Shown here one piece after another: positions 1-64,000 of a DNA stretch of 64,000 bases. The DNA comes from Candidatus Latescibacterota bacterium (GTDB lineage: Bacteria > Latescibacterota > UBA2968 > GCA-2709665): assembly GCA_965237675.1 (NCBI GenBank), contig OZ250150.1:3808001-3872000 (forward strand), read 5' to 3'. The notes below the pieces were generated by a model. It had not been told where the DNA came from, searched no databases, and saw nothing but the letters and a program-made list of their open reading frames with translations. The position numbers and the translations under genes are program-made. How positions within the stretch are numbered: position 1 is the stretch's first letter; each line of letters starts with the position of its first letter.

Positions 1-176
1 GCAAGCCCCTTCTGGTGGGAATCTGTTTGTTGATCTCGTTTGTGTATTATGGGTGTATTCAGGCAGGGCGGGTGATGGGCTGGAATGGCATTCTGCCACC
101 GTTTTGGAGTTGCTGGGCGGCCAATCTCCTTTTCCTGAGTCTGGGCGTCGGCCTGCTGGCCCGAACCCGGAGGTAG
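1..176 (+). CDS. 3' end of LptF/LptG (YjgP/YjgQ) LPS export permease, partial
   Basis: Frame from nt 3 reads KPLLVGICLLISFVYYGCIQAGRVMGWNGILPPFWSCWAANLLFLSLGVGLLARTRR*, matching the 'G.lpP..aaW..N.lF...G..ll' C-terminal helices of LptF/G. Not in the ORF track. Confidence 0.75.
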   Translation, partial: KPLLVGICLLISFVYYGCIQAGRVMGWNGILPPFWSCWAANLLFLSLGVGLLARTRR

Positions 177-208
177 AGGATTCAAGCCACCGGGCGCACA
201 AAAACGAA

Positions 209-229
209 AGGCGCATTGTCGATGCGCCT
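209..229. terminator. Hairpin between convergent genes, probable terminator
   Basis: AGGCGCAT-TGTCG-ATGCGCCT flanked by A-rich and T-rich runs. Confidence 0.5.
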
Positions 230-258
230 ATTTACATGATTATGACGAAGACCATCCA

Positions 259-1233
259 TCAGTAACTCGAGAGCAGATTTCTACGAACCTTTGGGTTATG
301 GATAAACTTGCGAGGATTTACCGCAAGTTCCTTTTCGCCATTGATCTTCGTCACTGCATAATGCAGATGCGGCGCCGTTGCACGTCCGGATCTGCCCATT
401 CTGCCAATCACCTGCCCGCGTTTGACTTTCTGGCCCTTTTCGAGGGACGGTTTCTCCAACAAATGGGCGTACAGTGTCCGATAGTGTGGCGTGTGGTCGA
501 CGGCTATGAACCACCCGAGGTACCTGTCTCTGTCGACAGATTCCACCCGACCGTCAGCGGCGGCGAGTATCTTCGTACCGGACCGCCCCGCGATATCTAT
601 GCCTCTATGAAACTGCCTATCGCCGGAAAATGGATTGGTCCGAAAGCCGAAGCCCGAGGAAATCCAGCAACCGGTCTGAGGCGGTACGGGAAGAATGGAA
701 GGGGTATGCAGGCGGGCGACCTCGTTCTGGTTGAGGATGGTCGAAATATGCTCGAAACTGGCTTCCAGAAAACGGGCTTCTCGCAAGAGTTGGTCCAGGT
801 CCGTGTATGCTGTGGTAAGCCGTTCGCCCGTCTGGTGAGTCACACGGCCTTCCCATTCCGGCTCGCCCCTGTAAAGCCCACCCACGCCCATTTTCCGCAC
901 CTCGTCTCCCGGTTCGGCCAGGTTGACCCAGGTTCTGAACATACGGTCCATTTCCGTAAGGTCGTCCACGTTTTCCCGCAATCCATCTACCTTTTGCTGC
1001 AACCTGCCGACCTGGTGTTTGAGTACGGTGTTTTCAGACGACAAGGCCAGAAGCTTTGTTTCCTGATGGCGGTTTACAAAATACCCCAATGAATAAAAAA
1101 CGACGGCGAGGGCAAAACACGCGAACAGCAATACGGCCCCAAGTCCCCAGACGGTAGGGCTAGAGGCCCTGACTTGGCGCATCTGATCTTTATTGTGGGG
1201 TATGACCATCAACGTCAGGTTTCTCTTCCACAT
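259..1233 (-). CDS. M23 family metallopeptidase (N-terminal TM and coiled coil)
   Basis: SSGFGFRTNPF, HRGIDIA (HxxxD), YAHL, GRSGRATAPHLHY (HxH). Confidence 0.92.
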   Translation of the reverse strand: MWKRNLTLMVIPHNKDQMRQVRASSPTVWGLGAVLLFACFALAVVFYSLGYFVNRHQETKLLALSSENTVLKHQVGRLQQKVDGLRENVDDLTEMDRMFRTWVNLAEPGDEVRKMGVGGLYRGEPEWEGRVTHQTGERLTTAYTDLDQLLREARFLEASFEHISTILNQNEVARLHTPSILPVPPQTGCWISSGFGFRTNPFSGDRQFHRGIDIAGRSGTKILAAADGRVESVDRDRYLGWFIAVDHTPHYRTLYAHLLEKPSLEKGQKVKRGQVIGRMGRSGRATAPHLHYAVTKINGEKELAVNPRKFIHNPKVRRNLLSSY

Positions 1234-1570
1234 GACCGACGCCTTTCGTCAGTGGTTCTCTTGTTTAAAGATTGGCTGCACCTGACCTTTACCCGTCAGA
1301 GTCCCACAAATTAAGGTCTTTTTCGAGTTTGTGTCAAGTCAAAACTTGACCCATGTGTGTCAATCGGGAAACCGCACCCACGATTGCCTTTGTGGATCGA
1401 TGGTGCGTGCAGGTGTCCCCGGGCGGGTAGGCGCTTGTCGCGCTTTTCGGATGTTTTGTCGCCCTTAACGTTCGAAGGGATGCGGACTTCGGGGACGTTC
1501 AGGACAGCGGCCCACCCGCGGCACGACAACCCGACCGGCCCGTCGGTCCCTGGTAGGGCCCCCAAACCTC

Positions 1571-2920
1571 CTAAGCTGACTTGATGTGGTCAATGACCCT
1601 GGCCTTGAGCGCTTCTCTGAGAATCGGGTGGTCGACGCAGAAGACACGTACGACCTTGACCTGCGTCTCAAAATTGCCTATCAGGTACTCCTTGAGCATG
1701 GATACTTCCGGGTCATCGAACCGGAGAGGGTCGGCTTTGTCGACCGGGATGTGGGACCCGAAGTAAACATTCAGGTTTACTTCGGGGCTCTTCCCAAGGC
1801 GCGGAATATCGATCAGAATTTCGTCGCCGCAGAATTTGAGCCCGGTCTCTGCTTCGAATGTCTCGCACAATTCGATTTCGAGTTTTCGCCTGGCGGCTGG
1901 GTGGTAATATAGCTTTTCAAATTTGGGGGTCAGACCCTTTTCTCGCTCGTGGGGGAAGAAGATTCGGGCAACTTTGTGGAGTTTGCGCCGTTTCAGGCGC
2001 CCTATCATGCTGTTCCGCCGATCGATGCCCAGGCGATCCATCTCAAGTTCCAGGCGATGAATCAGGTCGGCTTCCGTCGCCCGGTTGAAGTCGTCTTCGC
2101 CGAGGCCGGAAGCGGGATGGTGAAGCAGATCCTGAACCCCCCGCTTGAACATCGCGTTTGCCGACCGAACGGCATGGTGCCAGTAGACGTTCCGATACAT
2201 CAGGTAACTGGTGAAAATCAGGGCTTCCACCGCCGAGACACCTTTATAGGTAATTGCGGGACGTTGGCCCTCCGGGTCGCACGTGATCGAGCCCAGCAGA
2301 CGGTCCCGGTTGACAGATTCGCCAAAAGGCACTCCGCAATAGCGCGCGTCTCTCAGCAGGTAATCGATTTTGTCGGGGTCGAGTGTGCCGCTCAGTATAT
2401 GCGCCAGGCGCAGGTCCCGATCTGATATGGCCACGTTTTTGTTGCGATAGTCGATGACGTTTGCTACCCTGAGCGGATCGGTCTCGGCCTGGATGAGGGC
2501 ACGGTTGACTTCAGTGGACGGATCTACGATAATCTGTCGGCCCCGTTCTTCGTGGTCCGCGAAAAACATCTGCATTTCTTCAAGGACATGGCAGAACGGG
2601 TAATGGCCAATGTCGTGCAGTAGGCTGGCCGCCAGAAGAACACGGGCATCCTCGATGGTAATGTCCAGCGGTGGTTCAGCCTTGAGTAGCTGCCGGAGAA
2701 ACTGTCCGGCAATGTGGAAGACGCCCAACGAATGTTCAAAACGGGAATGCCGCGCGCCGGGATAGACCAGGAGCACATGGCCTAGCTGGGAGATGTCCCG
2801 CAAACGCTGGAACTCCTCGGCGTCGACGAGCGGTACCAGATATTCGGGGATGTGAATGTGCCCCCAGATGGGATCGCGGATGACTTTGCCCGTGTCGAGA
2901 AACCGGAGGTCGATAGGCAT
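1571..2920 (-). CDS. HD-domain phosphohydrolase (dNTP triphosphohydrolase/YdhJ-like)
   Basis: IRDPIWGHI, FQRLRDISQLG, YPGARHSRFEHSLG, LLHDIGHYPF, DPDKIDYLLRD, MYRNVYWHH. Start moved to ATG 2920 because the longer ORF overlaps tetR. Confidence 0.88.
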   Translation of the reverse strand: MPIDLRFLDTGKVIRDPIWGHIHIPEYLVPLVDAEEFQRLRDISQLGHVLLVYPGARHSRFEHSLGVFHIAGQFLRQLLKAEPPLDITIEDARVLLAASLLHDIGHYPFCHVLEEMQMFFADHEERGRQIIVDPSTEVNRALIQAETDPLRVANVIDYRNKNVAISDRDLRLAHILSGTLDPDKIDYLLRDARYCGVPFGESVNRDRLLGSITCDPEGQRPAITYKGVSAVEALIFTSYLMYRNVYWHHAVRSANAMFKRGVQDLLHHPASGLGEDDFNRATEADLIHRLELEMDRLGIDRRNSMIGRLKRRKLHKVARIFFPHEREKGLTPKFEKLYYHPAARRKLEIELCETFEAETGLKFCGDEILIDIPRLGKSPEVNLNVYFGSHIPVDKADPLRFDDPEVSMLKEYLIGNFETQVKVVRVFCVDHPILREALKARVIDHIKSA

Positions 2921-3060
2921 GGAGTAATGCTCGGAGGGAAGCCGTTCAGGGGAAGGGGTCTGGTTCTTCGATGTCGACGCAGGCGTATCCGCTTCGGCCG
3001 AGGCGGTTGCTGCAGTGTCGTGCAAGAGAGAAACAGCGCGTAGAACGACGAACAGGTCGT

Positions 3061-3702
3061 CTATCGTTCCGGCGCCACGTCCGAAGGATGGTGTGGCAGG
3101 GTCAATGCCTCCATGAAGATCTGAACCAGATTGTCGATCATTCTTCGATCTTCGGACCGGCCGACGGTCTCGTGGCTGGCGATAAACCTGCTGATACAAT
3201 AGTGGAGCAGTGCCCAGAAAAAGGACCTCAAGGTCAGCTGCACGTCCACCTTTCTGTATCTTCCCTGGACGATACCCTCTTCAATGGCCCGTCGAATGGC
3301 TTTCATACGTGGTGATGTGTAAATGGCGAAGAATTTTTCCCGGAACTTATGGTCTTCGAGTGCGCTGTACATCATCAGACGGATAAACGTCGGATCCTTT
3401 CGATTGCGTTGAATATAGAAGCAGGCGAACTGACGCAGCAGGGTCTCAAGGTCGTCCGTCCGATTTGGGTTGTCTTCCTGTTCCCAAACCTTCAGCCGCC
3501 TGTCAACCGTGAAGTTGATAATGGCGTCATAGAGGTCTTCTTTGGTGGCGAAGTGCCGGAATATGATCGCCTCGGAGACGCCCGCGGCGCTGGCAATCGC
3601 ACGTGTCGTGGCGCCCTTAAAGCCCTTGGAGGCGAAATGGGCGATCGCGACGTTGATGATTTGGCGCCGCCGTTCTTCCTGCGAGAGTCGTTTTCTGGTC
3701 AT
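3061..3702 (-). CDS. TetR/AcrR family transcriptional regulator
   Basis: N-terminal HTH: FASKGFKGATTRAIASAAGVSEAIIFRHFATKEDLY. Confidence 0.93.
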   Translation of the reverse strand: MTRKRLSQEERRRQIINVAIAHFASKGFKGATTRAIASAAGVSEAIIFRHFATKEDLYDAIINFTVDRRLKVWEQEDNPNRTDDLETLLRQFACFYIQRNRKDPTFIRLMMYSALEDHKFREKFFAIYTSPRMKAIRRAIEEGIVQGRYRKVDVQLTLRSFFWALLHYCISRFIASHETVGRSEDRRMIDNLVQIFMEALTLPHHPSDVAPER

Positions 3703-3994
3703 AGTTGAATGGCAAACTCATGCATTTGCAATCAGGGGTTCAACCAGGTAATGTCAGATTTTGGCGACATGTATCGGCATGACACCGGCCTGTAACAACG
3801 CTCGCTCGGTGTCTGGTTGGTCTGAATATCGGTATCGTAGGCACGGATGTCAAGTCCCATGCCCCGGAAAAGGGATGGAGTGCCGTGAGCCAGACGAACA
3901 CACAAGATCGAGAATAGGTACGTACCGTGGATCTTGATAAGGCGTGGCTGCACACTGCCGTTGACGCAACCCACAGGGCATTACACACCCGAAT

Positions 3995-4747
3995 GTGCCG
4001 GCGACCGACCTGGTTTCGGAGAGCGTGCCTATGAGTTTTCTCAAGGCGTGGTGGGACAGCCCGGAGCGTCAGGTGCGGGTCGCCGTGGTAACCGAAATGT
4101 CCAGGGTGCTGGACGGCACCTTCGGGGGCGCGGCGTGGGACCTGCGGCGTACCTGGCCGGATGGCCTTGATGCGCTGATGCGTACCATCCTGTCGCAGAA
4201 TACAACGGATGGCAATCGGGACCGGGCTTACGACAGGATGCGAGCGCGTTTTCCGGAATGGGAGGACGTGCTGGCAGCGGACGAGACGGACCTGAAGGAC
4301 GTCATTCGAGTGGCAGGATTGGCGAATACAAAAGCCCCGAATATGCAGGCGTTTCTACGATGGTTGAAGGGCGAACGCGGGATCTTGAATTTGGATTTCT
4401 TGCGGGATCTGCCGAATCCGGCGGCTGTGGCGCTGCTGACCGCTCATCGGGGTATCGGTATCAAAACGGCCTATATCGTGCTGGCCTTCGCATTTGACCG
4501 GGATCTGTGCGCGGTGGACACGCACGTGTACCGCATTCTTCGCCGGGTGGGGATTGTCTCCGCGCGATGCAGCCGAGAAAAAGCACATACTGAACTTGCG
4601 CCTTTGATTCCAGGGGGTCAGGCCAGGCCCTTTCATATGAACCTGGTTGATTTTGGCAAGACAGTGTGCGTGGCGAGAAATCCTTCCTGTGGGGTCTGTC
4701 CGATTTCCCACCTGTGCAGGTACTATTGTGAAACCCGCAGTGGATAA
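3995..4747 (+). CDS. Endonuclease III-like HhH-GPD DNA glycosylase with 4Fe-4S motif
   Basis: ILSQNTTD, HhH GIGIKTA, AVDTHV, C-terminal CVARNPSCGVCPISHLC. Start uncertain (GTG 3995 or ATG 4031). Confidence 0.88.
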   Translation: MPATDLVSESVPMSFLKAWWDSPERQVRVAVVTEMSRVLDGTFGGAAWDLRRTWPDGLDALMRTILSQNTTDGNRDRAYDRMRARFPEWEDVLAADETDLKDVIRVAGLANTKAPNMQAFLRWLKGERGILNLDFLRDLPNPAAVALLTAHRGIGIKTAYIVLAFAFDRDLCAVDTHVYRILRRVGIVSARCSREKAHTELAPLIPGGQARPFHMNLVDFGKTVCVARNPSCGVCPISHLCRYYCETRSG

Positions 4748-4818
4748 GTTTCAGATGGCTCCGCGCCGGAACCTCCCACGGCTTCCCGTGTCCTCTGCAG
4801 ACCATCCGCGCGTACGTC

Positions 4819-5895
4819 TCAGTCGATCCTGATTCGCTGAAGATCGAACGAGTTAACATTGTAGGGTTCGAAGGTGTCTTCGTCGCCGAGCGTAAAGACC
4901 GCGATATACAGGTATTGGTCGTTTTGGTCGATGACGATGCCGCGTTCCCTGAGGTTGCCCGCCGCATGGTAGTAGCGCTTCTCCAGTTTGGTCCGGGTAT
5001 CGAATTCTACGATAAAAACGCCGGCTCTGTCCGCGTCCGTCGGCGCGACGAACAGGCGACTGCCATCGTGGCTCGCGGCAAGCCCTAAAGCCGGAGATTT
5101 GATTTCGTATTTGCCCGTTAGCGTCAGATTGTCGGCGCTGAATGCCCAGAGATCCTTTATGTGGCCTCGGTCCTGAGGATCCGACAGACCCAGGTAGAGC
5201 TGGTCCCTGAGAGGGCTCATAACAAAGTCGTTTATCGTGGCTGAGAAACTGAAACGGGACGAGGTGGTTTCGTTCGTGGGGAAATGACCTGAGGCGTCGT
5301 ATTTCAGGACGTTGTTCCTGGCGGCAACAAAGAGCTTGCGTTCGCCGTGATCCATGAGAAGTGCGCCCGAGCGCACGTTCCCGCCGGTCTCAAGGTTGTC
5401 CACAATGGATACGGCGATCAGCAGGGGTTCGTCGAGGGAGGATACGTAGACAATGGAGTCGGTTCCGCAGGCGACGTGGGATATATTGTTCAGTGAGATG
5501 GGAACTGTTTTCACAATGGCGAACGTACTCAGTTCGATAACTTTCAGGTTCGATTCACCGTTCAACCCCACCACCAGATGGCGCTGATTAGGTGTGATGT
5601 CCAGGTCGACCGGGTGGGAACCCACCTGGAGGTTCCCGTCGATGGCCATCTGCTCGCCAAGGCGGATGCGGAGAATCCGGTTGTTTCCATAGTCGGCCAG
5701 ATAAAGATATGGCTGGTTCGGATCCACGACCATATCCGAGATGTTCACACCGAGTTCCAGGATTTCGAAATCGCTGAATTCATAGAAATGATCCGGCTCG
5801 TCGTCGTCCAGATAAAGCGAGCAGCCCAACACACAAAAGAGCATGCCCACGGCATAGAAAACGAACCGGCCGTGTGTTCTTCCTGTCTGACGCAT
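4819..5895 (-). CDS. YncE/YVTN-like beta-propeller lipoprotein
   Basis: Lipobox VLGC; repeated blades (VGSHPVDLDITPNQRHLVV, GLAASHDGSRLFVA, GIVIDQNDQYLYIA); starts 10 nt after the upstream barrel gene. Confidence 0.75.
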   Translation of the reverse strand: MRQTGRTHGRFVFYAVGMLFCVLGCSLYLDDDEPDHFYEFSDFEILELGVNISDMVVDPNQPYLYLADYGNNRILRIRLGEQMAIDGNLQVGSHPVDLDITPNQRHLVVGLNGESNLKVIELSTFAIVKTVPISLNNISHVACGTDSIVYVSSLDEPLLIAVSIVDNLETGGNVRSGALLMDHGERKLFVAARNNVLKYDASGHFPTNETTSSRFSFSATINDFVMSPLRDQLYLGLSDPQDRGHIKDLWAFSADNLTLTGKYEIKSPALGLAASHDGSRLFVAPTDADRAGVFIVEFDTRTKLEKRYYHAAGNLRERGIVIDQNDQYLYIAVFTLGDEDTFEPYNVNSFDLQRIRID

Positions 5896-5905
5896 GCCGG
5901 ATCGC

Positions 5906-6877
5906 CTAAAGCGAGATGATGTAAGACGTGCTCAGCTCAATCAGATAATCTGACGTCAGCTGACTCTCGTTCACGTCTTGAAACAGGACGATGGGCATAC
6001 GGAATTCTACGCTTAGGTTATCCAGGATGCTGACCCCCAATTCAGGCGAAAGATACAACCACTTCCCTCCCCGTTCTCTTGTAATCTGACCGAACTGGTA
6101 GCGGTCCCGTGAGGTGATCAGATTTTTCAGACTCAGCCCGCCGTAGAACCGTCCTTCGCCAGTGTACTCTGTGGAGAGGGTGGCGTGCAGTTCGTTTCCA
6201 TATTTGTAGCCGTAAATGTTCTGTCTGGTGGTAATGCGCGTGAAGACGCCGCCCGAAACCGTCAGGTTCTCTAGACGATGGAATACGTTGAAAGCGAGGA
6301 TCGGGTCAACGCTGCCCGAACCGATCTGCAGATTGTCCGAGAAACGCTCCCCGTACAGGTCTTTCGCATTTGCCGATCCGTTTGCAAGCTTCAATCCGAT
6401 GCCGAGATTCAGGCCCGGGAAGCCCGCTGAGAGCGGTGCCGCGTAATTCAACATAACGACAATATCGCCCAGCCCGGACGCGTGTCGAATATATTTCCCG
6501 CCCGCATACTGGTTGTGGTTCTGGCCGCGCAACAACACCTTCTCGTTGGCTACTGAACGAAAGGGTAGGGCAAGCGTCAGTCCGATGCGTTCGGTAACGC
6601 CGTGCGAGGCAAATACGGTGGTGGTGGCGTTATCCGTTCGCTCACGATTCACGTTCGGTATAGCCCGGGTACCGTAATGAGGATCGGATAGGAATTCGTA
6701 ATCGTAGTGTACGCTCAGGGTCAGTTGATCCTTTTCGGCCGGATCATTCCTCATCAAGCTCCCGCCCGGGAGCACTGGACGCCGTCAGCTGACGCCGCCC
6801 TGGGCATGGGCGGCGGGCACCATGAATGTTGGCACGACAAGAAACAGGCACATAAAAAAAACTGAAAACGGCCGCAT
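5906..6877 (-). CDS. Outer-membrane beta-barrel 'transporter' (COG4313/Phenol_MetA-like), candidate selenoprotein with in-frame UGA at codon 31
   Basis: GAGGA RBS 8 nt before ATG 6877; signal peptide MRPFSVFFMCLFLVVPTFMVPAAHA, then QGGVS-UGA(6785-6787)-RRPVLPGG in frame with ORF 5906..6775; family motifs SGLGDI, GLKLANG, QIGSGSVD, YKYGN, LYLSPELG; alternating C-terminal strand. Confidence 0.75.
6752..6781 (-). promoter_or_regulatory. Candidate bacterial SECIS hairpin
   Basis: mRNA after UGA: CGG-CGUC-C-AG-U-GCUCCC-GGGC-GGGAGC-UU-GAUG. The 6-bp upper stem starts exactly 11 nt after UGA, has a G-leading tetraloop and a bulged U below it. Confidence 0.7.
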
Positions 6878-6940
6878 GCAGGGGTTCCTCGATCAGTTAA
6901 GGTGTGAATGTGAGGCTTCAGCCTTTATTTCTTGCGTTGA

Positions 6941-6969
6941 AATATACCTCACGCGCGTCTGGATAGCAA
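6941..6969 (-). promoter_or_regulatory. Sigma70-type promoter for the barrel/propeller operon
   Basis: TTGCTA-N17-TATATT on the minus strand. Confidence 0.5.
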
Positions 6970-7047
6970 GGCGGATTTTGTTTCGCGAGGCCACATAGAG
7001 CCCAAATTTACAGATCTTTACATAACCCCCAGCCATGCCGTTTTTAC

Positions 7048-7076
7048 TTGACACCACCGGGAGATTGGGCTATCTT
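7048..7076 (+). promoter_or_regulatory. Sigma70 promoter for tRNA-Arg/His
   Basis: TTGACA-N17-TATCTT. Confidence 0.7.
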
Positions 7077-7120
7077 TAGCGGTCGGTTTCCAATAGATGG
7101 CTTTGCGCGCAGGACTTGAA

Positions 7121-7194
<74 letters not shown>

Positions 7195-7209
7195 TTATGT
7201 TACAGCAGT

Positions 7210-7287
7210 GGTGGGTGTAGCTCAGATGGTTAGAGCGCCTGGTTGTGGCCCAGGAGGTCGGGGGTTCAAGTCCCCTCACTCACCCCA
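7210..7287 (+). tRNA. tRNA-His (GTG)
   Basis: G-1 plus GTGGGTG/CACTCAC acceptor stem, anticodon TT-GTG-GC, GGTTCAAGTCC, encoded CCA. Confidence 0.95.
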
Positions 7288-7366
7288 ATCTCTCTTCTGC
7301 TATCCCTTGCCTTTGGCTCTCGATGGAATATGGGGCCAAAGGCTTTTTTGGCATCTATGATTTCCT

Positions 7367-8728
7367 ATGTTTCCGGTTGAACGTTTTCGAAAAGCGCCCT
7401 CGCGGGCCATGATTATTGGCTTGGATGGAACCCCCTGTAGCCTGATAAAACGCCTTGTTTCCGAGGGCAGGATGCCTAATTTCGCCGCCTTGCTGGGTAA
7501 TGGAACCCTGGCGCGAATGGAGTCGGTCTTGCCTACCGTATCGTCGGTCGCCTGGGCGTCTCTGGTAACCGGGTGTAATCCCGGCAAGCATAATATCTAT
7601 GGTTTCATCGATCGTGTACCGAAGACTCATGAAATGTACATTCCTACGTCCAGAACGATGCGCGCCAGAACCTGGACGGAGATTTTCAGCGATATGGGCA
7701 GGCGTGTCTTTTCGATGGGTGTGCCGACAACTTACCCTCCAAGTGCGGTAAACGGCATTCTTATTTCCGGATTTCTGGCACCGGATCTGAATCGGGGAAC
7801 CTATCCCGCCGGGGTAGCGCGTCAGCTGGCTTCAATGGGGTACCGGATTGACATCGACGCATGGCAGGCCCGTCGGGATCGGGAGCGGTTTCTGGACGAT
7901 GTCTTCCAGGCCATGGAGCGGCGGTTCGACGCCATGTTCCATTATCTGAATCAGGAACCCTGGGACCTGTTTGTTGCCCACGTGATAGAAACGGACCGGC
8001 TTCACCATTTTTTGTGGGGGCTGGTTGAAGACGGCAGCGAGGTGTATCTGCCGTGGTTCCACAGGTTTTATGCTCGGGTGGACCGTGCCATCGGCGAGGT
8101 GGCGGACCGGCTTGACGACGACGTCCTGCTGATGATTATATCAGACCATGGATTCTGCAAGTTGAAGTTTGAGGTGCATCTGAATTACTGGTTGCGCCAG
8201 GCTGGTTTTCTGCGTTTTCTGGGCAGAACGGCCAAAGGGCTTCGCGACCTGGCGCCGGATACACGATGTTATTCGCTCTTGCCCGGGCGTCTATATCTCT
8301 GTTTGCGAGGGCGGGAACGCGGGGGTTGTGTGGAGCCCGGTGCGGAATATGAGGCACTGAGACAGGATATCGCCAACGGGCTGATGGAAATCCGAAATCC
8401 GGTCACGGGTGAACCGGTGATCCAGAGGGTGTTCATGCGCGAGGAACTCTATTCTGGCGATGCTTTTGAATTGGCGCCTGACCTGGTGGCCATGCCGGCG
8501 GAGGGGTACGATTTGAAGGGTGGTTTCGATAAGGAAGAACTGATGGAGCGGGGGCCTGTCAATGGCACTCATACCTTCGCAGATGCGATGTTTTTTATCA
8601 ATTGCAGGGCGGGATTAACACAAGAGATTCGACTGATCGACGTCTTTCCTACGCTCTTCGATGCCGTCGGACTGGATATTCCCGGTGGTGTCGACGGTCG
8701 TTCTGTCGTTACAGGACAACTGAGCTGA
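7367..8728 (+). CDS. Alkaline-phosphatase superfamily nucleotide pyrophosphatase/phosphodiesterase
   Basis: IIGLDG, PTVSSVAWASLVTGCNPGKH, ETDRLHH, ISDHG, C-terminal GTH...DVFPT. Confidence 0.88.
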   Translation: MFPVERFRKAPSRAMIIGLDGTPCSLIKRLVSEGRMPNFAALLGNGTLARMESVLPTVSSVAWASLVTGCNPGKHNIYGFIDRVPKTHEMYIPTSRTMRARTWTEIFSDMGRRVFSMGVPTTYPPSAVNGILISGFLAPDLNRGTYPAGVARQLASMGYRIDIDAWQARRDRERFLDDVFQAMERRFDAMFHYLNQEPWDLFVAHVIETDRLHHFLWGLVEDGSEVYLPWFHRFYARVDRAIGEVADRLDDDVLLMIISDHGFCKLKFEVHLNYWLRQAGFLRFLGRTAKGLRDLAPDTRCYSLLPGRLYLCLRGRERGGCVEPGAEYEALRQDIANGLMEIRNPVTGEPVIQRVFMREELYSGDAFELAPDLVAMPAEGYDLKGGFDKEELMERGPVNGTHTFADAMFFINCRAGLTQEIRLIDVFPTLFDAVGLDIPGGVDGRSVVTGQLS

Positions 8729-8810
8729 AGCCTGCCGGGAAACCCCGACGGCGCGCGGGGTGAGGCGAATGCTTGAGTGAGTCGCCGAGTTGACTTTACA
8801 AGGAGGCGTT

Positions 8811-9410
8811 TTGACGAAATCGTTTCTTATTGTGCTTGCAATGGGTGTCTCGGCGGCGGTCGCGCACTCCGAACGTGGCCACGTGCTGGACACAAGCGAT
8901 GAGAACATGGAGCGCATTGCCAAGTCGCTGGGGGTGCGGTGTACCCACTGTCATGTTGCACGCAGACCGGATGGTAAACCCGATTTCGAGGCGCCTTCCC
9001 TGTTCAAGCAAACAGCCGTCCATATGAAGGTTCACTTTGTGGATGGGCTGAAAACCGCGGAAGGGAAGGTCCTGGACTGCATGTTCTGCCACCAGGGCCG
9101 GGCCCGGTTCATTCCGCGGGATCTTAACGACGCCAGGCCGTCCAACCTGTCAGAACGTCTGCCCAGGCGGGAGATTTCTCAGAAGATGAAAGCCATAGAG
9201 AAGGCGCTGGGAGTGAACTGCGACTTCTGCCACATTCGACGCGAAGACGGACGGCTTGCGCCCGAGCAGCCGACCAAACACAAGCTGATGGCCAAATATA
9301 TGATGGAGCACTACGAGGGTTCGTTGCTCACGTCGGATGGGTCGCCGGCCACCTGTGCAACCTGCCACATGGGTGAGTCGGAGTTTTTGCCCCGTTCGAC
9401 CGGCGATTGA
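8811..9410 (+). CDS. Tetraheme cytochrome c, tandem repeat of a PufC-like diheme module
   Basis: AGGAGG RBS before TTG 8811; signal peptide; four CxxCH (CTHCH, CMFCH, CDFCH, CATCH); two 'M..I...LGV.C..CH' repeats. Confidence 0.85.
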   Translation: MTKSFLIVLAMGVSAAVAHSERGHVLDTSDENMERIAKSLGVRCTHCHVARRPDGKPDFEAPSLFKQTAVHMKVHFVDGLKTAEGKVLDCMFCHQGRARFIPRDLNDARPSNLSERLPRREISQKMKAIEKALGVNCDFCHIRREDGRLAPEQPTKHKLMAKYMMEHYEGSLLTSDGSPATCATCHMGESEFLPRSTGD

Positions 9411-9428
9411 AGGTTTAAGGTCGGCATC

Positions 9429-9476
9429 GAAACGAAGAAGGGCCGGACGGCTTGCCGTCCGGCCCTTCTTCGTTTC
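9429..9476. terminator. Bidirectional terminator, perfect 22-bp inverted repeat
   Basis: GAAACGAAGAAGGGCCGGACGG-CTTG-CCGTCCGGCCCTTCTTCGTTTC between convergent genes. Confidence 0.85.
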
Positions 9477-9485
9477 ACCGGGTGC

Positions 9486-12400
9486 TTATGAACAGCCGAC
9501 GGAGTTTCCACAATTCAGGCAGCGATAGCACGACCCGTTACGAACCGTAATGTGGCCGCATGTATCGCAAAAGGGAGCATCCCCCATCATCCGGGAGAGT
9601 TGGTCGTCGAGGACCACCGTTTGTGGATGCATGTGCGCCTCCGTGTGGGACGACGACCCGTTGGACGCCGGTTGTTCGGCTTTTGGCGTGGGGACAGCCG
9701 ACGGCGAAGCGCCCACCGCGTTGGCGCGCTCGGTGGATGTATCGGGACTCTGTGTTGATAGTGAAATCACTTCCGTTTCCAGATCGTGGTGGTCGTTGAT
9801 GTCGGAAGCAATATCTTCCGGTTTCACGTGGAGAAAGTCGGTTCGGCCGAGGTATTCGTAGCCGAGGACGCGGAAGATGTAATCGATGACGGAAGTTGCG
9901 AATTTGATATTCGGGTGGTCGACGGTTCCCCATGGCTCGAAACGCGTGAAGGTGAAGCCGTCTACGTATTCCTCGAGGGGTACGCCGTATTGCAGGCCCT
10001 TGGACACTGCGATGGCAAAGCAGTTCAGCATGCTGCGGAAAGGTGCGCCTTCCTTGCTCATGTCGATAAAAATTTCACCCAGGGAACCGTCCTCATATTC
10101 GCCGGTGCGCAAGTAGACTTTCTGGTTGGCCACACGCGCTTCCTGAGTGAATCCGCTTCGTCGTTTCGGGAGCCGTCTTCTTGTGGGCTGGCTTACCACC
10201 GGGACGGGCGCTGGTGTGTTCTTTCCCGTCGCCCGTCCCGCTGAATCCGTAAGCGATTCTTCGGACTCGGCGGTTTCCGCTTCGGCGTCGGTTTGGGTGG
10301 CTGTACTCAGTGGCTGAGAGAGTTTTGAACCGTCTCGATAGATGGCCACAGCCTTTAACCCCAGATTCCAGCCCTTGATGTAAAGGTCTTCAATCTCTCC
10401 GGCGGTGGTTTCGCCAGGGACGTTTACGGTTTTGGATATGGCTCCACAGATGAACTTCTGGGCGGCGGACATCATGCCGACGTGCGCCATGGGTGCAATA
10501 AAGCGTTTACCGCGTCTGCCGCATTTGTTTGCGCAGTCGAATATGGGCAGGTGTTCATCTTTGAGATGAGGCGCGCCTTCGACGGTCATTTGGCCACAGA
10601 TAAATTCGTTGGCTTCGTTGATCTGTGTATGGGTAAAGCCGAGTTCGGCAAGCAGATTGAAACCGGGTGAGGTGTACTGTTCAGGAGAGAAGCCCAGGCG
10701 TTCCATCAGGCTTTCTCCGAGAATCCAGGAGGTGAACGCAAATTCGAGTTCGAAGACGCCGGGCAGCGCTCCTTCCACTTTATTCAGATCCCCGGGACCG
10801 AAGCCTTTTGCCTTTAACGATTCGGCGTTGACGTGCGGTGCATCTTTCAGGGATAGCCTGCCGCAGAGGTAGGTCAGAATGTCCACGATTTCGCCTTCGG
10901 AATAACCGAGGCGCTCCAGGGCTTTGGGCACGGTGTGGTTGACAATTTTAAAATAACCGCCGCCGGCGAGCTTTTTGAATTTGACCAGTGCGAAGTCGGG
11001 CTCGATACCGGTGGTGTCGCAGTCCATCAGAAGGCCAATGGTGCCGGTGGGCGCAATCACTGTGGCCTGCGCATTGCGATAACCGTGTCTTTCACCCAGT
11101 TCAACCGCCATGTCCCAATCTTCCCGGGCGGCTCTGAGCAGATCGCGTGGGCAGGCGTGGGCATCGATGTTGTAGGCGGCATCCCGGTGCATGTTCATGA
11201 CGTTGAGCATGGGATCACGGTTCTTCTCGAAGCCCGGAAACGGACTCTTGTCGGCTGCCATGCGGGCCGACGCCACATAAGCCTGTCCACACATGATGGC
11301 GGTGATGGCGGCGCATATGGCCCTTGCTCCTGCGCAGTCGTAGGGCAAGCCCTGTACCATCAGAAGCGTACCCAGGTTGGCGTAACCCAGGCCGAGGGGG
11401 CGGTAATCGTGGCTGTTCCGCGCGATCTTTTGGGTGGGATAGGATGCGAAATCGACCAGAATTTCCTGGGCGATGAAAAAGAGCTTGCACGCATATCGGA
11501 AACCGGCGATGTCGAAGGTGCCATCCTTATTGAGGAACTTCATGAGGTTGATTGAAGCGAGATTGCATGCGGTGTCGTCCAGAAACATAAACTCCGAACA
11601 CGGGTTCGATCCGTAGATGCGGTCGGTGTTAGCGCATGTATGCCAGTGGTTGATGGTGGTGTCGTACTGCATGCCCGGGTCGGCGCAAGCCCAGGCAGCC
11701 GACCCTATTTGTCGCATGAGATCACGGGCTCTGTGTGTTTGGTAGACTTCACCGGTGGTGCGCAGCCGGGTGTGCCATTCGCCGTCGTCTTTGCATGCCT
11801 GCATGAATGCGTCGGTGACCCGAACCGAATTGTTGGAGTTCTGGCCGGACACGGTCTGGTAGGCTTCGCCGTTGAAGTCGGAACTGTAACCAGCCGCCAT
11901 AAGGGCGGCAACCTTCTTTTCTTCTTTGACTTTCCAATTGATGAAGTCGAGTATTTCAGGGTGGTCCATGTCCAGGCAGACCATTTTGGCGGCTCGACGT
12001 GTCGTCCCGCCCGACTTGATGGCGCCGGCGCCTTTGTCCAGCACTTCCAGAAAGGACATCAGACCCGATGAGACGCCTCCTCCGGAAAGCTTCTCCATTT
12101 TACCTCGAATCTTGGAGAAGTTGGTTCCCGTGCCGGATCCGTATTTGAAGAGTCGGACTTCACTTTTCAACAATTCAAAAATACCCATGGTGTCGTCTTG
12201 TACGGACTGGATGTAGCAGGCGGAGCACTGGGGATGGGAATAGGAGTCTTCGGTTTCAGATACACGATCCTGGTTCCAATCCCAGTGCCAGTTACCGCCG
12301 CTGCCTTGAATGCCGTATTCGTGGTACAGCCCGCAGTTGAACCAGACCGGCGAGTTGAAAGCGCCCATCTGGTGCACGAGATGGTAGGCAAGTTCCGCTT

Positions 12401-12716
12401 CGAAGGTATCCGCGTCTTCGGTTGAGTCGAAATATCCACCCTGGTCCTCTCCGGCCTTGCGGATGGTATGGGCCACCCGGTGCATCACCTGGCGCACGGA
12501 GGTCTCGTGCCCGGTTTCGGGTACGCCTCGTTTTCTGAAATATTTGGATACGACGATATCCGTTGCCAGTTGGGACCACTCGGCCGGGACTTCGGCTTGG
12601 TCCATGCGAAAGACTTCAGACCCGTCGGGGTTGGTGATAACGGATGTCTTCTTTACGTATTCGACCTGGTCCAGTGGATTCTGGACGGGTGTGGTCTGCC
12701 TGCGTTCAAGCTTCAT
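9486..12716 (-). CDS. nrdJ: Class II (B12-dependent) ribonucleotide reductase with C-terminal TSCPD domain
   Basis: FNSPVWFN, PQCSACYI, SGGTTRRAAKM, SNPCSEF, APTGTIG, YRDGSK, C-terminal CDTC...RNGSCYRCLNCGNSVGCS. Confidence 0.96.
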   Translation of the reverse strand: MKLERRQTTPVQNPLDQVEYVKKTSVITNPDGSEVFRMDQAEVPAEWSQLATDIVVSKYFRKRGVPETGHETSVRQVMHRVAHTIRKAGEDQGGYFDSTEDADTFEAELAYHLVHQMGAFNSPVWFNCGLYHEYGIQGSGGNWHWDWNQDRVSETEDSYSHPQCSACYIQSVQDDTMGIFELLKSEVRLFKYGSGTGTNFSKIRGKMEKLSGGGVSSGLMSFLEVLDKGAGAIKSGGTTRRAAKMVCLDMDHPEILDFINWKVKEEKKVAALMAAGYSSDFNGEAYQTVSGQNSNNSVRVTDAFMQACKDDGEWHTRLRTTGEVYQTHRARDLMRQIGSAAWACADPGMQYDTTINHWHTCANTDRIYGSNPCSEFMFLDDTACNLASINLMKFLNKDGTFDIAGFRYACKLFFIAQEILVDFASYPTQKIARNSHDYRPLGLGYANLGTLLMVQGLPYDCAGARAICAAITAIMCGQAYVASARMAADKSPFPGFEKNRDPMLNVMNMHRDAAYNIDAHACPRDLLRAAREDWDMAVELGERHGYRNAQATVIAPTGTIGLLMDCDTTGIEPDFALVKFKKLAGGGYFKIVNHTVPKALERLGYSEGEIVDILTYLCGRLSLKDAPHVNAESLKAKGFGPGDLNKVEGALPGVFELEFAFTSWILGESLMERLGFSPEQYTSPGFNLLAELGFTHTQINEANEFICGQMTVEGAPHLKDEHLPIFDCANKCGRRGKRFIAPMAHVGMMSAAQKFICGAISKTVNVPGETTAGEIEDLYIKGWNLGLKAVAIYRDGSKLSQPLSTATQTDAEAETAESEESLTDSAGRATGKNTPAPVPVVSQPTRRRLPKRRSGFTQEARVANQKVYLRTGEYEDGSLGEIFIDMSKEGAPFRSMLNCFAIAVSKGLQYGVPLEEYVDGFTFTRFEPWGTVDHPNIKFATSVIDYIFRVLGYEYLGRTDFLHVKPEDIASDINDHHDLETEVISLSTQSPDTSTERANAVGASPSAVPTPKAEQPASNGSSSHTEAHMHPQTVVLDDQLSRMMGDAPFCDTCGHITVRNGSCYRCLNCGNSVGCS

Positions 12717-12926
12717 AGGGGGACTTCCTCCGGGTTTTTTGGAACCGATCTGAAACGGTAAAGCGAAAGGGGACGTGCCAGGTTAGATTGATGTGACGAT
12801 TCACGCCAAATTTTCCCTTCACGGTCGACACATCGAGACCGCAGGCAACAACAACGCACGCTGAAGACGCATCTGAAGGGGAAAGGCGCGTCAGGGTAAC
12901 TTTGGTAAGAGGGGAGTGTACTTTGT

Positions 12927-13391
12927 TCAGTCGCTTGCTTGAGGGGAAGTGAGTTGCCGGAGTTCCTTTTCGAAGTCGCTCAGGTCTTTGAACTGTCTGT
13001 AGACCGATGCGAAACGGACGTAAGCGACATGGTCGAGGTCTTTAAGTTCCTTAATCACCAGTTCGCCGATATCGTTGGCCTCAACCTCCCGTTCGCCGGT
13101 GCCGCTCAGACGGGCTTCGATCCGGTCTGCGATCTCTTCGAGCCGTTCCATTGAGATGGGCCGCTTGTTGCAGGCGAGATGCAACTTTGAAAAGAGTTTG
13201 TTTTTGTCGAAGCGTTCGCGACGACCATCGGATTTGACGACCATCAGCGGCGTGTCTTCGATCGATTCGTAGGTTGTAAACCGCCGACCGCAATTCAGAC
13301 ATTCCCGGCGCCTGCGGATGGCCGTTGCCTCCTTGCTGGATCTGGAGTCTACGACCTTGTCCTCCACTGTTCCACAGTAGGGACACTTCAT
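12927..13391 (-). CDS. nrdR: Transcriptional repressor NrdR
   Basis: MKCPYC..KVVDSR..IRRRRECLNCGRRFTTYE, ATP-cone, VAYVRFASVYRQF. Confidence 0.97.
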   Translation of the reverse strand: MKCPYCGTVEDKVVDSRSSKEATAIRRRRECLNCGRRFTTYESIEDTPLMVVKSDGRRERFDKNKLFSKLHLACNKRPISMERLEEIADRIEARLSGTGEREVEANDIGELVIKELKDLDHVAYVRFASVYRQFKDLSDFEKELRQLTSPQASD

Positions 13392-13428
13392 AAAAATTCT
13401 CCCATAACCTCACGGAGAGCGGGGAATA

Positions 13429-13510
13429 AGGATAGATATAGGGTCCTTGGGTTAAAGGACCCTATATTGTGGGTGCAACCATATTATAATACAAAATATT
13501 GGGTTGTCAA
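13429..13510 (-). promoter_or_regulatory. nrdR-nrdJ promoter with three NrdR-box-like sites
   Basis: TTGACA-N16-TATAAT (13510-13483). 16-mers at 13489 (ATACAAAATATTGGGT), 13459 (ACCCTATATTGTGGGT) and 13429 (AGGATAGATATAGGGT) resemble acaCwAtATaTwGtgt and are spaced 30 bp apart. Confidence 0.8.
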
Positions 13511-13603
13511 GAAAAATTTCGGTGATTCGGGTCAATTGTTTCGATCACTCGTGGCAGGCGACGACAATACGATGGCTGCTCCTTTGTGTTGGTCCTCGTC
13601 CTT

Positions 13604-16033
13604 CTACGGCCGGTGTTCCTGTGGCGGATCAAGGCCTTCAAGCGCCGACACGTCGAGGTTCCGATCCTTGAAGATCAGCCTGGTGCCGGAAACGGCGGCG
13701 TGCGACAGATAAACACCGTCGGACCCGGTTCTTACGACGACGCAAATCGCATCCGTACTGAGGTCGTTGGCCCCAAACGTCCGGTAGGATCCATCTGTGA
13801 CCACGATGTGATCCACGATGCTGCCGTGCTCCACGACCAGGTAAACGGTGCCGGGCGGACCTGCGTTCTCTCCGCGTCGGATCCGTACTTTCGGAAGCGG
13901 CATGCTTTGGAAGGGATAAAGTACGACGGCGAGGTCGTTCACAAGGCCGTCGCCGGAAGTCATCAGGTCCAGAGAAGCCCACCTGATGAGCTGCCGGCCG
14001 GGAGACGCGATACCGCCGAGATGCGCCATTCCGGTTCCCTGGCGAATGGCCGGTGCATCGGGCGTGGCCACGAGCACGCCCGGCGCCTCGGTGGAAAACA
14101 CGGCGGTTCCGCCTCGCTGCAGCGGCGTGGGGGAATGTAGCATGAACGAGGCCTTTCTTGGTTCGGTTTCAGAGGAAAAGGCATCAAATACCAGGAAGTA
14201 GGGATTGGCCTGAGGATCGGGATCCACGGGCTTCATGAACAGGAAATGCCGGCGATGGCGGACGCCCAATGAGCGGTAGCCACTGTGTTCCGCGGAAAAG
14301 TAGTCCATGCCGGCCTGGCTGTTCCATATGGGATTCTCGCCTACCGCGATCTTGCGGTCGAGGTTCTTGTCGTCTATCACCAGCATATTGTGCGCCTTGG
14401 AAGTCTTGTACCACGGTCCGTGGAGCGGATCGTCGTAGCTGACGCCAATCCCCGCGTCGACGGCAAGCGCTTTACCATAGGCGAACAGCTCGAAGCTGAG
14501 GATGTCGGCGTGAGAATGCCCGCCGCCCCACGGACCGTAATTGATGATCATGTAAGGGCTGTTTCGGGTCCAATCCATTCGCATCACGGCGAATCCCGAC
14601 GGTCTGAAGTCGACCGACGTACTCGACGGCGGTTCGACGGCGTCGTCAATGCTGCCTCCCAACAGGTTTTTGGCAACCCAGAGCAGGTCCGGCCGATTGA
14701 ACGCGCGCCCGCCGTCGATAAAGATGTTGCGGTCGAACCGGCCGCGCCCGCCATCGTTGACAGCGGGCTGGGTGCCCAGGGGGCTCATCAGGTACATCCA
14801 GTGATTCAAGGTGCGTTCGAGCCGTGGCCGCAGGGCGGTCGCACGGTCGTCCTGACCTCCGAAACGCTCCAGAAGGTGGGCGAGATTTCGTGGGTCCCGG
14901 TAGACAATTTGGGAATAGCTCGACGGGCACCGCTCGGAATGGCAGCCATCTTCAAAGAAGTCCTTCGTGAGATGCTCTTCTATCCGATAAACCCCGAGTG
15001 AGACCCACCGTTCCGCCTCTTTGAATTCCGGAAGGTTGAGACCCAGTTCGGCCAGGGCATAGGCGCCCATCACCTGCCAGTTGCCCGGCCGGTAACCCTG
15101 TTTTTCCAACTCGTTCAGCCAGCGCGCCGAGCCGAGGAAGTTCTTGAGGATTCGCTCGTGGGTCCGCGCGGATAGCCGTCCTCGATTGAGGCGGTAGAAG
15201 TCCAGAAATATGCGATTCCTGGCCGATCCGAGGCCAAGTTCATACCAGATCGGATCCAGCCGCGCGATGGCGCCCACGACGTCGTCCCGTTGCTCGTACC
15301 ACTGATTGAAGAGGTCGTCGAAGGCATCCAGATATTTCGTGTCGCGCGTACTCAGGTACGCCCACAGTAAGGGTCGGGACCAACCCCAGTAGTGGAAGCC
15401 GTACTTGCCGCTTCTGCCGTAATCGGCGTTGAAATCGACGACCGCGCCGTGCTGGATGGTGACGCCGCCCCATCCCATGATGTTGTGCGCGACCACGCGA
15501 TCAGCAGTGGCGGTGTACGATCCCGGTCTGAAGGCGTTGAAGGCTTCTTCAATGGTGTAGAACGGGGTACTGACGTTGACATACGCGAATCCGGGACCCG
15601 CATCCCAGTATTTCCCCCAGGCCGCGTAGGCCGTGGCGTAGTCTCCCTGGTCGACGGCGCGCTTTACGTCCTCGAGGCCGGCCCTGTTCAGGTCCAATGC
15701 GGCAATGAGATCCGGATCGCTTATGTGCTTGATCTGCTGATCCAGGTAGGCAGGATCTTCGCGCAGGTCGGTATTCGCCTCACCGAAGGCCCCTGCAAAC
15801 AGAATGAAATCACCAAAACCGACACGTCCGTCGAGGTCCAGATCGAAACGGGCGTCGAACGTGCTGTCGGACCGGGAGGTCCCGAAGTTTCCGGCAAAGG
15901 CGACAAAGTCTTCGAAGCCCACGCGGCCGTCTCCGTTGAAGTCCCCGGGCACACCCGAATGGGCAACGGAGGACGCCAGTATGACGACCAACAACGGTCC
16001 AAGACGCTTCCATCGCAGGAATCCAGGTGTCAT
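13604..16033 (-). CDS. Secreted heparinase II/III-family polysaccharide lyase with N-terminal dockerin/EF-hand-like repeat
   Basis: Signal peptide; duplicated GDFNGDGRVGFEDF..FG / DLDLDGRVGFGDF..FG; GNWQ, DGCHSE..SY, PAVNDG, GGGHSHADILSFEL, AHNMLVID. Start set at ATG 16033. Confidence 0.82.
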   Translation of the reverse strand: MTPGFLRWKRLGPLLVVILASSVAHSGVPGDFNGDGRVGFEDFVAFAGNFGTSRSDSTFDARFDLDLDGRVGFGDFILFAGAFGEANTDLREDPAYLDQQIKHISDPDLIAALDLNRAGLEDVKRAVDQGDYATAYAAWGKYWDAGPGFAYVNVSTPFYTIEEAFNAFRPGSYTATADRVVAHNIMGWGGVTIQHGAVVDFNADYGRSGKYGFHYWGWSRPLLWAYLSTRDTKYLDAFDDLFNQWYEQRDDVVGAIARLDPIWYELGLGSARNRIFLDFYRLNRGRLSARTHERILKNFLGSARWLNELEKQGYRPGNWQVMGAYALAELGLNLPEFKEAERWVSLGVYRIEEHLTKDFFEDGCHSERCPSSYSQIVYRDPRNLAHLLERFGGQDDRATALRPRLERTLNHWMYLMSPLGTQPAVNDGGRGRFDRNIFIDGGRAFNRPDLLWVAKNLLGGSIDDAVEPPSSTSVDFRPSGFAVMRMDWTRNSPYMIINYGPWGGGHSHADILSFELFAYGKALAVDAGIGVSYDDPLHGPWYKTSKAHNMLVIDDKNLDRKIAVGENPIWNSQAGMDYFSAEHSGYRSLGVRHRRHFLFMKPVDPDPQANPYFLVFDAFSSETEPRKASFMLHSPTPLQRGGTAVFSTEAPGVLVATPDAPAIRQGTGMAHLGGIASPGRQLIRWASLDLMTSGDGLVNDLAVVLYPFQSMPLPKVRIRRGENAGPPGTVYLVVEHGSIVDHIVVTDGSYRTFGANDLSTDAICVVVRTGSDGVYLSHAAVSGTRLIFKDRNLDVSALEGLDPPQEHRP

Positions 16034-16148
16034 CTTGTACTCCAGTAGAGAAGTCAAACGGGATTTGAAACGAAACCACGCGCGAAGCAGGGTAGGGGAG
16101 TCACACGATCCCAAGGTCGTTGCGGACTCGACCGCGCGCAAACGACAC

Positions 16149-16229
16149 GGCCTCTCGCGCCTGCCGTTTCACGTGGTCGGGAAGGCGTCGATAGGCATCC
16201 CAGAAGTTTTTCTGTGCGAGCGGACGCAC
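16149..16229 (-). pseudogene. N-terminal fragment of a ParE/RelE-like toxin
   Basis: VRPLAQKNFWDAYRRLPDHVKRQAREA, then similarity stops; resembles 'FW..Y..LP..V...A..AY' ParE-like toxin N-termini. Confidence 0.55.
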
Positions 16230-16231
16230 GC

Positions 16232-16330
16232 CTATAGTTCTTCCAGATTAATAGGTTGAGTTAGTCCTTCTCGGTGCGTTGACAGAGCCTCATCGGCCAG
16301 CCGCTCTGGCAACTCCACAGATTCGAAAAG
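16232..16330 (-). pseudogene. C-terminal fragment of the cognate antitoxin
   Basis: ELPERLADEALSTHREGLTQPINLEEL* ends 2 nt before the toxin GTG; resembles 'LERLADEALAEH..G.T..L' antitoxin tails; no intact 5' end. Confidence 0.55.
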
Positions 16331-16345
16331 GGGGACAGAAGCATA

Positions 16346-16588
16346 TCAGACGGCTGCCAGAACCGTTCTGGCGTGTGTGAGGTCCGTGTTGGTCACGGGA
16401 CGCCCCTGTGACGGCAACACCGTCGCGATGGCCACTGTGTCGCCATCGAGGGACATGAACTCCACAACAAGGGCTTCTTCATCCGGATGGATATGGATGA
16501 TGGTGCCTACGTCGCCCGATTTCAGTTCTTCCCCTTCGTCACCGAATACATCGGCAGTGAGCACAATCTGCTCATGTTCCTTGAACAC
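16346..16588 (-). CDS. DUF4926 family small protein (putative antitoxin/immunity)
   Basis: MFKEHEQIVLTAD...LKSGDVGTIIHIH...VEF...DGDTVAIATV. Confidence 0.8.
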   Translation of the reverse strand: MFKEHEQIVLTADVFGDEGEELKSGDVGTIIHIHPDEEALVVEFMSLDGDTVAIATVLPSQGRPVTNTDLTHARTVLAAV

Positions 16589-16591
16589 CTC

Positions 16592-16928
16592 TCACCTCCT
16601 GTGCGGGTGCGCCGTAATAAACCTGGATTAGTCGCTCCCAAGGTCAATATGCCAGACGGTCCTGACTCGTGGATTGCGTCCGTCACGTCTCTATTGCGCC
16701 GTCCACATGATAACGCGGTCCGTATGCGGTCTCTACAATCCGGGCGACCTCATGGGATGGCGCTTGAACTCTCAATGCCGCAGCGAAGTCCTCCCAGCGA
16801 TCTTTGCTGAATCCAAATCCGAGAAAGAAATCTGCCTTCGTTCTGCCGCGCGGATTGACGGTCGATAGCAGATAATCCGTAATTTTCTGCCGGTCGATCC
16901 GAGCTAGATGTGCATTGGGCAGCCTCAA
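16592..16928 (-). pseudogene. DUF6883-like putative toxin, frameshifted
   Basis: LPNAHLARIDRQKITDYLLS...GRTKADFF..FGF...W...YGPRY.VDG.IET; continues in another frame as DGRNPRVRTVWHIDLGSD*SRFITAHPHRR*, i.e. a frameshift near 16685 plus an internal TAA. Confidence 0.75.
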
Positions 16929-17010
16929 TCACGATCTCCTTGTCTTGCCGCTTCACAGTGATAAATGCTGTTCAACCCAGGCCCATGCGACATCTTGATG
17001 ACGCTGGCCA

Positions 17011-17197
17011 CTGAAAGGCGGCGAGCGGTTTGCCTCTCAACTCATATACCGTGATGACGAAGACCTGATCCGGCTTGCGGTCGGGCACATAGATGACCCG
17101 GAGGTATCGTCCGCCAGAAGTCCGCCCGACCACAATGCGTGACCCTCTCGACCGGGCGGGTCTTCACCACGTGACGCGTGCCACGTCATACCTCCAT
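17011..17197 (-). pseudogene. Remnant of a BrnT/DUF4258-like toxin
   Basis: GEDPPGREG (frameshift) SRIVVGRTSGGRYLRVIYVPDRKPDQVFVITVYELRGKPLAAF; start reads MEV-stop. Confidence 0.6.
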
Positions 17198-17227
17198 GTT
17201 ACAGCTTGTCATAGCTCCCGAACCAGG

Positions 17228-17344
17228 CTATCCATCATTGAACACGCATCGTTTGCCGGGGTCCGTCGGGCTCGTTGCTTCTCCTTTCACGATCCCCTGT
17301 TCGATCATGGCTAGCATGTCTTGCTGTAGTGACCGGCAATTGTT
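17228..17344 (-). pseudogene. Possible C-terminal winged-HTH remnant of a Fic-family protein
   Basis: NNCRSLQQDMLAMIEQGIVKGEATSPTDPGKRCVFNDG* resembles 'RRTLQRDL..M.EKG......TDP.K.Y' tails; no upstream Fic domain. Confidence 0.4.
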
Positions 17345-17739
17345 GCCTGCGTTCAATCGCCGAGACATCAAGGGAGGAAATCTAAGACATTATCGGGACA
17401 TTGTGTAAGATTGGTAAAGTTGCCGTATCTGATATATTACACGATACAGGGGTTTGTCAATAGCATTCCAATCGTGGGACGTTACAGGGTCCGCAGAAAG
17501 TCGCGTAATTGGTTCGTGGCCACGGTTGAGTCACCCCCATGAGAACCGCTACGTTCATTTGGTTTCTTGGCCTAACGTCGACGAGAATCCAATCCTTCTG
17601 GAAGAAATTCCAATATGCATTGGACATGTCGCCAATCACGTCCGGATTCAGGCAGGTGTCGGGCTCGTGAAAACGAATGGTCACATGTTTGTAAGCAATC
17701 AGAATAGCACGGCAGGGATGGTCCGGGTTTGTCCCGCGT

Positions 17740-18972
17740 TCAAGCCGACGGACCGGCTTTCTTCTCGAAAACAGTGTTCCAATTGGTGCGCCCGGTGAAC
17801 TGCATTGCCGCAAACAGGGTGGCTATGCACAACATGGTAATAGCCAGGCCGGTATACCCGGAAAAGAAAAACGTGTAGGAGAAGAGCACCAGGTAGATGA
17901 ACTGGCCCACGCCGATTTCTACGAAGGCCAGGCGCGCGCCCAGGACCAGTCGCATGTACGATGTGACGAGGAAAATCGAGACCGCGGAGGCGAGTACAAA
18001 CGCGTAGTGGATAAGCAAGTGGTCGACCAGGTAGGCCAGCATCAGGTGGAAGCTGAAGAAGGCGGCCCCGATGAAGGAATAGTGCATCGGGTGCAGGTCG
18101 AGGCGGCGCACGGTGGTGAAAATGAAGAGCAGGAAGAAGAACAGGAACAGGGAGATCGGGGCCGCGAACACGACCTGCCTGACCCAGGGGCCGGGGTTGA
18201 GCCGGGCGGGCATGATCATCCCCAGATCGACCCCGGTGAGGAGATGGTCGTAACGCCACTTCAGGGTCAAGGCGTCGCCGTCGCGGGCCTTGGAGGTGGG
18301 GGATACGCTGTCTGCGGGAAAGTCGATGGCGGCGAAATCAGTGCGCATCACCAATTCGAAGTCCGACACCTGGTTGACATCCTTGCCAAAACTGTAGCGC
18401 CACTGGTCCAGTCCCTGGGAGCGGTAGGACACGTGGACGGGAAGTTCCTGGCCGGGCGCAAGATCGACGGGTTGGACCAGATGGCCGGCGAGGATCGGGA
18501 CATCGGAGATGCGAAAGCTGTCGACACTCACGGTAAAATCATCGTACACGGCGCGATGGGCGGGCAGTTCCAGATCGAAATACAGGGTCAGGCTCTGGTC
18601 GGTAGGGTTGGATAGGGTGTACGTGGAGGCGAATTGGACCTGGTAGGTGGAGTACCACAGCAAGCCCTTGCGGCGATGCCCAAGGGAAAGGTCGACTTCA
18701 ATGCGGCTGGCCTCGAGGCTCAGGAAGCGTTTTTCGTCTGCTGTGCGCGAGATGGACTCGCCTTCAGAGCTGGTTTCAATGCGGTTGACGCGATTCAGGC
18801 GGTAGATTTGCGGGGCCTGCTGGGTCTGGGCCGTACCCCAGAGTTGTCCCACGGCGTCTTTGAGCTTGTCGTCCTGTCTCATCGTGCGCAGGTGGATGGT
18901 CTGGCCCAGAATGAGCCACGCGACTGATATACACAAAAAGATGAAGCCGATGGCGGCAATGCGTTGGACCAT
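17740..18972 (-). CDS. CreD-like inner membrane protein
   Basis: N-terminal TM, 'RRKGLLWYSTY', soluble domain, then about 6 TMs including LHPMHYSFIGAAFFSFHLMLAYL. Confidence 0.72.
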   Translation of the reverse strand: MVQRIAAIGFIFLCISVAWLILGQTIHLRTMRQDDKLKDAVGQLWGTAQTQQAPQIYRLNRVNRIETSSEGESISRTADEKRFLSLEASRIEVDLSLGHRRKGLLWYSTYQVQFASTYTLSNPTDQSLTLYFDLELPAHRAVYDDFTVSVDSFRISDVPILAGHLVQPVDLAPGQELPVHVSYRSQGLDQWRYSFGKDVNQVSDFELVMRTDFAAIDFPADSVSPTSKARDGDALTLKWRYDHLLTGVDLGMIMPARLNPGPWVRQVVFAAPISLFLFFFLLFIFTTVRRLDLHPMHYSFIGAAFFSFHLMLAYLVDHLLIHYAFVLASAVSIFLVTSYMRLVLGARLAFVEIGVGQFIYLVLFSYTFFFSGYTGLAITMLCIATLFAAMQFTGRTNWNTVFEKKAGPSA

Positions 18973-19081
18973 TACACCTCCCGAATTTAGAGATGAATAA
19001 GGACTTTATGTTGAACGCATCGCCTGGTGTTCCGTTCCGGAAATAGATTGCCGAAATTCGGCCGATCAGAAGCCGCAAAAA

Positions 19082-19106
19082 CAGCTATCAGCTCTCAGCC
19101 GTCAGC
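19082..19106. repeat. Heptameric tandem repeat (CAGCnnn)x4
   Basis: CAGCTAT-CAGCTCT-CAGCCGT-CAGC. Confidence 0.6.
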
Positions 19107-19190
19107 TTGAACCAAAAACCCAAACAGTTGACATCAGCGCCGTGAAGAGACGAGACCAGAACGGGCGCAGCGAGACGGGATGTATCGGCG

Positions 19191-19261
19191 CCTGCCTGTG
19201 CGTGCAGCCTCACGCACGCAGACAGGGATGAATGGTAACATATTTCTGGGACGGGACACTA
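19191..19261. repeat. REP-like palindrome plus an orphan IS630-like end
   Basis: CCTGCCTGTGCGTG-CAGCCT-CACGCACGCAGACAGG; minus strand 19261-19241 TAGTGTCCCGTCCCAGAAATA matches the IS630 left end at 15/21 positions. Confidence 0.4.
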
Positions 19262-19373
19262 AACCGGAGTTCCATCGATACCTGCTGCGTGCTGTCCGCT
19301 GATCATGGAGTCGCCCATGGCGTATACTGAAGTTTAACGGAGTCTTCATAAAGCCGATGCCGTGCATCCCATT

Positions 19374-22164
19374 TTACAGGTAATGCGATAGACGCAGATA
19401 AAGATATCTACCCAAAAAATCGTAGGAACTGGCGTCCGAGGTGCCGAGAAAGCCATTGAAAATCACCGCCGGAGCCTGATTGAAGACGTTGTTGATTCCG
19501 GCGGTGAATACGGAAGCGCCTGCGGCGTTTCCGACACGTCCGCGCGATACAGGCCCTTCCGCAATACAGGCCCTTGCAATCGTCTTTTTCGCATTCCAGA
19601 AAGCCGCCGACGTACTGCCAGTTCAGACCGAACGAGGCGCGCGGCTGCCTCAGACCGACCGACGCCGCGTGCCGCCATCTGGGGAACACACCCAAATCGT
19701 AGAACCCTCTGCCCTTTACCAGTTCCAGCCCGCTTGCCGACGGCATCAGTTGATCGTATTTCAAGAGCATGTTGGTCTCCATGCGAGCGGTAATGAAGCC
19801 CAGCCGGGAATCGGCCGTGTAGTCGAATTCGATATCCAGTCCGGTGGTTTCGGTTTCGCCAACGTTGGCGCCTTGCGAAAAGATGGTCGTAATCAGATTC
19901 GTTCCGGGATCCCGAACGATCTGATCGCAGTAGGACGGTGTGTCCTGCGAATAGCAGTTGCTCAAGATGAGTCCGGCGGACAGGGCCCCGATCACGTCCT
20001 CGATTTTGTTGGTATAATAGGTGATGGCAATATCCAGGTTTTCGGCGAAATCCGGCTGGTAAACAAGACCGGCCGTAATCATGGCGGCGGTCTCCGGATC
20101 GAGATCGGTAGAGCCGCCTACCCTGGCTCTCAGCTGCGCCCGTGAGTCCCGAAAATTGGCCGGCACGCCCGCGGCCGCGCAATGTCTCTGTTGCTCAGCC
20201 GTCAACGTCCGGGGATCGCCCGCTTCGTCCACCACACTGCAAGGATCGCTTACCGCCGGGAAGGCATCGCTCTGGCCGAGGAACATTTCGGCGATGCCGG
20301 GAGCACGAAACGCGTTGGATATCGTTGCCCGGAGTGTGAGCCCGCGGGGAAGTTCGCAACGGGCGCCTGCCTCGTACGTAAAGCCGCTGCCAAAGGTGTC
20401 GTAATCGAATGCCCGGCCGGCTGCCGTCAGATCCAATCCAAAGGCATCCGCTCGATAAACCGGCACGGAGGTCTCCCCGTAAAGGGCCCTCACCGAATAG
20501 GCGCCTTCCGTGGCTTCTTCCTTGCTTCCGGTGGTATTGCCTGACTCGGTTATCGGATCGGGAAGATAGGCGCCGGCCTCCCAGCGCGAAGACACGCCCG
20601 CGGCCACAGCCAGAGGCCCGGCCGGCAGTTTGGCGATCTGCCCGGTCAGGTTCCATTGGAGAATCTTCTGCCTGGAATGGCCCGTGGCGATGCCCGAATA
20701 CTGGATGTAGTCCAGCATTTCCCGTGTAATGGTACCCGCGCCGTGCAGCAGATCGAGCGGTACGCAGTCGCCGATGGCGGCGCATTCCGCGTCGGGCCCC
20801 AGCGCACGGGCGACGTTGCTGCGGATGAATCGGCCCTCGTTGATATTAGTGCCCTCGCTGCGGCCGTACGAATACGATAAATCGGTGTCGAAACCCGGAA
20901 GCGGATATTCAAGGCCGAGGACGATGCGATAGGTGTTGATATCCTGAAGAAAATTGCGATTGCCCGCTTCGACGAACCGGCGGCGGACGTCGTAAAAGTC
21001 ACGGCCGAATTCATTATATATGTTCGTGGACGATACGGCGAGGCCCTCACTGATGATGAAAAGGGGGGTCGGCGCGAGCTTCTGATCGGATTGCCGGTTG
21101 GTGTACGAGACCTCGAAGAAGCTTTTCGCCTCCGGGGCGAATTCATAGGAACCGCTGAGAAAGGTCGTGTATCGGGTCTGCGGCGTGTAGAGGTAATTTT
21201 CCGGCTGGAAATTGTAGAGGTCTCCGCTGCCGTCCGAAGAATTGCCCGCCCAGTTGAACGGGCGCCATCCTGCGTTGGGGTCGCGGTGGAAGTCGCCGGC
21301 GCTTTCACCGGCAGCCGCAGCCAGGGCCTGCCACGCCGCGTTGCCGGGCGCGCCCGTTTGGTCGATGATGTGGCCCTCGGGGGTGGCCGAACTGCCGCTC
21401 GTGGCGTAGGTGCCGTCGTTCTTTTCCCAGTCGTACGTCTTGTCCTCCGTACTGAAGGGCCGGTTGCCGGTCCATACGGGCTTCCGGTTGTGGTAGCCGG
21501 CCGTAAACAGGACGCTGCCCTTTTCGCTCGTCAGGCCGGCGGTCACGCTGATATCCAGCGACTCGCCGTCGCCCTCGCCCGAGACACCCTGGTAGAATTC
21601 GAATTCAAGGCCCTCGGTTTCGGACCTCGTGATGATATTGACAACGCCCCCGACCGCATCCGAACCATACACGGCCGACGCGCCGTCCTTGAGCACTTCG
21701 ACGCGTTCAACGGCGGAGGCTGGAATGGCGTTGAGATCGACCGAGGAATTCGCGCCGGTGCCGCCCGGCACGAAGCGGCGTCCGTTGAGCAGAACCAGGG
21801 TTCGATGAGCACCCAGTCCCCGGAGACTGATACGGGTCGATCCGTCTCCTCCGTTATTTGCCTGGGTATTGATGGCATTGGACTGAACGGTAAGAGTCTG
21901 CAGCACGTCTCCGATCGACGCCAGGCCCCTTGCCTTGATTTCATCCCGCGACAGGACTACGACGGTGGCCGGCGTAAGGAGTTCATCGCTCTTGATCCGC
22001 GAACCGGTCACGGTAATGGCTTCGAGTTCGTAGACGATCTCCTCTTCTTCTTCGGTCTCTTCAACATCTTCGACGTCTTCGGCAGACGCCCGGGTAACGC
22101 ACGCGGCGCCGATGAGAAAGGCAAGGGAAACCGCAATCCGGAGGAAGGGGAATCTGACGCGCAT
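19374..22164 (-). pseudogene. TonB-dependent receptor, disrupted near the 3' end
   Basis: Signal peptide, ITVTGSRI, plug LRGLG..RTLVLLNGRR, VERVEVLKDGASAVYGSDAVGGVVNIIT; the true tail TAGINNVFNQAP...YDFLGRYLYLRLSHYL* is out of frame after a duplication at 19547-19575. Confidence 0.82.
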
Positions 22165-22569
22165 GATGGCAATCTACTGTGATGGCACGGCGGATGGCAG
22201 AAACCCGCCGATACGAGCGTGCACGGGGATTTTTGAGCCTTTTTGAGTCGGCGCCTTTGGCCGAGAACTCGCACGGCCACTTACGATTTAAAGTAAAAGT
22301 GTCGCAAAATATAACACCTCGAATCAAATCGCTGCAAGATGTTTCGACAATTGTATAAAACAAGCCGATACATCCGCGACGATCGTGAGGCGTCGGGATG
22401 GAGATCCGCCTTCGGATAACTCTTTCGGCGAACCATGGCAAATCCGCTGAACCCACCGCCGGCGGTCATGCGATACCGGTTGTGTTTTTCACGTGCCCTC
22501 TGTAATTTGACGCCCTTGATCTCGCTCATTCTACAGACAGCAAAGGCAGTTTCATTCAGGAGGGTGACG

Positions 22570-23166
22570 ATGATTAGAACTTTCCGGCGGTGGATGCGGA
22601 TAGCCGCGGTATCCCGCCGGCAGTGGCCGTTGATTATGCTGCTGGCAGCGGGCCTGTTCGCCGCCTGCGGTAAGGACACCGTATCCGAGGAAGCCTCACA
22701 GGATTTGAGGGATATCAGCCGGATTGAGGATCTTAAGGCGATCTTCAATCAGGACGCGGGCGTCCCGCGTCTCATTTTGCTGCTTTCTCCCACCTGACCG
22801 GTCTGCCAGGCAGGCGCCAGTTGGGTGCAGGAAGAGATTCTGGGAAAGAACACCGGTGCAAACGTGAACGTTTACGCGGTCTGGCTTCCGATAATCGCCA
22901 GCGATGCCCGGTCGGAGTGGAAGAAGAGCCTGCTTCCGGACCCGAGGGTGATGCATCTCTGGGACGAGCAGCGCGTTACCGGGCGATGGTTCGCGCAGCA
23001 GGAATGGTATGGGAAGGACGTGGACGTCGCGTGGGACATCTATGTCCTGTTCGGCCCGGAAGCACGATGGGACAGGTCGCCCGGCCCGGTAATCAGCTGG
23101 GGGGAAACGGTCGTGGACACCCGTGAGCGGCTAAGGCGGGATTTTCAGTCACTGCTGGGCGGATAG
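22570..23166 (+). CDS. Thioredoxin-fold lipoprotein, candidate selenoprotein (UxxC)
   Basis: CAGGAGGG RBS, lipobox FAAC; ORFs 22435..22797 and 22825..23166 are one frame joined as RLILLLSPT-UGA(22795-22797)-PVC-QAGASWV. Confidence 0.85.
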
Positions 23167-23257
23167 GGCGGGGGCGAGAAACAACGCGAGGCACCACGTC
23201 TGGTATGTGGGAGGGTACGGAAAAAGGGGGCGGCTTTCCGGAACGAAGCCTGCGAGT

Positions 23258-23290
23258 AAAAAAGGGGAGTCGATTTCTCGACTCCCCTTT
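23258..23290 (-). terminator. Intrinsic terminator after tRNA-fMet
   Basis: AAAGGGGAGTCGA-TTTC-TCGACTCCCCTTT with a U6 tail on the minus strand. Confidence 0.85.
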
Positions 23291-23298
23291 GGCTTTAT

Positions 23299-23375
<77 letters not shown>

Positions 23376-23422
23376 ACCATTAATGTCAGTGCAGTTGAAA
23401 TCTACCAATCCGACATCATTTG

Positions 23423-24712
23423 TCAAGCGATTTCTTGGGTTTTGTCCTGTTTGTTCCGGTCCGGTTCCTGTTTGACAATTCGGACCGTGGTGATGCGCTG
23501 ACCGACCACTTCCTCAACCGAGAGGGTGAGGTTTTCGAATACGAACGTCTCTTCCGGGCCGGGGACGCGTCCGAGGTGGTTGTAGATAAAGCCGCCCAGG
23601 GTTTCGTAACCGTCGCGCGGAAGTTCGATATTCAGGATCATGTTCAGATCGTCGATATCGAGTCGCGCGTCGGCGACCAGCACTTGCCCGTCTTTGTCCC
23701 AGTGGAAGAGCGGCTCCTCCTCGTCGTATTCGTCATGGATCTCACCGACGATCTCTTCAATGAGGTCCTCCAGAGTGACCAGCCCGGAGGTGCCGCCGAA
23801 TTCGTTGATGACAATAGCCATGTGCACCTTGTGGGTGTTGAACTCCCGCATCAATTCGTCGATCTTTTTGTTTTCGGGAACGAAATACGGCTGGCGCATG
23901 GCGCCCTCGGGCGTCCAGGACTGTCCTTTGCTGAGGAGTTCGAGCAGGTCCTTGGCATAGACCACGCCTTCGATATGGTCCACGCGTTCACGATAAATCG
24001 GAATGCGGGAATGCCGTTTCTGCTGAATCAGGGAAAGGATATCCGCCGGTTCCGAGGAGACTTCGGCGCACACCATGTCGATGCGCGGCACCATGACTTC
24101 TCTAACCGTGGTTTCGCCGAATTCGAAAATGCCGGCGATCATGTCTCTTTCTTCCTCTTCTATTGTGCCCTCCTCGGTCTCGGTTTCCACCATCTGACGC
24201 AGTTCTTCCTCCTTTATGGCTCTGGTATCGGTTTCGCTGATAAAAAGGCTCTGCGCCTTCAGGAGGAGCAGCGTTGGGGCAAGCAGCAACAGATAGAGTG
24301 GATAGTAGACGGCAATCAGATGAGGTAGAGGTCGATCGGATCCTTCTTCGCGCATGTAGAAAGAGACTGTATTGCCAATCAGCAACGAAATCAGTACGAA
24401 CGCGGCGATGCTCAGCAGATCTCGTAGAAGTGGCCACGCGAAGTCGTTCAGCCCGGACCGTGTAAGGAAGGCGAAGGCAAGCCCACCCATCGCGATGGAG
24501 ATCGATTGGCCGAACGTGACCGTCAGGCCCAGGGCGTACCTTGGTCGGTACATCGATAGAAGGAGGTTCGCGCGCGGGACGGCTTCGTCACGGAGGCGTT
24601 CGAGCGTAGCCCGGGAAATCGTGCTCCCGATTGCGCCTACTCGGGCAATGAGAGCGGTGGCGACCAGAGACACACCCGCGACAAGTGCTGCCAGCCATTC
24701 GGAGTCATCCAA
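23423..24712 (-). CDS. HlyC/CorC (CNNM, CBS pair, CorC) membrane protein
   Basis: TM region, VREVMVPRIDM, HSRIPIY, HMAIVINEFGGTSGLVTLEDLIEEIVGEIHDEYD, YETLGGF. Confidence 0.92.
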   Translation of the reverse strand: MDDSEWLAALVAGVSLVATALIARVGAIGSTISRATLERLRDEAVPRANLLLSMYRPRYALGLTVTFGQSISIAMGGLAFAFLTRSGLNDFAWPLLRDLLSIAAFVLISLLIGNTVSFYMREEGSDRPLPHLIAVYYPLYLLLLAPTLLLLKAQSLFISETDTRAIKEEELRQMVETETEEGTIEEEERDMIAGIFEFGETTVREVMVPRIDMVCAEVSSEPADILSLIQQKRHSRIPIYRERVDHIEGVVYAKDLLELLSKGQSWTPEGAMRQPYFVPENKKIDELMREFNTHKVHMAIVINEFGGTSGLVTLEDLIEEIVGEIHDEYDEEEPLFHWDKDGQVLVADARLDIDDLNMILNIELPRDGYETLGGFIYNHLGRVPGPEETFVFENLTLSVEEVVGQRITTVRIVKQEPDRNKQDKTQEIA

Positions 24713-24719
24713 AATGGAT

Positions 24720-25172
24720 TCACGCTCCTTTCAGATCTATGCCTTCTCGAAAACGGGCCATATACTCCCGCTCCCTGCATCGCATGGAGTCTCTGGCCAT
24801 GGGAGAGTCGTGGCGGTACCCGAGCAGATGCAGGGTTCCGTGAATTGCGAGCCATGCAATTTCGTCGGACACGCATCGGGAAGCTTCCCGGGCCTGTACA
24901 CCGGCTCGATCCACCGAAACGTAGATTTCACCCAGGTCGTCGCTCTCCGGATGGACCGGATCCGCCAGATCGAAGGAAAGAACGTCCGTTGGCACAAACG
25001 TGCCCTTGAATTCCCCGTTTAAACGGCAAAGCGCTTCGTCGTCGGACAGAATCAGGGTGATAAAGCCATCCGCGCCATGATCCTCCAGGACCCTGGCAAG
25101 CAGGATGTCAAGATTCGTCAGGTCCAACGTTTCCGAAAGTGGCGCCGCCTGTTCAATGCGGATCCGGTTCAC
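24720..25172 (-). CDS. ybeY: rRNA maturation endoribonuclease YbeY
   Basis: PTDVLSF, LGEIYVS, HGTLHLLGYRH; GTG 25172 overlaps the upstream stop (GTGA). Confidence 0.9.
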   Translation of the reverse strand: MNRIRIEQAAPLSETLDLTNLDILLARVLEDHGADGFITLILSDDEALCRLNGEFKGTFVPTDVLSFDLADPVHPESDDLGEIYVSVDRAGVQAREASRCVSDEIAWLAIHGTLHLLGYRHDSPMARDSMRCREREYMARFREGIDLKGA

Positions 25173-27475
25173 AGAACTTCCTTCCTGCGCCTGGATTGAT
25201 CCCGTTTCTGCTCGTGTTGCCACGGATAGGCAACGCGGCTGTGCCAGGTGGCCTCGAGAATGGGCAGAAATGCTTTCTGAATTTGGGTCAAATCTCTGAG
25301 TGTCAGGTCGCATTCGTCCAATTCTCCGGCGGTAAACCTTCCCTTCACGAGCGTTTGAACCATGTCACGTGTTTCGTCGTGGGAGTTGCTGGTGAGGGTG
25401 CGGGTTGCGGACTCCACAGCGTCGGCCAGGCTGATGATGCCGGCCTCGATGGTTTGGGGCCTCGGACCGGGGTATCGAAAATCCTCGCCGCGTACCTCGT
25501 GCGCTGCGCCGCGTTCTAAAGCGCTCTGTTTGAAGCCTGCAATTTCGCTGGTACCGTGATGCTGGGAAATCATATCGATGATGACCCGAGGCAGACCTTC
25601 CTCTTCGGCCATTCTGACGCCGTCCTTCACGTGCGAGATCAGAATCAGGGCGCTAAGACGCGGCTGGAGTTCATCGTGTGGATTCACGCCTTTCTGGTTT
25701 TCGATAAAATAGTGGGGTCGAATCATCTTGCCGATGTCATGGAAATAACAGCCAACCCGCGCGAGCAGGGCGTTGGCTCCCGTGACCTCCGCGGCCGCCT
25801 CCGAAAGCCTGGCCATGATGATACTATGACTGTACGTTCCCGGCGCCCGAATGGCCAGGTTACGCAACAAGGGCCGGTTCAGGTCCGAGAGTTCCAGCAG
25901 CGTGTAGGTTGTGACCACGCTGAATGCGCTTTCGAAGATCGGCAGGAGACCGATGGTTAGAACCGAGGATGCACAGGCAGTAAAGGTACCCAGAACCAGG
26001 TCCCACTTGACCTTCTGGAAAAATTCTCCGAAACTGGAATAGCTGAACAACAGGGTGACCGTGGCGAGGGTGGAGAGGAGATAGGCGCCGACCAGGAAGG
26101 CGATGGATCGGTAGAAGAAGTCGCTGCGACGGTGGACCGGGCGTACGCAGTACGCTCCGGCGGCCCCGGTTATCAGGTAGATCAGACCATGCGACAGGCT
26201 TCCCACGATGCTTGCGCAAAGGGTGGCGCAGACGAACGATACGACCAGGCCGATTTCGGTGTCGAAGAGTACGGTCGCCAGCATCACCGAAAGCGCTACC
26301 GGTACCAGCAGGGGCGTGACCGCCGACACGGTTGCCGCATAGGACGCGACAAGGCATGGCATGACCACCAGGATGCCGAACAGGACAAGGTTCGACGTGG
26401 ACGCGAAGACCGACGGGCGGGACACCTGAAGAAACATAAACAGAACGGCAACCAGCAGTGCACTGATAACGGCCTGGGCGGCGACCTGAAGATGATACAG
26501 ATAGGGGACCTTTTCGATCGCCCGGTTCATTTGCACGGCCAGAGAACGCAACTGGTCCATGTGTTCGGAGGTGACACGGTCGTGTTTGTCGACGATGCGT
26601 TCACCTCCCAGAACCGTTCCCTTGTAGGGTGTGACCCTTGCCGCGGCCTCGTCCGTGCGACGTTCGGTCTCCTCTTTGCTGTAGGTGAGGTTGGGCGCGA
26701 GAAATACAACCACAAGTTCGTAGACGGTCTTTATCTCTGCGGGGGTTCCCTGCGGGACCTGCCTGTCGATTTCATCCTGCAGGCTCCGCTCATACCATTC
26801 CAGGCCCCGGATGGGGGCAGCCGAAATGCGCTTTTCCAGGTCGTTTTGAACGAGAAGCACCTCCGTGACGTCGTTTCCGAAGACCTCGGCGTCCTGGTCC
26901 AGGACACCATCAGTGTAACTGGATTCGAGAAGACCGCGTACGGTCGTGCGAAGGTTTTCGAATCCGGTGGGGTAATTGGCCGCCTGATTGATAAGAAAGC
27001 GCAGACTGGCCTGCGATACCGAACCGATTTCCGAATGTGCCTGCTGCAGGCGGTAAACGGCCGAATCCGGATCGGTGGAGACACTAAACGCAGCCAGATC
27101 TTCGAGGAATTTTTCCAACGCGCGTTGTCGATCGATCGACACGTCCGCATTGGAAATCAGAACCGGAAGAACTTCGCTGCGGGCGGTTTCCACTTCGCGG
27201 CCATATTCGGTCTCGTTCTTGAGCACTTTGAAGTTTTCCGGCGCGATAACTTCGTAAGGTGCGATGGTGCCCTCGCTGAAGGCGTTGTGTTCGTTGTTTC
27301 TCCTGGCAATCGGGAAGAAATACGTCAACAGGGCAACCAGCGTCAACAGGAGCCCCGCGCGTAACAGAACCCTGATGCGCTGCCGCAGCCCTGGCTGCGG
27401 CAGCGCATCAGGGTCACCATTGCCCGCGCCCGCGAGTCCGGTGTACAGGAGCATTCGTCGGAGACTTCGCATCAT
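25169..27475 (-). CDS. 7TM-HDED/HDIG phosphohydrolase (PgpH-like)
   Basis: Extracytoplasmic domain, 7 TMs, LLELSDLNRPLL..APGTYSHS, FHDIGK, HHGT, FRYPGPRPQT, LADAVESA. Confidence 0.92.
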   Translation of the reverse strand: MMRSLRRMLLYTGLAGAGNGDPDALPQPGLRQRIRVLLRAGLLLTLVALLTYFFPIARRNNEHNAFSEGTIAPYEVIAPENFKVLKNETEYGREVETARSEVLPVLISNADVSIDRQRALEKFLEDLAAFSVSTDPDSAVYRLQQAHSEIGSVSQASLRFLINQAANYPTGFENLRTTVRGLLESSYTDGVLDQDAEVFGNDVTEVLLVQNDLEKRISAAPIRGLEWYERSLQDEIDRQVPQGTPAEIKTVYELVVVFLAPNLTYSKEETERRTDEAAARVTPYKGTVLGGERIVDKHDRVTSEHMDQLRSLAVQMNRAIEKVPYLYHLQVAAQAVISALLVAVLFMFLQVSRPSVFASTSNLVLFGILVVMPCLVASYAATVSAVTPLLVPVALSVMLATVLFDTEIGLVVSFVCATLCASIVGSLSHGLIYLITGAAGAYCVRPVHRRSDFFYRSIAFLVGAYLLSTLATVTLLFSYSSFGEFFQKVKWDLVLGTFTACASSVLTIGLLPIFESAFSVVTTYTLLELSDLNRPLLRNLAIRAPGTYSHSIIMARLSEAAAEVTGANALLARVGCYFHDIGKMIRPHYFIENQKGVNPHDELQPRLSALILISHVKDGVRMAEEEGLPRVIIDMISQHHGTSEIAGFKQSALERGAAHEVRGEDFRYPGPRPQTIEAGIISLADAVESATRTLTSNSHDETRDMVQTLVKGRFTAGELDECDLTLRDLTQIQKAFLPILEATWHSRVAYPWQHEQKRDQSRRRKEVL

Positions 27476-27490
27476 CGCCCGCGTAACCTT

Positions 27491-28483
27491 TCACAACCCG
27501 TCGGTTTCGTGCTGCACAGGCGCGTCCGTTCCCTGAAGCCGCTTTTGGCTTTCATAACGGTCGTATGCGGAGATAATCTTCCGGACCAGCGCGTGACGCA
27601 CAACATCCTGATCGGTGAAGTACACGAACCGGACGGCCTCAATATGCGAGAGGATCTGCTGAACGTGCACAAGCCCGGACACATTGTCCGGGGGGAGGTC
27701 GATCTGGGTGACATCGCCGTTGACAACGGTTTTGGAGTTGGCCCCCAGTCGTGTAAGAAACATCTTCATCTGGCTGATGGTCGTGTTCTGAGCCTCATCC
27801 AGAATCACAAAGGCGTTGTTGAGTGTGCGACCCCGCATGAATGCCAGCGGGGCGATTTCCAGTGTCCGGCGTTCAAGCAGATGTTGCATATGCTCGCCGG
27901 GAATCATGTCTCTCAACGCATCGTATAGCGGTCTCAGATAGGGATCGACCTTCTCCTGGATATCGCCCGGCAGAAATCCCAGGTTTTCTCCTGCTTCTAC
28001 CGCCGGACGGGTCAGAATGATCCTCGAAACTTCCTTGCGTTTCAAGGCGGCGGCGGCGCACGCGACTGCGAGATAGGTCTTGCCGGTCCCGGCGGGGCCG
28101 ATACCGAAAACGATATCGAAGTTCTCGATTCCGGTCACATATTGTTGCTGGGCCGCCGAACGGGGCCGAATCACGCATTTCTGCGTGACCAAGCCGGTCT
28201 GTGCGGATTCGGATGGACCGTTTTCGGCAGATTTCATGCTTGTCAGGTTGGGACGTTCGGGCGTACTCCCGCGCCGCAAGCACGAAACCATCTCTTCCAA
28301 TAGGCCGGAAACATGCCGAACTTTGTAGGCGGGCCCGGTGATCGTGACGGTTTCGCCTCGTGCCGTAAGGTGGACGCCGTAACGGGCCTCAAGCGCCAGG
28401 AGGTTGACGTCGTTGTGGCCGTAGAGGGTTAGCGGATCGACACCCTGGATGGTTAGCTGATGGGATAAAGTTGGATCTCTCAA
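27491..28483 (-). CDS. phoH: PhoH family ATPase
   Basis: GPAGTGKTYLA, TRPAVEAGENLGFLPG, APLAFMRGRTL, DEAQN, GDVTQIDL. Confidence 0.96.
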   Translation of the reverse strand: MRDPTLSHQLTIQGVDPLTLYGHNDVNLLALEARYGVHLTARGETVTITGPAYKVRHVSGLLEEMVSCLRRGSTPERPNLTSMKSAENGPSESAQTGLVTQKCVIRPRSAAQQQYVTGIENFDIVFGIGPAGTGKTYLAVACAAAALKRKEVSRIILTRPAVEAGENLGFLPGDIQEKVDPYLRPLYDALRDMIPGEHMQHLLERRTLEIAPLAFMRGRTLNNAFVILDEAQNTTISQMKMFLTRLGANSKTVVNGDVTQIDLPPDNVSGLVHVQQILSHIEAVRFVYFTDQDVVRHALVRKIISAYDRYESQKRLQGTDAPVQHETDGL

Positions 28484-28505
28484 CAGGTTACGTCTTCTCC
28501 CAAAT

Positions 28506-28550
28506 AAAAAAAGCCCTCGTTCCGGGCAGACTCCGGGAACGAGAGCTTTT
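28506..28550 (-). terminator. Intrinsic terminator after the LysM gene
   Basis: AAAAGCCCTCGTTCC...GGAACGAGAGCTTTT, U7 tail on the minus strand. Confidence 0.7.
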
Positions 28551-28635
28551 CAGAAGCCTTATTCGTCGTGTGAGTCGTTTTCCATTTTCTGAGGACGTAA
28601 ATCTCCGTAGTTCGGAACCGAGGTCCGGAGATTGA

Positions 28636-29487
28636 TTAGTTTTCCGGAACGTCGATGACCTGTGCCGGGAAGATAAGGTTTGGATTCATGATCTGTGACT
28701 TGTTCGCCCGATAAATGCGATGCCACTTCGACGGGTCGTTATAGACCATGCCGGCAATGCTCGTGAGGGTATGGCCGTGCATGACCAGATGTTGGCCTCT
28801 ATCTACGCCAAAGGGGATTTGAAGAACCCAACTGGGGTAGATGAGATCCGGATTCTTAATCTTGTCGCGGTTTTCGAGGTATATGCGTGGCCAAAGGTAG
28901 GCGTTGTCGTAGATTTCCTCGCTCTTGGCAATCTTCCACAGGTTGTCGTTCCGGAGCACCGTGTAGTCTTTGATCTTCTTCGCGGGCATCCGGGCGGATA
29001 TTCTTTCGACCAGTTGCACGATGGTCTTCAGCTTCGTCTGCGCTTTGAGAAGATGACGGATTTTGTTCTGTTTCAGTCCCTCTACCTCTTCGGAAATCGC
29101 ATCGAAATGATCCCGTTGGTCAAAAAGATCCGCGTCGGGAAGATTCATCAGGGCTCGAAGCTGGCCCTCGACACGATCCAGGGCGGCCATGTAGGCGTCG
29201 ATGCACGATTGATCGGGACAGCCAACCAAGCCCAGGATCTCCTGCATTGTACTTGCAATTTGCTCTTCCACGCCGGCGATTTGCTGTGCGATCCTATCTC
29301 CCGCATCTTTACAATCCTGAACTTTTTGCTTGACTTCCTGGATCTCTTTCTGCACGCTCGCAAGCTGCATTTCGTACTCTTCGTAGGTCATTTCGTCTTC
29401 CGACTGGGCAAAGGCCGCCAGCGGGACCAGAGCCATCGCTAACGCGGTGCAGACGAGCAAAAAACCGATGTGTTTGCGTTTCTTCAC
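28636..29487 (-). CDS. Secreted coiled-coil protein with two LysM domains
   Basis: Signal peptide (AFA-Q), long helical region, YTVLRNDNLWKIA..WPRIY..N...IKNPDLIYP and HTLTSIA..WHRIYRAN..IMNPNLIFP. Confidence 0.88.
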   Translation of the reverse strand: MKKRKHIGFLLVCTALAMALVPLAAFAQSEDEMTYEEYEMQLASVQKEIQEVKQKVQDCKDAGDRIAQQIAGVEEQIASTMQEILGLVGCPDQSCIDAYMAALDRVEGQLRALMNLPDADLFDQRDHFDAISEEVEGLKQNKIRHLLKAQTKLKTIVQLVERISARMPAKKIKDYTVLRNDNLWKIAKSEEIYDNAYLWPRIYLENRDKIKNPDLIYPSWVLQIPFGVDRGQHLVMHGHTLTSIAGMVYNDPSKWHRIYRANKSQIMNPNLIFPAQVIDVPEN

Positions 29488-29503
29488 AGGAAACTCCTTT
29501 CCA

Positions 29504-29779
29504 TTACGGATTCAGGGCGTTCTGCACGGCGTCCCGATTGGCGGTAATCCCTTGAAGTTCTTGTTTCTTTTCAGCCAGGGTGCGTTCCAGTTCAGCCCGC
29601 TTCTGGCGGCAGGCATCCAGGTCCGCTTCGGCCGCCCGCGCGTTGTTCCGTGCGTCTTCCAGCATCTGGAGATCTTCTTCCGAGGTCATTGCAATACAGC
29701 CCGAAAGAAGAGGCAGAAAGACCAGCGCCAGCACGACGCCAAATCCGGTAAAACGATCCGTCAATTTGCGCTTAGCCAT
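29504..29779 (-). CDS. Small coiled-coil lipoprotein
   Basis: Lipobox LSGC followed by about 60 aa of heptad-like sequence; 16 nt upstream of the LysM gene. Confidence 0.75.
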   Translation of the reverse strand: MAKRKLTDRFTGFGVVLALVFLPLLSGCIAMTSEEDLQMLEDARNNARAAEADLDACRQKRAELERTLAEKKQELQGITANRDAVQNALNP

Positions 29780-29993
29780 CGATGTCTCCTTGGGGACATG
29801 TATTCATGCGTTGAACGAACGTCGAATTCACAGACAAACCGAATACGGCGCCTATCGTGGACGCATTCTGTGAAATGCGCAAGAACACCGTCTGTTCGAG
29901 GTGCTTTTAGTGCCTCCAAATTACTACAAGAACGGGTTAAAGTCAAGAAAAAAATCTACATGATTTCTTAGTAGGACGGTGGATATAGGGGGT

Positions 29994-31790
29994 TCAGGGA
30001 CTGGAGATTTCGCCGCCCACCAGCCGGATTCCGAGTTCCCTCAACTGGTCTGTGTCCACCGCCGACGGAGCACCGTCCATTAAAGAGGCGGCATTGTTGG
30101 TTTTGGGGAAGGCGATGACGTCGCGGATATATTCCCGTCCCGCCATCAACGCCACCAGGCGATCGTACCCGAAGGCGATCCCACCGTGGGGAGGCGCGCC
30201 ATAACGGAAAGCATCAAGTAGAAAACCGAATTTCTCTCCTGCCTCCGCGGGAGAAATATTCAACAGGTCGAACATTTTTTCCTGTATTTCCCTGCGGTGA
30301 ATACGAATGCTGCCGCCCGCAATTTCGTTTCCGTTCAGGGCGAGATCGTAAGCGCGTGCCCGAATCCCGGAAGGGTCGGTGACCATTTTCTCGATGTCTT
30401 CATCCACGGGCGAGGTAAACGGGTGGTGACATGCCGCGTACCGTTTTTCGCGGGCATCCCACTCCACGAGGGGGAAATGGGTAACCCACGTAAAACTGAA
30501 GCGATTGCGGTCCAGCAGGTTCAACTGGCTTGCCAGATTCAGTCGCAGATTGCCCAGGACGTCGGCCACAATGCCGGGCTGGTCTGCCGCAAAAAGCAGC
30601 AGATCGCCGGGCTCAGCCTCAAGGGCCTGCCGCAGAAGGGTCTGCGCCTGTTCAGGGAAAAATTTGACAATGGCCGATTCCATGCCGTTGTCGGTTACTT
30701 TGATCCACGCGAGGCCTTTGGCGCCGAAACCGCTAACGAATACGCCCAGGTCGTCGATCTGTTTGCGCGAAAACGTGCCACAACCCTTGGCATTAATGCC
30801 GCGAACCTGACCACCGGCGGAAAGGACACTCTTGAAGACCTGGAACTCGGAGGCTTCGGTGGCGGCGGTCAGATCGACGATTTCCAACCCGAAACGGGTA
30901 TCCGGTTTGTCGGAACCGTAGGTGTCGATCGCTTCCTGGTGAGTGAGGCGGGGAAACGGTCGAGGCAGGTCGATATCGAGGATTTCCTTGAAGAGGTGGA
31001 CAGTGAGCCGTTCCGACGCCCCCATCACGTCTTCTTCGTTGACAAAAGACATCTCGATGTCGATTTGGGTGAATTCCGGCTGCCGGTCCCCTCGCAGGTC
31101 TTCATCTCTGAAGCAGCGCACGATCTGAAAATATCGGTCAAACCCGGCAACCATGATCAACTGTTTGTAGGTTTGGGGGGATTGTGGCAGGGCGTAGAAG
31201 TGACCGGTGTTGATCCGGCTGGGTACCAGATAGTCCCGTGCACCTTCCGGGGTGCTTTTCATCAGAAACGGGGTTTCGACCTCGATAAAACCGTTGTCGG
31301 AGAGGAATCGTCGCGTCGTTTGCGATATGCGGTGCCGGAGCAGGATGTCGGATTGCAGGTCCGGGCGGCGCAGGTCCAGGTAACGATAGCGCAAACGGAC
31401 CTCTTCGTTGGCGTCCGACTCCGCTTCGATGAGAAAGGGCGGGGTTTCGGATGCGTTCAGAATTTTCAGTTCCGATGACTCGATGTCGATTTCGCCCGTT
31501 GACAGATTGGGATTCGCCATGCCGTCGGGCCGGGATTCCACCCGTCCTTTTACGGCCAACACGAATTCGTTCCGTATGGCTTCTGCCTTCCTGTGCACCT
31601 CCGGATTCAAATCGGGGCGGAAGACAACCTGCGTGAGCCCGTGCCGGTCGCGCAGGTCAATGAAAATTACGCCGCCGTGGTCCCTCCGTTTGGCGACCCA
31701 GCCCATCAGGGTGACTTGTCTGCCGATGTCCTGGGCGCGAAGATCGCCGCAGGTGTGCGTGCGTTTCCAGTCGCCGAGGGATTCCGCCAT
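29994..31790 (-). CDS. aspS: Aspartate--tRNA ligase
   Basis: RTHTCG, RRDHGGVIFIDLRD, PEGARDY, LPQSPQ, CFRDEDLRGDRQPEF, HHPFT, GAPPHGGIA. Confidence 0.97.
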   Translation of the reverse strand: MAESLGDWKRTHTCGDLRAQDIGRQVTLMGWVAKRRDHGGVIFIDLRDRHGLTQVVFRPDLNPEVHRKAEAIRNEFVLAVKGRVESRPDGMANPNLSTGEIDIESSELKILNASETPPFLIEAESDANEEVRLRYRYLDLRRPDLQSDILLRHRISQTTRRFLSDNGFIEVETPFLMKSTPEGARDYLVPSRINTGHFYALPQSPQTYKQLIMVAGFDRYFQIVRCFRDEDLRGDRQPEFTQIDIEMSFVNEEDVMGASERLTVHLFKEILDIDLPRPFPRLTHQEAIDTYGSDKPDTRFGLEIVDLTAATEASEFQVFKSVLSAGGQVRGINAKGCGTFSRKQIDDLGVFVSGFGAKGLAWIKVTDNGMESAIVKFFPEQAQTLLRQALEAEPGDLLLFAADQPGIVADVLGNLRLNLASQLNLLDRNRFSFTWVTHFPLVEWDAREKRYAACHHPFTSPVDEDIEKMVTDPSGIRARAYDLALNGNEIAGGSIRIHRREIQEKMFDLLNISPAEAGEKFGFLLDAFRYGAPPHGGIAFGYDRLVALMAGREYIRDVIAFPKTNNAASLMDGAPSAVDTDQLRELGIRLVGGEISSP

Positions 31791-31868
31791 ATTGAAGGCT
31801 CCGGTAAATGGGACGAAGCGAGACGCGTGAGTGCCGGTAAGCCGCGCCCACATCCCGATTTTCGGCTG

Positions 31869-33152
31869 CTAACGCGCTGTGTTTATGTGCGCCAGGAGCG
31901 TATCGATGTTGTCCGCCGGCAGGCTTGTCTGTACGCCCGTTGCCAGGTTCTTCACGACAACGGCGTTCGTTCGAGCTTCGTCGGGTCCGACAATGGCGAC
32001 AAAGGGAATCCCTTTTCGATGCGCGTATTTCAGTTGCCGGTCAAGTCGCTGACCGGGCTTCAGACCGAGTTCGACGGCCAGCCCCCGTGTTCTGGCCAAC
32101 CGCGCAAATCCGGCGGCTCGGTCGGCCAGATCTTCGGAAAAAACCGTCACCAGCAGATCGGCGACGGGAGCGGTTACGCCGGAAAGCAAATCCGATTCCT
32201 TCAGCAGCTCGGTAATCGCCATGTCGCCAACCGCAAAGCCAACGCCTGGTACCGGTCGTTTTCCACCCACCTGAAGGGTCAGATTGTCGTATCGCCCGCC
32301 GCCAAAAAGGGCGCGCCTGAGCAAATCTTTCGCCCAGGCTTCAAAAACGATGCCGGTATAATAGTCGAACCCGCGCACGATTTTCAGGTCGGGTTCCACG
32401 TATTCGGATACGCCATTTTTTTCGAGCAGCCCGATGACCCGTTCGAGCCGTGGCGAGAATCCGGGGTCTTTGCTTTCCAGTGTCTTTACAAGTCCGTCGA
32501 TTTGTCCTGAACTCAGGCCGAGGTTTTCCAGGCCGGCGCTGAGTTTGGGGAAGGGCATCTTGTCGATCCGGTCGACGATGGCGAACACCGGCGGAATCTG
32601 CACGGAGGAAAGGCCCAGGAAGTGAACGAGGTGCCTTTCGAGGCCCTGCCGATCGTTGAGCCTGACCGTCACCTGATCGGGAGACAGACCAACGACCTTG
32701 AAGAGTTCACAGGCGATCGTTATAATTTCGGCGTCGGCATAGACGGTATCGCTTCCCAGCAGATCGATGTTCCATTGAAAGAAAGCCCGTCCCCGTCCCC
32801 GCTGCGGGCGTTCGTACCGATAGAAACGTCCGTAGGACTGCCAACGCAAAGGAAAAACAAGCCGATGTTCCTGTTGGGCCACCATGCGGGCAAGGGTTGG
32901 CGTCAGCTCGGGACGAAGAACCAGGAGTTTCTCGCCGCGGCCGGACAATGAAAACGTCTGCCGGCCCACGATTTCTTCGCTGGTCTTACCAAGGTAAAGA
33001 TCCATGTATTCCAAAATTGGACCTTCGTATTCCTGGTAGCCGAAGCCGGCGCCGAGCGCAATGCACCGCTCAGCGAGCCATTTCTGATGGGCCCATTCTT
33101 CCGGGTAGAAATCCCGGACCCCTTTGACGCGAGGGATGAGTTCAGCCGACAT
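31869..33152 (-). CDS. hisS: Histidine--tRNA ligase
   Basis: KGVRDFYP, LRPELT, RYERPQRGR, VRGFDYYTG, GGGRYDNL, GVGFAVG. Confidence 0.96.
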   Translation of the reverse strand: MSAELIPRVKGVRDFYPEEWAHQKWLAERCIALGAGFGYQEYEGPILEYMDLYLGKTSEEIVGRQTFSLSGRGEKLLVLRPELTPTLARMVAQQEHRLVFPLRWQSYGRFYRYERPQRGRGRAFFQWNIDLLGSDTVYADAEIITIACELFKVVGLSPDQVTVRLNDRQGLERHLVHFLGLSSVQIPPVFAIVDRIDKMPFPKLSAGLENLGLSSGQIDGLVKTLESKDPGFSPRLERVIGLLEKNGVSEYVEPDLKIVRGFDYYTGIVFEAWAKDLLRRALFGGGRYDNLTLQVGGKRPVPGVGFAVGDMAITELLKESDLLSGVTAPVADLLVTVFSEDLADRAAGFARLARTRGLAVELGLKPGQRLDRQLKYAHRKGIPFVAIVGPDEARTNAVVVKNLATGVQTSLPADNIDTLLAHINTAR

Positions 33153-33237
33153 GGTTTCCCGAATTCTGTTCGATAAGCCCTTGATTTTCAGCCAAATCGA
33201 TAAAGGTATACACAAGCGGACTCGATGTCAAGATATA

Positions 33238-34407
33238 TCAGGTTTCCGGTCGAAAAGCCGCCCTGAGATGCCGAGACTGAGGCGAATTGCCCGTAAACTG
33301 AACGGTGACTACGTCGAAACGCGGAGCCAGATCGGGGGAAGCGTGGCGTTGGAGAAACGCCCGGGCGACCCTGATGATTTGACGTTGTTTTTCGAGAGTC
33401 ACACGGGTTTCGGGGGGGACGATGCCCTGGACGGCAGCGGTCTTTACCTCGACAAACGCAAGAATACGATCTTTGGATGCGATCAGATCGATTTCTCCCC
33501 CCGCCGCCCGATAGTTTCGGCGGAGGATCCGGTAGCCCGTTCTTGAGAGCATCGCGGCAGCCACGTTCTCGCCCCGTCGGCCCGCCCGGGAAAGACGGGT
33601 CTGGAAATTCTCGACAGGCCTGTGACGATCATGCTCGGCCGACGACACCCCTTTAAAGGAACGGCGGTGGATCCGGCAGGGGCCATAAACTCGGAGGGCC
33701 CGCCTGTGTTTTGCGCTGCCATATCCCTTGTGGTCTGCAAAGCCGTATTCCGGAAATTGGGTATGAAAGGCAGACATTTTGCGGTCTCTCGTCACTTTGG
33801 CCAGGACGGATGCGGCCGCAATGGAGAGCGAGGCCGCGTCTCCGTCGATCACGGCGGTTTCGGGAAAGGGGCTTCCGGGAACGCCGGGGCCGTCCACCAG
33901 GATGCGGTCGGGTGTGAGCCCAAGCCGTTTGATGGCGCGTCGCATCGCGAGATAGGTGGCCTGCAGGATATTCAGGCGGTCGATTTCCTGCGCCGAGGCT
34001 TCGCCGATACCGTGTGCGACGGCGGTTTCTTTGATCCGGACGTAGAGGCTCGCCCGCTTTCGAGGGGAGAGTACCTTGGAGTCGTTTAGCCCCGGGATCA
34101 GGATTTCCCGCGGAAAAATAACCGCTGCGGCCACGACCGGACCGGCCAATGGCCCTCTCCCGGCTTCGTCGACGCCGGCGATGTGGCATAGGCCCCGGGC
34201 ATGCAACTGACGTTCCAGAATCCGCATTTTTTCGAGGCGCGCGCTTTCGGCAGCCATGGATTTTCGGCGCCGACGCGCCTTGACAGCCAGACTGCGCACA
34301 CCGACGCGAGGGTCGGCATCCAGGATATCCAGCAGGGCCACGTCGATATCGTCCCGGCGAAGGAGGAGATCGCGAACCTCGGATATGGTGAGATCGGACA
34401 GGTTCAT
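33238..34407 (-). CDS. rnhB: Ribonuclease HII fused to a YraN (UPF0102) domain
   Basis: AGVDEAGRGPLAGPV, LNDSK, SIAAASVLAKV, HKGYG, HRRSF; then in frame GRRGE..A...GY..L.RNYR...GEIDLIA.....FVEVK...PRFDV. Confidence 0.9.
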   Translation of the reverse strand: MNLSDLTISEVRDLLLRRDDIDVALLDILDADPRVGVRSLAVKARRRRKSMAAESARLEKMRILERQLHARGLCHIAGVDEAGRGPLAGPVVAAAVIFPREILIPGLNDSKVLSPRKRASLYVRIKETAVAHGIGEASAQEIDRLNILQATYLAMRRAIKRLGLTPDRILVDGPGVPGSPFPETAVIDGDAASLSIAAASVLAKVTRDRKMSAFHTQFPEYGFADHKGYGSAKHRRALRVYGPCRIHRRSFKGVSSAEHDRHRPVENFQTRLSRAGRRGENVAAAMLSRTGYRILRRNYRAAGGEIDLIASKDRILAFVEVKTAAVQGIVPPETRVTLEKQRQIIRVARAFLQRHASPDLAPRFDVVTVQFTGNSPQSRHLRAAFRPET

Positions 34408-34875
34408 GTGAAAAAGGATCTGGCCAGTGGCCGGGAGTTTTCGAAGCCGTGGCGAGTGGTACTCTGTTTGGAACGAACCCGATGTGTCAAAAGCCCCTTG
34501 CGCGCACTCTACATTATGGTCGAATGCCAGTGGACATGCAAGAAAAAGCGATCTCGCCGTCGGCAACGAGGCAAAGAATCCGGAGGCGCGCGCGAATCCT
34601 GCAAGAACGACCGGGGCAGACGGGGTGGATTCCGCGGTGGTGCGGCACTCGCCGCGCCCATCGTTGGCAGAGGTAAATCCGCAAATGGGACAGGACAGCC
34701 TGCCCCTGCCGGAAGTTGAATTCCGGAAGGGATATTTATATATTCAAACGGATATCAACGCCCGATGGCGGGAAACCCGGTCCTCGCGACAAGGGTCCGC
34801 GCTTCGCATCGTGGCGCGTACACGCCCTCATCCACGGAATTCTACGGGGCGCCATGGCGATCGTTGGGGGAGACG

Positions 34876-36645
34876 ATGGCGGAACCGCGTTCGAAAATCG
34901 AGAATTTCCGAAAGTTGCTGCAATTCCTCCGGCCGTATGCCGCGAGGTTGGCCGGCGCATTGGGTTTGACTGTGTTGTTGGCGGTCTTGGGAATGGCGCC
35001 GCCACTGATCGTCATGTATATCGTTGACGAGGTGATCGTGGCGGGCCGCTGGGAGATGCTGGAGATCACCGCGGCGTTGCTGGTCGCCGTTCCGGTACTC
35101 GCGGCGGGTTTGCGCGTGGCAAATGCATTTGCACTCTCGTACGCCTCTCACCGGTTGATCATGAACGTGCGATTGACAATGTACAAACATGTGTTCCGGC
35201 TATCCATGAGGTTTCATGACGAGATGGGCACGGGCAAAGTGATGTCCCGGATGATGGGGGATGTGGCGACGGTGCGTCAGATGGTTTCGATGCAGATGCT
35301 GCGCATTGTGACGGATTTGATAACGATCGTTGCGGCGCTGGGTATCTGCTACGGGCTGAACTGGAAACTGGCGATGCTGATGATAATTGTGATGCCGCTG
35401 TACGTTGTCAACTACAGGATCTTCATAGGACCGATACGCACTTCCAGACGCCGGTGGCGGCAAAAGATGGACGATGTGTCGGTCGGGCTGCAGGAGCGGT
35501 TGAGCGGCGCGCGGTTGGTGAAGGCCTACGGAAGGGAGAGACGAGAGAACAGGGCGTTTGCGGAGGAAACCCGTGCGGGCCTGGAATTCGCGATGCAGTC
35601 TGAAACGCATCGCGCATCAGCACAGTCCGGCTTCTGGGTGGTATCGGGAATCCGCAACACGCTGATTTTCTGTCTGGGCTGCTATTTCGTTATTCAAGGG
35701 GAAATGACTTACGGCGGCGTAATGGCCTTTCTGGCTTACGCGATGCGGGTTTTTCAGCCGGTTTTGAACCTGCTGAATGTGGGCATTCAACTTGAAGATA
35801 TGATGGTATCCGTGGATCGCATCTATGAAATCCTGGACCATCCCGTTGAAATCCGGGACGCACCGGACGCCGTGGAACTTCCCAGGGTTCAGGGTCATAT
35901 CGTTTTTGACAACGTGGGATTCGAGTATAAAGCGGGAGAACCCGTATTGAAAAATATCTGCCTGGACGTTCAACCGGGACAGATGGTTGCGCTGGTCGGC
36001 CACACGGGCTGTGGAAAAACGACGTTGACCAGCCTGCTGATGCGATACTATGACGTGACGGAAGGCGCGATACGCGTTGATGGACACGATATCCGGGAGG
36101 TGAGGATCAGATCCCTCCGGAAGCAGGTGGGACAGGTGCTGCAGGACTCGGTGCTTTTTGACATGACGCTTCGGGAGAACCTTTGTTACGGCAAAACGGA
36201 TGCGCCCGACCGGGACGTAATCGACGCGGCGCGTGTAGGTGAGATTCACGAGTTTATAATGCGAACGCGGGATGGATACGATACCCGGGTTGGAGATGAC
36301 GGCATCAAGCTTTCGGTGGGCGAGAAACAGAGGCTTTCCATCGCGCGGGCGGTGCTCACCCATCCCGCGATCCTGATTCTGGATGAGGCGACTTCGTCAC
36401 TGGATTCGCTTTCCGAAGCCCTGATTCAGAGGGCGATGGCCAACGTCTTGAAGGATCGTACGTCTTTCGTCATTGCTCACCGGCTGTCTACCGTTGTGAC
36501 AGCCGATCTGATCGTCGTTATGGACCATGGCGAGATCGTTGAGCGGGGCACACACGACGTGTTGATGCAGATACCGAATGGAAAGTACCGGCGTCTCGTC
36601 GAGCAGCAATTTGCACAAAGTGAGTCGGGAGACATCGAAAATTGA
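34876..36645 (+). CDS. ABC exporter TMD-NBD subunit 1
   Basis: 6-TM domain, GHTGCGKT, degenerate signature LSVGEKQR, ILILDEAT, IAHRLS. Confidence 0.93.
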   Translation: MAEPRSKIENFRKLLQFLRPYAARLAGALGLTVLLAVLGMAPPLIVMYIVDEVIVAGRWEMLEITAALLVAVPVLAAGLRVANAFALSYASHRLIMNVRLTMYKHVFRLSMRFHDEMGTGKVMSRMMGDVATVRQMVSMQMLRIVTDLITIVAALGICYGLNWKLAMLMIIVMPLYVVNYRIFIGPIRTSRRRWRQKMDDVSVGLQERLSGARLVKAYGRERRENRAFAEETRAGLEFAMQSETHRASAQSGFWVVSGIRNTLIFCLGCYFVIQGEMTYGGVMAFLAYAMRVFQPVLNLLNVGIQLEDMMVSVDRIYEILDHPVEIRDAPDAVELPRVQGHIVFDNVGFEYKAGEPVLKNICLDVQPGQMVALVGHTGCGKTTLTSLLMRYYDVTEGAIRVDGHDIREVRIRSLRKQVGQVLQDSVLFDMTLRENLCYGKTDAPDRDVIDAARVGEIHEFIMRTRDGYDTRVGDDGIKLSVGEKQRLSIARAVLTHPAILILDEATSSLDSLSEALIQRAMANVLKDRTSFVIAHRLSTVVTADLIVVMDHGEIVERGTHDVLMQIPNGKYRRLVEQQFAQSESGDIEN

Positions 36646-36681
36646 GGCGTGCCTGCACGCCGGACTTGATTGGAACACACT

Positions 36682-38589
36682 ATGAAGACGTATCTCAAAC
36701 GATTCGTAAAGATCTATATCCGGCCATTCCGGCTCCGGGTTGCTCTGGTGATGTGCCTGGCGGGTATCACGGGGTCCTATTTTTATATTCTGGGTTACAT
36801 CACCAAGACAGCGGTGGATGATGTGCTTCAGATCCGGCCCGAGACGATCCTTGAATCCGATGCCGGCCCCACGGACCGGGCACCAGTACGACCCCTTGCT
36901 GAGAAAATGGATCAGAAAATCGGACGGGACCCGCAGCGGGTCTTGCCGCATGACTGGGACACGGATCGTCCAAAGCCGACCAAAACCCGGTCGGAGAAAA
37001 TCAAATGGCTCTGGATCGTATTTGGCTTTTATCTGACGGTGCGCCTTTTGTTTGCGGGGCTGAACTGGTTTTTCAATTACAATATCGCATTTGTGGGCAA
37101 TCGAATTGTGTTTCGGGTACGGCTGGATTTGCACCAGAAGGTGCAGAAATTGCAGATGTCGTTTTTCGACCGGAAACAGATCGGTAAGCTCATGTCGCGC
37201 ATTCTGGACGATGTACAACTGCTGCAAAGCGAAGTGACCACGACATTTGTGGATACGATCGGCCACGTGGCCAAAATCCTGGTTGGCATCGTGGTTCTGC
37301 TGCTGATTAACGTGAAACTCGCCGCCTTTGCACTCCTGGCGCTCCCGCTTTACGTGCTTACTTACAGGATGTTGCAGCGCCCGATCACAGAGACGTTCGC
37401 CCGGATGCGTGAAGCCTACGCCGACACATACGGTATACTGGAAGAACGAGTTCGGGGCATTCGGGTGGTGTACTCGTTTACGAATGAACGCAGGGAACGA
37501 AAGTTGTTCTTCAGACGGTTGGCATCCATTTTCAGGCTTTCCGTGAAAAATTCGATGCTGACCGCCAGCCTGCACGCCACCTGCGCGGCTATCAGTGCCG
37601 TAGCCGGTGCGTTGATCCTCTATTGGGGTGCGCTGATGGTTCGGGGCGGAATTATGACGGTGGGGGAGTTGATTTATTTCAATATGTCGCTATCCAATTT
37701 ATTTATGCCGCTGGTGGGGCTCACCAACGTCAATGTGGTCATCAGGCAGATGGCCGTCGTTATTTCGCGAGTGTTCGAGGTGCTGGATGAGGATGTATTG
37801 ATTGAAGACCGGCCGGAAGCGATCATGTTGAAACGTGTGCGAGGACGAGTGGTATTTCGGAACGTCTGGTTCAAATACAATGCCCTTGCGGATGCCGTAA
37901 TAAAGGACCTGACTTTCTCAGTCAGGCCCGGCATGTCTGTGGCGGTTGTGGGGCCTTCCGGGGCGGGCAAAAGCACGCTTTTGAGCCTGCTGCTTAGGCT
38001 CTATGAACCGACGCATGGGAGTATTCTGCTGGACGACTACGATCTTCGCGACCTCCGCCTTTCGTGCATCCGTCGGTACATCAGTATGGTGCCGCAGGAA
38101 CCCGTGCTGTTTTCCGGGACGATTTCACAGAATATCGTCTATGGCAGGGATGGCGCAACACCGGATCAGATTATGGAGGCCGCCAGGCGGGCTGAGTTGC
38201 ACGATTTTATTATCGGCCTGCCGGAGAAATACGAAGCCAGAGTCGAGGAGGGCGGCAGCAATCTGTCAGGAGGCCAAAAGCAGCGCCTGGCGCTGGCCAT
38301 GGCGATCCTGACCGACCCTGCCATCCTGATCCTGGATGATACGACATCGGCGCTGGATGCCGGCACCGAGGCCCGTATCCAGAAGACCCTGGATCGCGTA
38401 ATGGACGGACGAACGACGTTTGTAATCACCCATCGGATTTCAACGGCCATCCGTGCGGACCGGATTCTGGTACTGGACAATGGACGGATGGCGGGGTGGG
38501 GGACCCACGAGGCATTGCTGTCTCAGGGAGGGGTATACGGTCAACTCCACGACGAGCAGCAGCTGTTGTCGGCGGAGCCGTCCGGCTAA
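36682..38589 (+). CDS. ABC exporter TMD-NBD subunit 2
   Basis: GPSGAGKS, LSGGQKQR, degenerate Walker B ILILDDTT, ITHRIS. Confidence 0.93.
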   Translation: MKTYLKRFVKIYIRPFRLRVALVMCLAGITGSYFYILGYITKTAVDDVLQIRPETILESDAGPTDRAPVRPLAEKMDQKIGRDPQRVLPHDWDTDRPKPTKTRSEKIKWLWIVFGFYLTVRLLFAGLNWFFNYNIAFVGNRIVFRVRLDLHQKVQKLQMSFFDRKQIGKLMSRILDDVQLLQSEVTTTFVDTIGHVAKILVGIVVLLLINVKLAAFALLALPLYVLTYRMLQRPITETFARMREAYADTYGILEERVRGIRVVYSFTNERRERKLFFRRLASIFRLSVKNSMLTASLHATCAAISAVAGALILYWGALMVRGGIMTVGELIYFNMSLSNLFMPLVGLTNVNVVIRQMAVVISRVFEVLDEDVLIEDRPEAIMLKRVRGRVVFRNVWFKYNALADAVIKDLTFSVRPGMSVAVVGPSGAGKSTLLSLLLRLYEPTHGSILLDDYDLRDLRLSCIRRYISMVPQEPVLFSGTISQNIVYGRDGATPDQIMEAARRAELHDFIIGLPEKYEARVEEGGSNLSGGQKQRLALAMAILTDPAILILDDTTSALDAGTEARIQKTLDRVMDGRTTFVITHRISTAIRADRILVLDNGRMAGWGTHEALLSQGGVYGQLHDEQQLLSAEPSG

Positions 38590-38703
38590 GGAGGTCGCAG
38601 CATCGCCGGGAGCGTATCGATGCGACGATGAAAACGACGCGTTGGTTGGAGGGGTCAGGCGAGATCGCCCATGATGCTCATTCGCCTTGAACAGGAGCCA
38701 TCT

Positions 38704-39477
38704 TCATTCGTTTACGGGCTCCAGTTGATTGAGCAGGGTTTCGTCTTCGCCGCTGTATTTCTTGATGCAAAGGTCGCAATCCGGACAGGGACGGTTGTAG
38801 CAATTCTTGTGCACCCGGATCGGGTACTGAAGCTGAAACGCTTCACTGCAGTGTTTGGAACAGAATACGTAACGGTCCTGGTAGCTCCCGAATGCGGCGT
38901 AGACGACGGTGACTTCCTCATCGGCCAGCATCAGGTTTTTTTCACACCAGCTGCAGATGCCTGCCTGCTCCCTTGCCCGGGCGGTACGCTTTTTTTTGAT
39001 TTCTTCTTCGGACCACACGTATTCAATGTGCTGGACGTTATCTTTGGAGACTTTGGCGCGCACCACTCCGTCCGTAATGCCCAGAATATAGCCGCCCTGA
39101 GAGTCGAAAGTGGTACCGCATTCGATATTGTGTCCGGTCTTGAGGTGAATGATGGACTTGCCTTCTTCCGGCGATATGAACGAAAACCAGCCGCAACTTG
39201 CGCAGACACTGGTGAAGAGAAACTGCCGCGTCTTATGGCCGCAGGAAGGACAACGCCCTTCCTCCATCATACGGATGTCCTGCAACGTGGTTCTGGCGGC
39301 CTTCTTGACGGCAACGTTGATTTCCTCCATGGTTTCGTCGAGGTCGTCGCGGCCCTCCTCGGCAAGAAGATTCATGGCTTCTTCGGCTTCTTCAGCCTGT
39401 CCTTCGATTACGATCTGTTTCTCACGACTCGAAGTCGGATTTTCTTCCTCGTCACGTTTAAAAATGCCCTTCAACAT
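38704..39477 (-). CDS. Hypothetical multi-zinc-finger protein
   Basis: Acidic N-terminus; CPSC..CASC, CSWC..FCSKHC (TRASH-like), HKNCYNRPCPDCDLC. Confidence 0.7.
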   Translation of the reverse strand: MLKGIFKRDEEENPTSSREKQIVIEGQAEEAEEAMNLLAEEGRDDLDETMEEINVAVKKAARTTLQDIRMMEEGRCPSCGHKTRQFLFTSVCASCGWFSFISPEEGKSIIHLKTGHNIECGTTFDSQGGYILGITDGVVRAKVSKDNVQHIEYVWSEEEIKKKRTARAREQAGICSWCEKNLMLADEEVTVVYAAFGSYQDRYVFCSKHCSEAFQLQYPIRVHKNCYNRPCPDCDLCIKKYSGEDETLLNQLEPVNE

Positions 39478-39706
39478 AAGGCCGCACCCCGGATTTAGGC
39501 CAACACGAACACGGTGTTGTCGAAGTTGGGTTCGCTGGCGGTCTGGCGGACTTCAAATCACGCCAACGCCGGCACAGGGTTATTCGATCGTCTTTCTGGT
39601 TTGGTCTTTAAAAAGAAAATTAGAGTACGCTGACGCAGTTTATCGAATATAACGATGCTATGCCAATAAGTCAATCTCCGGGGCGGGAACACGTCAACTT
39701 GCCATT

Positions 39707-40477
39707 TCACAGGCGCCGCAGGTGAAAACCGCCGTCGACAGGGATCACCGCCCCCGTTGTGAAGTCGAAATAACCCAGGGCGACAGCAGCTACCGCTTTC
39801 CCGACGTCTTCAGGCAACCCCCAGCGTCGGATAGGCGTAAGGCCCTCGGCAATCCGCCGGTCATATTTTTCTCTGACGGGTCGGGTCATATCCGTCTTGA
39901 TGATGCCGGGCTGAATCTCGTTGACGGTGATCCCGTACTCTGCCAACCGGTCCGCAAAGAGCGCTGTCATCATGCTGAGGCCTGCCTTGGAGACACAGTA
40001 CTCGCCTCTGGATGTGGAGCTTGCGAAGGCCGAGACCGACGTGATATTCACAATTCTAGCCTTCGTCACAATCTCGTGCCTGGTGAGTTGGATCATGCGG
40101 TTGGCTGCCAGTTGGGTCAGGAAGTAGGGGCCTCTGAGGTTCGTATTCAGAACTTCGTCGTAATTCTCTAGGGTGGCTTCAAGAATATCCGCTCGGGTCC
40201 GTGGGGCGATTCCGGCGTTATTTACCAGCAGGTCGAGACGGCCGAACGCATCCATGGTGAATTCGATCAGGCGCCGGCAATCCTCGGGGACTGCGATAGA
40301 CGCCCTGCAGATGCGGGGCTGCCGATTTCGTTTGCGGATCTCGTCAGCCGTCTGTTCGGCGGCGTCTCGGTTCTTTGCGTAGTTGACAACGATGTCATAG
40401 CCGACGTCGGCCAGACAACAGGCAATGGCTCGGCCAATGCCCCGGCTTGAGCCCGTAACGAGTGCGACTGGGGCCAT
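39707..40477 (-). CDS. SDR oxidoreductase (3-ketoacyl-ACP reductase-like)
   Basis: VTGSSRGIG, NNAG, YCVSK, IQPGIIKTDMT, VDGG. Confidence 0.92.
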   Translation of the reverse strand: MAPVALVTGSSRGIGRAIACCLADVGYDIVVNYAKNRDAAEQTADEIRKRNRQPRICRASIAVPEDCRRLIEFTMDAFGRLDLLVNNAGIAPRTRADILEATLENYDEVLNTNLRGPYFLTQLAANRMIQLTRHEIVTKARIVNITSVSAFASSTSRGEYCVSKAGLSMMTALFADRLAEYGITVNEIQPGIIKTDMTRPVREKYDRRIAEGLTPIRRWGLPEDVGKAVAAVALGYFDFTTGAVIPVDGGFHLRRL

Positions 40478-40875
40478 GGTTGTTTCCCGCTTGTTGTTGG
40501 GGGAGTCCTGCGACGGGTTTGGACAAAGCAACGTTGCCCGCGGATTCCACCGTGAAGATTGTTCTTGCGTGGTCATTGCCTCGAATCCCGGCGGCTCAAG
40601 GGCATCTGCTCATACATGGAGCCGATCGAAATTCCGTGAAATACGCCTTAAAGATATGAATTCCTTCGCTGGGGTGTCGGATTTTTTGGGATCTTGGCAT
40701 TCAATGGGATAACCGGTTCCAGCCGTATGCCAGTCGTGAACGCAGCCGGCATGTCTCGTACGATAAGGTCTGCATTACCGGCTTATTTTCCCGAGGGGGC
40801 GACGAACTGTCGTAACTTTCCGTTTGCAGGTTCGAAGAAAGCGCGAACCGCGAATATTGCTAAAGGAGGCAGGCT

Positions 40876-41646
40876 TTGGAAAATATCAAATCGGGACGGG
40901 TCGCGGGTAAGGTGGCCATTGTAACCGGAGCATCATCCGGTATTGGCGAAGGTACGGCGATTCTACTCGCCTCGGAGGGCGCCCGTGTCACGGTGGTGGA
41001 TGTAGACGTGGAGGGCGGTCAGCGGACCGTGGACAGGATTGCAACAAGCGGCGGAGAGGCGGTTTTTGTCGAAGCCGATGTGAGCGAGGCCGGGCAGGTC
41101 CGGCGAATGGTGGCGCAAACGGAACAAGCCTTCGGCAGGCTGGATATTCTGCACAACAACGCGATCTGGTACGGCAACGCACCGGCCACCGAGTTGGAGG
41201 AATCCGTGTGGGACAGGACGTTAAACACGGGGCTGAAAGCGATCTACCTGGCTGCCAAGTACGCCATTCCGGTCATGTTGGAAACGGGTGGCGGGGCGAT
41301 TGTAAACACCGGTTCGGTGCACTCCCTTGTGGGTTTTGAGACCCATACGGCCTACGATGCGGCCAAAGCCGGTGTGCTGGGCATCACGCGGGTCCTGGCG
41401 CTGGATTACGGGCCGGAGGTCCGCGTGAATGCGGTGCTTCCAGGTGCGATTCTGACACCGCTTTGGGACCGGATGGAGGTCACTCGGGACGAACGACGTC
41501 GGCTTGCGGAGATGGTGCCGGCAAGACGGTTGGGCACCCCGGCGGACATCGCGTCCGCCGTCCTTTACCTGGCGTCGGACGAGGCGTCGTTTATAACCGG
41601 GACCTCGCTTGTCGTCGATGGGGGAATGTTGGCGCGTACGATGTAA
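40876..41646 (+). CDS. SDR oxidoreductase
   Basis: VTGASSGIG, HNNA, YDAAK, VNAVLPG, VDGG; GGAGG before TTG. Confidence 0.92.
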   Translation: MENIKSGRVAGKVAIVTGASSGIGEGTAILLASEGARVTVVDVDVEGGQRTVDRIATSGGEAVFVEADVSEAGQVRRMVAQTEQAFGRLDILHNNAIWYGNAPATELEESVWDRTLNTGLKAIYLAAKYAIPVMLETGGGAIVNTGSVHSLVGFETHTAYDAAKAGVLGITRVLALDYGPEVRVNAVLPGAILTPLWDRMEVTRDERRRLAEMVPARRLGTPADIASAVLYLASDEASFITGTSLVVDGGMLARTM

Positions 41647-41770
41647 GACAGCAGGCCAGATTGCGGGTGTCATTTCACGTTTCGGACCGCAGGACCCCGA
41701 ATTGGCGCACGGGAGGGCGAGCTGCAACTTGGATCCTGCGAACGCGCAAGTACGCATAGGCTGCTGCTCG

Positions 41771-43504
41771 TTACGTGTCGGTACGTCTGCGCGAATTCCT
41801 CAGCCGGGTGGTTGCCGGTCCGTCCACTTCAAACGCGTGCGTCTTGAATACGACGCCATAATCCGTTTCAGCCGTTTTCCTGCTATAATACCCGCGCCGG
41901 ACGTCTTCCAGAACCGCTTCTGCCGGTCGCATAACCGGAGCGCCGTATCCGCCACCGCCCGGGGTTTCAAGGCGGAGGGAGTCACCTGCAACCATGTAGA
42001 CGCCCTCATCTTTGGTGATGTGCGGAGGGCGGTACGCTTCGCCCTGGAGCAGAAAGGTGTGCTCGGCTGGTTTGCCCGGTTCGCCACCGAGCACACCGAA
42101 GGGCCGGAATCGTCCCCGGTCTCCAAGCAGCGAAGCGCTGGCTTCGCCCCGACGGAGCAGGAATTCGAGGACCACGCCGAATCCGCCCCGGCGGCAGCCC
42201 GGGCCGCCGGAGTCTTCCCGAATGGCATACGTGTTGAACAGAACCGGATAGCGGGATTCGAAGATTTCGAGAGCCTGGGTGCGGGCTACCGCGATCGTGG
42301 GATTGCCGTTGGTGAGCCCGTCTGTCAGGTAGTTGCCGCCGTAGCCCCCGCCAATAAAGGAGTAAAAGACAAAATATCCCCTTTCCGGATCGTCTCCGCC
42401 CACGGAGAGATTTGTGACGGTACCCATAGGACCGGCGTAACAGCGATCCGGTAAGGCCTGACTCATGGCGCCCAGTACAGCGTCGATAATGCGCTGGCAC
42501 ACTTCCGCCGCACAGCCGGAGACCGGACGCGGCGGGCGGGCGTGGAGGAAGGTAGAGGATGGAATATTGAAGGAAAAGGGTTTGAAACAACCCCTGTTAA
42601 TCGGGACATCCGGGAAAAAATGTTTGAAGGCGATATAGACGCCGGCCATTGTCGTGCTCAAAACGCTGTTGAGCGGTCCTCGACATGCCGGGCTGCTGTT
42701 TGAGAGGTCGATGTGAACGCTGTCGCCGGCAACGGTCATCTCAAGGTGGATGTGAAGCGGCTTCCAATCCACGCCGTCGCTGTCCATGTACTCGTCAAAG
42801 GCGTAACAGCCGTCGGGGATGGTTGAGATGTGCCTCCGCATCAGTCGCTCGGAACGGAGTTCCAGTTCGGTGACGACATCGAACACGGTCGCTTCGCCGT
42901 AGCGATTCAATAGCGTCGTCAGCCGATCTGCACCGAGGTTCAGCGACGCGACCTGAGCGATAATGTCCCCCTGGCGTTCGTCGGGTACCCGTACGTTGTG
43001 CAAAATGATGTCGATGACTTCCTGGTTGAGTTTGCCCCTGTCCATAAGCTTGATCGGTGGCAGACGCAGGCCTTCCTGAAATATCTCGGTGGCTTTGGTA
43101 GAGAACCCTCCCGGAACACGACCTCCTATGTCCGGCCAGTGCCCGCTGTTGGCCAGGTAGAACGCGAGCTTCTTCCGATAGAAAAAGGGTTTGATCATCT
43201 TGACATCCATCAGATGGGTCCCGCCAAGGTAGGGGTCATTGACAATATAAAGGTCGCCCTCGGCGGGTGCTTTGAAATGGGTGATAGCGGAACGCACCGT
43301 GTGCTGCATCACGCAGATGAAATTCGGCAGGCCGCGCGGTCCCTGCACGATGACGGCGCCGTCGTTCGCGGCATAGATGCCGCTGGCACGGTCGAAGCCG
43401 TCTGAAATCACCGGCGAGAAAGCCATGCGTTCCAGAGCGGCATCCATTTCATCCGCGATCTGTTCCAGACTGCCGCGAATAACGGCCAGAGTTATCGGAT
43501 CCAT
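41771..43504 (-). CDS. Hydantoinase B/oxoprolinase subunit
   Basis: FSPVI, NDPYLGGTHLMD, HWPDIGG, EIFQEGL, DSGGPG..RGG, TPGGGGYG. Confidence 0.93.
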   Translation of the reverse strand: MDPITLAVIRGSLEQIADEMDAALERMAFSPVISDGFDRASGIYAANDGAVIVQGPRGLPNFICVMQHTVRSAITHFKAPAEGDLYIVNDPYLGGTHLMDVKMIKPFFYRKKLAFYLANSGHWPDIGGRVPGGFSTKATEIFQEGLRLPPIKLMDRGKLNQEVIDIILHNVRVPDERQGDIIAQVASLNLGADRLTTLLNRYGEATVFDVVTELELRSERLMRRHISTIPDGCYAFDEYMDSDGVDWKPLHIHLEMTVAGDSVHIDLSNSSPACRGPLNSVLSTTMAGVYIAFKHFFPDVPINRGCFKPFSFNIPSSTFLHARPPRPVSGCAAEVCQRIIDAVLGAMSQALPDRCYAGPMGTVTNLSVGGDDPERGYFVFYSFIGGGYGGNYLTDGLTNGNPTIAVARTQALEIFESRYPVLFNTYAIREDSGGPGCRRGGFGVVLEFLLRRGEASASLLGDRGRFRPFGVLGGEPGKPAEHTFLLQGEAYRPPHITKDEGVYMVAGDSLRLETPGGGGYGAPVMRPAEAVLEDVRRGYYSRKTAETDYGVVFKTHAFEVDGPATTRLRNSRRRTDT

Positions 43505-43571
43505 TTCAATGATGGTTCCTGGTCAAAATTTCGACAATAATTCGAAGGGTGTCCGCGCGCCCGACGAGCAG

Positions 43572-45668
43572 TTAGGCGGGCGTGCGGCGTGTAACTTCCG
43601 GACGGGCCGATTCGATAAGAAAGCTGCCGCCGTCCAACACGCGGGCGCGGATGTGGGGATCCAGCCAGACGGTTGTGTCGGATTGTTCGATGACGGCCGG
43701 CCCGGCAAGCTCAGCATCCCAGGGAATTCTGGAACGTTCGTATGTCGGACACCGGACGAACCTGTCGTCGACCCAGACGTCCCGGCATCCCTTATAGGCC
43801 CGATCCAGCGTTGTCGCGGGCGGGGCCAGCAATGAACCCAGAGGACGGTGTTTTCTGATACCGATTATGGAGGTCCTCAGGTTGAGCAGTCGAACGGAAA
43901 TGCCGTCCAGCAGGGCCTCCAGGCGACCGAAACCGGCGTGCGCACGGCCGAAACGCTGAAGGTACGCGGCCCTGAAGTGCAACGCCATTTGTTCGGGACT
44001 CAGATCGCCGTCGGGCAACGCTGTACGGATAACGTGGGTCTGGCCTTCGTAGGCGATGTCAGCTTCACGGAGCAAATGGATACGGCTCAGGGCCAGATTT
44101 CCCTGTTTCAGGAAAGCTTCGCCCCGGGCCCGGTCATTGTCGAATATACGCCGGATTTCGGTGGGGTCCACGTCGTCGAGACGGCGGTTGACCATCGTCA
44201 CATAGTCGCGCTTCACGTCCGCGATGGCGCAGCCCCAGGCGGATGTGATGCCCGGGTGATAGGGAACGAGACCCTGTGGAATACCGAGTTCATCCATCAG
44301 AAAACCAACCAGCAGGGGTCCGCTGCCACCGAACGCGAAGAGGGCGAAGTCTCTGGGATCCCGTCCGCGGTCGATAGAGATGCGCCGCAGGCTGCCGGCA
44401 ATGCGGTTGTTGGTTATGGTAACGACGGCCTGGGCGGCTTCCTCGGCTGAGAGGCCAAAAGGCCCGCCGATGTGTTCTTCCAAAGCAGATCTGGCTTTCG
44501 TAATGTCAAAGTGAAAACCCTCCTGGCCGGCGATGGGGTATTCAGGGTTGATCCGCCCCATCACCAGGTTCGCATCGGTTACCGTCGGCTGTTGGCCTCC
44601 CTTGCCGTAACACGCCGGTCCGGGATCGGCTCCGGCGCTTTCCGGGCCGACCTGGAGGATGCCGCCCTCGTCAATGCGCGCGATGCTGCCTCCGCCCGCG
44701 CCCACGGTTTGAATATCGATCATGGAAAGCAGGATCGGAACGCCGAATTCAAGCTCGGTTCCGTGGGCCTGTGCGGGACTGCCGTCCGTGACCAGGGAGA
44801 CGTCCAGGCTGGTACCGCCCATATCGTAGGCAATGAGATTTCCGATTCCGCTCTCTGCGGCAATGGCTGTAGCGGCGATTACACCCGCGGCCGGTCCGGA
44901 AAGGACCGTCTGAATGGCGTATCTTCCTGCCTCACCGGCAGGCACCATGCCTCCGTTGGATTGCATAACGAGCAGGTTGGTACCAAAGCCCCTGTTTTTC
45001 AGGCTGCGTTGCAGGTTGTTCAAATAGCGGCTTACAACGGGTTGGACGTACGCTTGGACGACGGCTGTGCTGGTGCGTTCGAATTCCCGGATCAGAGGCA
45101 GGACATCAGCGGACGCAATCACATACATTTCCGGAAAGCGATCCTCAATAATCGTCTTCGCTCGGCGTTCGTGGACCGGGTTCGCGTAAGAATTCATAAA
45201 TGAGATCACGATGGACTCGACATTTCCGGCATCGAGCTGCTCGGCACAGGCGATCACCGCGTGTTCGTCGAGCGGGGCAATGACGTCGCCTTCTGCGGAG
45301 ATGCGTTCAGTAACCTCCAGGCGGCGGTTGCGCGGAATAAGGGGCTCAAAGGTTCCGGTAAGCCCATAGAGGTGCGGCCGGTCTCGTCGCCTGAGTTCCA
45401 GGATATCCCGGAAACCCTGCGTGGCGATCAGACCGCAGCGCCCTCCCTTGCGCTCGAGGACGGCGTTCGTCGCTACGGTCGTGCCGTGGATGACGAGTTC
45501 GATTCCGCTGTTCTCGGCCCCCAGGGCGACCAGGCCTTCAATCAACCCTCGTGACGGATCTCCCGGGGTCGTGGGGACTTTGCTGATGGACAGGGACGGC
45601 GCGGAATCATCCAGAATCAGGATGTCCGTGAAGGTGCCCCCTATGTCGACGCCAACAAGCCTGGACAT
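43572..45668 (-). CDS. Hydantoinase A/oxoprolinase ATP-binding subunit
   Basis: GVDIGGTFTD, HGTTVATN, EFERTST, SGPAAG, DMGGTS, GAGGGS, GPESAGADPGPACY. Confidence 0.94.
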   Translation of the reverse strand: MSRLVGVDIGGTFTDILILDDSAPSLSISKVPTTPGDPSRGLIEGLVALGAENSGIELVIHGTTVATNAVLERKGGRCGLIATQGFRDILELRRRDRPHLYGLTGTFEPLIPRNRRLEVTERISAEGDVIAPLDEHAVIACAEQLDAGNVESIVISFMNSYANPVHERRAKTIIEDRFPEMYVIASADVLPLIREFERTSTAVVQAYVQPVVSRYLNNLQRSLKNRGFGTNLLVMQSNGGMVPAGEAGRYAIQTVLSGPAAGVIAATAIAAESGIGNLIAYDMGGTSLDVSLVTDGSPAQAHGTELEFGVPILLSMIDIQTVGAGGGSIARIDEGGILQVGPESAGADPGPACYGKGGQQPTVTDANLVMGRINPEYPIAGQEGFHFDITKARSALEEHIGGPFGLSAEEAAQAVVTITNNRIAGSLRRISIDRGRDPRDFALFAFGGSGPLLVGFLMDELGIPQGLVPYHPGITSAWGCAIADVKRDYVTMVNRRLDDVDPTEIRRIFDNDRARGEAFLKQGNLALSRIHLLREADIAYEGQTHVIRTALPDGDLSPEQMALHFRAAYLQRFGRAHAGFGRLEALLDGISVRLLNLRTSIIGIRKHRPLGSLLAPPATTLDRAYKGCRDVWVDDRFVRCPTYERSRIPWDAELAGPAVIEQSDTTVWLDPHIRARVLDGGSFLIESARPEVTRRTPA

Positions 45669-45920
45669 GGCAATACCTGCGAGGGGGTGTCGGGGGATGT
45701 GTTTAGGACGACAGGCAGAACTTAGACGTTCTACAGGCGCGCGTCAACTCAAAAAACAGATTTCCATGGGGGTTCCGGCTTCCGGTGGTGCCCAAAACCC
45801 GATGCGTGCCGAAGGGCGCGGCTGCGTCTTTTCAATTTGACGGGGCCGGGTACTTCCCTTAGATTTGAATGGTTTTGTCCAGGAATCAACGTGTTCCTTT
45901 GCACGTCGAGAGGAAACCAA

Positions 45921-46676
45921 ATGCCAAGAGGCCGTTGCCATTTTGCATTGCTGGCAGCCCTGCACGAACGATTTCGCACGGATCGTCCCGAAGCAGCCGT
46001 ACTCGCGGATGATTATACGCCGGAGTTGCTGGCTGGGGTGTGCGCGCCCGACGGACTGCGTTTTGTGGGCAAGAGGGGCAAATTCGCCACCCACTTTTAT
46101 ACGGACGATCGCCGGGAGACGTGGGGGCGGTCGGTTGCGGGACTCTTTGGCACCCATCCCGACCTTGCCGATCCACGGCGCCTATCCAGTGCGGATGTGG
46201 CGGTGGTGCTCGGGTACATTTCCCATTTGACCACAGACGAAGCATTTCGAGATGAAGTGACCGTACACGTTCACGGCGTTAAAGATTGGCGCCCGATCAT
46301 TATGGGCTTGTGGTCGATGGTGGACGGGTTCTCCATCGGCAATGTCAACTACATGACCGAGGTTCACCGATTCGGACGCGAGGACTGTGTTGGCTTTATC
46401 GATTGCAGGGTTGTGGGCCAATACCTGGACCTGGTCAAGCCCTGGGCGCTCGAGGACGACCCCTGGGAATTGGAACGCATATTTCTCAGATTGAGACGTT
46501 GCGAAATGCCGGAAGACGAAGCGCGGCGGACCTGGGAAAAGAACGTGGAGATCGCGGCGCCATTCCTCGATGACAATCGGCGGATGCGGTTTTACAGGGC
46601 GGCCGTGGACGCGGGGATGGCGGAGGCCGTTCGATATCTGAACGGGAATTACACATTACAGGAAAGGGGTAACTGA
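45921..46676 (+). CDS. Zinc-dependent phospholipase C-like protein
   Basis: MP....H N-terminus, G..APD, THF, GYISHLTTD; GAGG RBS before ATG 45921. Confidence 0.6.
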   Translation: MPRGRCHFALLAALHERFRTDRPEAAVLADDYTPELLAGVCAPDGLRFVGKRGKFATHFYTDDRRETWGRSVAGLFGTHPDLADPRRLSSADVAVVLGYISHLTTDEAFRDEVTVHVHGVKDWRPIIMGLWSMVDGFSIGNVNYMTEVHRFGREDCVGFIDCRVVGQYLDLVKPWALEDDPWELERIFLRLRRCEMPEDEARRTWEKNVEIAAPFLDDNRRMRFYRAAVDAGMAEAVRYLNGNYTLQERGN

Positions 46677-47689
46677 TGTCAACGTACCGCGTCGGTGTGA
46701 TCGGATGTGGAGGAATTGGCGTTGCGCATGCATCGGGCCTGGTCGGACTACGGAATGCGACCCTGACGGCCGCATGCGACTTGGCGGAGTCGGAGCTTGC
46801 GAGTTTCAGAGAACACTGGCAGTCCGAATGGCCCGGGCTCAATCTTTATACGGATCACAGGGAAATGCTGGCGAGTGAGGGTCTCGATATTGTCACCGTG
46901 GCGACATCCGACCACCGGCATGCCGATCTGGTGGTGAATGCGGCCAATGCGGGCGTAAGGGGGATTTTCTGCGAAAAACCCCTGGCAACCAACCTGGCGG
47001 ACGCCGACCGGATGGTGTATGCTGCTGAACGAAACGGCGTGATTCTTTCCGTTGATCACACGAGACGATTCCAGCCGCTGTGGTGCCATATCAAGGAGCA
47101 GATTGTGGATGGCGGAGAGATCGGGGCGGTGCAATACGTCGTGGGGACGCTGAATGGCCCGCGTGCCATGTTGTTCAGAAACGGCACCCACCTCGTGGAT
47201 TCGATCTGTTATTTTGCAGATTCCGATCCGGATTGGGTGTTCGCAGAATTGGAAGCTGGATATGAAGATTACTCGGAGTACAGAGGCGATGGCGGTCACG
47301 ACCCGGCAACCGAGCCGTCGGCCAGCGGCTATATCCATTTCGCCAACGGCGTGCGCGGATTCTTCGTGGGGGGTTCGAAATTCTCCGCAGATCCGAAGTT
47401 CAGGTGTGAAATTGTGGGAACAACCGGATACGTAGAGGTCAGCAGAGACGATGCGGTGCTCATTCGCGGCGGTGAAAGAGAGATGATCCAGGCACCCGAG
47501 TCGCCAGTACGCGGCATTCCTGCCGGAGTACGGGAATTGGTGACCCTGATCGATGAAGGCGGCGTACCGGTCTCGCCGGCAAGAGATGCGCACCGGGTTG
47601 TCGAGATAATGGTCGGATTTCTGGAGTCGCAGCGGCTGGGAAATGTGCGGGTGGATTTGCCGATTCCTCGCGATGGAAGGGGAACGTAA
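46676..47689 (+). CDS. Gfo/Idh/MocA oxidoreductase
   Basis: VGVIGCGGIG, CEKPL, NGTHLVD; start overlaps the upstream stop. Confidence 0.92.
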   Translation: MSTYRVGVIGCGGIGVAHASGLVGLRNATLTAACDLAESELASFREHWQSEWPGLNLYTDHREMLASEGLDIVTVATSDHRHADLVVNAANAGVRGIFCEKPLATNLADADRMVYAAERNGVILSVDHTRRFQPLWCHIKEQIVDGGEIGAVQYVVGTLNGPRAMLFRNGTHLVDSICYFADSDPDWVFAELEAGYEDYSEYRGDGGHDPATEPSASGYIHFANGVRGFFVGGSKFSADPKFRCEIVGTTGYVEVSRDDAVLIRGGEREMIQAPESPVRGIPAGVRELVTLIDEGGVPVSPARDAHRVVEIMVGFLESQRLGNVRVDLPIPRDGRGT

Positions 47690-47954
47690 CCAACAGAACG
47701 CGCAATAATACGTGGATAGCGCTTGCCCGGGTTCGCAAAAGGAACTATTTTATGCAGTCTTGATCGAAATCGAACTCACAGAACCCGATGCGTTCGTCAG
47801 CGAGGACAATCAAGTGTCCTGTCTCAGAAATTGTGTAGGCCGTCTCTCTGAGATGGTCCGGTCCAGGTCCATCCGGACAGAATCGAAGCGCCTCTGAGTT
47901 CGATTTCGGGTTGTCGTCCGGAACAAAGCATCATTCCGAGAGGAGCGTCCGGTT

Positions 47955-48344
47955 ATGTTGAACTTTGAGCACACGGCATTTCTGGTTGACGATACGAGGG
48001 CCGTCGCCGATTGGTGGTGTAAACATCTGGGTATGGAAGTGGTCCGGTACGGCGGGCCGCCTTCGCACATGACCTTCCTGAGGGACGCCTCCGGAAAGAC
48101 CATGTTTGAGATTTATGAGAAAGATACGCTGAAGACACCCGACTATGCATCGATGCATGTCTCAATTCTCCACTTCGCATTTTACACCGACGACATCGCG
48201 GGGGAACGGGACCGGCTGCTTGCCGCGGGCGCCACGCTCGTGGACGACGTCTATGCAACGGATACCGGCGACCAGCTCGCCATGTTGCGGGACCCATGGG
48301 GTGTGGCCATTCAGGTTCTGAAGCGGAAGATTCCGATGGTGTGA
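47955..48344 (+). CDS. VOC/glyoxalase family protein
   Basis: EHTAFLV..WW..HLG, HFAF, LRDPWGVAIQ. Confidence 0.88.
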   Translation: MLNFEHTAFLVDDTRAVADWWCKHLGMEVVRYGGPPSHMTFLRDASGKTMFEIYEKDTLKTPDYASMHVSILHFAFYTDDIAGERDRLLAAGATLVDDVYATDTGDQLAMLRDPWGVAIQVLKRKIPMV

Positions 48345-48401
48345 AGTTTAACCGGTTGTGAGTGACGGGTGTCGTCGCGCTCGCAATGGTTCGGAGGGAT
48401 G

Positions 48402-49457
48402 ATGCCGGTCATCGAGGTTGAAACTTTGAAGCAGGTTTGTGGGCGGGTGATGGAAGGGGCGGGTTTATCCGAAACGGAGGCACGGCGGATCGCCCATTCG
48501 CTCGTTCTCGCGAATCTGATGGGCCACGATTCGCACGGCGTGATAAGGCTTCCGCAGTACGTGCAGGCACTGGAGGACGGCATTGTAAAGGCAGGACGTG
48601 TCATTCGTGTCACCCGCGAAGCGGATGCATCGGCGGTGGTCGACGGGCAGTGGGGCTTCGGGCAGACGGTTTGCGCGCAAGCCATGGAACTGGCGATGCG
48701 AAAGGCACGCGAGAGATCCGTCGCGGCAGTGGAGTTGTTCAATAGCAGCCATATCGGACGCCTCGGAGAATACGTGGAACAGGCCGCCGTGAGCGGCATG
48801 ATCGGCGTCGTCATGTGCAACAACCACGGTGGCGGACGGCTGCTTTCCCCGTTCGGCGGGATCGACGCCCGGATGTCTCCCAATCCCGTAGCCGTTGGCG
48901 TGCCGACGGGTGGCGCGTTTCCGATTGTCGTGGATATGACAACCAGCGTGGTTGCGGAAGGCAAGATCCGCGTGAAGCGTAACCGTGGCGAACCCCTGCC
49001 GCAGGGTTGGGCGATTGACGCGGAAGGCAGACCCGCGGAACAACCCGAAGATTTCTACGGTCCGCCGCGTGGGGCAATTCTGCCATTCGGGGGGAATTCA
49101 GCGCATAAAGGATACGCTCTGGCGGTCGTCATCGACATTCTCTCCGGCGCTCTGGGCGGCGGCGGATGCAGTCGGGACGGCGCGCCTTCCGGCGGAAACG
49201 GGGTTTTTCTGATGGCGATCCGGATAGAGTCGTTTACGTCGCCGGACCGGTTCCGCGACGAAGTGGATGGCTTCGTCGACTATTTGAAGAGTTCAAGGCT
49301 GTTGCCCGGGTTCGACCGGATCCTGCTGCCCGGTGAAATCGAGTACCGCCAGCGCCGAAAAGCCGAAATTGAGGGCGTATTTGTGGATGACGAAACCTGG
49401 CGGCAGATCGGCGAGACGGGTGAAAAAGTGGGCGCGGCCGTTTCTGTTAGCCCTTGA
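48402..49457 (+). CDS. Ldh2 (malate/L-lactate/ureidoglycolate/sulfolactate DH) family oxidoreductase
   Basis: GHDSHG, SHIGRLG, NPVA, DMTTS, PFGG...HKGYAL, LPGE. Confidence 0.92.
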   Translation: MPVIEVETLKQVCGRVMEGAGLSETEARRIAHSLVLANLMGHDSHGVIRLPQYVQALEDGIVKAGRVIRVTREADASAVVDGQWGFGQTVCAQAMELAMRKARERSVAAVELFNSSHIGRLGEYVEQAAVSGMIGVVMCNNHGGGRLLSPFGGIDARMSPNPVAVGVPTGGAFPIVVDMTTSVVAEGKIRVKRNRGEPLPQGWAIDAEGRPAEQPEDFYGPPRGAILPFGGNSAHKGYALAVVIDILSGALGGGGCSRDGAPSGGNGVFLMAIRIESFTSPDRFRDEVDGFVDYLKSSRLLPGFDRILLPGEIEYRQRRKAEIEGVFVDDETWRQIGETGEKVGAAVSVSP

Positions 49458-49628
49458 GGTAGCAGTCCGTTGATAAAGCTGCTCTGCAGGCGAGCGATTC
49501 AAATGATGTACGAGCGGCGTCCGGGTGGTACACGACAAGCCCACGTCGACCAGAGTCTGCGGTGCAATGATAGCGTCCGTTGGACGAAAATCAGCCGATG
49601 ATTTGAAACTGCAAACGGGAGGTCACCA

Positions 49629-50399
49629 ATGGCGACCATAAAGATCACGCTGCTTGGACACGCGTCTTTCCGCCTGGAGCCAGATACGGGCGAGGTGGTT
49701 TATTTCGACCCGTGGTTGGATAACAACCCCACCACCCAATTGCGTGTGTCAGACGTAGAGCACGCCGACGTGGTGATTGCGACGCACGGACACGACGATC
49801 ACATCGGTGACTCGTTTGCGATCTGCAAACGGACGGGAGCCACGTTCGCTGGCAACTACGAACTCTGCCTGACCGCCGAGAAGAACGGTCTTGCGCTGGG
49901 CGAACAGGCACGACCGATGAATCCGGGCGGCACCATCGAGGTGAACGGCGTGCGCATTACCGCGACCCAGGCTTTCCATTCGCTGTCCATGTCGCCAAAC
50001 CAGGCGCTGGGCGATGCGCCGGAGGATGAGTACTTCCGGCCTGACGGCGGCGTATGCGGGATCGTGATGCAGTTTTCGAATGGGATTTCGGTTTACGATA
50101 CGGCGGATACGGCGCTGTTCAGCGACATGCAGCTGATCAGCCAGATGTACGGCCCGCAGGTCGCCATTGTTCCCGTTGGCGGACTGTATACGATGGGGAT
50201 CCGGGAGGCCGCCCGGGCGGCCAGTCTGATCCGTCCGGACATCGTCATTCCGTGTCACTACGGTGAGGCGGTGGGCCAGCCAGCAAATATCGATACCTTC
50301 TCGGAAATGGTCGGTTTTCTATCGCCCAATACGAAGGTAATCAAGCTCGAACCCGGGCAGTCAGTAACGTATACGTCCGCCAGTTATCAGGTGACGTAG
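49629..50399 (+). CDS. Metallo-beta-lactamase-fold hydrolase (UPF0173-like)
   Basis: LGHASF, FDPW, THGHDDH, DTALFSDM, TMG..EA, IPCHY. Confidence 0.88.
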   Translation: MATIKITLLGHASFRLEPDTGEVVYFDPWLDNNPTTQLRVSDVEHADVVIATHGHDDHIGDSFAICKRTGATFAGNYELCLTAEKNGLALGEQARPMNPGGTIEVNGVRITATQAFHSLSMSPNQALGDAPEDEYFRPDGGVCGIVMQFSNGISVYDTADTALFSDMQLISQMYGPQVAIVPVGGLYTMGIREAARAASLIRPDIVIPCHYGEAVGQPANIDTFSEMVGFLSPNTKVIKLEPGQSVTYTSASYQVT

Positions 50400-50571
50400 A
50401 TTCGCGGACAAGTCGGCTGTACAACCTCGAAACGAGGAGCGAAGGATACGGGCCTCACTTGTTGTAAAATCATGTGTTTGGCCTTCACAAGGGCCTCATC
50501 CCGAGGCCCGATGACTTCAGAACCGACGAAATCGGAGGCATCATAAAAGCCAGTGAAACACGGAGGTTGCC

Positions 50572-51387
50572 GTGGCGCAGGATCTGACCAACGCCATTGT
50601 GTCTCAGAAAATCGAAGTGACTCCCGAGTTGATCATTTTGCAGGTCAAGGCGGAAGGATGGGATATACCGGCGTTCGTGCCGGGGCAATTTGCGGTTCTG
50701 GGCCTTCCCGGCGTGGCCCCCCGGAGCGAACGGTCCGAACCTGAAGAGGGCAGCCCGGATCCGAATCGCCTGATCCGCCGGGCGTATTCGATTGCGTCCT
50801 CATCCAAGGCGCGGGAGCATATGGAGTTCTACATCAATGTGGTACGATCGGGCGCGCTGACACCCAGGTTGTTCGCACTTGAACGAGGCGACCGTGTCTG
50901 GCTGGGGCCCAAGGTGTCCGGCATGTTCACGCTGGATCAGGCGCCGCAGACGACCGACGTGGTGCTCGTCGCCACCGGCACGGGGCTCGCGCCGTACATG
51001 AGCATGTTGCGCACCCATCTGCCTCATGACAACGGGCGGCTTTTTGCAATTTTGCACGGCGTCCGGCATTCGTGGGACCTGGGTTATCGGTCGGAACTGA
51101 CTATTATGCAGCAGCTTTCCCGCAATCTGACCTATTTGTCGTTAATCAGCCGCCCCGCCAACGAACCCTTGCCCTGGAGCGGTCTAACCGGATATGTTCA
51201 GGATCTCTGGTCAGGTGGTTATCTGGACAAAGCCTGGGGGAAAGACCCGAAGCCGGAAGATACACAGATTTTCCTGTGCGGAAACCCGCAGATGTGCGAG
51301 GACATGCTCGCCCTTCTCGAAGCCGAAGGATTCAGGGAGCATACTCGAAAAACGGAAGGTCAGGTGCATATCGAGCGGTACTGGTAA
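50572..51387 (+). CDS. fpr: Ferredoxin/flavodoxin--NADP+ reductase
   Basis: FVPGQF, RRAYSIAS, GALTPRL, ATGTGLAPY, LCGNPQM, C-terminal ERYW. Confidence 0.88.
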   Translation: MAQDLTNAIVSQKIEVTPELIILQVKAEGWDIPAFVPGQFAVLGLPGVAPRSERSEPEEGSPDPNRLIRRAYSIASSSKAREHMEFYINVVRSGALTPRLFALERGDRVWLGPKVSGMFTLDQAPQTTDVVLVATGTGLAPYMSMLRTHLPHDNGRLFAILHGVRHSWDLGYRSELTIMQQLSRNLTYLSLISRPANEPLPWSGLTGYVQDLWSGGYLDKAWGKDPKPEDTQIFLCGNPQMCEDMLALLEAEGFREHTRKTEGQVHIERYW

Positions 51388-51486
51388 AGGAAGGCAAGCG
51401 ACAAACAAGGCGGGGCGGGCGGGTCGCCCGCATAACGGCTTCGGAGAGGAACGTCGATTCGCTTAGCGGTCCCGGTCGAGGGCGTA

Positions 51487-53106
51487 ATGGATAGTGGGAC
51501 TACCCTGATTTACGATGGTATCATCGTCGGCGCCGGACATAACAGTCTGGTTTTACAGGCTTATCTCGGTCGGGCGGGGCTGAAGGTGCTGTGCATCGAG
51601 CGGCGCAACGTCGCGGGCGGAGCCCTGGTGACGATTGAAGACGCCGGGAATCCAGGTTTTCGGCACAATACGCATTCGTTCTACCATCGGGCGCTGAACC
51701 GGATGCCGTGGTACCACGACCTGGACCTCGAACGACACGGCGCGGTATATCTGGAGCCGGCATTGAACGTCGCTCTGTTGTCGGAGGACGGCGATGCACT
51801 CGAGTGGTGGACGGATTTTGAGAAGACGGTTGACTCCTTCGCACGGTTCAGCAACACGGACGCCGCCACATTGAGGCGGTGGCGGGATGCGTTTTTGCCC
51901 ATCGTGGAACGGATTCTCATTCCGGAAGCGCAGTCACCGCCGCTGGAGCCAGCCCGTCGGCGGGCTTTGCTCGAACGAAGCAGGGAGGGCCGATTGCTTC
52001 TGGAGGTCAGCCGACTGTCGCCCCTCGAATTTGTCCGCAAGGAATTCAGGCATCCGGTGATTCAGGCCGGATTGCTTTTTTTTAACGGTTTGCGTGAGGT
52101 GGATCTGCGCTGTCCGGGGTTCGGTCACCATGTTGCGGGTCTCCTGGCCAGTTCAGGCAAGGCGCAGATGTGCCGCGGCGGATCGGTCGCTTTGGCGCAG
52201 GCGCTCACAGCCGCGGTTGCGGAGAGCGGTGGTGACTTGCGCCTTCGGACAGTACCCAAACGGTTCATTCTGGAAGGAGACCGCGTTGTCGGGGTGGAGG
52301 CGACAACGGGTGAGTGTTTCAGAGCCCGGCATTTTGTCGCATCCGGATTGAATCCTCACCAGACGTTTCTGGACCTGCTGGAGGGGGATGCGCTTCCGAG
52401 GAATTGGCGAGACCGTGTGGACGCATTCAGGTACAATCTCGTCGCCCCGCTGTTTGCGCTGAATCTGAATTTGAATGAGCCGCCACGTTACGCTGCCGCC
52501 AGAACGCAACCGAATCTGGATAAGGCGTTTATGGTAATTTTGGGGTTGGATCACGTGGATCGGTACCTTGAGATGGTGGCATGCCATCAGAAGGGGAAAA
52601 AACCGCCGAACATTATGTGGGGCAGTTGTCCCACCCTTTTCGATGCTTCTCAGGCGCCGGAGGGAAAGCATACCGCGTTTATGTGGGAGAAGGCACCGTA
52701 CAGGCTGAATGGAGACCCCAAACAATGGGATTCGGAACGGGATCGGCTGGGAAAGGAGATGCTGGAGGTGTGGTGCCGATATGCGCCGAATCTGAAGGAG
52801 AACCTGATTTCGTGCTTCACGCGCAGCCCGCTGGACGTGGAGCGCACGTTTCCGAATATGCGGGAGGGGGATCTGTTGATTGGCGCATTCACGAACGGTC
52901 AGATCGGGTACAACCGACCGTTTCCGGGAGCCGGACATTACAGGACGCACCTGCGGGGACTGTTTCTGTGCGGGTCCTGTTGCCACCCTGGTGGCAACAT
53001 TACGGGACTGCCGGGCTACAACTGCGCACAGGTCATTCTGCGTGACCTCGGCATCGACGCAGATTGGACGCCTGAGCCGATTGAAAGGCAATTGGAGCGG
53101 ATATGA
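51487..53106 (+). CDS. Phytoene-desaturase-like FAD oxidoreductase (COG1233)
   Basis: IVGAGHNSL, ERR..AGG, YRT..GLFLCGS..HPGG.ITGLPGYNCA. Confidence 0.88.
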   Translation: MDSGTTLIYDGIIVGAGHNSLVLQAYLGRAGLKVLCIERRNVAGGALVTIEDAGNPGFRHNTHSFYHRALNRMPWYHDLDLERHGAVYLEPALNVALLSEDGDALEWWTDFEKTVDSFARFSNTDAATLRRWRDAFLPIVERILIPEAQSPPLEPARRRALLERSREGRLLLEVSRLSPLEFVRKEFRHPVIQAGLLFFNGLREVDLRCPGFGHHVAGLLASSGKAQMCRGGSVALAQALTAAVAESGGDLRLRTVPKRFILEGDRVVGVEATTGECFRARHFVASGLNPHQTFLDLLEGDALPRNWRDRVDAFRYNLVAPLFALNLNLNEPPRYAAARTQPNLDKAFMVILGLDHVDRYLEMVACHQKGKKPPNIMWGSCPTLFDASQAPEGKHTAFMWEKAPYRLNGDPKQWDSERDRLGKEMLEVWCRYAPNLKENLISCFTRSPLDVERTFPNMREGDLLIGAFTNGQIGYNRPFPGAGHYRTHLRGLFLCGSCCHPGGNITGLPGYNCAQVILRDLGIDADWTPEPIERQLERI

Positions 53107-54221
53107 TTCCGCCGACCATATCTTATCTGACCGACATATATTTCGGATTCGGTGCCTCAGACATTCTACCGGACCTGCTATCCGATCTCAAGGTACGCCG
53201 GCCAATGCTGGTGACGGACCGGGGCCTGGCCAATTTGGGCATCGCGAAACGCGTAGGGCTCGGCAACGCGCCCGTTTACAGCGGTGTCAGGACCAATCCG
53301 TCGGAACAACAGGTCCTGGATGCGGTGGTTTTCTACCGGGCGGAGAGGTGCGACGGAATGGTTGCCGTGGGTGGCGGTTCATCCATAGACCTCGCGAAAT
53401 GCGCTGGAATTCTGATCCATCACGACGGACCCCTCGAGTCGTATGCGTTGCTTCGAGGTGGCACGAAACGGATCACCCTCCCTATCCCGCCGGTTGTCGG
53501 CGTGCCAACCACGGCCGGAAGCGGAAGTGAGGTGGGGAGAGCCGCACTGGTGACGTTGTATTCCGGTGACAAAGTGGGTTTTTTGAGCCCCTTGCTGACA
53601 CCCGTGGCGGCCGTATGCGACCCTGAGTTGACGCTGACGATGCCGCCATTTCTGAGCGTCGGCACGGGGATGGACGCTATTTCACACTGCGTGGAGGCCT
53701 TCTGCAGCCCGCGTTATAACCCCGTCGCGGATGCAATTGCGCTCGATGGACTGGAACGCGGGGGTCGTCATATTTTCAGCGTATTCCGGGATGGTGCCGA
53801 CCGGGAGGCCAGGGAGGGGATGATGATGTGCGCGTTGCAGGGCGGCCTGGCGTTTCAGAAAAGCCTGGGAGCCGTACACAGTTTGAGCCATCCATTGGGG
53901 TCATTGGACAAATCTTTGCATCACGGCACTCTGAATGGTCTGTTTCTTCCGGCCGTGTTGAGGTTCAACGCCAATTACTGTGTGGACAAATTCAACGCAA
54001 TGGCGCTGCGGCTGGGCCTGAAAAAGGGGTCCGATGTGGCAGACTACTTTGAGGAACTGAACAGGCAGTTGGGGTTGCCGTCGTGTCTATCCGAATTGGG
54101 GGTGACTCCCGAAGAACTGGAGCCGCTCGCGGTAAAGGCGGCGGCAGACCATTGCAGCCCAACGAACCCGAGGCCGTTGGATGAGGTCGCTTGTCGGAAT
54201 CTGTATCTGTCCGTTTTGTGA
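53103..54221 (+). CDS. Iron-containing alcohol dehydrogenase
   Basis: GGGSSID, PTTAGSGSE, GMDAISHCVE, HSLSH, HG. Confidence 0.93.
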   Translation: MIPPTISYLTDIYFGFGASDILPDLLSDLKVRRPMLVTDRGLANLGIAKRVGLGNAPVYSGVRTNPSEQQVLDAVVFYRAERCDGMVAVGGGSSIDLAKCAGILIHHDGPLESYALLRGGTKRITLPIPPVVGVPTTAGSGSEVGRAALVTLYSGDKVGFLSPLLTPVAAVCDPELTLTMPPFLSVGTGMDAISHCVEAFCSPRYNPVADAIALDGLERGGRHIFSVFRDGADREAREGMMMCALQGGLAFQKSLGAVHSLSHPLGSLDKSLHHGTLNGLFLPAVLRFNANYCVDKFNAMALRLGLKKGSDVADYFEELNRQLGLPSCLSELGVTPEELEPLAVKAAADHCSPTNPRPLDEVACRNLYLSVL

Positions 54222-54230
54222 GGGGGTATT

Positions 54231-55082
54231 ATGGCTCGCTTCACGCAGCTGGAGGAAGTCGGCTTGAAAGAGGCATTCAATCGTGACGGCTTTCTGATAA
54301 TGAAAGGGTTCCTGGCGCCGGCCGTGCTTGAAGGGGTTCGCGACGAACTGAACGTCCTGGTTGACCGGGACGCGTCGAGGTTGATGGCCGCGGGCCGAAT
54401 AACGGAAGATTTCAGTGAGATACCCTTCGAGACCCGTATCGCACGCCTGTACGAGAACTGCATGGACGTGGCGCCGACGTCATACCGGCCCGAATTGCAT
54501 GGACCGAAGTTATTCGACCTGTTCTTTCATTCGCGCCTTCTGGACGTCGTACAATTGCTTCTGGGTTCCGAGATCAGATTGTATCCGAATTATACAGCGC
54601 GTCCGAAGTTTCCAGAGTGGAAGGGAACGCTGGTTCTGTGGCATCAGGACGGGGGATATACGGCGCAGGCCGCCGATGGCGTGGAGTCTCTGAAGATGGT
54701 AAACATTTGGGCGCCCCTCGTTCCCGCCAGAGAGGAGAACGGCTGTATGCAGTTTGTACCCGGCACGCACAAACTGGGTATCGTGCCGCACGAAAAGCGC
54801 GAGTATTACCTGGAGATTGCAAAAAAAGAGTTGGATTTACGTCTGGGACAAGCGGTGTCAATCGAAGTGGATCCCGGCGATGTCGTCCTGTTTCACAATC
54901 TGATGTTTCACTGCGGTCTGCCTAACAAGACCCGGACGGTCCGCTGGAGCATGGACTGGAGGTACCAGGACGCAACTCAACCCACGATGCGGCAGCAAAA
55001 GGGGCACCTGGCCAGGAGCAGAACGACGCCGGAGAACGTCGTCAGAAATCGGAAGGACTGGGCAGATCGGATATTTCAATAA
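54231..55082 (+). CDS. PhyH family Fe(II)/2OG dioxygenase
   Basis: FNRDGF, WHQD, NIW..L....ENGCMQFVPGTH, GDVVLFH...FH...N.....R. Confidence 0.9.
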   Translation: MARFTQLEEVGLKEAFNRDGFLIMKGFLAPAVLEGVRDELNVLVDRDASRLMAAGRITEDFSEIPFETRIARLYENCMDVAPTSYRPELHGPKLFDLFFHSRLLDVVQLLLGSEIRLYPNYTARPKFPEWKGTLVLWHQDGGYTAQAADGVESLKMVNIWAPLVPAREENGCMQFVPGTHKLGIVPHEKREYYLEIAKKELDLRLGQAVSIEVDPGDVVLFHNLMFHCGLPNKTRTVRWSMDWRYQDATQPTMRQQKGHLARSRTTPENVVRNRKDWADRIFQ

Positions 55083-55219
55083 GCTGTCCCGATGAACGCG
55101 CGACGGCATTTCACCGTCTTCCGATTGAACCGGGTGCCAATGTGGAAATCCGCCGGCCAGCATAAAATCAGGTAAACGATACGGGTTGGAACCGGGTCGG
55201 CGTGTTCACCCACCCGGAT

Positions 55220-56035
55220 CTATAGCCCCGAGAAGACCTGGTAGATCGACAAAGCAAAGCCGGCGCCGGTCACCAGGAGAAGGAGAAAGGCGACGACGAC
55301 GGTGAGGCGACCCTCGCGCCAGCGAGCATTTATCACAAGTAGCCGCGAGGCCAGCCATCCCCCGCCAAATCCGCCGAAGTGAGCCCAGTTGTTGACGCCG
55401 TGTACGAGAAAGCCGAATATGAAGAGCATGATGGCCCACTGCCAGACCTGACGCGTCATCAGGGTGGCAAGGTTGGTCTTCTGGCTTCGACCATAGACGA
55501 TGAGGGCGGCCAGGAGTCCGAAAATCGAGCCGGAGGCGCCAAGCGTCGGGTAACCGGATACGGTATTCGAGAGCAGAAACCCCGCAACGCCGCCGGTGGT
55601 AAAGATGATGAAATAACGCGACGGGCCGTAAAGATTGCCGACCTCAGGGCCCAGTTGCCGGATCCACAGCACGTTGAAGAGTATATGGAGCAACCCGCCG
55701 TGCAGGTAGATGGCCGTGAAGAGGGTCCACAACGGGGCGTTGCCGTATGTCATTCCCAGTGCGACCATCGCAAAACGACCGGGTGAAAGCATGTCGAAAA
55801 AGCCGCCTCTCAGTGTCAGTGCGGCATCCAGGTCCAGGAGCAAGCTGAGCACATAAAGGGCGATACACGCCGTGGGAATCAGCGTGAGAATGTCAATTTT
55901 CGATCCGAAGAGCCGGCTCAATGCGGGGCCGAATCCCCAAAGGCCCGGGCGGTAGGCGCCACAGTACGGACATTTTTTTTCTTCGCTGCTAATGAGATTG
56001 CGGCAGTCAGGGCAGACCATCGAGGTTGGAGGCAT
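55220..56035 (-). CDS. Rhomboid intramembrane serine protease with N-terminal zinc ribbon
   Basis: CPDC..CPYC, HGGLLHILFN, GASG, NWAHFGGF. Confidence 0.92.
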   Translation of the reverse strand: MPPTSMVCPDCRNLISSEEKKCPYCGAYRPGLWGFGPALSRLFGSKIDILTLIPTACIALYVLSLLLDLDAALTLRGGFFDMLSPGRFAMVALGMTYGNAPLWTLFTAIYLHGGLLHILFNVLWIRQLGPEVGNLYGPSRYFIIFTTGGVAGFLLSNTVSGYPTLGASGSIFGLLAALIVYGRSQKTNLATLMTRQVWQWAIMLFIFGFLVHGVNNWAHFGGFGGGWLASRLLVINARWREGRLTVVVAFLLLLVTGAGFALSIYQVFSGL

Positions 56036-56819
56036 TTCGTCCCTCGGTTCGTAGGGTGGTCGTGGGTTTCGGAATCAGAGCGTGACATGATGTCACAACC
56101 GACTCTCCCCGCGTACCGGCGTTTCAGTTCTGTATGAGGAGTTTGCCCGCGTGCCGGGACGACAGTTCCCGCCAACATACACGTCGCCCACGCGGCACAG
56201 AGGGTTTCTATTCTGTGTCGACGGACTGTCCCCAGGTCTTGTCAGCCGCGGGTCGTTTGTACACCCGATGCTCAAGAATCAGCGAGAGTCCCGTCAGAAC
56301 CCGCTCCATATCGGATTGCGAGGTGTTTCCCATTGCGGCTATCCGGATGGCGGTATCACGCATCGGGCCGTATCCCGGTGCGAGTTGGACGTTTAACAGG
56401 GTCTTTACCGCATGGAGAAAGTTCGCCACCGGTACGGAACCGGGCATCCGGATGGTGGTGACCGTGGGGCTGCGAAATCCGGGTTGCGCAAGCAGAGCCA
56501 GACCGTGTTTTTTCGCCCAATCCCGTTGCATACGCGCGAGGTTCCGGTGCCGCACGAAACGGGTTTCCCCTTCATCCAGCATCTCCTCAAGGCGGGCAAC
56601 CAGACATCGCAACGTGAGGTCGGATACGGTCACAGGCGTCTGTGCGTGTGCAGCGCGGGAGTGCCACTCGATCAGATCCAGCACGTACCCGCGTCGCGTG
56701 ACGGCTCTTGCGGCTTGAAGCGCGCGTTCCGAGACGATCATCACCGAACCGATGGCGGGAATCGCAAAGTCCTTCTGGAGGCTCCAAAGATAATAGTCCG
56801 GTTGCATGGCGCCAATGTC

Positions 56820-58075
56820 TAGTGGTCGATTTCAGAAATAGGTATAATGTTGTCTGGAACCGGGTGTGTGCTTATAATAAGGTTGTCTCCCCGACCGCGT
56901 TGGGAGGTAACCGATGCCTGGACCGAAGCCGAAGTATCAACCCGAGTTTGAGACGGAGGAGATCGCAGAGGCTCGTAGGATTGCACGACAACGAACGGCA
57001 CCCAGCTCCCATGTTCACCGGGCCAAGATGGTCGTGATCTTGTCGGAGCATCCGGACATCTCGCACGAGAGGCTGGCTCAAGCCGTTGGGGTGCACCCGA
57101 GAACGGTGATGAAATGGCGAAAGCGCTGGTCGGTTGAGGGTTTTTCACTGTTGGATCAGCCTCGTAGTGGAAGACCCCCGGTTTTTCCCCCCCGAAAGCG
57201 TCGCTGAAATTAAGGCCATCGCCTGCCAATTGCCAGCCGTGCGGGAGATCCCGCTTTCCCGCTTCAGCCTCGCAGAGATGCTTCGGGAAATCCGTTCGGA
57301 GTCCACCGTGTCGATCTCCAGGAGCACGCTGTGGCGTCTCCTCAAACAGGACGCCATTCGTCCCTGGTTTCACCGATCCTGGATCTCTGTCAAGGATCCG
57401 CGCTTTCTGGAAAAAGCGGGCCCCGTTTTGGATCTGTATCAAGGTGATTATGAGGGCGTGCCACTGGGGCCCAAAGACTACGTCCTCAGTGCGGACGAGA
57501 AATCGCAGCTCCAGATCCTGGAGCGGGAGTTCCCGTGTTCACCGCCGGGACCGGGCAAACCCATTCACTGTGAGTCGGACTACAAGCGCCACGGGACCGT
57601 GGCCTACCTGGCCGCACTCGATATCAGAAGCGGAAAAATCTTTGGTCGTGTGGATCAAACCACGGGGATCGAACCCTTTCAGGCTCTGGTCGACCTCGTG
57701 ATGAAGCAGGAGCCGTATGCTTCGGCCGAACGCGTGTTCTGGATCCTCGACAATGGGGCTTCCCATCACCCGTCGACCTCCCCTGCGCGACTCCGGAAGG
57801 CTTACCCGAACCTGATCGCCATCCATCTTCCCGTCCACGCAAGCTGGCTCAACCAAATCGAGATCTACTTCTCTATCCTTCAAAGAAAGGCACTTACGCC
57901 CAACGACCTCGCAGACAGAAAGCAAATGGAAGACCGAATCCTCGGTTTTGAGCGCCGCTACAACCAAACTTCCAGACCCTTCAACTGGCGATTCACCCGC
58001 AACGACCTCGAAGAAAGGCTCCGCGAACTCAAAATCGCCGCCTAACTTGATACTAACTTCTGAAATCGACCACTA
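56820..58075 (+). mobile_element. IS630-family insertion sequence with duplicated TA target
   Basis: Ends TAGTGGTCGATTTCAGAAATAGGTAT and (reverse complement) TAGTGGTCGATTTCAGAAGTTAGTAT; inserted in CTAG. Confidence 0.95.
56914..58045 (+). CDS. IS630 transposase in two frames joined at a T5C7 run
   Basis: OrfA HTH ending PRSGRPPVF; OrfB with DDE motifs SADEKS, ILDNGASH, WLNQIE; junction GTTTTTCCCCCCC at 57181-57193. Confidence 0.9.
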
Positions 58076-58873
58076 GTTCAACCGCCCCGGCGATACTCAC
58101 ACCGTCGATGGCGACCAGCGTTTCGGGAGCCTGCAGGCGTGCATCCTCGCAAAGGGCGCCGACGGGGAGGGCGACCCCGGTAGCGGTTTCGTTGTGCGTG
58201 AGTAGCGCGATGTCGTAGCCACTCTGCAATGCGGCCCGCCATGTATCGGGTTCGACACCGTGTCCCCAGGGCACTCTCAGGAGGTCGATCGAGCGGCCAA
58301 GCCGCTCGAATACACATGCCCATCTGGCGGAGAACGCGCCCATATCGAGACCCAGCGCGCGATAGCAGGATGGTGTGTTGACGGCGATCATTTCCCAATT
58401 GTAGCTGCCGGAGTGTCCAAAGATGAGTGGCGTGAATCCTTCGGGAATGCGGAATGCCTCGCGGAGGAGGGTCACCGCCCGGGCGTATACGGTCTTGAAG
58501 TCTGTTGAGCGGTGGGAATAGGTTGCCCTGTAAGTACCCAGTACGCGTCCGACTGCCGGCGTGAGTGCGTGTGGTCCTGGTGTCCAGAGCGCGACATCCG
58601 GCAGGCGAAGGTGCTCGAATTCCTCGTTTCGTTCAGGGTTCATGCGAGCGCCTCGCCGGAGGGTAATCCATGGGGCATCGATCGTGCGTCTGAGCATCGG
58701 ATGTGTCCCTTCTCCACGGCACCTCACGCACGAGCCCGGGATCCAGAGACAGGTTGAAATGAACGGGTCTTCAGTTTCGGGGAGACATTCAACACGATTT
58801 CAACGACGTGTCGGTTCTTGGGTTTGAGAGTTCTGGCGCAAGGCAGGCGGCGTAGACGAAAGCCAATAAGAGC

Positions 58874-58901
58874 GCCCGTTAAACAGGCAGGTTTAACGGG
58901 C
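58874..58901. terminator. Hairpin downstream of tRNA-Gly, probable terminator
   Basis: GCCCGTTAAAC-AGGCAG-GTTTAACGGGC; weak U-tail on the tRNA strand. Confidence 0.6.
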
Positions 58902-58917
58902 TTTCGTGTGCAGAAAA

Positions 58918-58993
58918 TGGAGCGGGAAACGGGACTCGAACCCGCGACCCCAACCTTGGCAAGGTTGTGCTCTACCAGCTGAGCTATTCCCGC
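58918..58993 (-). tRNA. tRNA-Gly (GCC)
   Basis: GCGGGAA...TTCCCGC-T-CCA, anticodon TT-GCC-AA, GGTTCGAGTCC. Confidence 0.96.
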
Positions 58994-59024
58994 TCACAAT
59001 CCCCTGGATACCAGGTGAATTGGA

Positions 59025-59053
59025 AAAGTAAGTAATGGCCTGCGGGTTGTCAA
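59025..59053 (-). promoter_or_regulatory. Sigma70 promoter for tRNA-Gly
   Basis: TTGACA-N17-TACTTT. Confidence 0.65.
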
Positions 59054-59189
59054 GGTATAATGCGTTTTTCGTTAGTCCGTACAGGAACGCGGATTCGCCT
59101 GAAAGGAATTTCGCGGTCAAGAGAGCCTGTGTCGTTTCCCGGGGCGGGCGAGTCAACCCCCGTTTCCGGCTGAGGAACACGTGTTTGAG

Positions 59190-59218
59190 TTGACATTCAG
59201 GGTCGCGGGGGCCATATT
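59190..59218 (+). promoter_or_regulatory. Sigma70 promoter upstream of the fused hydantoinase leader
   Basis: TTGACA-N17-CATATT. Confidence 0.55.
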
Positions 59219-59493
59219 GTAGATTTCACCCCGCATGGGGTGTTATCAGTACCCGAATCCTGCGGGTATCGACGTCCTGAAGAAATTCAAAACGCGGCGA
59301 ATTCGGACATGGGGGACACGCGGTCTGGCCGCCGCTTAGACACCACAGGACCGGCGGTTCGTGTGGCTGAATCGATCCACGGGGCGGACCAACGGATTGT
59401 AAGACGTATTGTGGTTTTACCAGAAACGCGTCGCCGATTTATGGAAATCTGATACGATGGATGCCGTCAGGCATCTGAATGGAGCATGGAGGA

Positions 59494-62400
59494 ATGGCCG
59501 AAGAGACATTTGTCCTGGCGATTGACATCGGTGGCACGTTCACGGATCTCGTTCTGCTGGATTGTCATACCGGCCGTCAGGCGGTTGCCAAGGTGCCCAC
59601 GAGTTATCCCGATCCTTCCGAGGCTCTGCTGACGGGGATAGGCTCTGTATTGGCTTCCGTCAACCCCGGGTCCGTTCAACGCGTTATCCACGGCACGACG
59701 CTGGTGACCAACGCGTTGATCGAGCGCAAAGGGGCGCGCACGGGGCTTATCACGACGGCCGGATTTCGGGATGCGCTGGAAATCGGGCGTGAGGGTCGAT
59801 ACGATATTTACGATTTGTGGCTGGTGTTGCCCGAACCGCTTGTGGAACGCAGGTTGAGATTCGGTGCACCGGAACGGATGAATGTAAGGGGAGAGGTACT
59901 CGAAAATCTGAATGAAACCTCAATCCACGAGGCGTGCAGGATATTTCTGGAGGAAGGGGTCGAGGCGGTTGCCATCTGTTTTCTGCACGCATACGCCAAT
60001 CCGGAACACGAACGCCGGGCGGAGCAGATTGTTCGAGGAACGATGCGAGGAGTTGCGGTTTCGGTTTCGCATCAGGTGGCGCCCGAGTTGCGCGAATACG
60101 ACCGGACCTCCACCACGGTCGCCAATGCATATGTGCAGCCGCTTGCCGGGCGGTATCTGGCCGGCTTGGCCAAAGGACTGGAAACGAAAGGAATAACGGC
60201 ACCGTTGCATATTATGTTATCGAACGGCGGCGTTTGCTCGGCCGAAACGGCCGCGGCGTTTCCGGTGCGTCTTGTGGAATCCGGTCCAAGCGGCGGTGCG
60301 TTGTCAGGTGCCTATTGGGCCGAACAGTCAGACCGGCACAACGTCCTGGCGTTTGATATGGGCGGCACAACGGCAAAAGCGGTACTCGGCAGCGAGGGGG
60401 CGTTTCCCATTACGACCGAATCCGAGGTGGCGCGTGTCTATCGTTTCAAACGCGGCAGCGGGTTGCCGCTGTTGGTGCCGGTACTGGACATGATTGAAAT
60501 TGGCGCAGGCGGCGGCAGTATCGCACACCTGAACGAGATGGGGCTGCCCGCGGTCGGGCCGGAGAGCGCAGGATCGGTTCCCGGCCCTGCCTGTTATGCA
60601 CCCGGGGGTGAGGAGCCGACCGTGACGGATGCCGACCTGATACTGGGGATGCTGAATCCAGACTATTTCCTGGGTGGGAAGATGGCGTTGGACACTTACA
60701 GTGCCCAGAGCGCGGTTCATCGGCTGGCTGCGCGGTTGGGAATGGACGTGTGCCGAATGGCCTGGGGTATCCACAGGATGGTCAATGAGAATATGGCGAA
60801 TGCCGCTCGCGTTCACGCGGCCGAGCGCGGCATCGATATCCGAGGATATACCATGGTGGCCACCGGAGGCGCGGGTCCGGTGCATGCCTGTGGCGTGGCT
60901 GAGAGGCTGGGAATCGTCTCAGTTATCGTACCGCCGGCGGCAGGCGTGAGTTCGGCTTTCGGGTTGATGCTTGCGCCGATTTCATTTGACTTCGCCAGGA
61001 GTTACGTTGCCCGACTCGAGGCGGTAGACTACGAACGGCTGAACGGCCTGTTTGAAGAGATGGAACGTGAAGGTGAGGACGTGTTGCGGGAAGCGGGCGT
61101 GACCTCGGTCCAGATGCGGGTTGAGCGGACCGCGGACATGCGTTACGTGGGTCAGGGCCACGAAATCCGAATTCCGGTTCCTGGAGGCGAACTTGATTCC
61201 GGACGGGCGGTTAAAATCCGGACGGCGTTTGACAGGGAATATACACGCAAATTTACACGCACGTGTGAAGGTGTGGAAATAGAGTCCGTTCACTGGCGGG
61301 TTCGGATGTCCGGGCCGAAACCGGATCTCGGCGACGTGGAGACGGCGTGTTCGGCAGGTGGGGACCCGCGCAAGGGCGTTCGTGAGGTGTTGTTCAACGC
61401 GGAATCCGGTCCCGAACCGACGCCGGTATTCGACCGGTACAGGATGTCGGCTGGTTTTCGAGCGACGGGGCCCGTAATTGTGGAAGAAGTCGAATCCACG
61501 GCCGTCGTACCCCGCGGCTGGACTGTTTCGGCAGAGGCGTGCGGCAACCTGTTCCTGAGACGCCTGGAGGGTTCCGCAATGATGCCGGCAGATAAGCTGG
61601 ATGCCGTTCTCCTGGAGGTGCTGTGGAACAGGCTCATATCCATTGTAAACGAGCAGGCCGCCGCGCTGATGCACGCTTCGTTTACCACCGTGGTGCGGGA
61701 GGCCGGTGACCTGTCCGCCGGGATATTCAACCGGGGCGGCGACATGGTCGCACAGGCGGTGACCGGCACACCTGGCCACATCAATACCATGGCAACCTGT
61801 GTCCGACATTTCGCGAAAGCGCATCCAATAGACAGCCTGAAACCAGGCGACAGCCTGCTCACCAACGACCCGTGGCTGGGTTCGGGCCATCTACACGACA
61901 TTACCGTGGTCACTCCCGTTTTTCATCATGGCAGGGCTGTCGGATGGTTCGCCAATACATGTCACGCAATGGACATTGGAGGGCGGACGCTTGGAGCCGA
62001 TGCGCGAGAGGTATTTGAGGAGGGGCTCCATATTCCCATAATGTTCCTGTTCCGGGAGGGCGAGGTCAATCGGGATTTGATGGAAATCGTTCGGGCGAAT
62101 GTACGCACCCCGGATTCCGTGGTTGGAGACCTGTACGCACAGCAGGCGGGCAACGACGTGGGGGCCGCCAAGCTGGTGGAGATGATGGCGGAATACGACA
62201 TGGACGATATTGAGTCCCTTACGGCATTGATTCTGGATCGTTCAGAGGCCGCCACGCGGGATGCGATCGCCGAGATTCCCAACGGTACCTATACGGACGA
62301 GGTGGTCATCGACGGATTCGATCATCCGCTTAAGATCGCAGTTTCCATCCACGTAAAGGACCGGGAACTGACGGTAGACTACAATGGCACTTCACCGCAG

Positions 62401-63297
62401 GTAGACCGCGGTATCAACGTGGTCTATAACTATACACAGGCGTATACAACCTATCCGCTCGCGTGTTCCATAAGTCCCTCCGTCCCGAACAACGAGGGCA
62501 GTTTCCGGCCGGTAACGGTGACGGCACCGGAGGGGAGCGTTCTAAACGCCAGGTTTCCCTGCGCCGTTGGCGCCCGGCATCTGATCGGGCACTTCCTCTC
62601 CCAGGCGGTATTCGGAGCTCTATCCAGGGCGATACCCGAACGGGTGCTTGCAGACGGGTCTGCCGGACTCTGGAACACACAGTTGGAGGGATACGATCGG
62701 GATGGACGTATGTTTTCATATATTTTCTTCTCCGCTGGCGGTATGGGCGCCAGACCCACCTCGGACGGGCTGTCTGCAACGGCCTTCCCCAGCGGGATCA
62801 AGGGGGTGCCCGCCGAGGCCATCGAAGCGGTCTCACCCGTGCTGATGCTCAAGCGCGAGTTGCGTCCGGACTCCGGCGGACCGGGCAAGTTCCGCGGCGG
62901 GCTGGGACAGGAGATGGTGCTGAGAATGGATACCGAGTCAGCGGTGCTGCATTCATGTATGTATGACCGCACCCGGAGCCCGGCTCGCGGTTTTCTCGGC
63001 GGCGGGAACGGCGCCGTTGGCGAGGTGGTTGTTTCCGACGGTTCCCGGCCGCACCCTAAGGGCAAATACGAAATTCAGCCGGGGCAGACCGTAACGTTGA
63101 GACTGCCCGGCGGAGGCGGTTTCTTCTCACCCATGGCTCGCGACCCGCAGCGGGTGCTGAACGACGTACGGCAGGGACGCGTGTCCTTGGAGGCGGCCAG
63201 GGATGTTTACGGCGTGGTGGTAGACACTCTGAATTGGGAGGTGGACGGAGCCGCTACGGAAGCGATCAGGGAAGCGTCCGGACAGATGGAGGGATGA
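59494..63297 (+). CDS. Fused hydantoinase A+B / 5-oxoprolinase-like enzyme
   Basis: A half: AIDIGGTFTD, HGTT, SGPSGG, DMGGTT, GAGGGS; B half: NDPWLGSGHLHD, EVFEEG, DSGGPGKFRGG, PGGGG. Start 59479 or 59494. Confidence 0.93.
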   Translation: MAEETFVLAIDIGGTFTDLVLLDCHTGRQAVAKVPTSYPDPSEALLTGIGSVLASVNPGSVQRVIHGTTLVTNALIERKGARTGLITTAGFRDALEIGREGRYDIYDLWLVLPEPLVERRLRFGAPERMNVRGEVLENLNETSIHEACRIFLEEGVEAVAICFLHAYANPEHERRAEQIVRGTMRGVAVSVSHQVAPELREYDRTSTTVANAYVQPLAGRYLAGLAKGLETKGITAPLHIMLSNGGVCSAETAAAFPVRLVESGPSGGALSGAYWAEQSDRHNVLAFDMGGTTAKAVLGSEGAFPITTESEVARVYRFKRGSGLPLLVPVLDMIEIGAGGGSIAHLNEMGLPAVGPESAGSVPGPACYAPGGEEPTVTDADLILGMLNPDYFLGGKMALDTYSAQSAVHRLAARLGMDVCRMAWGIHRMVNENMANAARVHAAERGIDIRGYTMVATGGAGPVHACGVAERLGIVSVIVPPAAGVSSAFGLMLAPISFDFARSYVARLEAVDYERLNGLFEEMEREGEDVLREAGVTSVQMRVERTADMRYVGQGHEIRIPVPGGELDSGRAVKIRTAFDREYTRKFTRTCEGVEIESVHWRVRMSGPKPDLGDVETACSAGGDPRKGVREVLFNAESGPEPTPVFDRYRMSAGFRATGPVIVEEVESTAVVPRGWTVSAEACGNLFLRRLEGSAMMPADKLDAVLLEVLWNRLISIVNEQAAALMHASFTTVVREAGDLSAGIFNRGGDMVAQAVTGTPGHINTMATCVRHFAKAHPIDSLKPGDSLLTNDPWLGSGHLHDITVVTPVFHHGRAVGWFANTCHAMDIGGRTLGADAREVFEEGLHIPIMFLFREGEVNRDLMEIVRANVRTPDSVVGDLYAQQAGNDVGAAKLVEMMAEYDMDDIESLTALILDRSEAATRDAIAEIPNGTYTDEVVIDGFDHPLKIAVSIHVKDRELTVDYNGTSPQVDRGINVVYNYTQAYTTYPLACSISPSVPNNEGSFRPVTVTAPEGSVLNARFPCAVGARHLIGHFLSQAVFGALSRAIPERVLADGSAGLWNTQLEGYDRDGRMFSYIFFSAGGMGARPTSDGLSATAFPSGIKGVPAEAIEAVSPVLMLKRELRPDSGGPGKFRGGLGQEMVLRMDTESAVLHSCMYDRTRSPARGFLGGGNGAVGEVVVSDGSRPHPKGKYEIQPGQTVTLRLPGGGGFFSPMARDPQRVLNDVRQGRVSLEAARDVYGVVVDTLNWEVDGAATEAIREASGQMEG

Positions 63298-63460
63298 AAG
63301 GGTTCCGCATCGGGGGCCGCCGGATTGCCGCGCCGGCCGTGAACCTTGCGGCTGTGTCCACTCGCCAAGGCAGCCTGCGTCGCGGGATATCGAATTAAAC
63401 CGAATTTTGAATGCAGTTTCGGATTTCGTTGGAATCCAGTGAGTTGTATAGGATGTAAAG

Positions 63461-64000
63461 ATGGGTATATGTGAAACCGATGACGGCTACCGGGGCATCT
63501 GGTGGTGGGACACGCCCACGGACAACGAGTACAGGTACGTCTATTACAGCGGCGGTTTTGCGACCTATACCGCCAAACATATACCGTTGGCTTATTATTC
63601 CGATGTCGTGCATAAGACGTTCTTTTGCTACGGCGGGACGTACAGGGACAAGAACCAGATCCTGGCGATGGTCTCCTGTTTCGACCACGCTACAGGGACG
63701 GTTCCCCGGCCAACCCTTTTGATGGACAAAGGTACAGCCGACGCACACGATAACCCCGTGCTGATGCTGGACGAAAGGGGCTACGTCTGGGTGTTCGTGA
63801 GTGCGCATGGCACGGTGAGGCCCGCCTACATTTACAAAAGCGACGCACCCTACTCCGTGGATGCATTCGAACGCGTGCAGGAGACGAATTTTTCTTATCC
63901 TCAGCCCTGGTATATTGACGGCAACGGATTTCTTTTCCTGCATACCAGGTATCTCGGCGGACGGTTTCTCTACGCGCTCACCAGCCCCGACGGCACAAGA
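63461..64000 (+). CDS. BNR-4 repeat-like (propeller glycosidase/lyase-like) protein, 5' part
   Basis: MGICETDDGYRGIWW..YSGGFATYTAKH..KTFFCYGG..DAHDNPVLMLDERGYVWVFVSAHG..FSYPQPW; frame open to the window end; absent from the ORF track. Confidence 0.72.
   Translation, partial: MGICETDDGYRGIWWWDTPTDNEYRYVYYSGGFATYTAKHIPLAYYSDVVHKTFFCYGGTYRDKNQILAMVSCFDHATGTVPRPTLLMDKGTADAHDNPVLMLDERGYVWVFVSAHGTVRPAYIYKSDAPYSVDAFERVQETNFSYPQPWYIDGNGFLFLHTRYLGGRFLYALTSPDGTR

Follow-up and report, generated by a model that had tools for sequence, protein, structure and literature searches.

The window, a 64,000-nucleotide stretch of a Candidatus Latescibacterota genome (contig OZ250150.1), encodes on its minus strand a putative outer-membrane β-barrel and a β-propeller lipoprotein, and their features are collected in Table 1. 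The list of open reading frames compiled with translation table 11 places the start of the barrel ORF at 6775, which leaves the protein with no signal peptide. On the same strand the ATG at 6877 opens a signal peptide, from which the barrel ORF is reached only through the TGA at 6787–6785; the TAG at 5908–5906 serves as the stop. The residues run in the order of a 25-residue signal peptide ending in AHA, QGGVS, the TGA, RRPVLPGG and the barrel ORF, with the signal peptidase cleavage site predicted from the A-x-A pattern. The initial annotation had proposed that the barrel ORF acquires a ribosome-binding site, a start codon and an AHA-ended signal peptide followed by QGGVS-U-RRPV only if the UGA is read through, and both the coordinates and the frame agree with this description.

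Table 1. Features of the barrel–propeller locus (window coordinates)
Feature	Position	Strand	Remarks
Selenoprotein outer-membrane barrel (predicted), full gene	5906..6877	-	323 codons plus TAG stop, UGA read through
Shine-Dalgarno-like GAGGAA	6885..6890	-	7 nt before ATG 6877, read from the sequence
Signal peptide, residues 1–25, ending AHA before Q26	6803..6877	-	open upstream frame and hydrophobic core
UGA, predicted selenocysteine at residue 31 (mature residue 6)	6785..6787	-	column conserved as TGA
SECIS-type hairpin, 5–6 bp stem, 4-nt loop	6758..6773	-	begins exactly 11 nt after the UGA
7-bladed β-propeller lipoprotein, lipobox VLGC, Cys25	4819..5895	-	ATG 5895, 10 nt after the barrel stop; probably co-transcribed

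In all 65 distinct relatives compared, the frame that leads to the TGA has no stop in its last 25 codons, and an ATG with a hydrophobic core precedes the TGA in 62 of them; the other two frames are open over the same 25 codons in 12/65 and 34/65. The mature barrel contains no Cys, the sole Cys of the precursor being residue 10 within the signal peptide. The lone Sec in a Cys-free mature chain, previously noted for this protein, recurs across the family: among 44 distinct full-length relatives of the Sec form, 43 lack any Cys beyond the Sec, and a resolving thiol would therefore have to be supplied in trans. The public gene calls that we saw for the family are all wrong, either starting just after the UGA, without a signal peptide, or translating the UGA as Trp under genetic code 4. 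The 'W' found at the Sec column in protein records is such a code 4 reading, and the DNA locus L111, 97% identical to the protein record P0030, has TGA.

Conservation of the UGA and its downstream hairpin

The TGA lies within the motif G-[VI]-S-U-R-R-P-x-L-P-G and occupies the identical column in all 30 related Latescibacterota loci (L026–L055), in a distantly related homologue that belongs to a different family of the same phylum (L098, ~27% identity) and in all 51 loci from marine metagenomes that extend to the N-terminus (GC 29–56%), counts that overstate independence because the relatives are kin. Across 17 genomes, 33 of 34 matches contain exactly one TGA, and the remaining match is a C-terminal fragment. 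Contigs from the sequencing runs of three studies show no difference at the TGA position, and the possibility of an ordinary nonsense mutation raised by the initial annotation is contradicted by the presence of TGA wherever a DNA locus covers the column. The codons of the R-R-P segment that follows the UGA vary freely, with both CGN and AGR used for Arg and each of the four CCN codons for Pro, yet the residues are fixed, a pattern that probably reflects selection at the protein level. In 20 marine loci, read-through from the Sec site met further TGAs before the next TAA or TAG stop; judged from these counts, TGA looks like an ordinary stop in these loci too. Cys homologues at the Sec column are usual for selenoproteins but not obligatory. 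None of the four non-Sec relatives found has Cys in the exact column, which is occupied by Ser (P0015, P0020), Glu (P0110) or Pro (P0065), all four known from protein records only; the check proposed earlier, a search of homologues for Cys or UGA at this position, turned up UGA and no Cys.

The Sec machinery presupposed by the initial annotation is present in the window genome, with matches to tRNA-Sec (73 bits), selA (561 bits), selB (358 bits) and selD (363 bits), the last of which carries its own TGA. Of the 18 genomes that encode a TGA barrel, 17 yielded a selB gene, and the one that did not is 80% complete.

The hairpin downstream of the UGA is composed of GCUCCC (6773–6768), the loop GGGC (6767–6764) and GGGAGC (6763–6758). 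Its distance from the UGA is fixed across relatives, and 94.4% of the cells in an alignment of 62 sequences are paired. At pair 24–33 the same sequences have CG in 39 cases, UA in 19 and UG in 4, with none broken, and compensatory third-position, synonymous changes couple Leu CUY with Gly GGR. None of 500 shuffles attained the observed pairing or covariation score. The distant homologue L098 has an altered peptide, yet its 5-bp stem is kept. The 6-bp GC stem with its GGGC loop 11 nt after the UGA, as first described, is confirmed in the window sequence, and the stem is conserved with covariation. The bulged U and lower stem described along with them are likewise present in the window sequence, but the three lower pairs form in only 28, 18 and 23 of the 62 relatives, and we dropped them as parts of the element. 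Folding energy lends the hairpin no support, since the 61-nt stretch does not exceed its own shuffles in stability (z −0.15); the support comes from conservation. An Rfam scan of positions 6650–6900 with E-values up to 10 gave chance-level matches only and no SECIS family.

The arrangement resembles Sec recoding of the Escherichia coli fdhF type in its in-frame UGA, a hairpin 11 nt downstream, G residues in the apical loop and the presence of selA/selB/selC/selD. It differs in that the barrel stem is only 5–6 bp, a bulged U is not conserved and the loop is mostly N-G-G-N, rather than GGUC; the loop has this form in most family members because it doubles as a Pro-Gly codon pair. Two further elements of the same genome have a geometry like that of the barrel hairpin: in selD the hairpin that follows the TGA has a stem from base 15 and the loop GGUC, and in fdhA, whose element is near-fdhF-like, a stem from base 14 and the loop GGUCU.

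The barrel family is listed neither in two comprehensive selenoprotein reviews nor in NCBIfam, and no published description of it was found, in keeping with the initial impression of an undescribed family. The hypothetical proteins GOS_A and GOS_B, each with over 100 Cys homologues (Zhang and Gladyshev 2008), were considered as the same family and are probably different, with four short motifs of the barrel family absent from four supplementary files of that study.

Barrel fold and partner genes

The barrel scores 25 bits against PF13557 (Phenol_MetA_deg; gathering score 22), and L098 reaches 37.9 bits; neither the paralogue L043 nor the marine protein P0030 attains the threshold. Its AlphaFold2 model has a pLDDT of 89.2, with moderate values for residues 26–45 (block means 57–76). 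Foldseek returned FapF (5o65) as the best match (E 1.6e-12, 13–14% identity) and also the COG4313 channel Pput2725 (4rl8; E 5.6e-12, TM 0.64/0.76, 11–12% identity in the structural alignment). On the basis of the model, the barrel is predicted to be a 12-stranded outer-membrane channel of the COG4313/PF13557 type, which supports the earlier view that the protein belongs to the outer membrane and depends on the upstream signal peptide. With the COG4313 channels (Pput2725, TcpY, SphA) it shares the Pfam match, the 12-stranded barrel and a short N-terminal segment before strand 1. In these channels the N-terminal segment enters the lumen from the periplasmic side and in Pput2725 occludes it (PMC4493636); by homology with Pput2725, the N-terminal segment of the window barrel would be periplasmic and sit in or under the lumen. 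Unlike the window barrel, the COG4313 channels contain no Sec, and cysteine goes unmentioned in the same paper. They have been connected with the uptake of hydrophobic molecules, with no propeller lipoprotein or thioredoxin partner described.

The likeness to FapF, an amyloid secretion channel, is in fold only. FapF has a plug helix and a coiled coil and forms a trimer. The window barrel is not in a fap operon, and no fap-type genes occur in the flanks examined, where the neighbours of the barrel family are genes for the propeller, the thioredoxin and an FG-GAP/ASPIC protein. One gene neighbouring the barrel in the AT-rich marine carriers has a type IX secretion sorting domain.

Precedent for Sec in outer-membrane barrels is provided by an MtrB/PioB-type selenoprotein, the only such barrel in the two comprehensive selenoprotein reviews, which by its description (a large porin-cytochrome component with a CXXCH motif) belongs to a different barrel family. 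Sec in envelope or transport proteins, with gene calls truncated at the UGA, is also described for SaoP/SaoB/SaoX, MerT-like proteins and the SO_0444 efflux transporter (Haft and Gwadz, 10.1101/2022.07.06.499078; PMC13188914). These proteins either reside in the inner membrane or have a binding function, and they carry CU, CC or UxC motifs in metal-related contexts, whereas the window protein is predicted to be an outer-membrane barrel with a single Sec and has no metal genes nearby in the scanned flanks.

The propeller gene lies directly downstream of the barrel in 15/15 orthologous loci and in 51 of 57 marine loci, with five of the six misses stopping at a contig end; the propeller lipoprotein that had been noticed 10 nt after the barrel is thus encoded by a conserved partner gene, and the two proteins may form a physical complex. 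Its lipobox residue Cys25 is invariant in alignment A5 (34 sequences) and reaches at least 95% conservation in a set of 45 distinct sequences. The AlphaFold2 model (pLDDT 84.2) matched only generic 7-bladed propellers in Foldseek (YVTN, YncE, Lp49, WD40), none of them enzyme-like. A conserved propeller Cys as selenenylsulfide partner of the barrel was considered and rejected, since the propeller conserves no Cys other than the lipid-modified one and several clades lack Cys143.

A thioredoxin gene, unremarked in the initial annotation, accompanies the barrel family. It is the next gene upstream of the barrel in each of the 13 paralogue loci (L043–L055), in L042 and in 11 of the 57 marine loci; in the window genome the thioredoxin gene, at G000:C1:3232492-3232992, adjoins a paralogous barrel, and none is found beside the window-type barrel–propeller pair in the 15 orthologous loci. 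The L098 locus has a Redoxin/AhpC-TSA-type gene two genes downstream, and barrel and thioredoxin are fused in two distant homologues, P0067 and P0069 (N-truncated). Within the window genome, the marine thioredoxins match the paralogue-adjacent gene best (E 1e-24 to 1e-50, with the next hit at 1e-6 to 1e-10). The partner matches PF08534, PF00578 and PF13905 and has WCKTC, of the form WCxxC, together with an N-terminal hydrophobic segment (signal or anchor). It also matches the ResA, StoA, TlpA and DsbE models, all under their curated cut-offs (the best NCBIfam match being ResA at 48–55 bits, cut-off 170), so that the similarity holds at the family level only. In its WCxxC motif, its signal or anchor and its genomic dedication to the barrel it is like the ResA/TlpA/DsbE reductants that have a dedicated client. 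TlpA keeps ScoI and CoxB reduced, and ResA/CcmG have apocytochrome c as client; here the presumed client is a selenol on an outer-membrane protein, for which we found no description among clients of such reductants. The presence of this apparently periplasmic thioredoxin points to redox cycling of the selenol.

Possible roles of the selenol

Comparison across relatives shows a conserved UGA, a covarying hairpin, Sec machinery, a barrel fold and conserved partner genes. We favour, with slightly better than even confidence, a model in which a SelB-decoded selenoprotein barrel carries a lone redox-active selenol on the N-terminal segment of the channel and a dedicated thioredoxin recycles it. SelB would read the UGA as selenocysteine, directed by the small downstream hairpin, and the recoding would yield a Sec-dependent exported precursor. 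The mature N-terminal segment of ~25 residues (Q-G-G-V-S-U-R-R-P...) would then offer one selenol and no cysteine. The barrel would work together with the propeller lipoprotein and with the dedicated ResA/TlpA-like thioredoxin of the periplasm. The selenol is predicted to react with a substrate at or in the channel, thereby becoming oxidised or covalently loaded, and the thioredoxin would return it to the reduced state.

The initial annotation had placed the Sec in or under the pore as a soft-metal or metalloid ligand, where the selenolate would bind Cu(I), Hg(II), Ag(I) or similar and the thioredoxin would only keep it reduced. We consider this role unlikely. It is consistent with a Cys pair (CC, CxC or similar) that occurs just after the signal peptide in 36 of the 39 distant full-length homologues having an N-terminus (alignment A4) and aligns 2–3 residues upstream of the Sec column, and with the S-C-G-x-x-x-C-P-L-D motif and His/Asp-rich loops of the phylum homologues L100–L103; most transport-related selenoproteins are, moreover, implicated in metal or metalloid resistance (PMC13188914). 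Several observations speak against it: Pfam and NCBIfam models detected no metal-resistance gene among the flanking ORFs scanned (flanks of 1.5 kb at selected marine loci, 14 kb around the paralogue, the locus of L098 and three ORFs beside the window pair), the subfamily of the window barrel has no His- or Met-rich loops, and each chain, being Cys-free in 43 of 44 relatives, provides a single chalcogen ligand with no second ligand conserved. The two invariant arginines beside the Sec also disfavour binding of a cation, and suggest instead that anionic or neutral chalcogen or oxidant species are preferred over a metal cation.

A more specific possibility, which we regard as quite improbable, is that the channel moves its substrate by covalent selenol chemistry. 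The lone Sec of the plug, which has the two arginines beside it, would trap an incoming chalcogen species, be it selenite, polysulfide or elemental S or Se, in an Se-Se or Se-S adduct, the thioredoxin would release it inward and the propeller would act as cap or receptor.

Very improbable, in our view, is a purely regulatory UGA, in which the Sec has no chemical role and the UGA-SECIS pair ties synthesis of the channel to selenium supply. The site is close to the 5' end, so that a block there would halt synthesis at an early stage, and this fits such a function, as do the Ser, Glu or Pro residues that take the place of Sec, rather than Cys, in the non-Sec relatives; the conservation of G-[VI]-S-U-R-R-P as protein while its codons vary argues against it, and the dedicated thioredoxin partner and the thioredoxin fusions point to chalcogen chemistry.

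That the UGA does not encode selenocysteine at all, and reflects a nonsense mutation, an assembly error, readthrough by another tRNA or an altered genetic code, is hardly credible: the hairpin is short, but TGA is found in all DNA loci reaching the column (30, 1 and 51) and in the agreeing contigs of three studies, the later TGAs of the 20 marine loci read as those genes' own stops, selD and fdhA of the same genome use TGA with a similarly placed hairpin, and a barrel without its signal peptide could not be exported.

The predicted SelB-decoded barrel extends the selenoproteome by an ocean-wide family, of marine and sponge type, whose compartment and fold have hardly any known Sec. If the channel plug carries a lone selenol served by a periplasmic reductant of its own, this would imply chemistry at the outer membrane instead of passive diffusion, and would be a new mode for such channels.

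Reading frame and conservation of the in-frame UGA

In the table-11 ORF list the barrel starts at GTG 6775 and so has no signal peptide. Direct reading of the sequence bears out the longer frame of the initial annotation, in which a ribosome-binding site, an ATG and a signal peptide ending in AHA precede QGGVS-U-RRPV and the propeller lipoprotein gene follows closely, as well as its statement that the mature barrel contains no Cys. The surrounding tRNA, phosphodiesterase, endonuclease III-like and TetR genes hint at no function for the barrel-propeller pair.

Features of the barrel locus (window positions) and of the paralogous locus (contig positions)
Feature	Position	Strand	Remark
Shine-Dalgarno-like GAGGAA	6890-6885	-	7 nt before ATG 6877
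Barrel, full frame, 323 codons	ATG 6877 to TAG 5908-5906	-	TGA read through
Signal peptide, 25 residues	from ATG 6877	-	ends AHA; QGGVS follows
In-frame TGA	6787-6785	-	between QGGVS and RRPVLPGG
Hairpin GCUCCC-GGGC-GGGAGC	6773-6758	-	begins 11 nt after UGA
Propeller lipoprotein gene	5895-4819	-	10 nt after barrel stop
tRNA-Arg(TCT) and tRNA-His(GTG)	7121-7287	+	~240 nt upstream of barrel start codon, opposite strand
Type I phosphodiesterase-family gene	7367-8728		beyond the two tRNAs, upstream side of barrel
Endonuclease III-like gene	3995-4747	+	downstream of propeller
TetR regulator	3061-3702	-	downstream of propeller
Paralogous barrel	C1:3233187-3234149		same genome, own TGA
Paralogue cluster	G000:C1:3231135-3234946 (locus L167:4135-7946)		NHL-repeat propeller, thioredoxin, barrel, methyltransferase

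The read-through protein was searched against 41 related genomes. Homologues are present in all 14 further members of the genus and in both genomes searched from a second one. Two barrel copies occur in each genome of the first genus, an orthologue of 78-86% identity and a paralogue of ~52%, and 33 of the 34 matches contain exactly one in-frame TGA, the remaining match being a C-terminal fragment. The TGA was found in the identical column at 30 of 30 loci, preceded by a signal peptide of 28-30 residues and lying inside A-Q-[GP]-G-V-S-U-R-R-P-V-L-P-G-G. The wider search covered 168 genomes of the phylum; at L098, a locus from another family of the phylum (~27% identity), the sequence is A-V-A-U-R-R-P-T-L-P-G-E, and the U is once more a TGA. 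Metagenome contigs were scanned as well and yielded 57 loci; TGA is present in all 51 that reach the N-terminus; GC content of the marine TGA-bearing loci spans 29-56%. Contigs from runs of three studies, one possibly the window's own source, match the window at 6785-6787. Upstream of the UGA, 65/65 distinct sequences have this frame open, compared with 12/65 and 34/65 for the other two frames. The R-R-P following Sec is kept while its codons vary freely, so that selection acts on the protein.

Most of the 60 matches in a large protein collection are ORFs of ~280-290 residues that start just past the UGA, and the "full-length" clusters have W (five) or S (two) at the Sec column. The marine locus L111 is 97% identical to protein record P0030 yet has TGA at the W column, so that W here is a code-4 gene-calling artefact, and such Trp-reading calls are misleading for column checks by protein alignment alone. 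The Sec-UGA was called Trp in P0027, P0029, P0030, P0031, P0033, P0068 and P0137 (code 4, short AT-rich contigs), and some of these calls seem to give Trp for the gene's own TGA stop as well. When read through from the Sec site, 20 marine loci show additional TGAs ahead of the next TAA/TAG stop; from the counts, we read this as the gene's own TGA stop.

Selenocysteine machinery and the downstream hairpin

The genome contains tRNA-Sec (73 bits) adjoining selB (358 bits) and selA (561 bits), together with selD (363 bits), itself with a TGA. selB is present in 17 of the 18 genomes with a TGA barrel, the exception being 80% complete; this co-occurrence is weak evidence, because selB is so common in the phylum (128 of 168 genomes).

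Across 62 distinct 60-nt rows the stem of the SECIS-type hairpin is fixed at columns 21-26 and 31-36, 11 nt past the UGA, with 94.4% of stem cells paired, and the observed pairing or covariation score was reached by 0 of 500 shuffles. Pairing falls to 24-69% when the 3' partner is shifted by 1-3 columns. Third positions of the Leu codon and of the second Gly codon pair with each other (CG 39, UA 19, UG 4, unpaired 0), RNAalifold independently gives the same five pairs, and L098 has a 5-bp stem at the same position despite its differing peptide (P-G-E-A). Since the loop also forms the Pro-Gly codon junction, it reads N-G-G-N in most members. The lower stem and bulged U of the initial annotation, which lie within the minimum-energy fold of the sequence at this locus, fared differently from the stem: their pairs form in 28, 18 and 23 of the 62 sequences and are thus not conserved. 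The 61-nt stretch is not more stable than its own shuffles (z -0.15), and Rfam holds no family matching the hairpin. Internal controls are provided within the same genome by selD, whose stem after the TGA has 5 bp and starts at base 15 (loop GGUC), and by fdhA, whose stem after the TGA has 7 bp and starts at base 14 (loop GGUCU).

Two subclade sites (L157:259 and L158:1285) have L-P-V-G replacing L-P-G-G, with an fdhF-type GGUC loop and only ~4 clean stem pairs. The fdhA gene itself, for the formate dehydrogenase alpha subunit, lies ~47 kb past the window's end (G000:C1:3919142-3921142, locus L168); it has a single TGA, and the hairpin after it resembles that of E. coli fdhF.

Fold, distant homologues and status of the family

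The barrel matches Pfam PF13557 just over threshold (25 bits vs 22). The AlphaFold2 model, for which a 93-row alignment was used (pLDDT 89.2, pTM 0.82; residues 26-45 less confident), matched FapF (5o65, E 1.6e-12) and the COG4313 channel Pput2725 (4rl8, TM 0.64/0.76) in Foldseek. According to its published description (PMC4493636), the N-terminal ~14 residues of Pput2725 insert into the lumen from the periplasm and almost shut the channel; by homology, Sec at mature residue 6 would sit on the corresponding segment. Of 44 distinct Sec-form relatives, 43 are free of Cys after the Sec.

When 1.84 billion representatives were searched with a profile, 987 matches had E up to 0.001, but just 9 reached 1e-30 or better. 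Among 39 aligned distant full-length homologues with an N-terminus, 36 have a Cys pair just past the signal peptide, mostly Q-x-C-C-x-x-G-x-P-x-L-G, and the other three have none; the pair aligns 2-3 residues upstream of the Sec column, so that across the wider family this short segment bears a chalcogen motif. A column-exact Cys/Sec pair was found in none of the aligned distant homologues or four non-Sec relatives. Further out within the phylum, four PF13557-like barrels (L100-L103) have S-C-G-x-x-x-C-P-L-D after the signal peptide and long His/Asp-rich loops, and look like a metal-binding variant of the family.

In comparison with curated sets, neither PF13557 nor COG4313 has an entry in the searched text of the 2022 prokaryotic selenoprotein list (PMC9312934) or of a 2026 review (PMC13188914), where MtrB/PioB-type GSU2204 is the sole outer-membrane barrel family listed; the barrel has no NCBIfam model, and neither outer membrane nor barrel is mentioned in BSepDB (PMC13326102). 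Full-text searches turned up no paper combining PF13557 or Phenol_MetA_deg with selenocysteine, nor any combining selenocysteine, SECIS, outer membrane protein and beta-barrel; the family's motifs are absent from the GOS paper supplements. We regard this as a real selenoprotein family of unusual kind that we did not find catalogued; "Novel selenoprotein neighborhoods" by Haft and Tolstoy may bear on its novelty.

Partner genes and a proposed redox role

The propeller, put forward in the initial annotation as the partner, lies directly downstream of the barrel in 15/15 orthologous (window-type) loci and 51/57 marine loci; five of the other six stop at the contig end, and the sixth is of paralogue type. 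The window propeller is 28-42% identical to the marine propellers, all have a lipobox with no further conserved Cys, and the model is a generic 7-bladed propeller.

To this pair we add a thioredoxin partner of the barrel family. Ahead of the paralogous barrel are genes for an NHL-repeat propeller carrying a candidate lipoprotein signal and for a periplasmic thioredoxin-like protein (WCKTC). The latter matches ResA, StoA, TlpA and DsbE models, all below their cut-offs; a SAM-dependent methyltransferase gene follows the barrel. A thioredoxin lies directly upstream of the barrel at 13/13 paralogue loci (L043-L055), at L042 and at 11/57 marine loci, and adjoins it at 0/15 orthologous loci; the marine thioredoxins' best match in this genome is, by a wide margin, the paralogue-adjacent protein. 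At L098 a CarboxypepD_reg and cytochrome c domain protein (L098:2493-3473, +) follows the barrel in place of a propeller, and a Redoxin/AhpC-TSA-type gene (L098:3571-3858, +) lies two genes downstream of the barrel. The distant barrel homologues P0067 and P0069 have a fused C-terminal thioredoxin domain (CxxC); their gene calls begin just before the first beta-strand and may also have been cut at an upstream UGA. In 35 of the 57 marine loci (L110-L166), a gene of FG-GAP/ASPIC-UnbV (CRTAC1-like) type is a neighbour of the barrel operon; in inspected loci it is upstream and on the other strand (e.g., L111:2-1450, -), and at L150:1-894 (+) it shares the barrel's strand and carries a type IX secretion sorting domain.

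As judged from sequence, these comparisons establish a conserved UGA, predicted to be recoded, with a conserved hairpin in Sec-competent genomes, a predicted exported 12-stranded barrel with a lone Sec near its mature N-terminus, and conserved linkage to a propeller lipoprotein and a dedicated ResA/TlpA-type thioredoxin. We consider it very probable that the barrel is a true selenoprotein. The earlier proposal that Sec serves as a soft-metal(loid) ligand draws a measure of support from those distant relatives with a Cys pair or His-rich loops and none from the neighbourhoods of the Sec-barrel subfamily, and appears unlikely; the two arginines beside Sec suggest an anionic or neutral partner, not a cation. 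A purely regulatory UGA would fit the Ser, Glu or Pro found at the column in non-Sec relatives (protein records only) but not the conserved Sec site and thioredoxin, and is quite improbable. That the UGA is not Sec at all is hardly credible. For the selenoprotein itself we lean slightly towards a redox-cycling picture taken as a whole, in which the Sec segment would lie in or under the barrel lumen, the selenol would react with some partner at the channel, and the thioredoxin would restore the selenol, the barrel itself containing no Cys that could resolve it.
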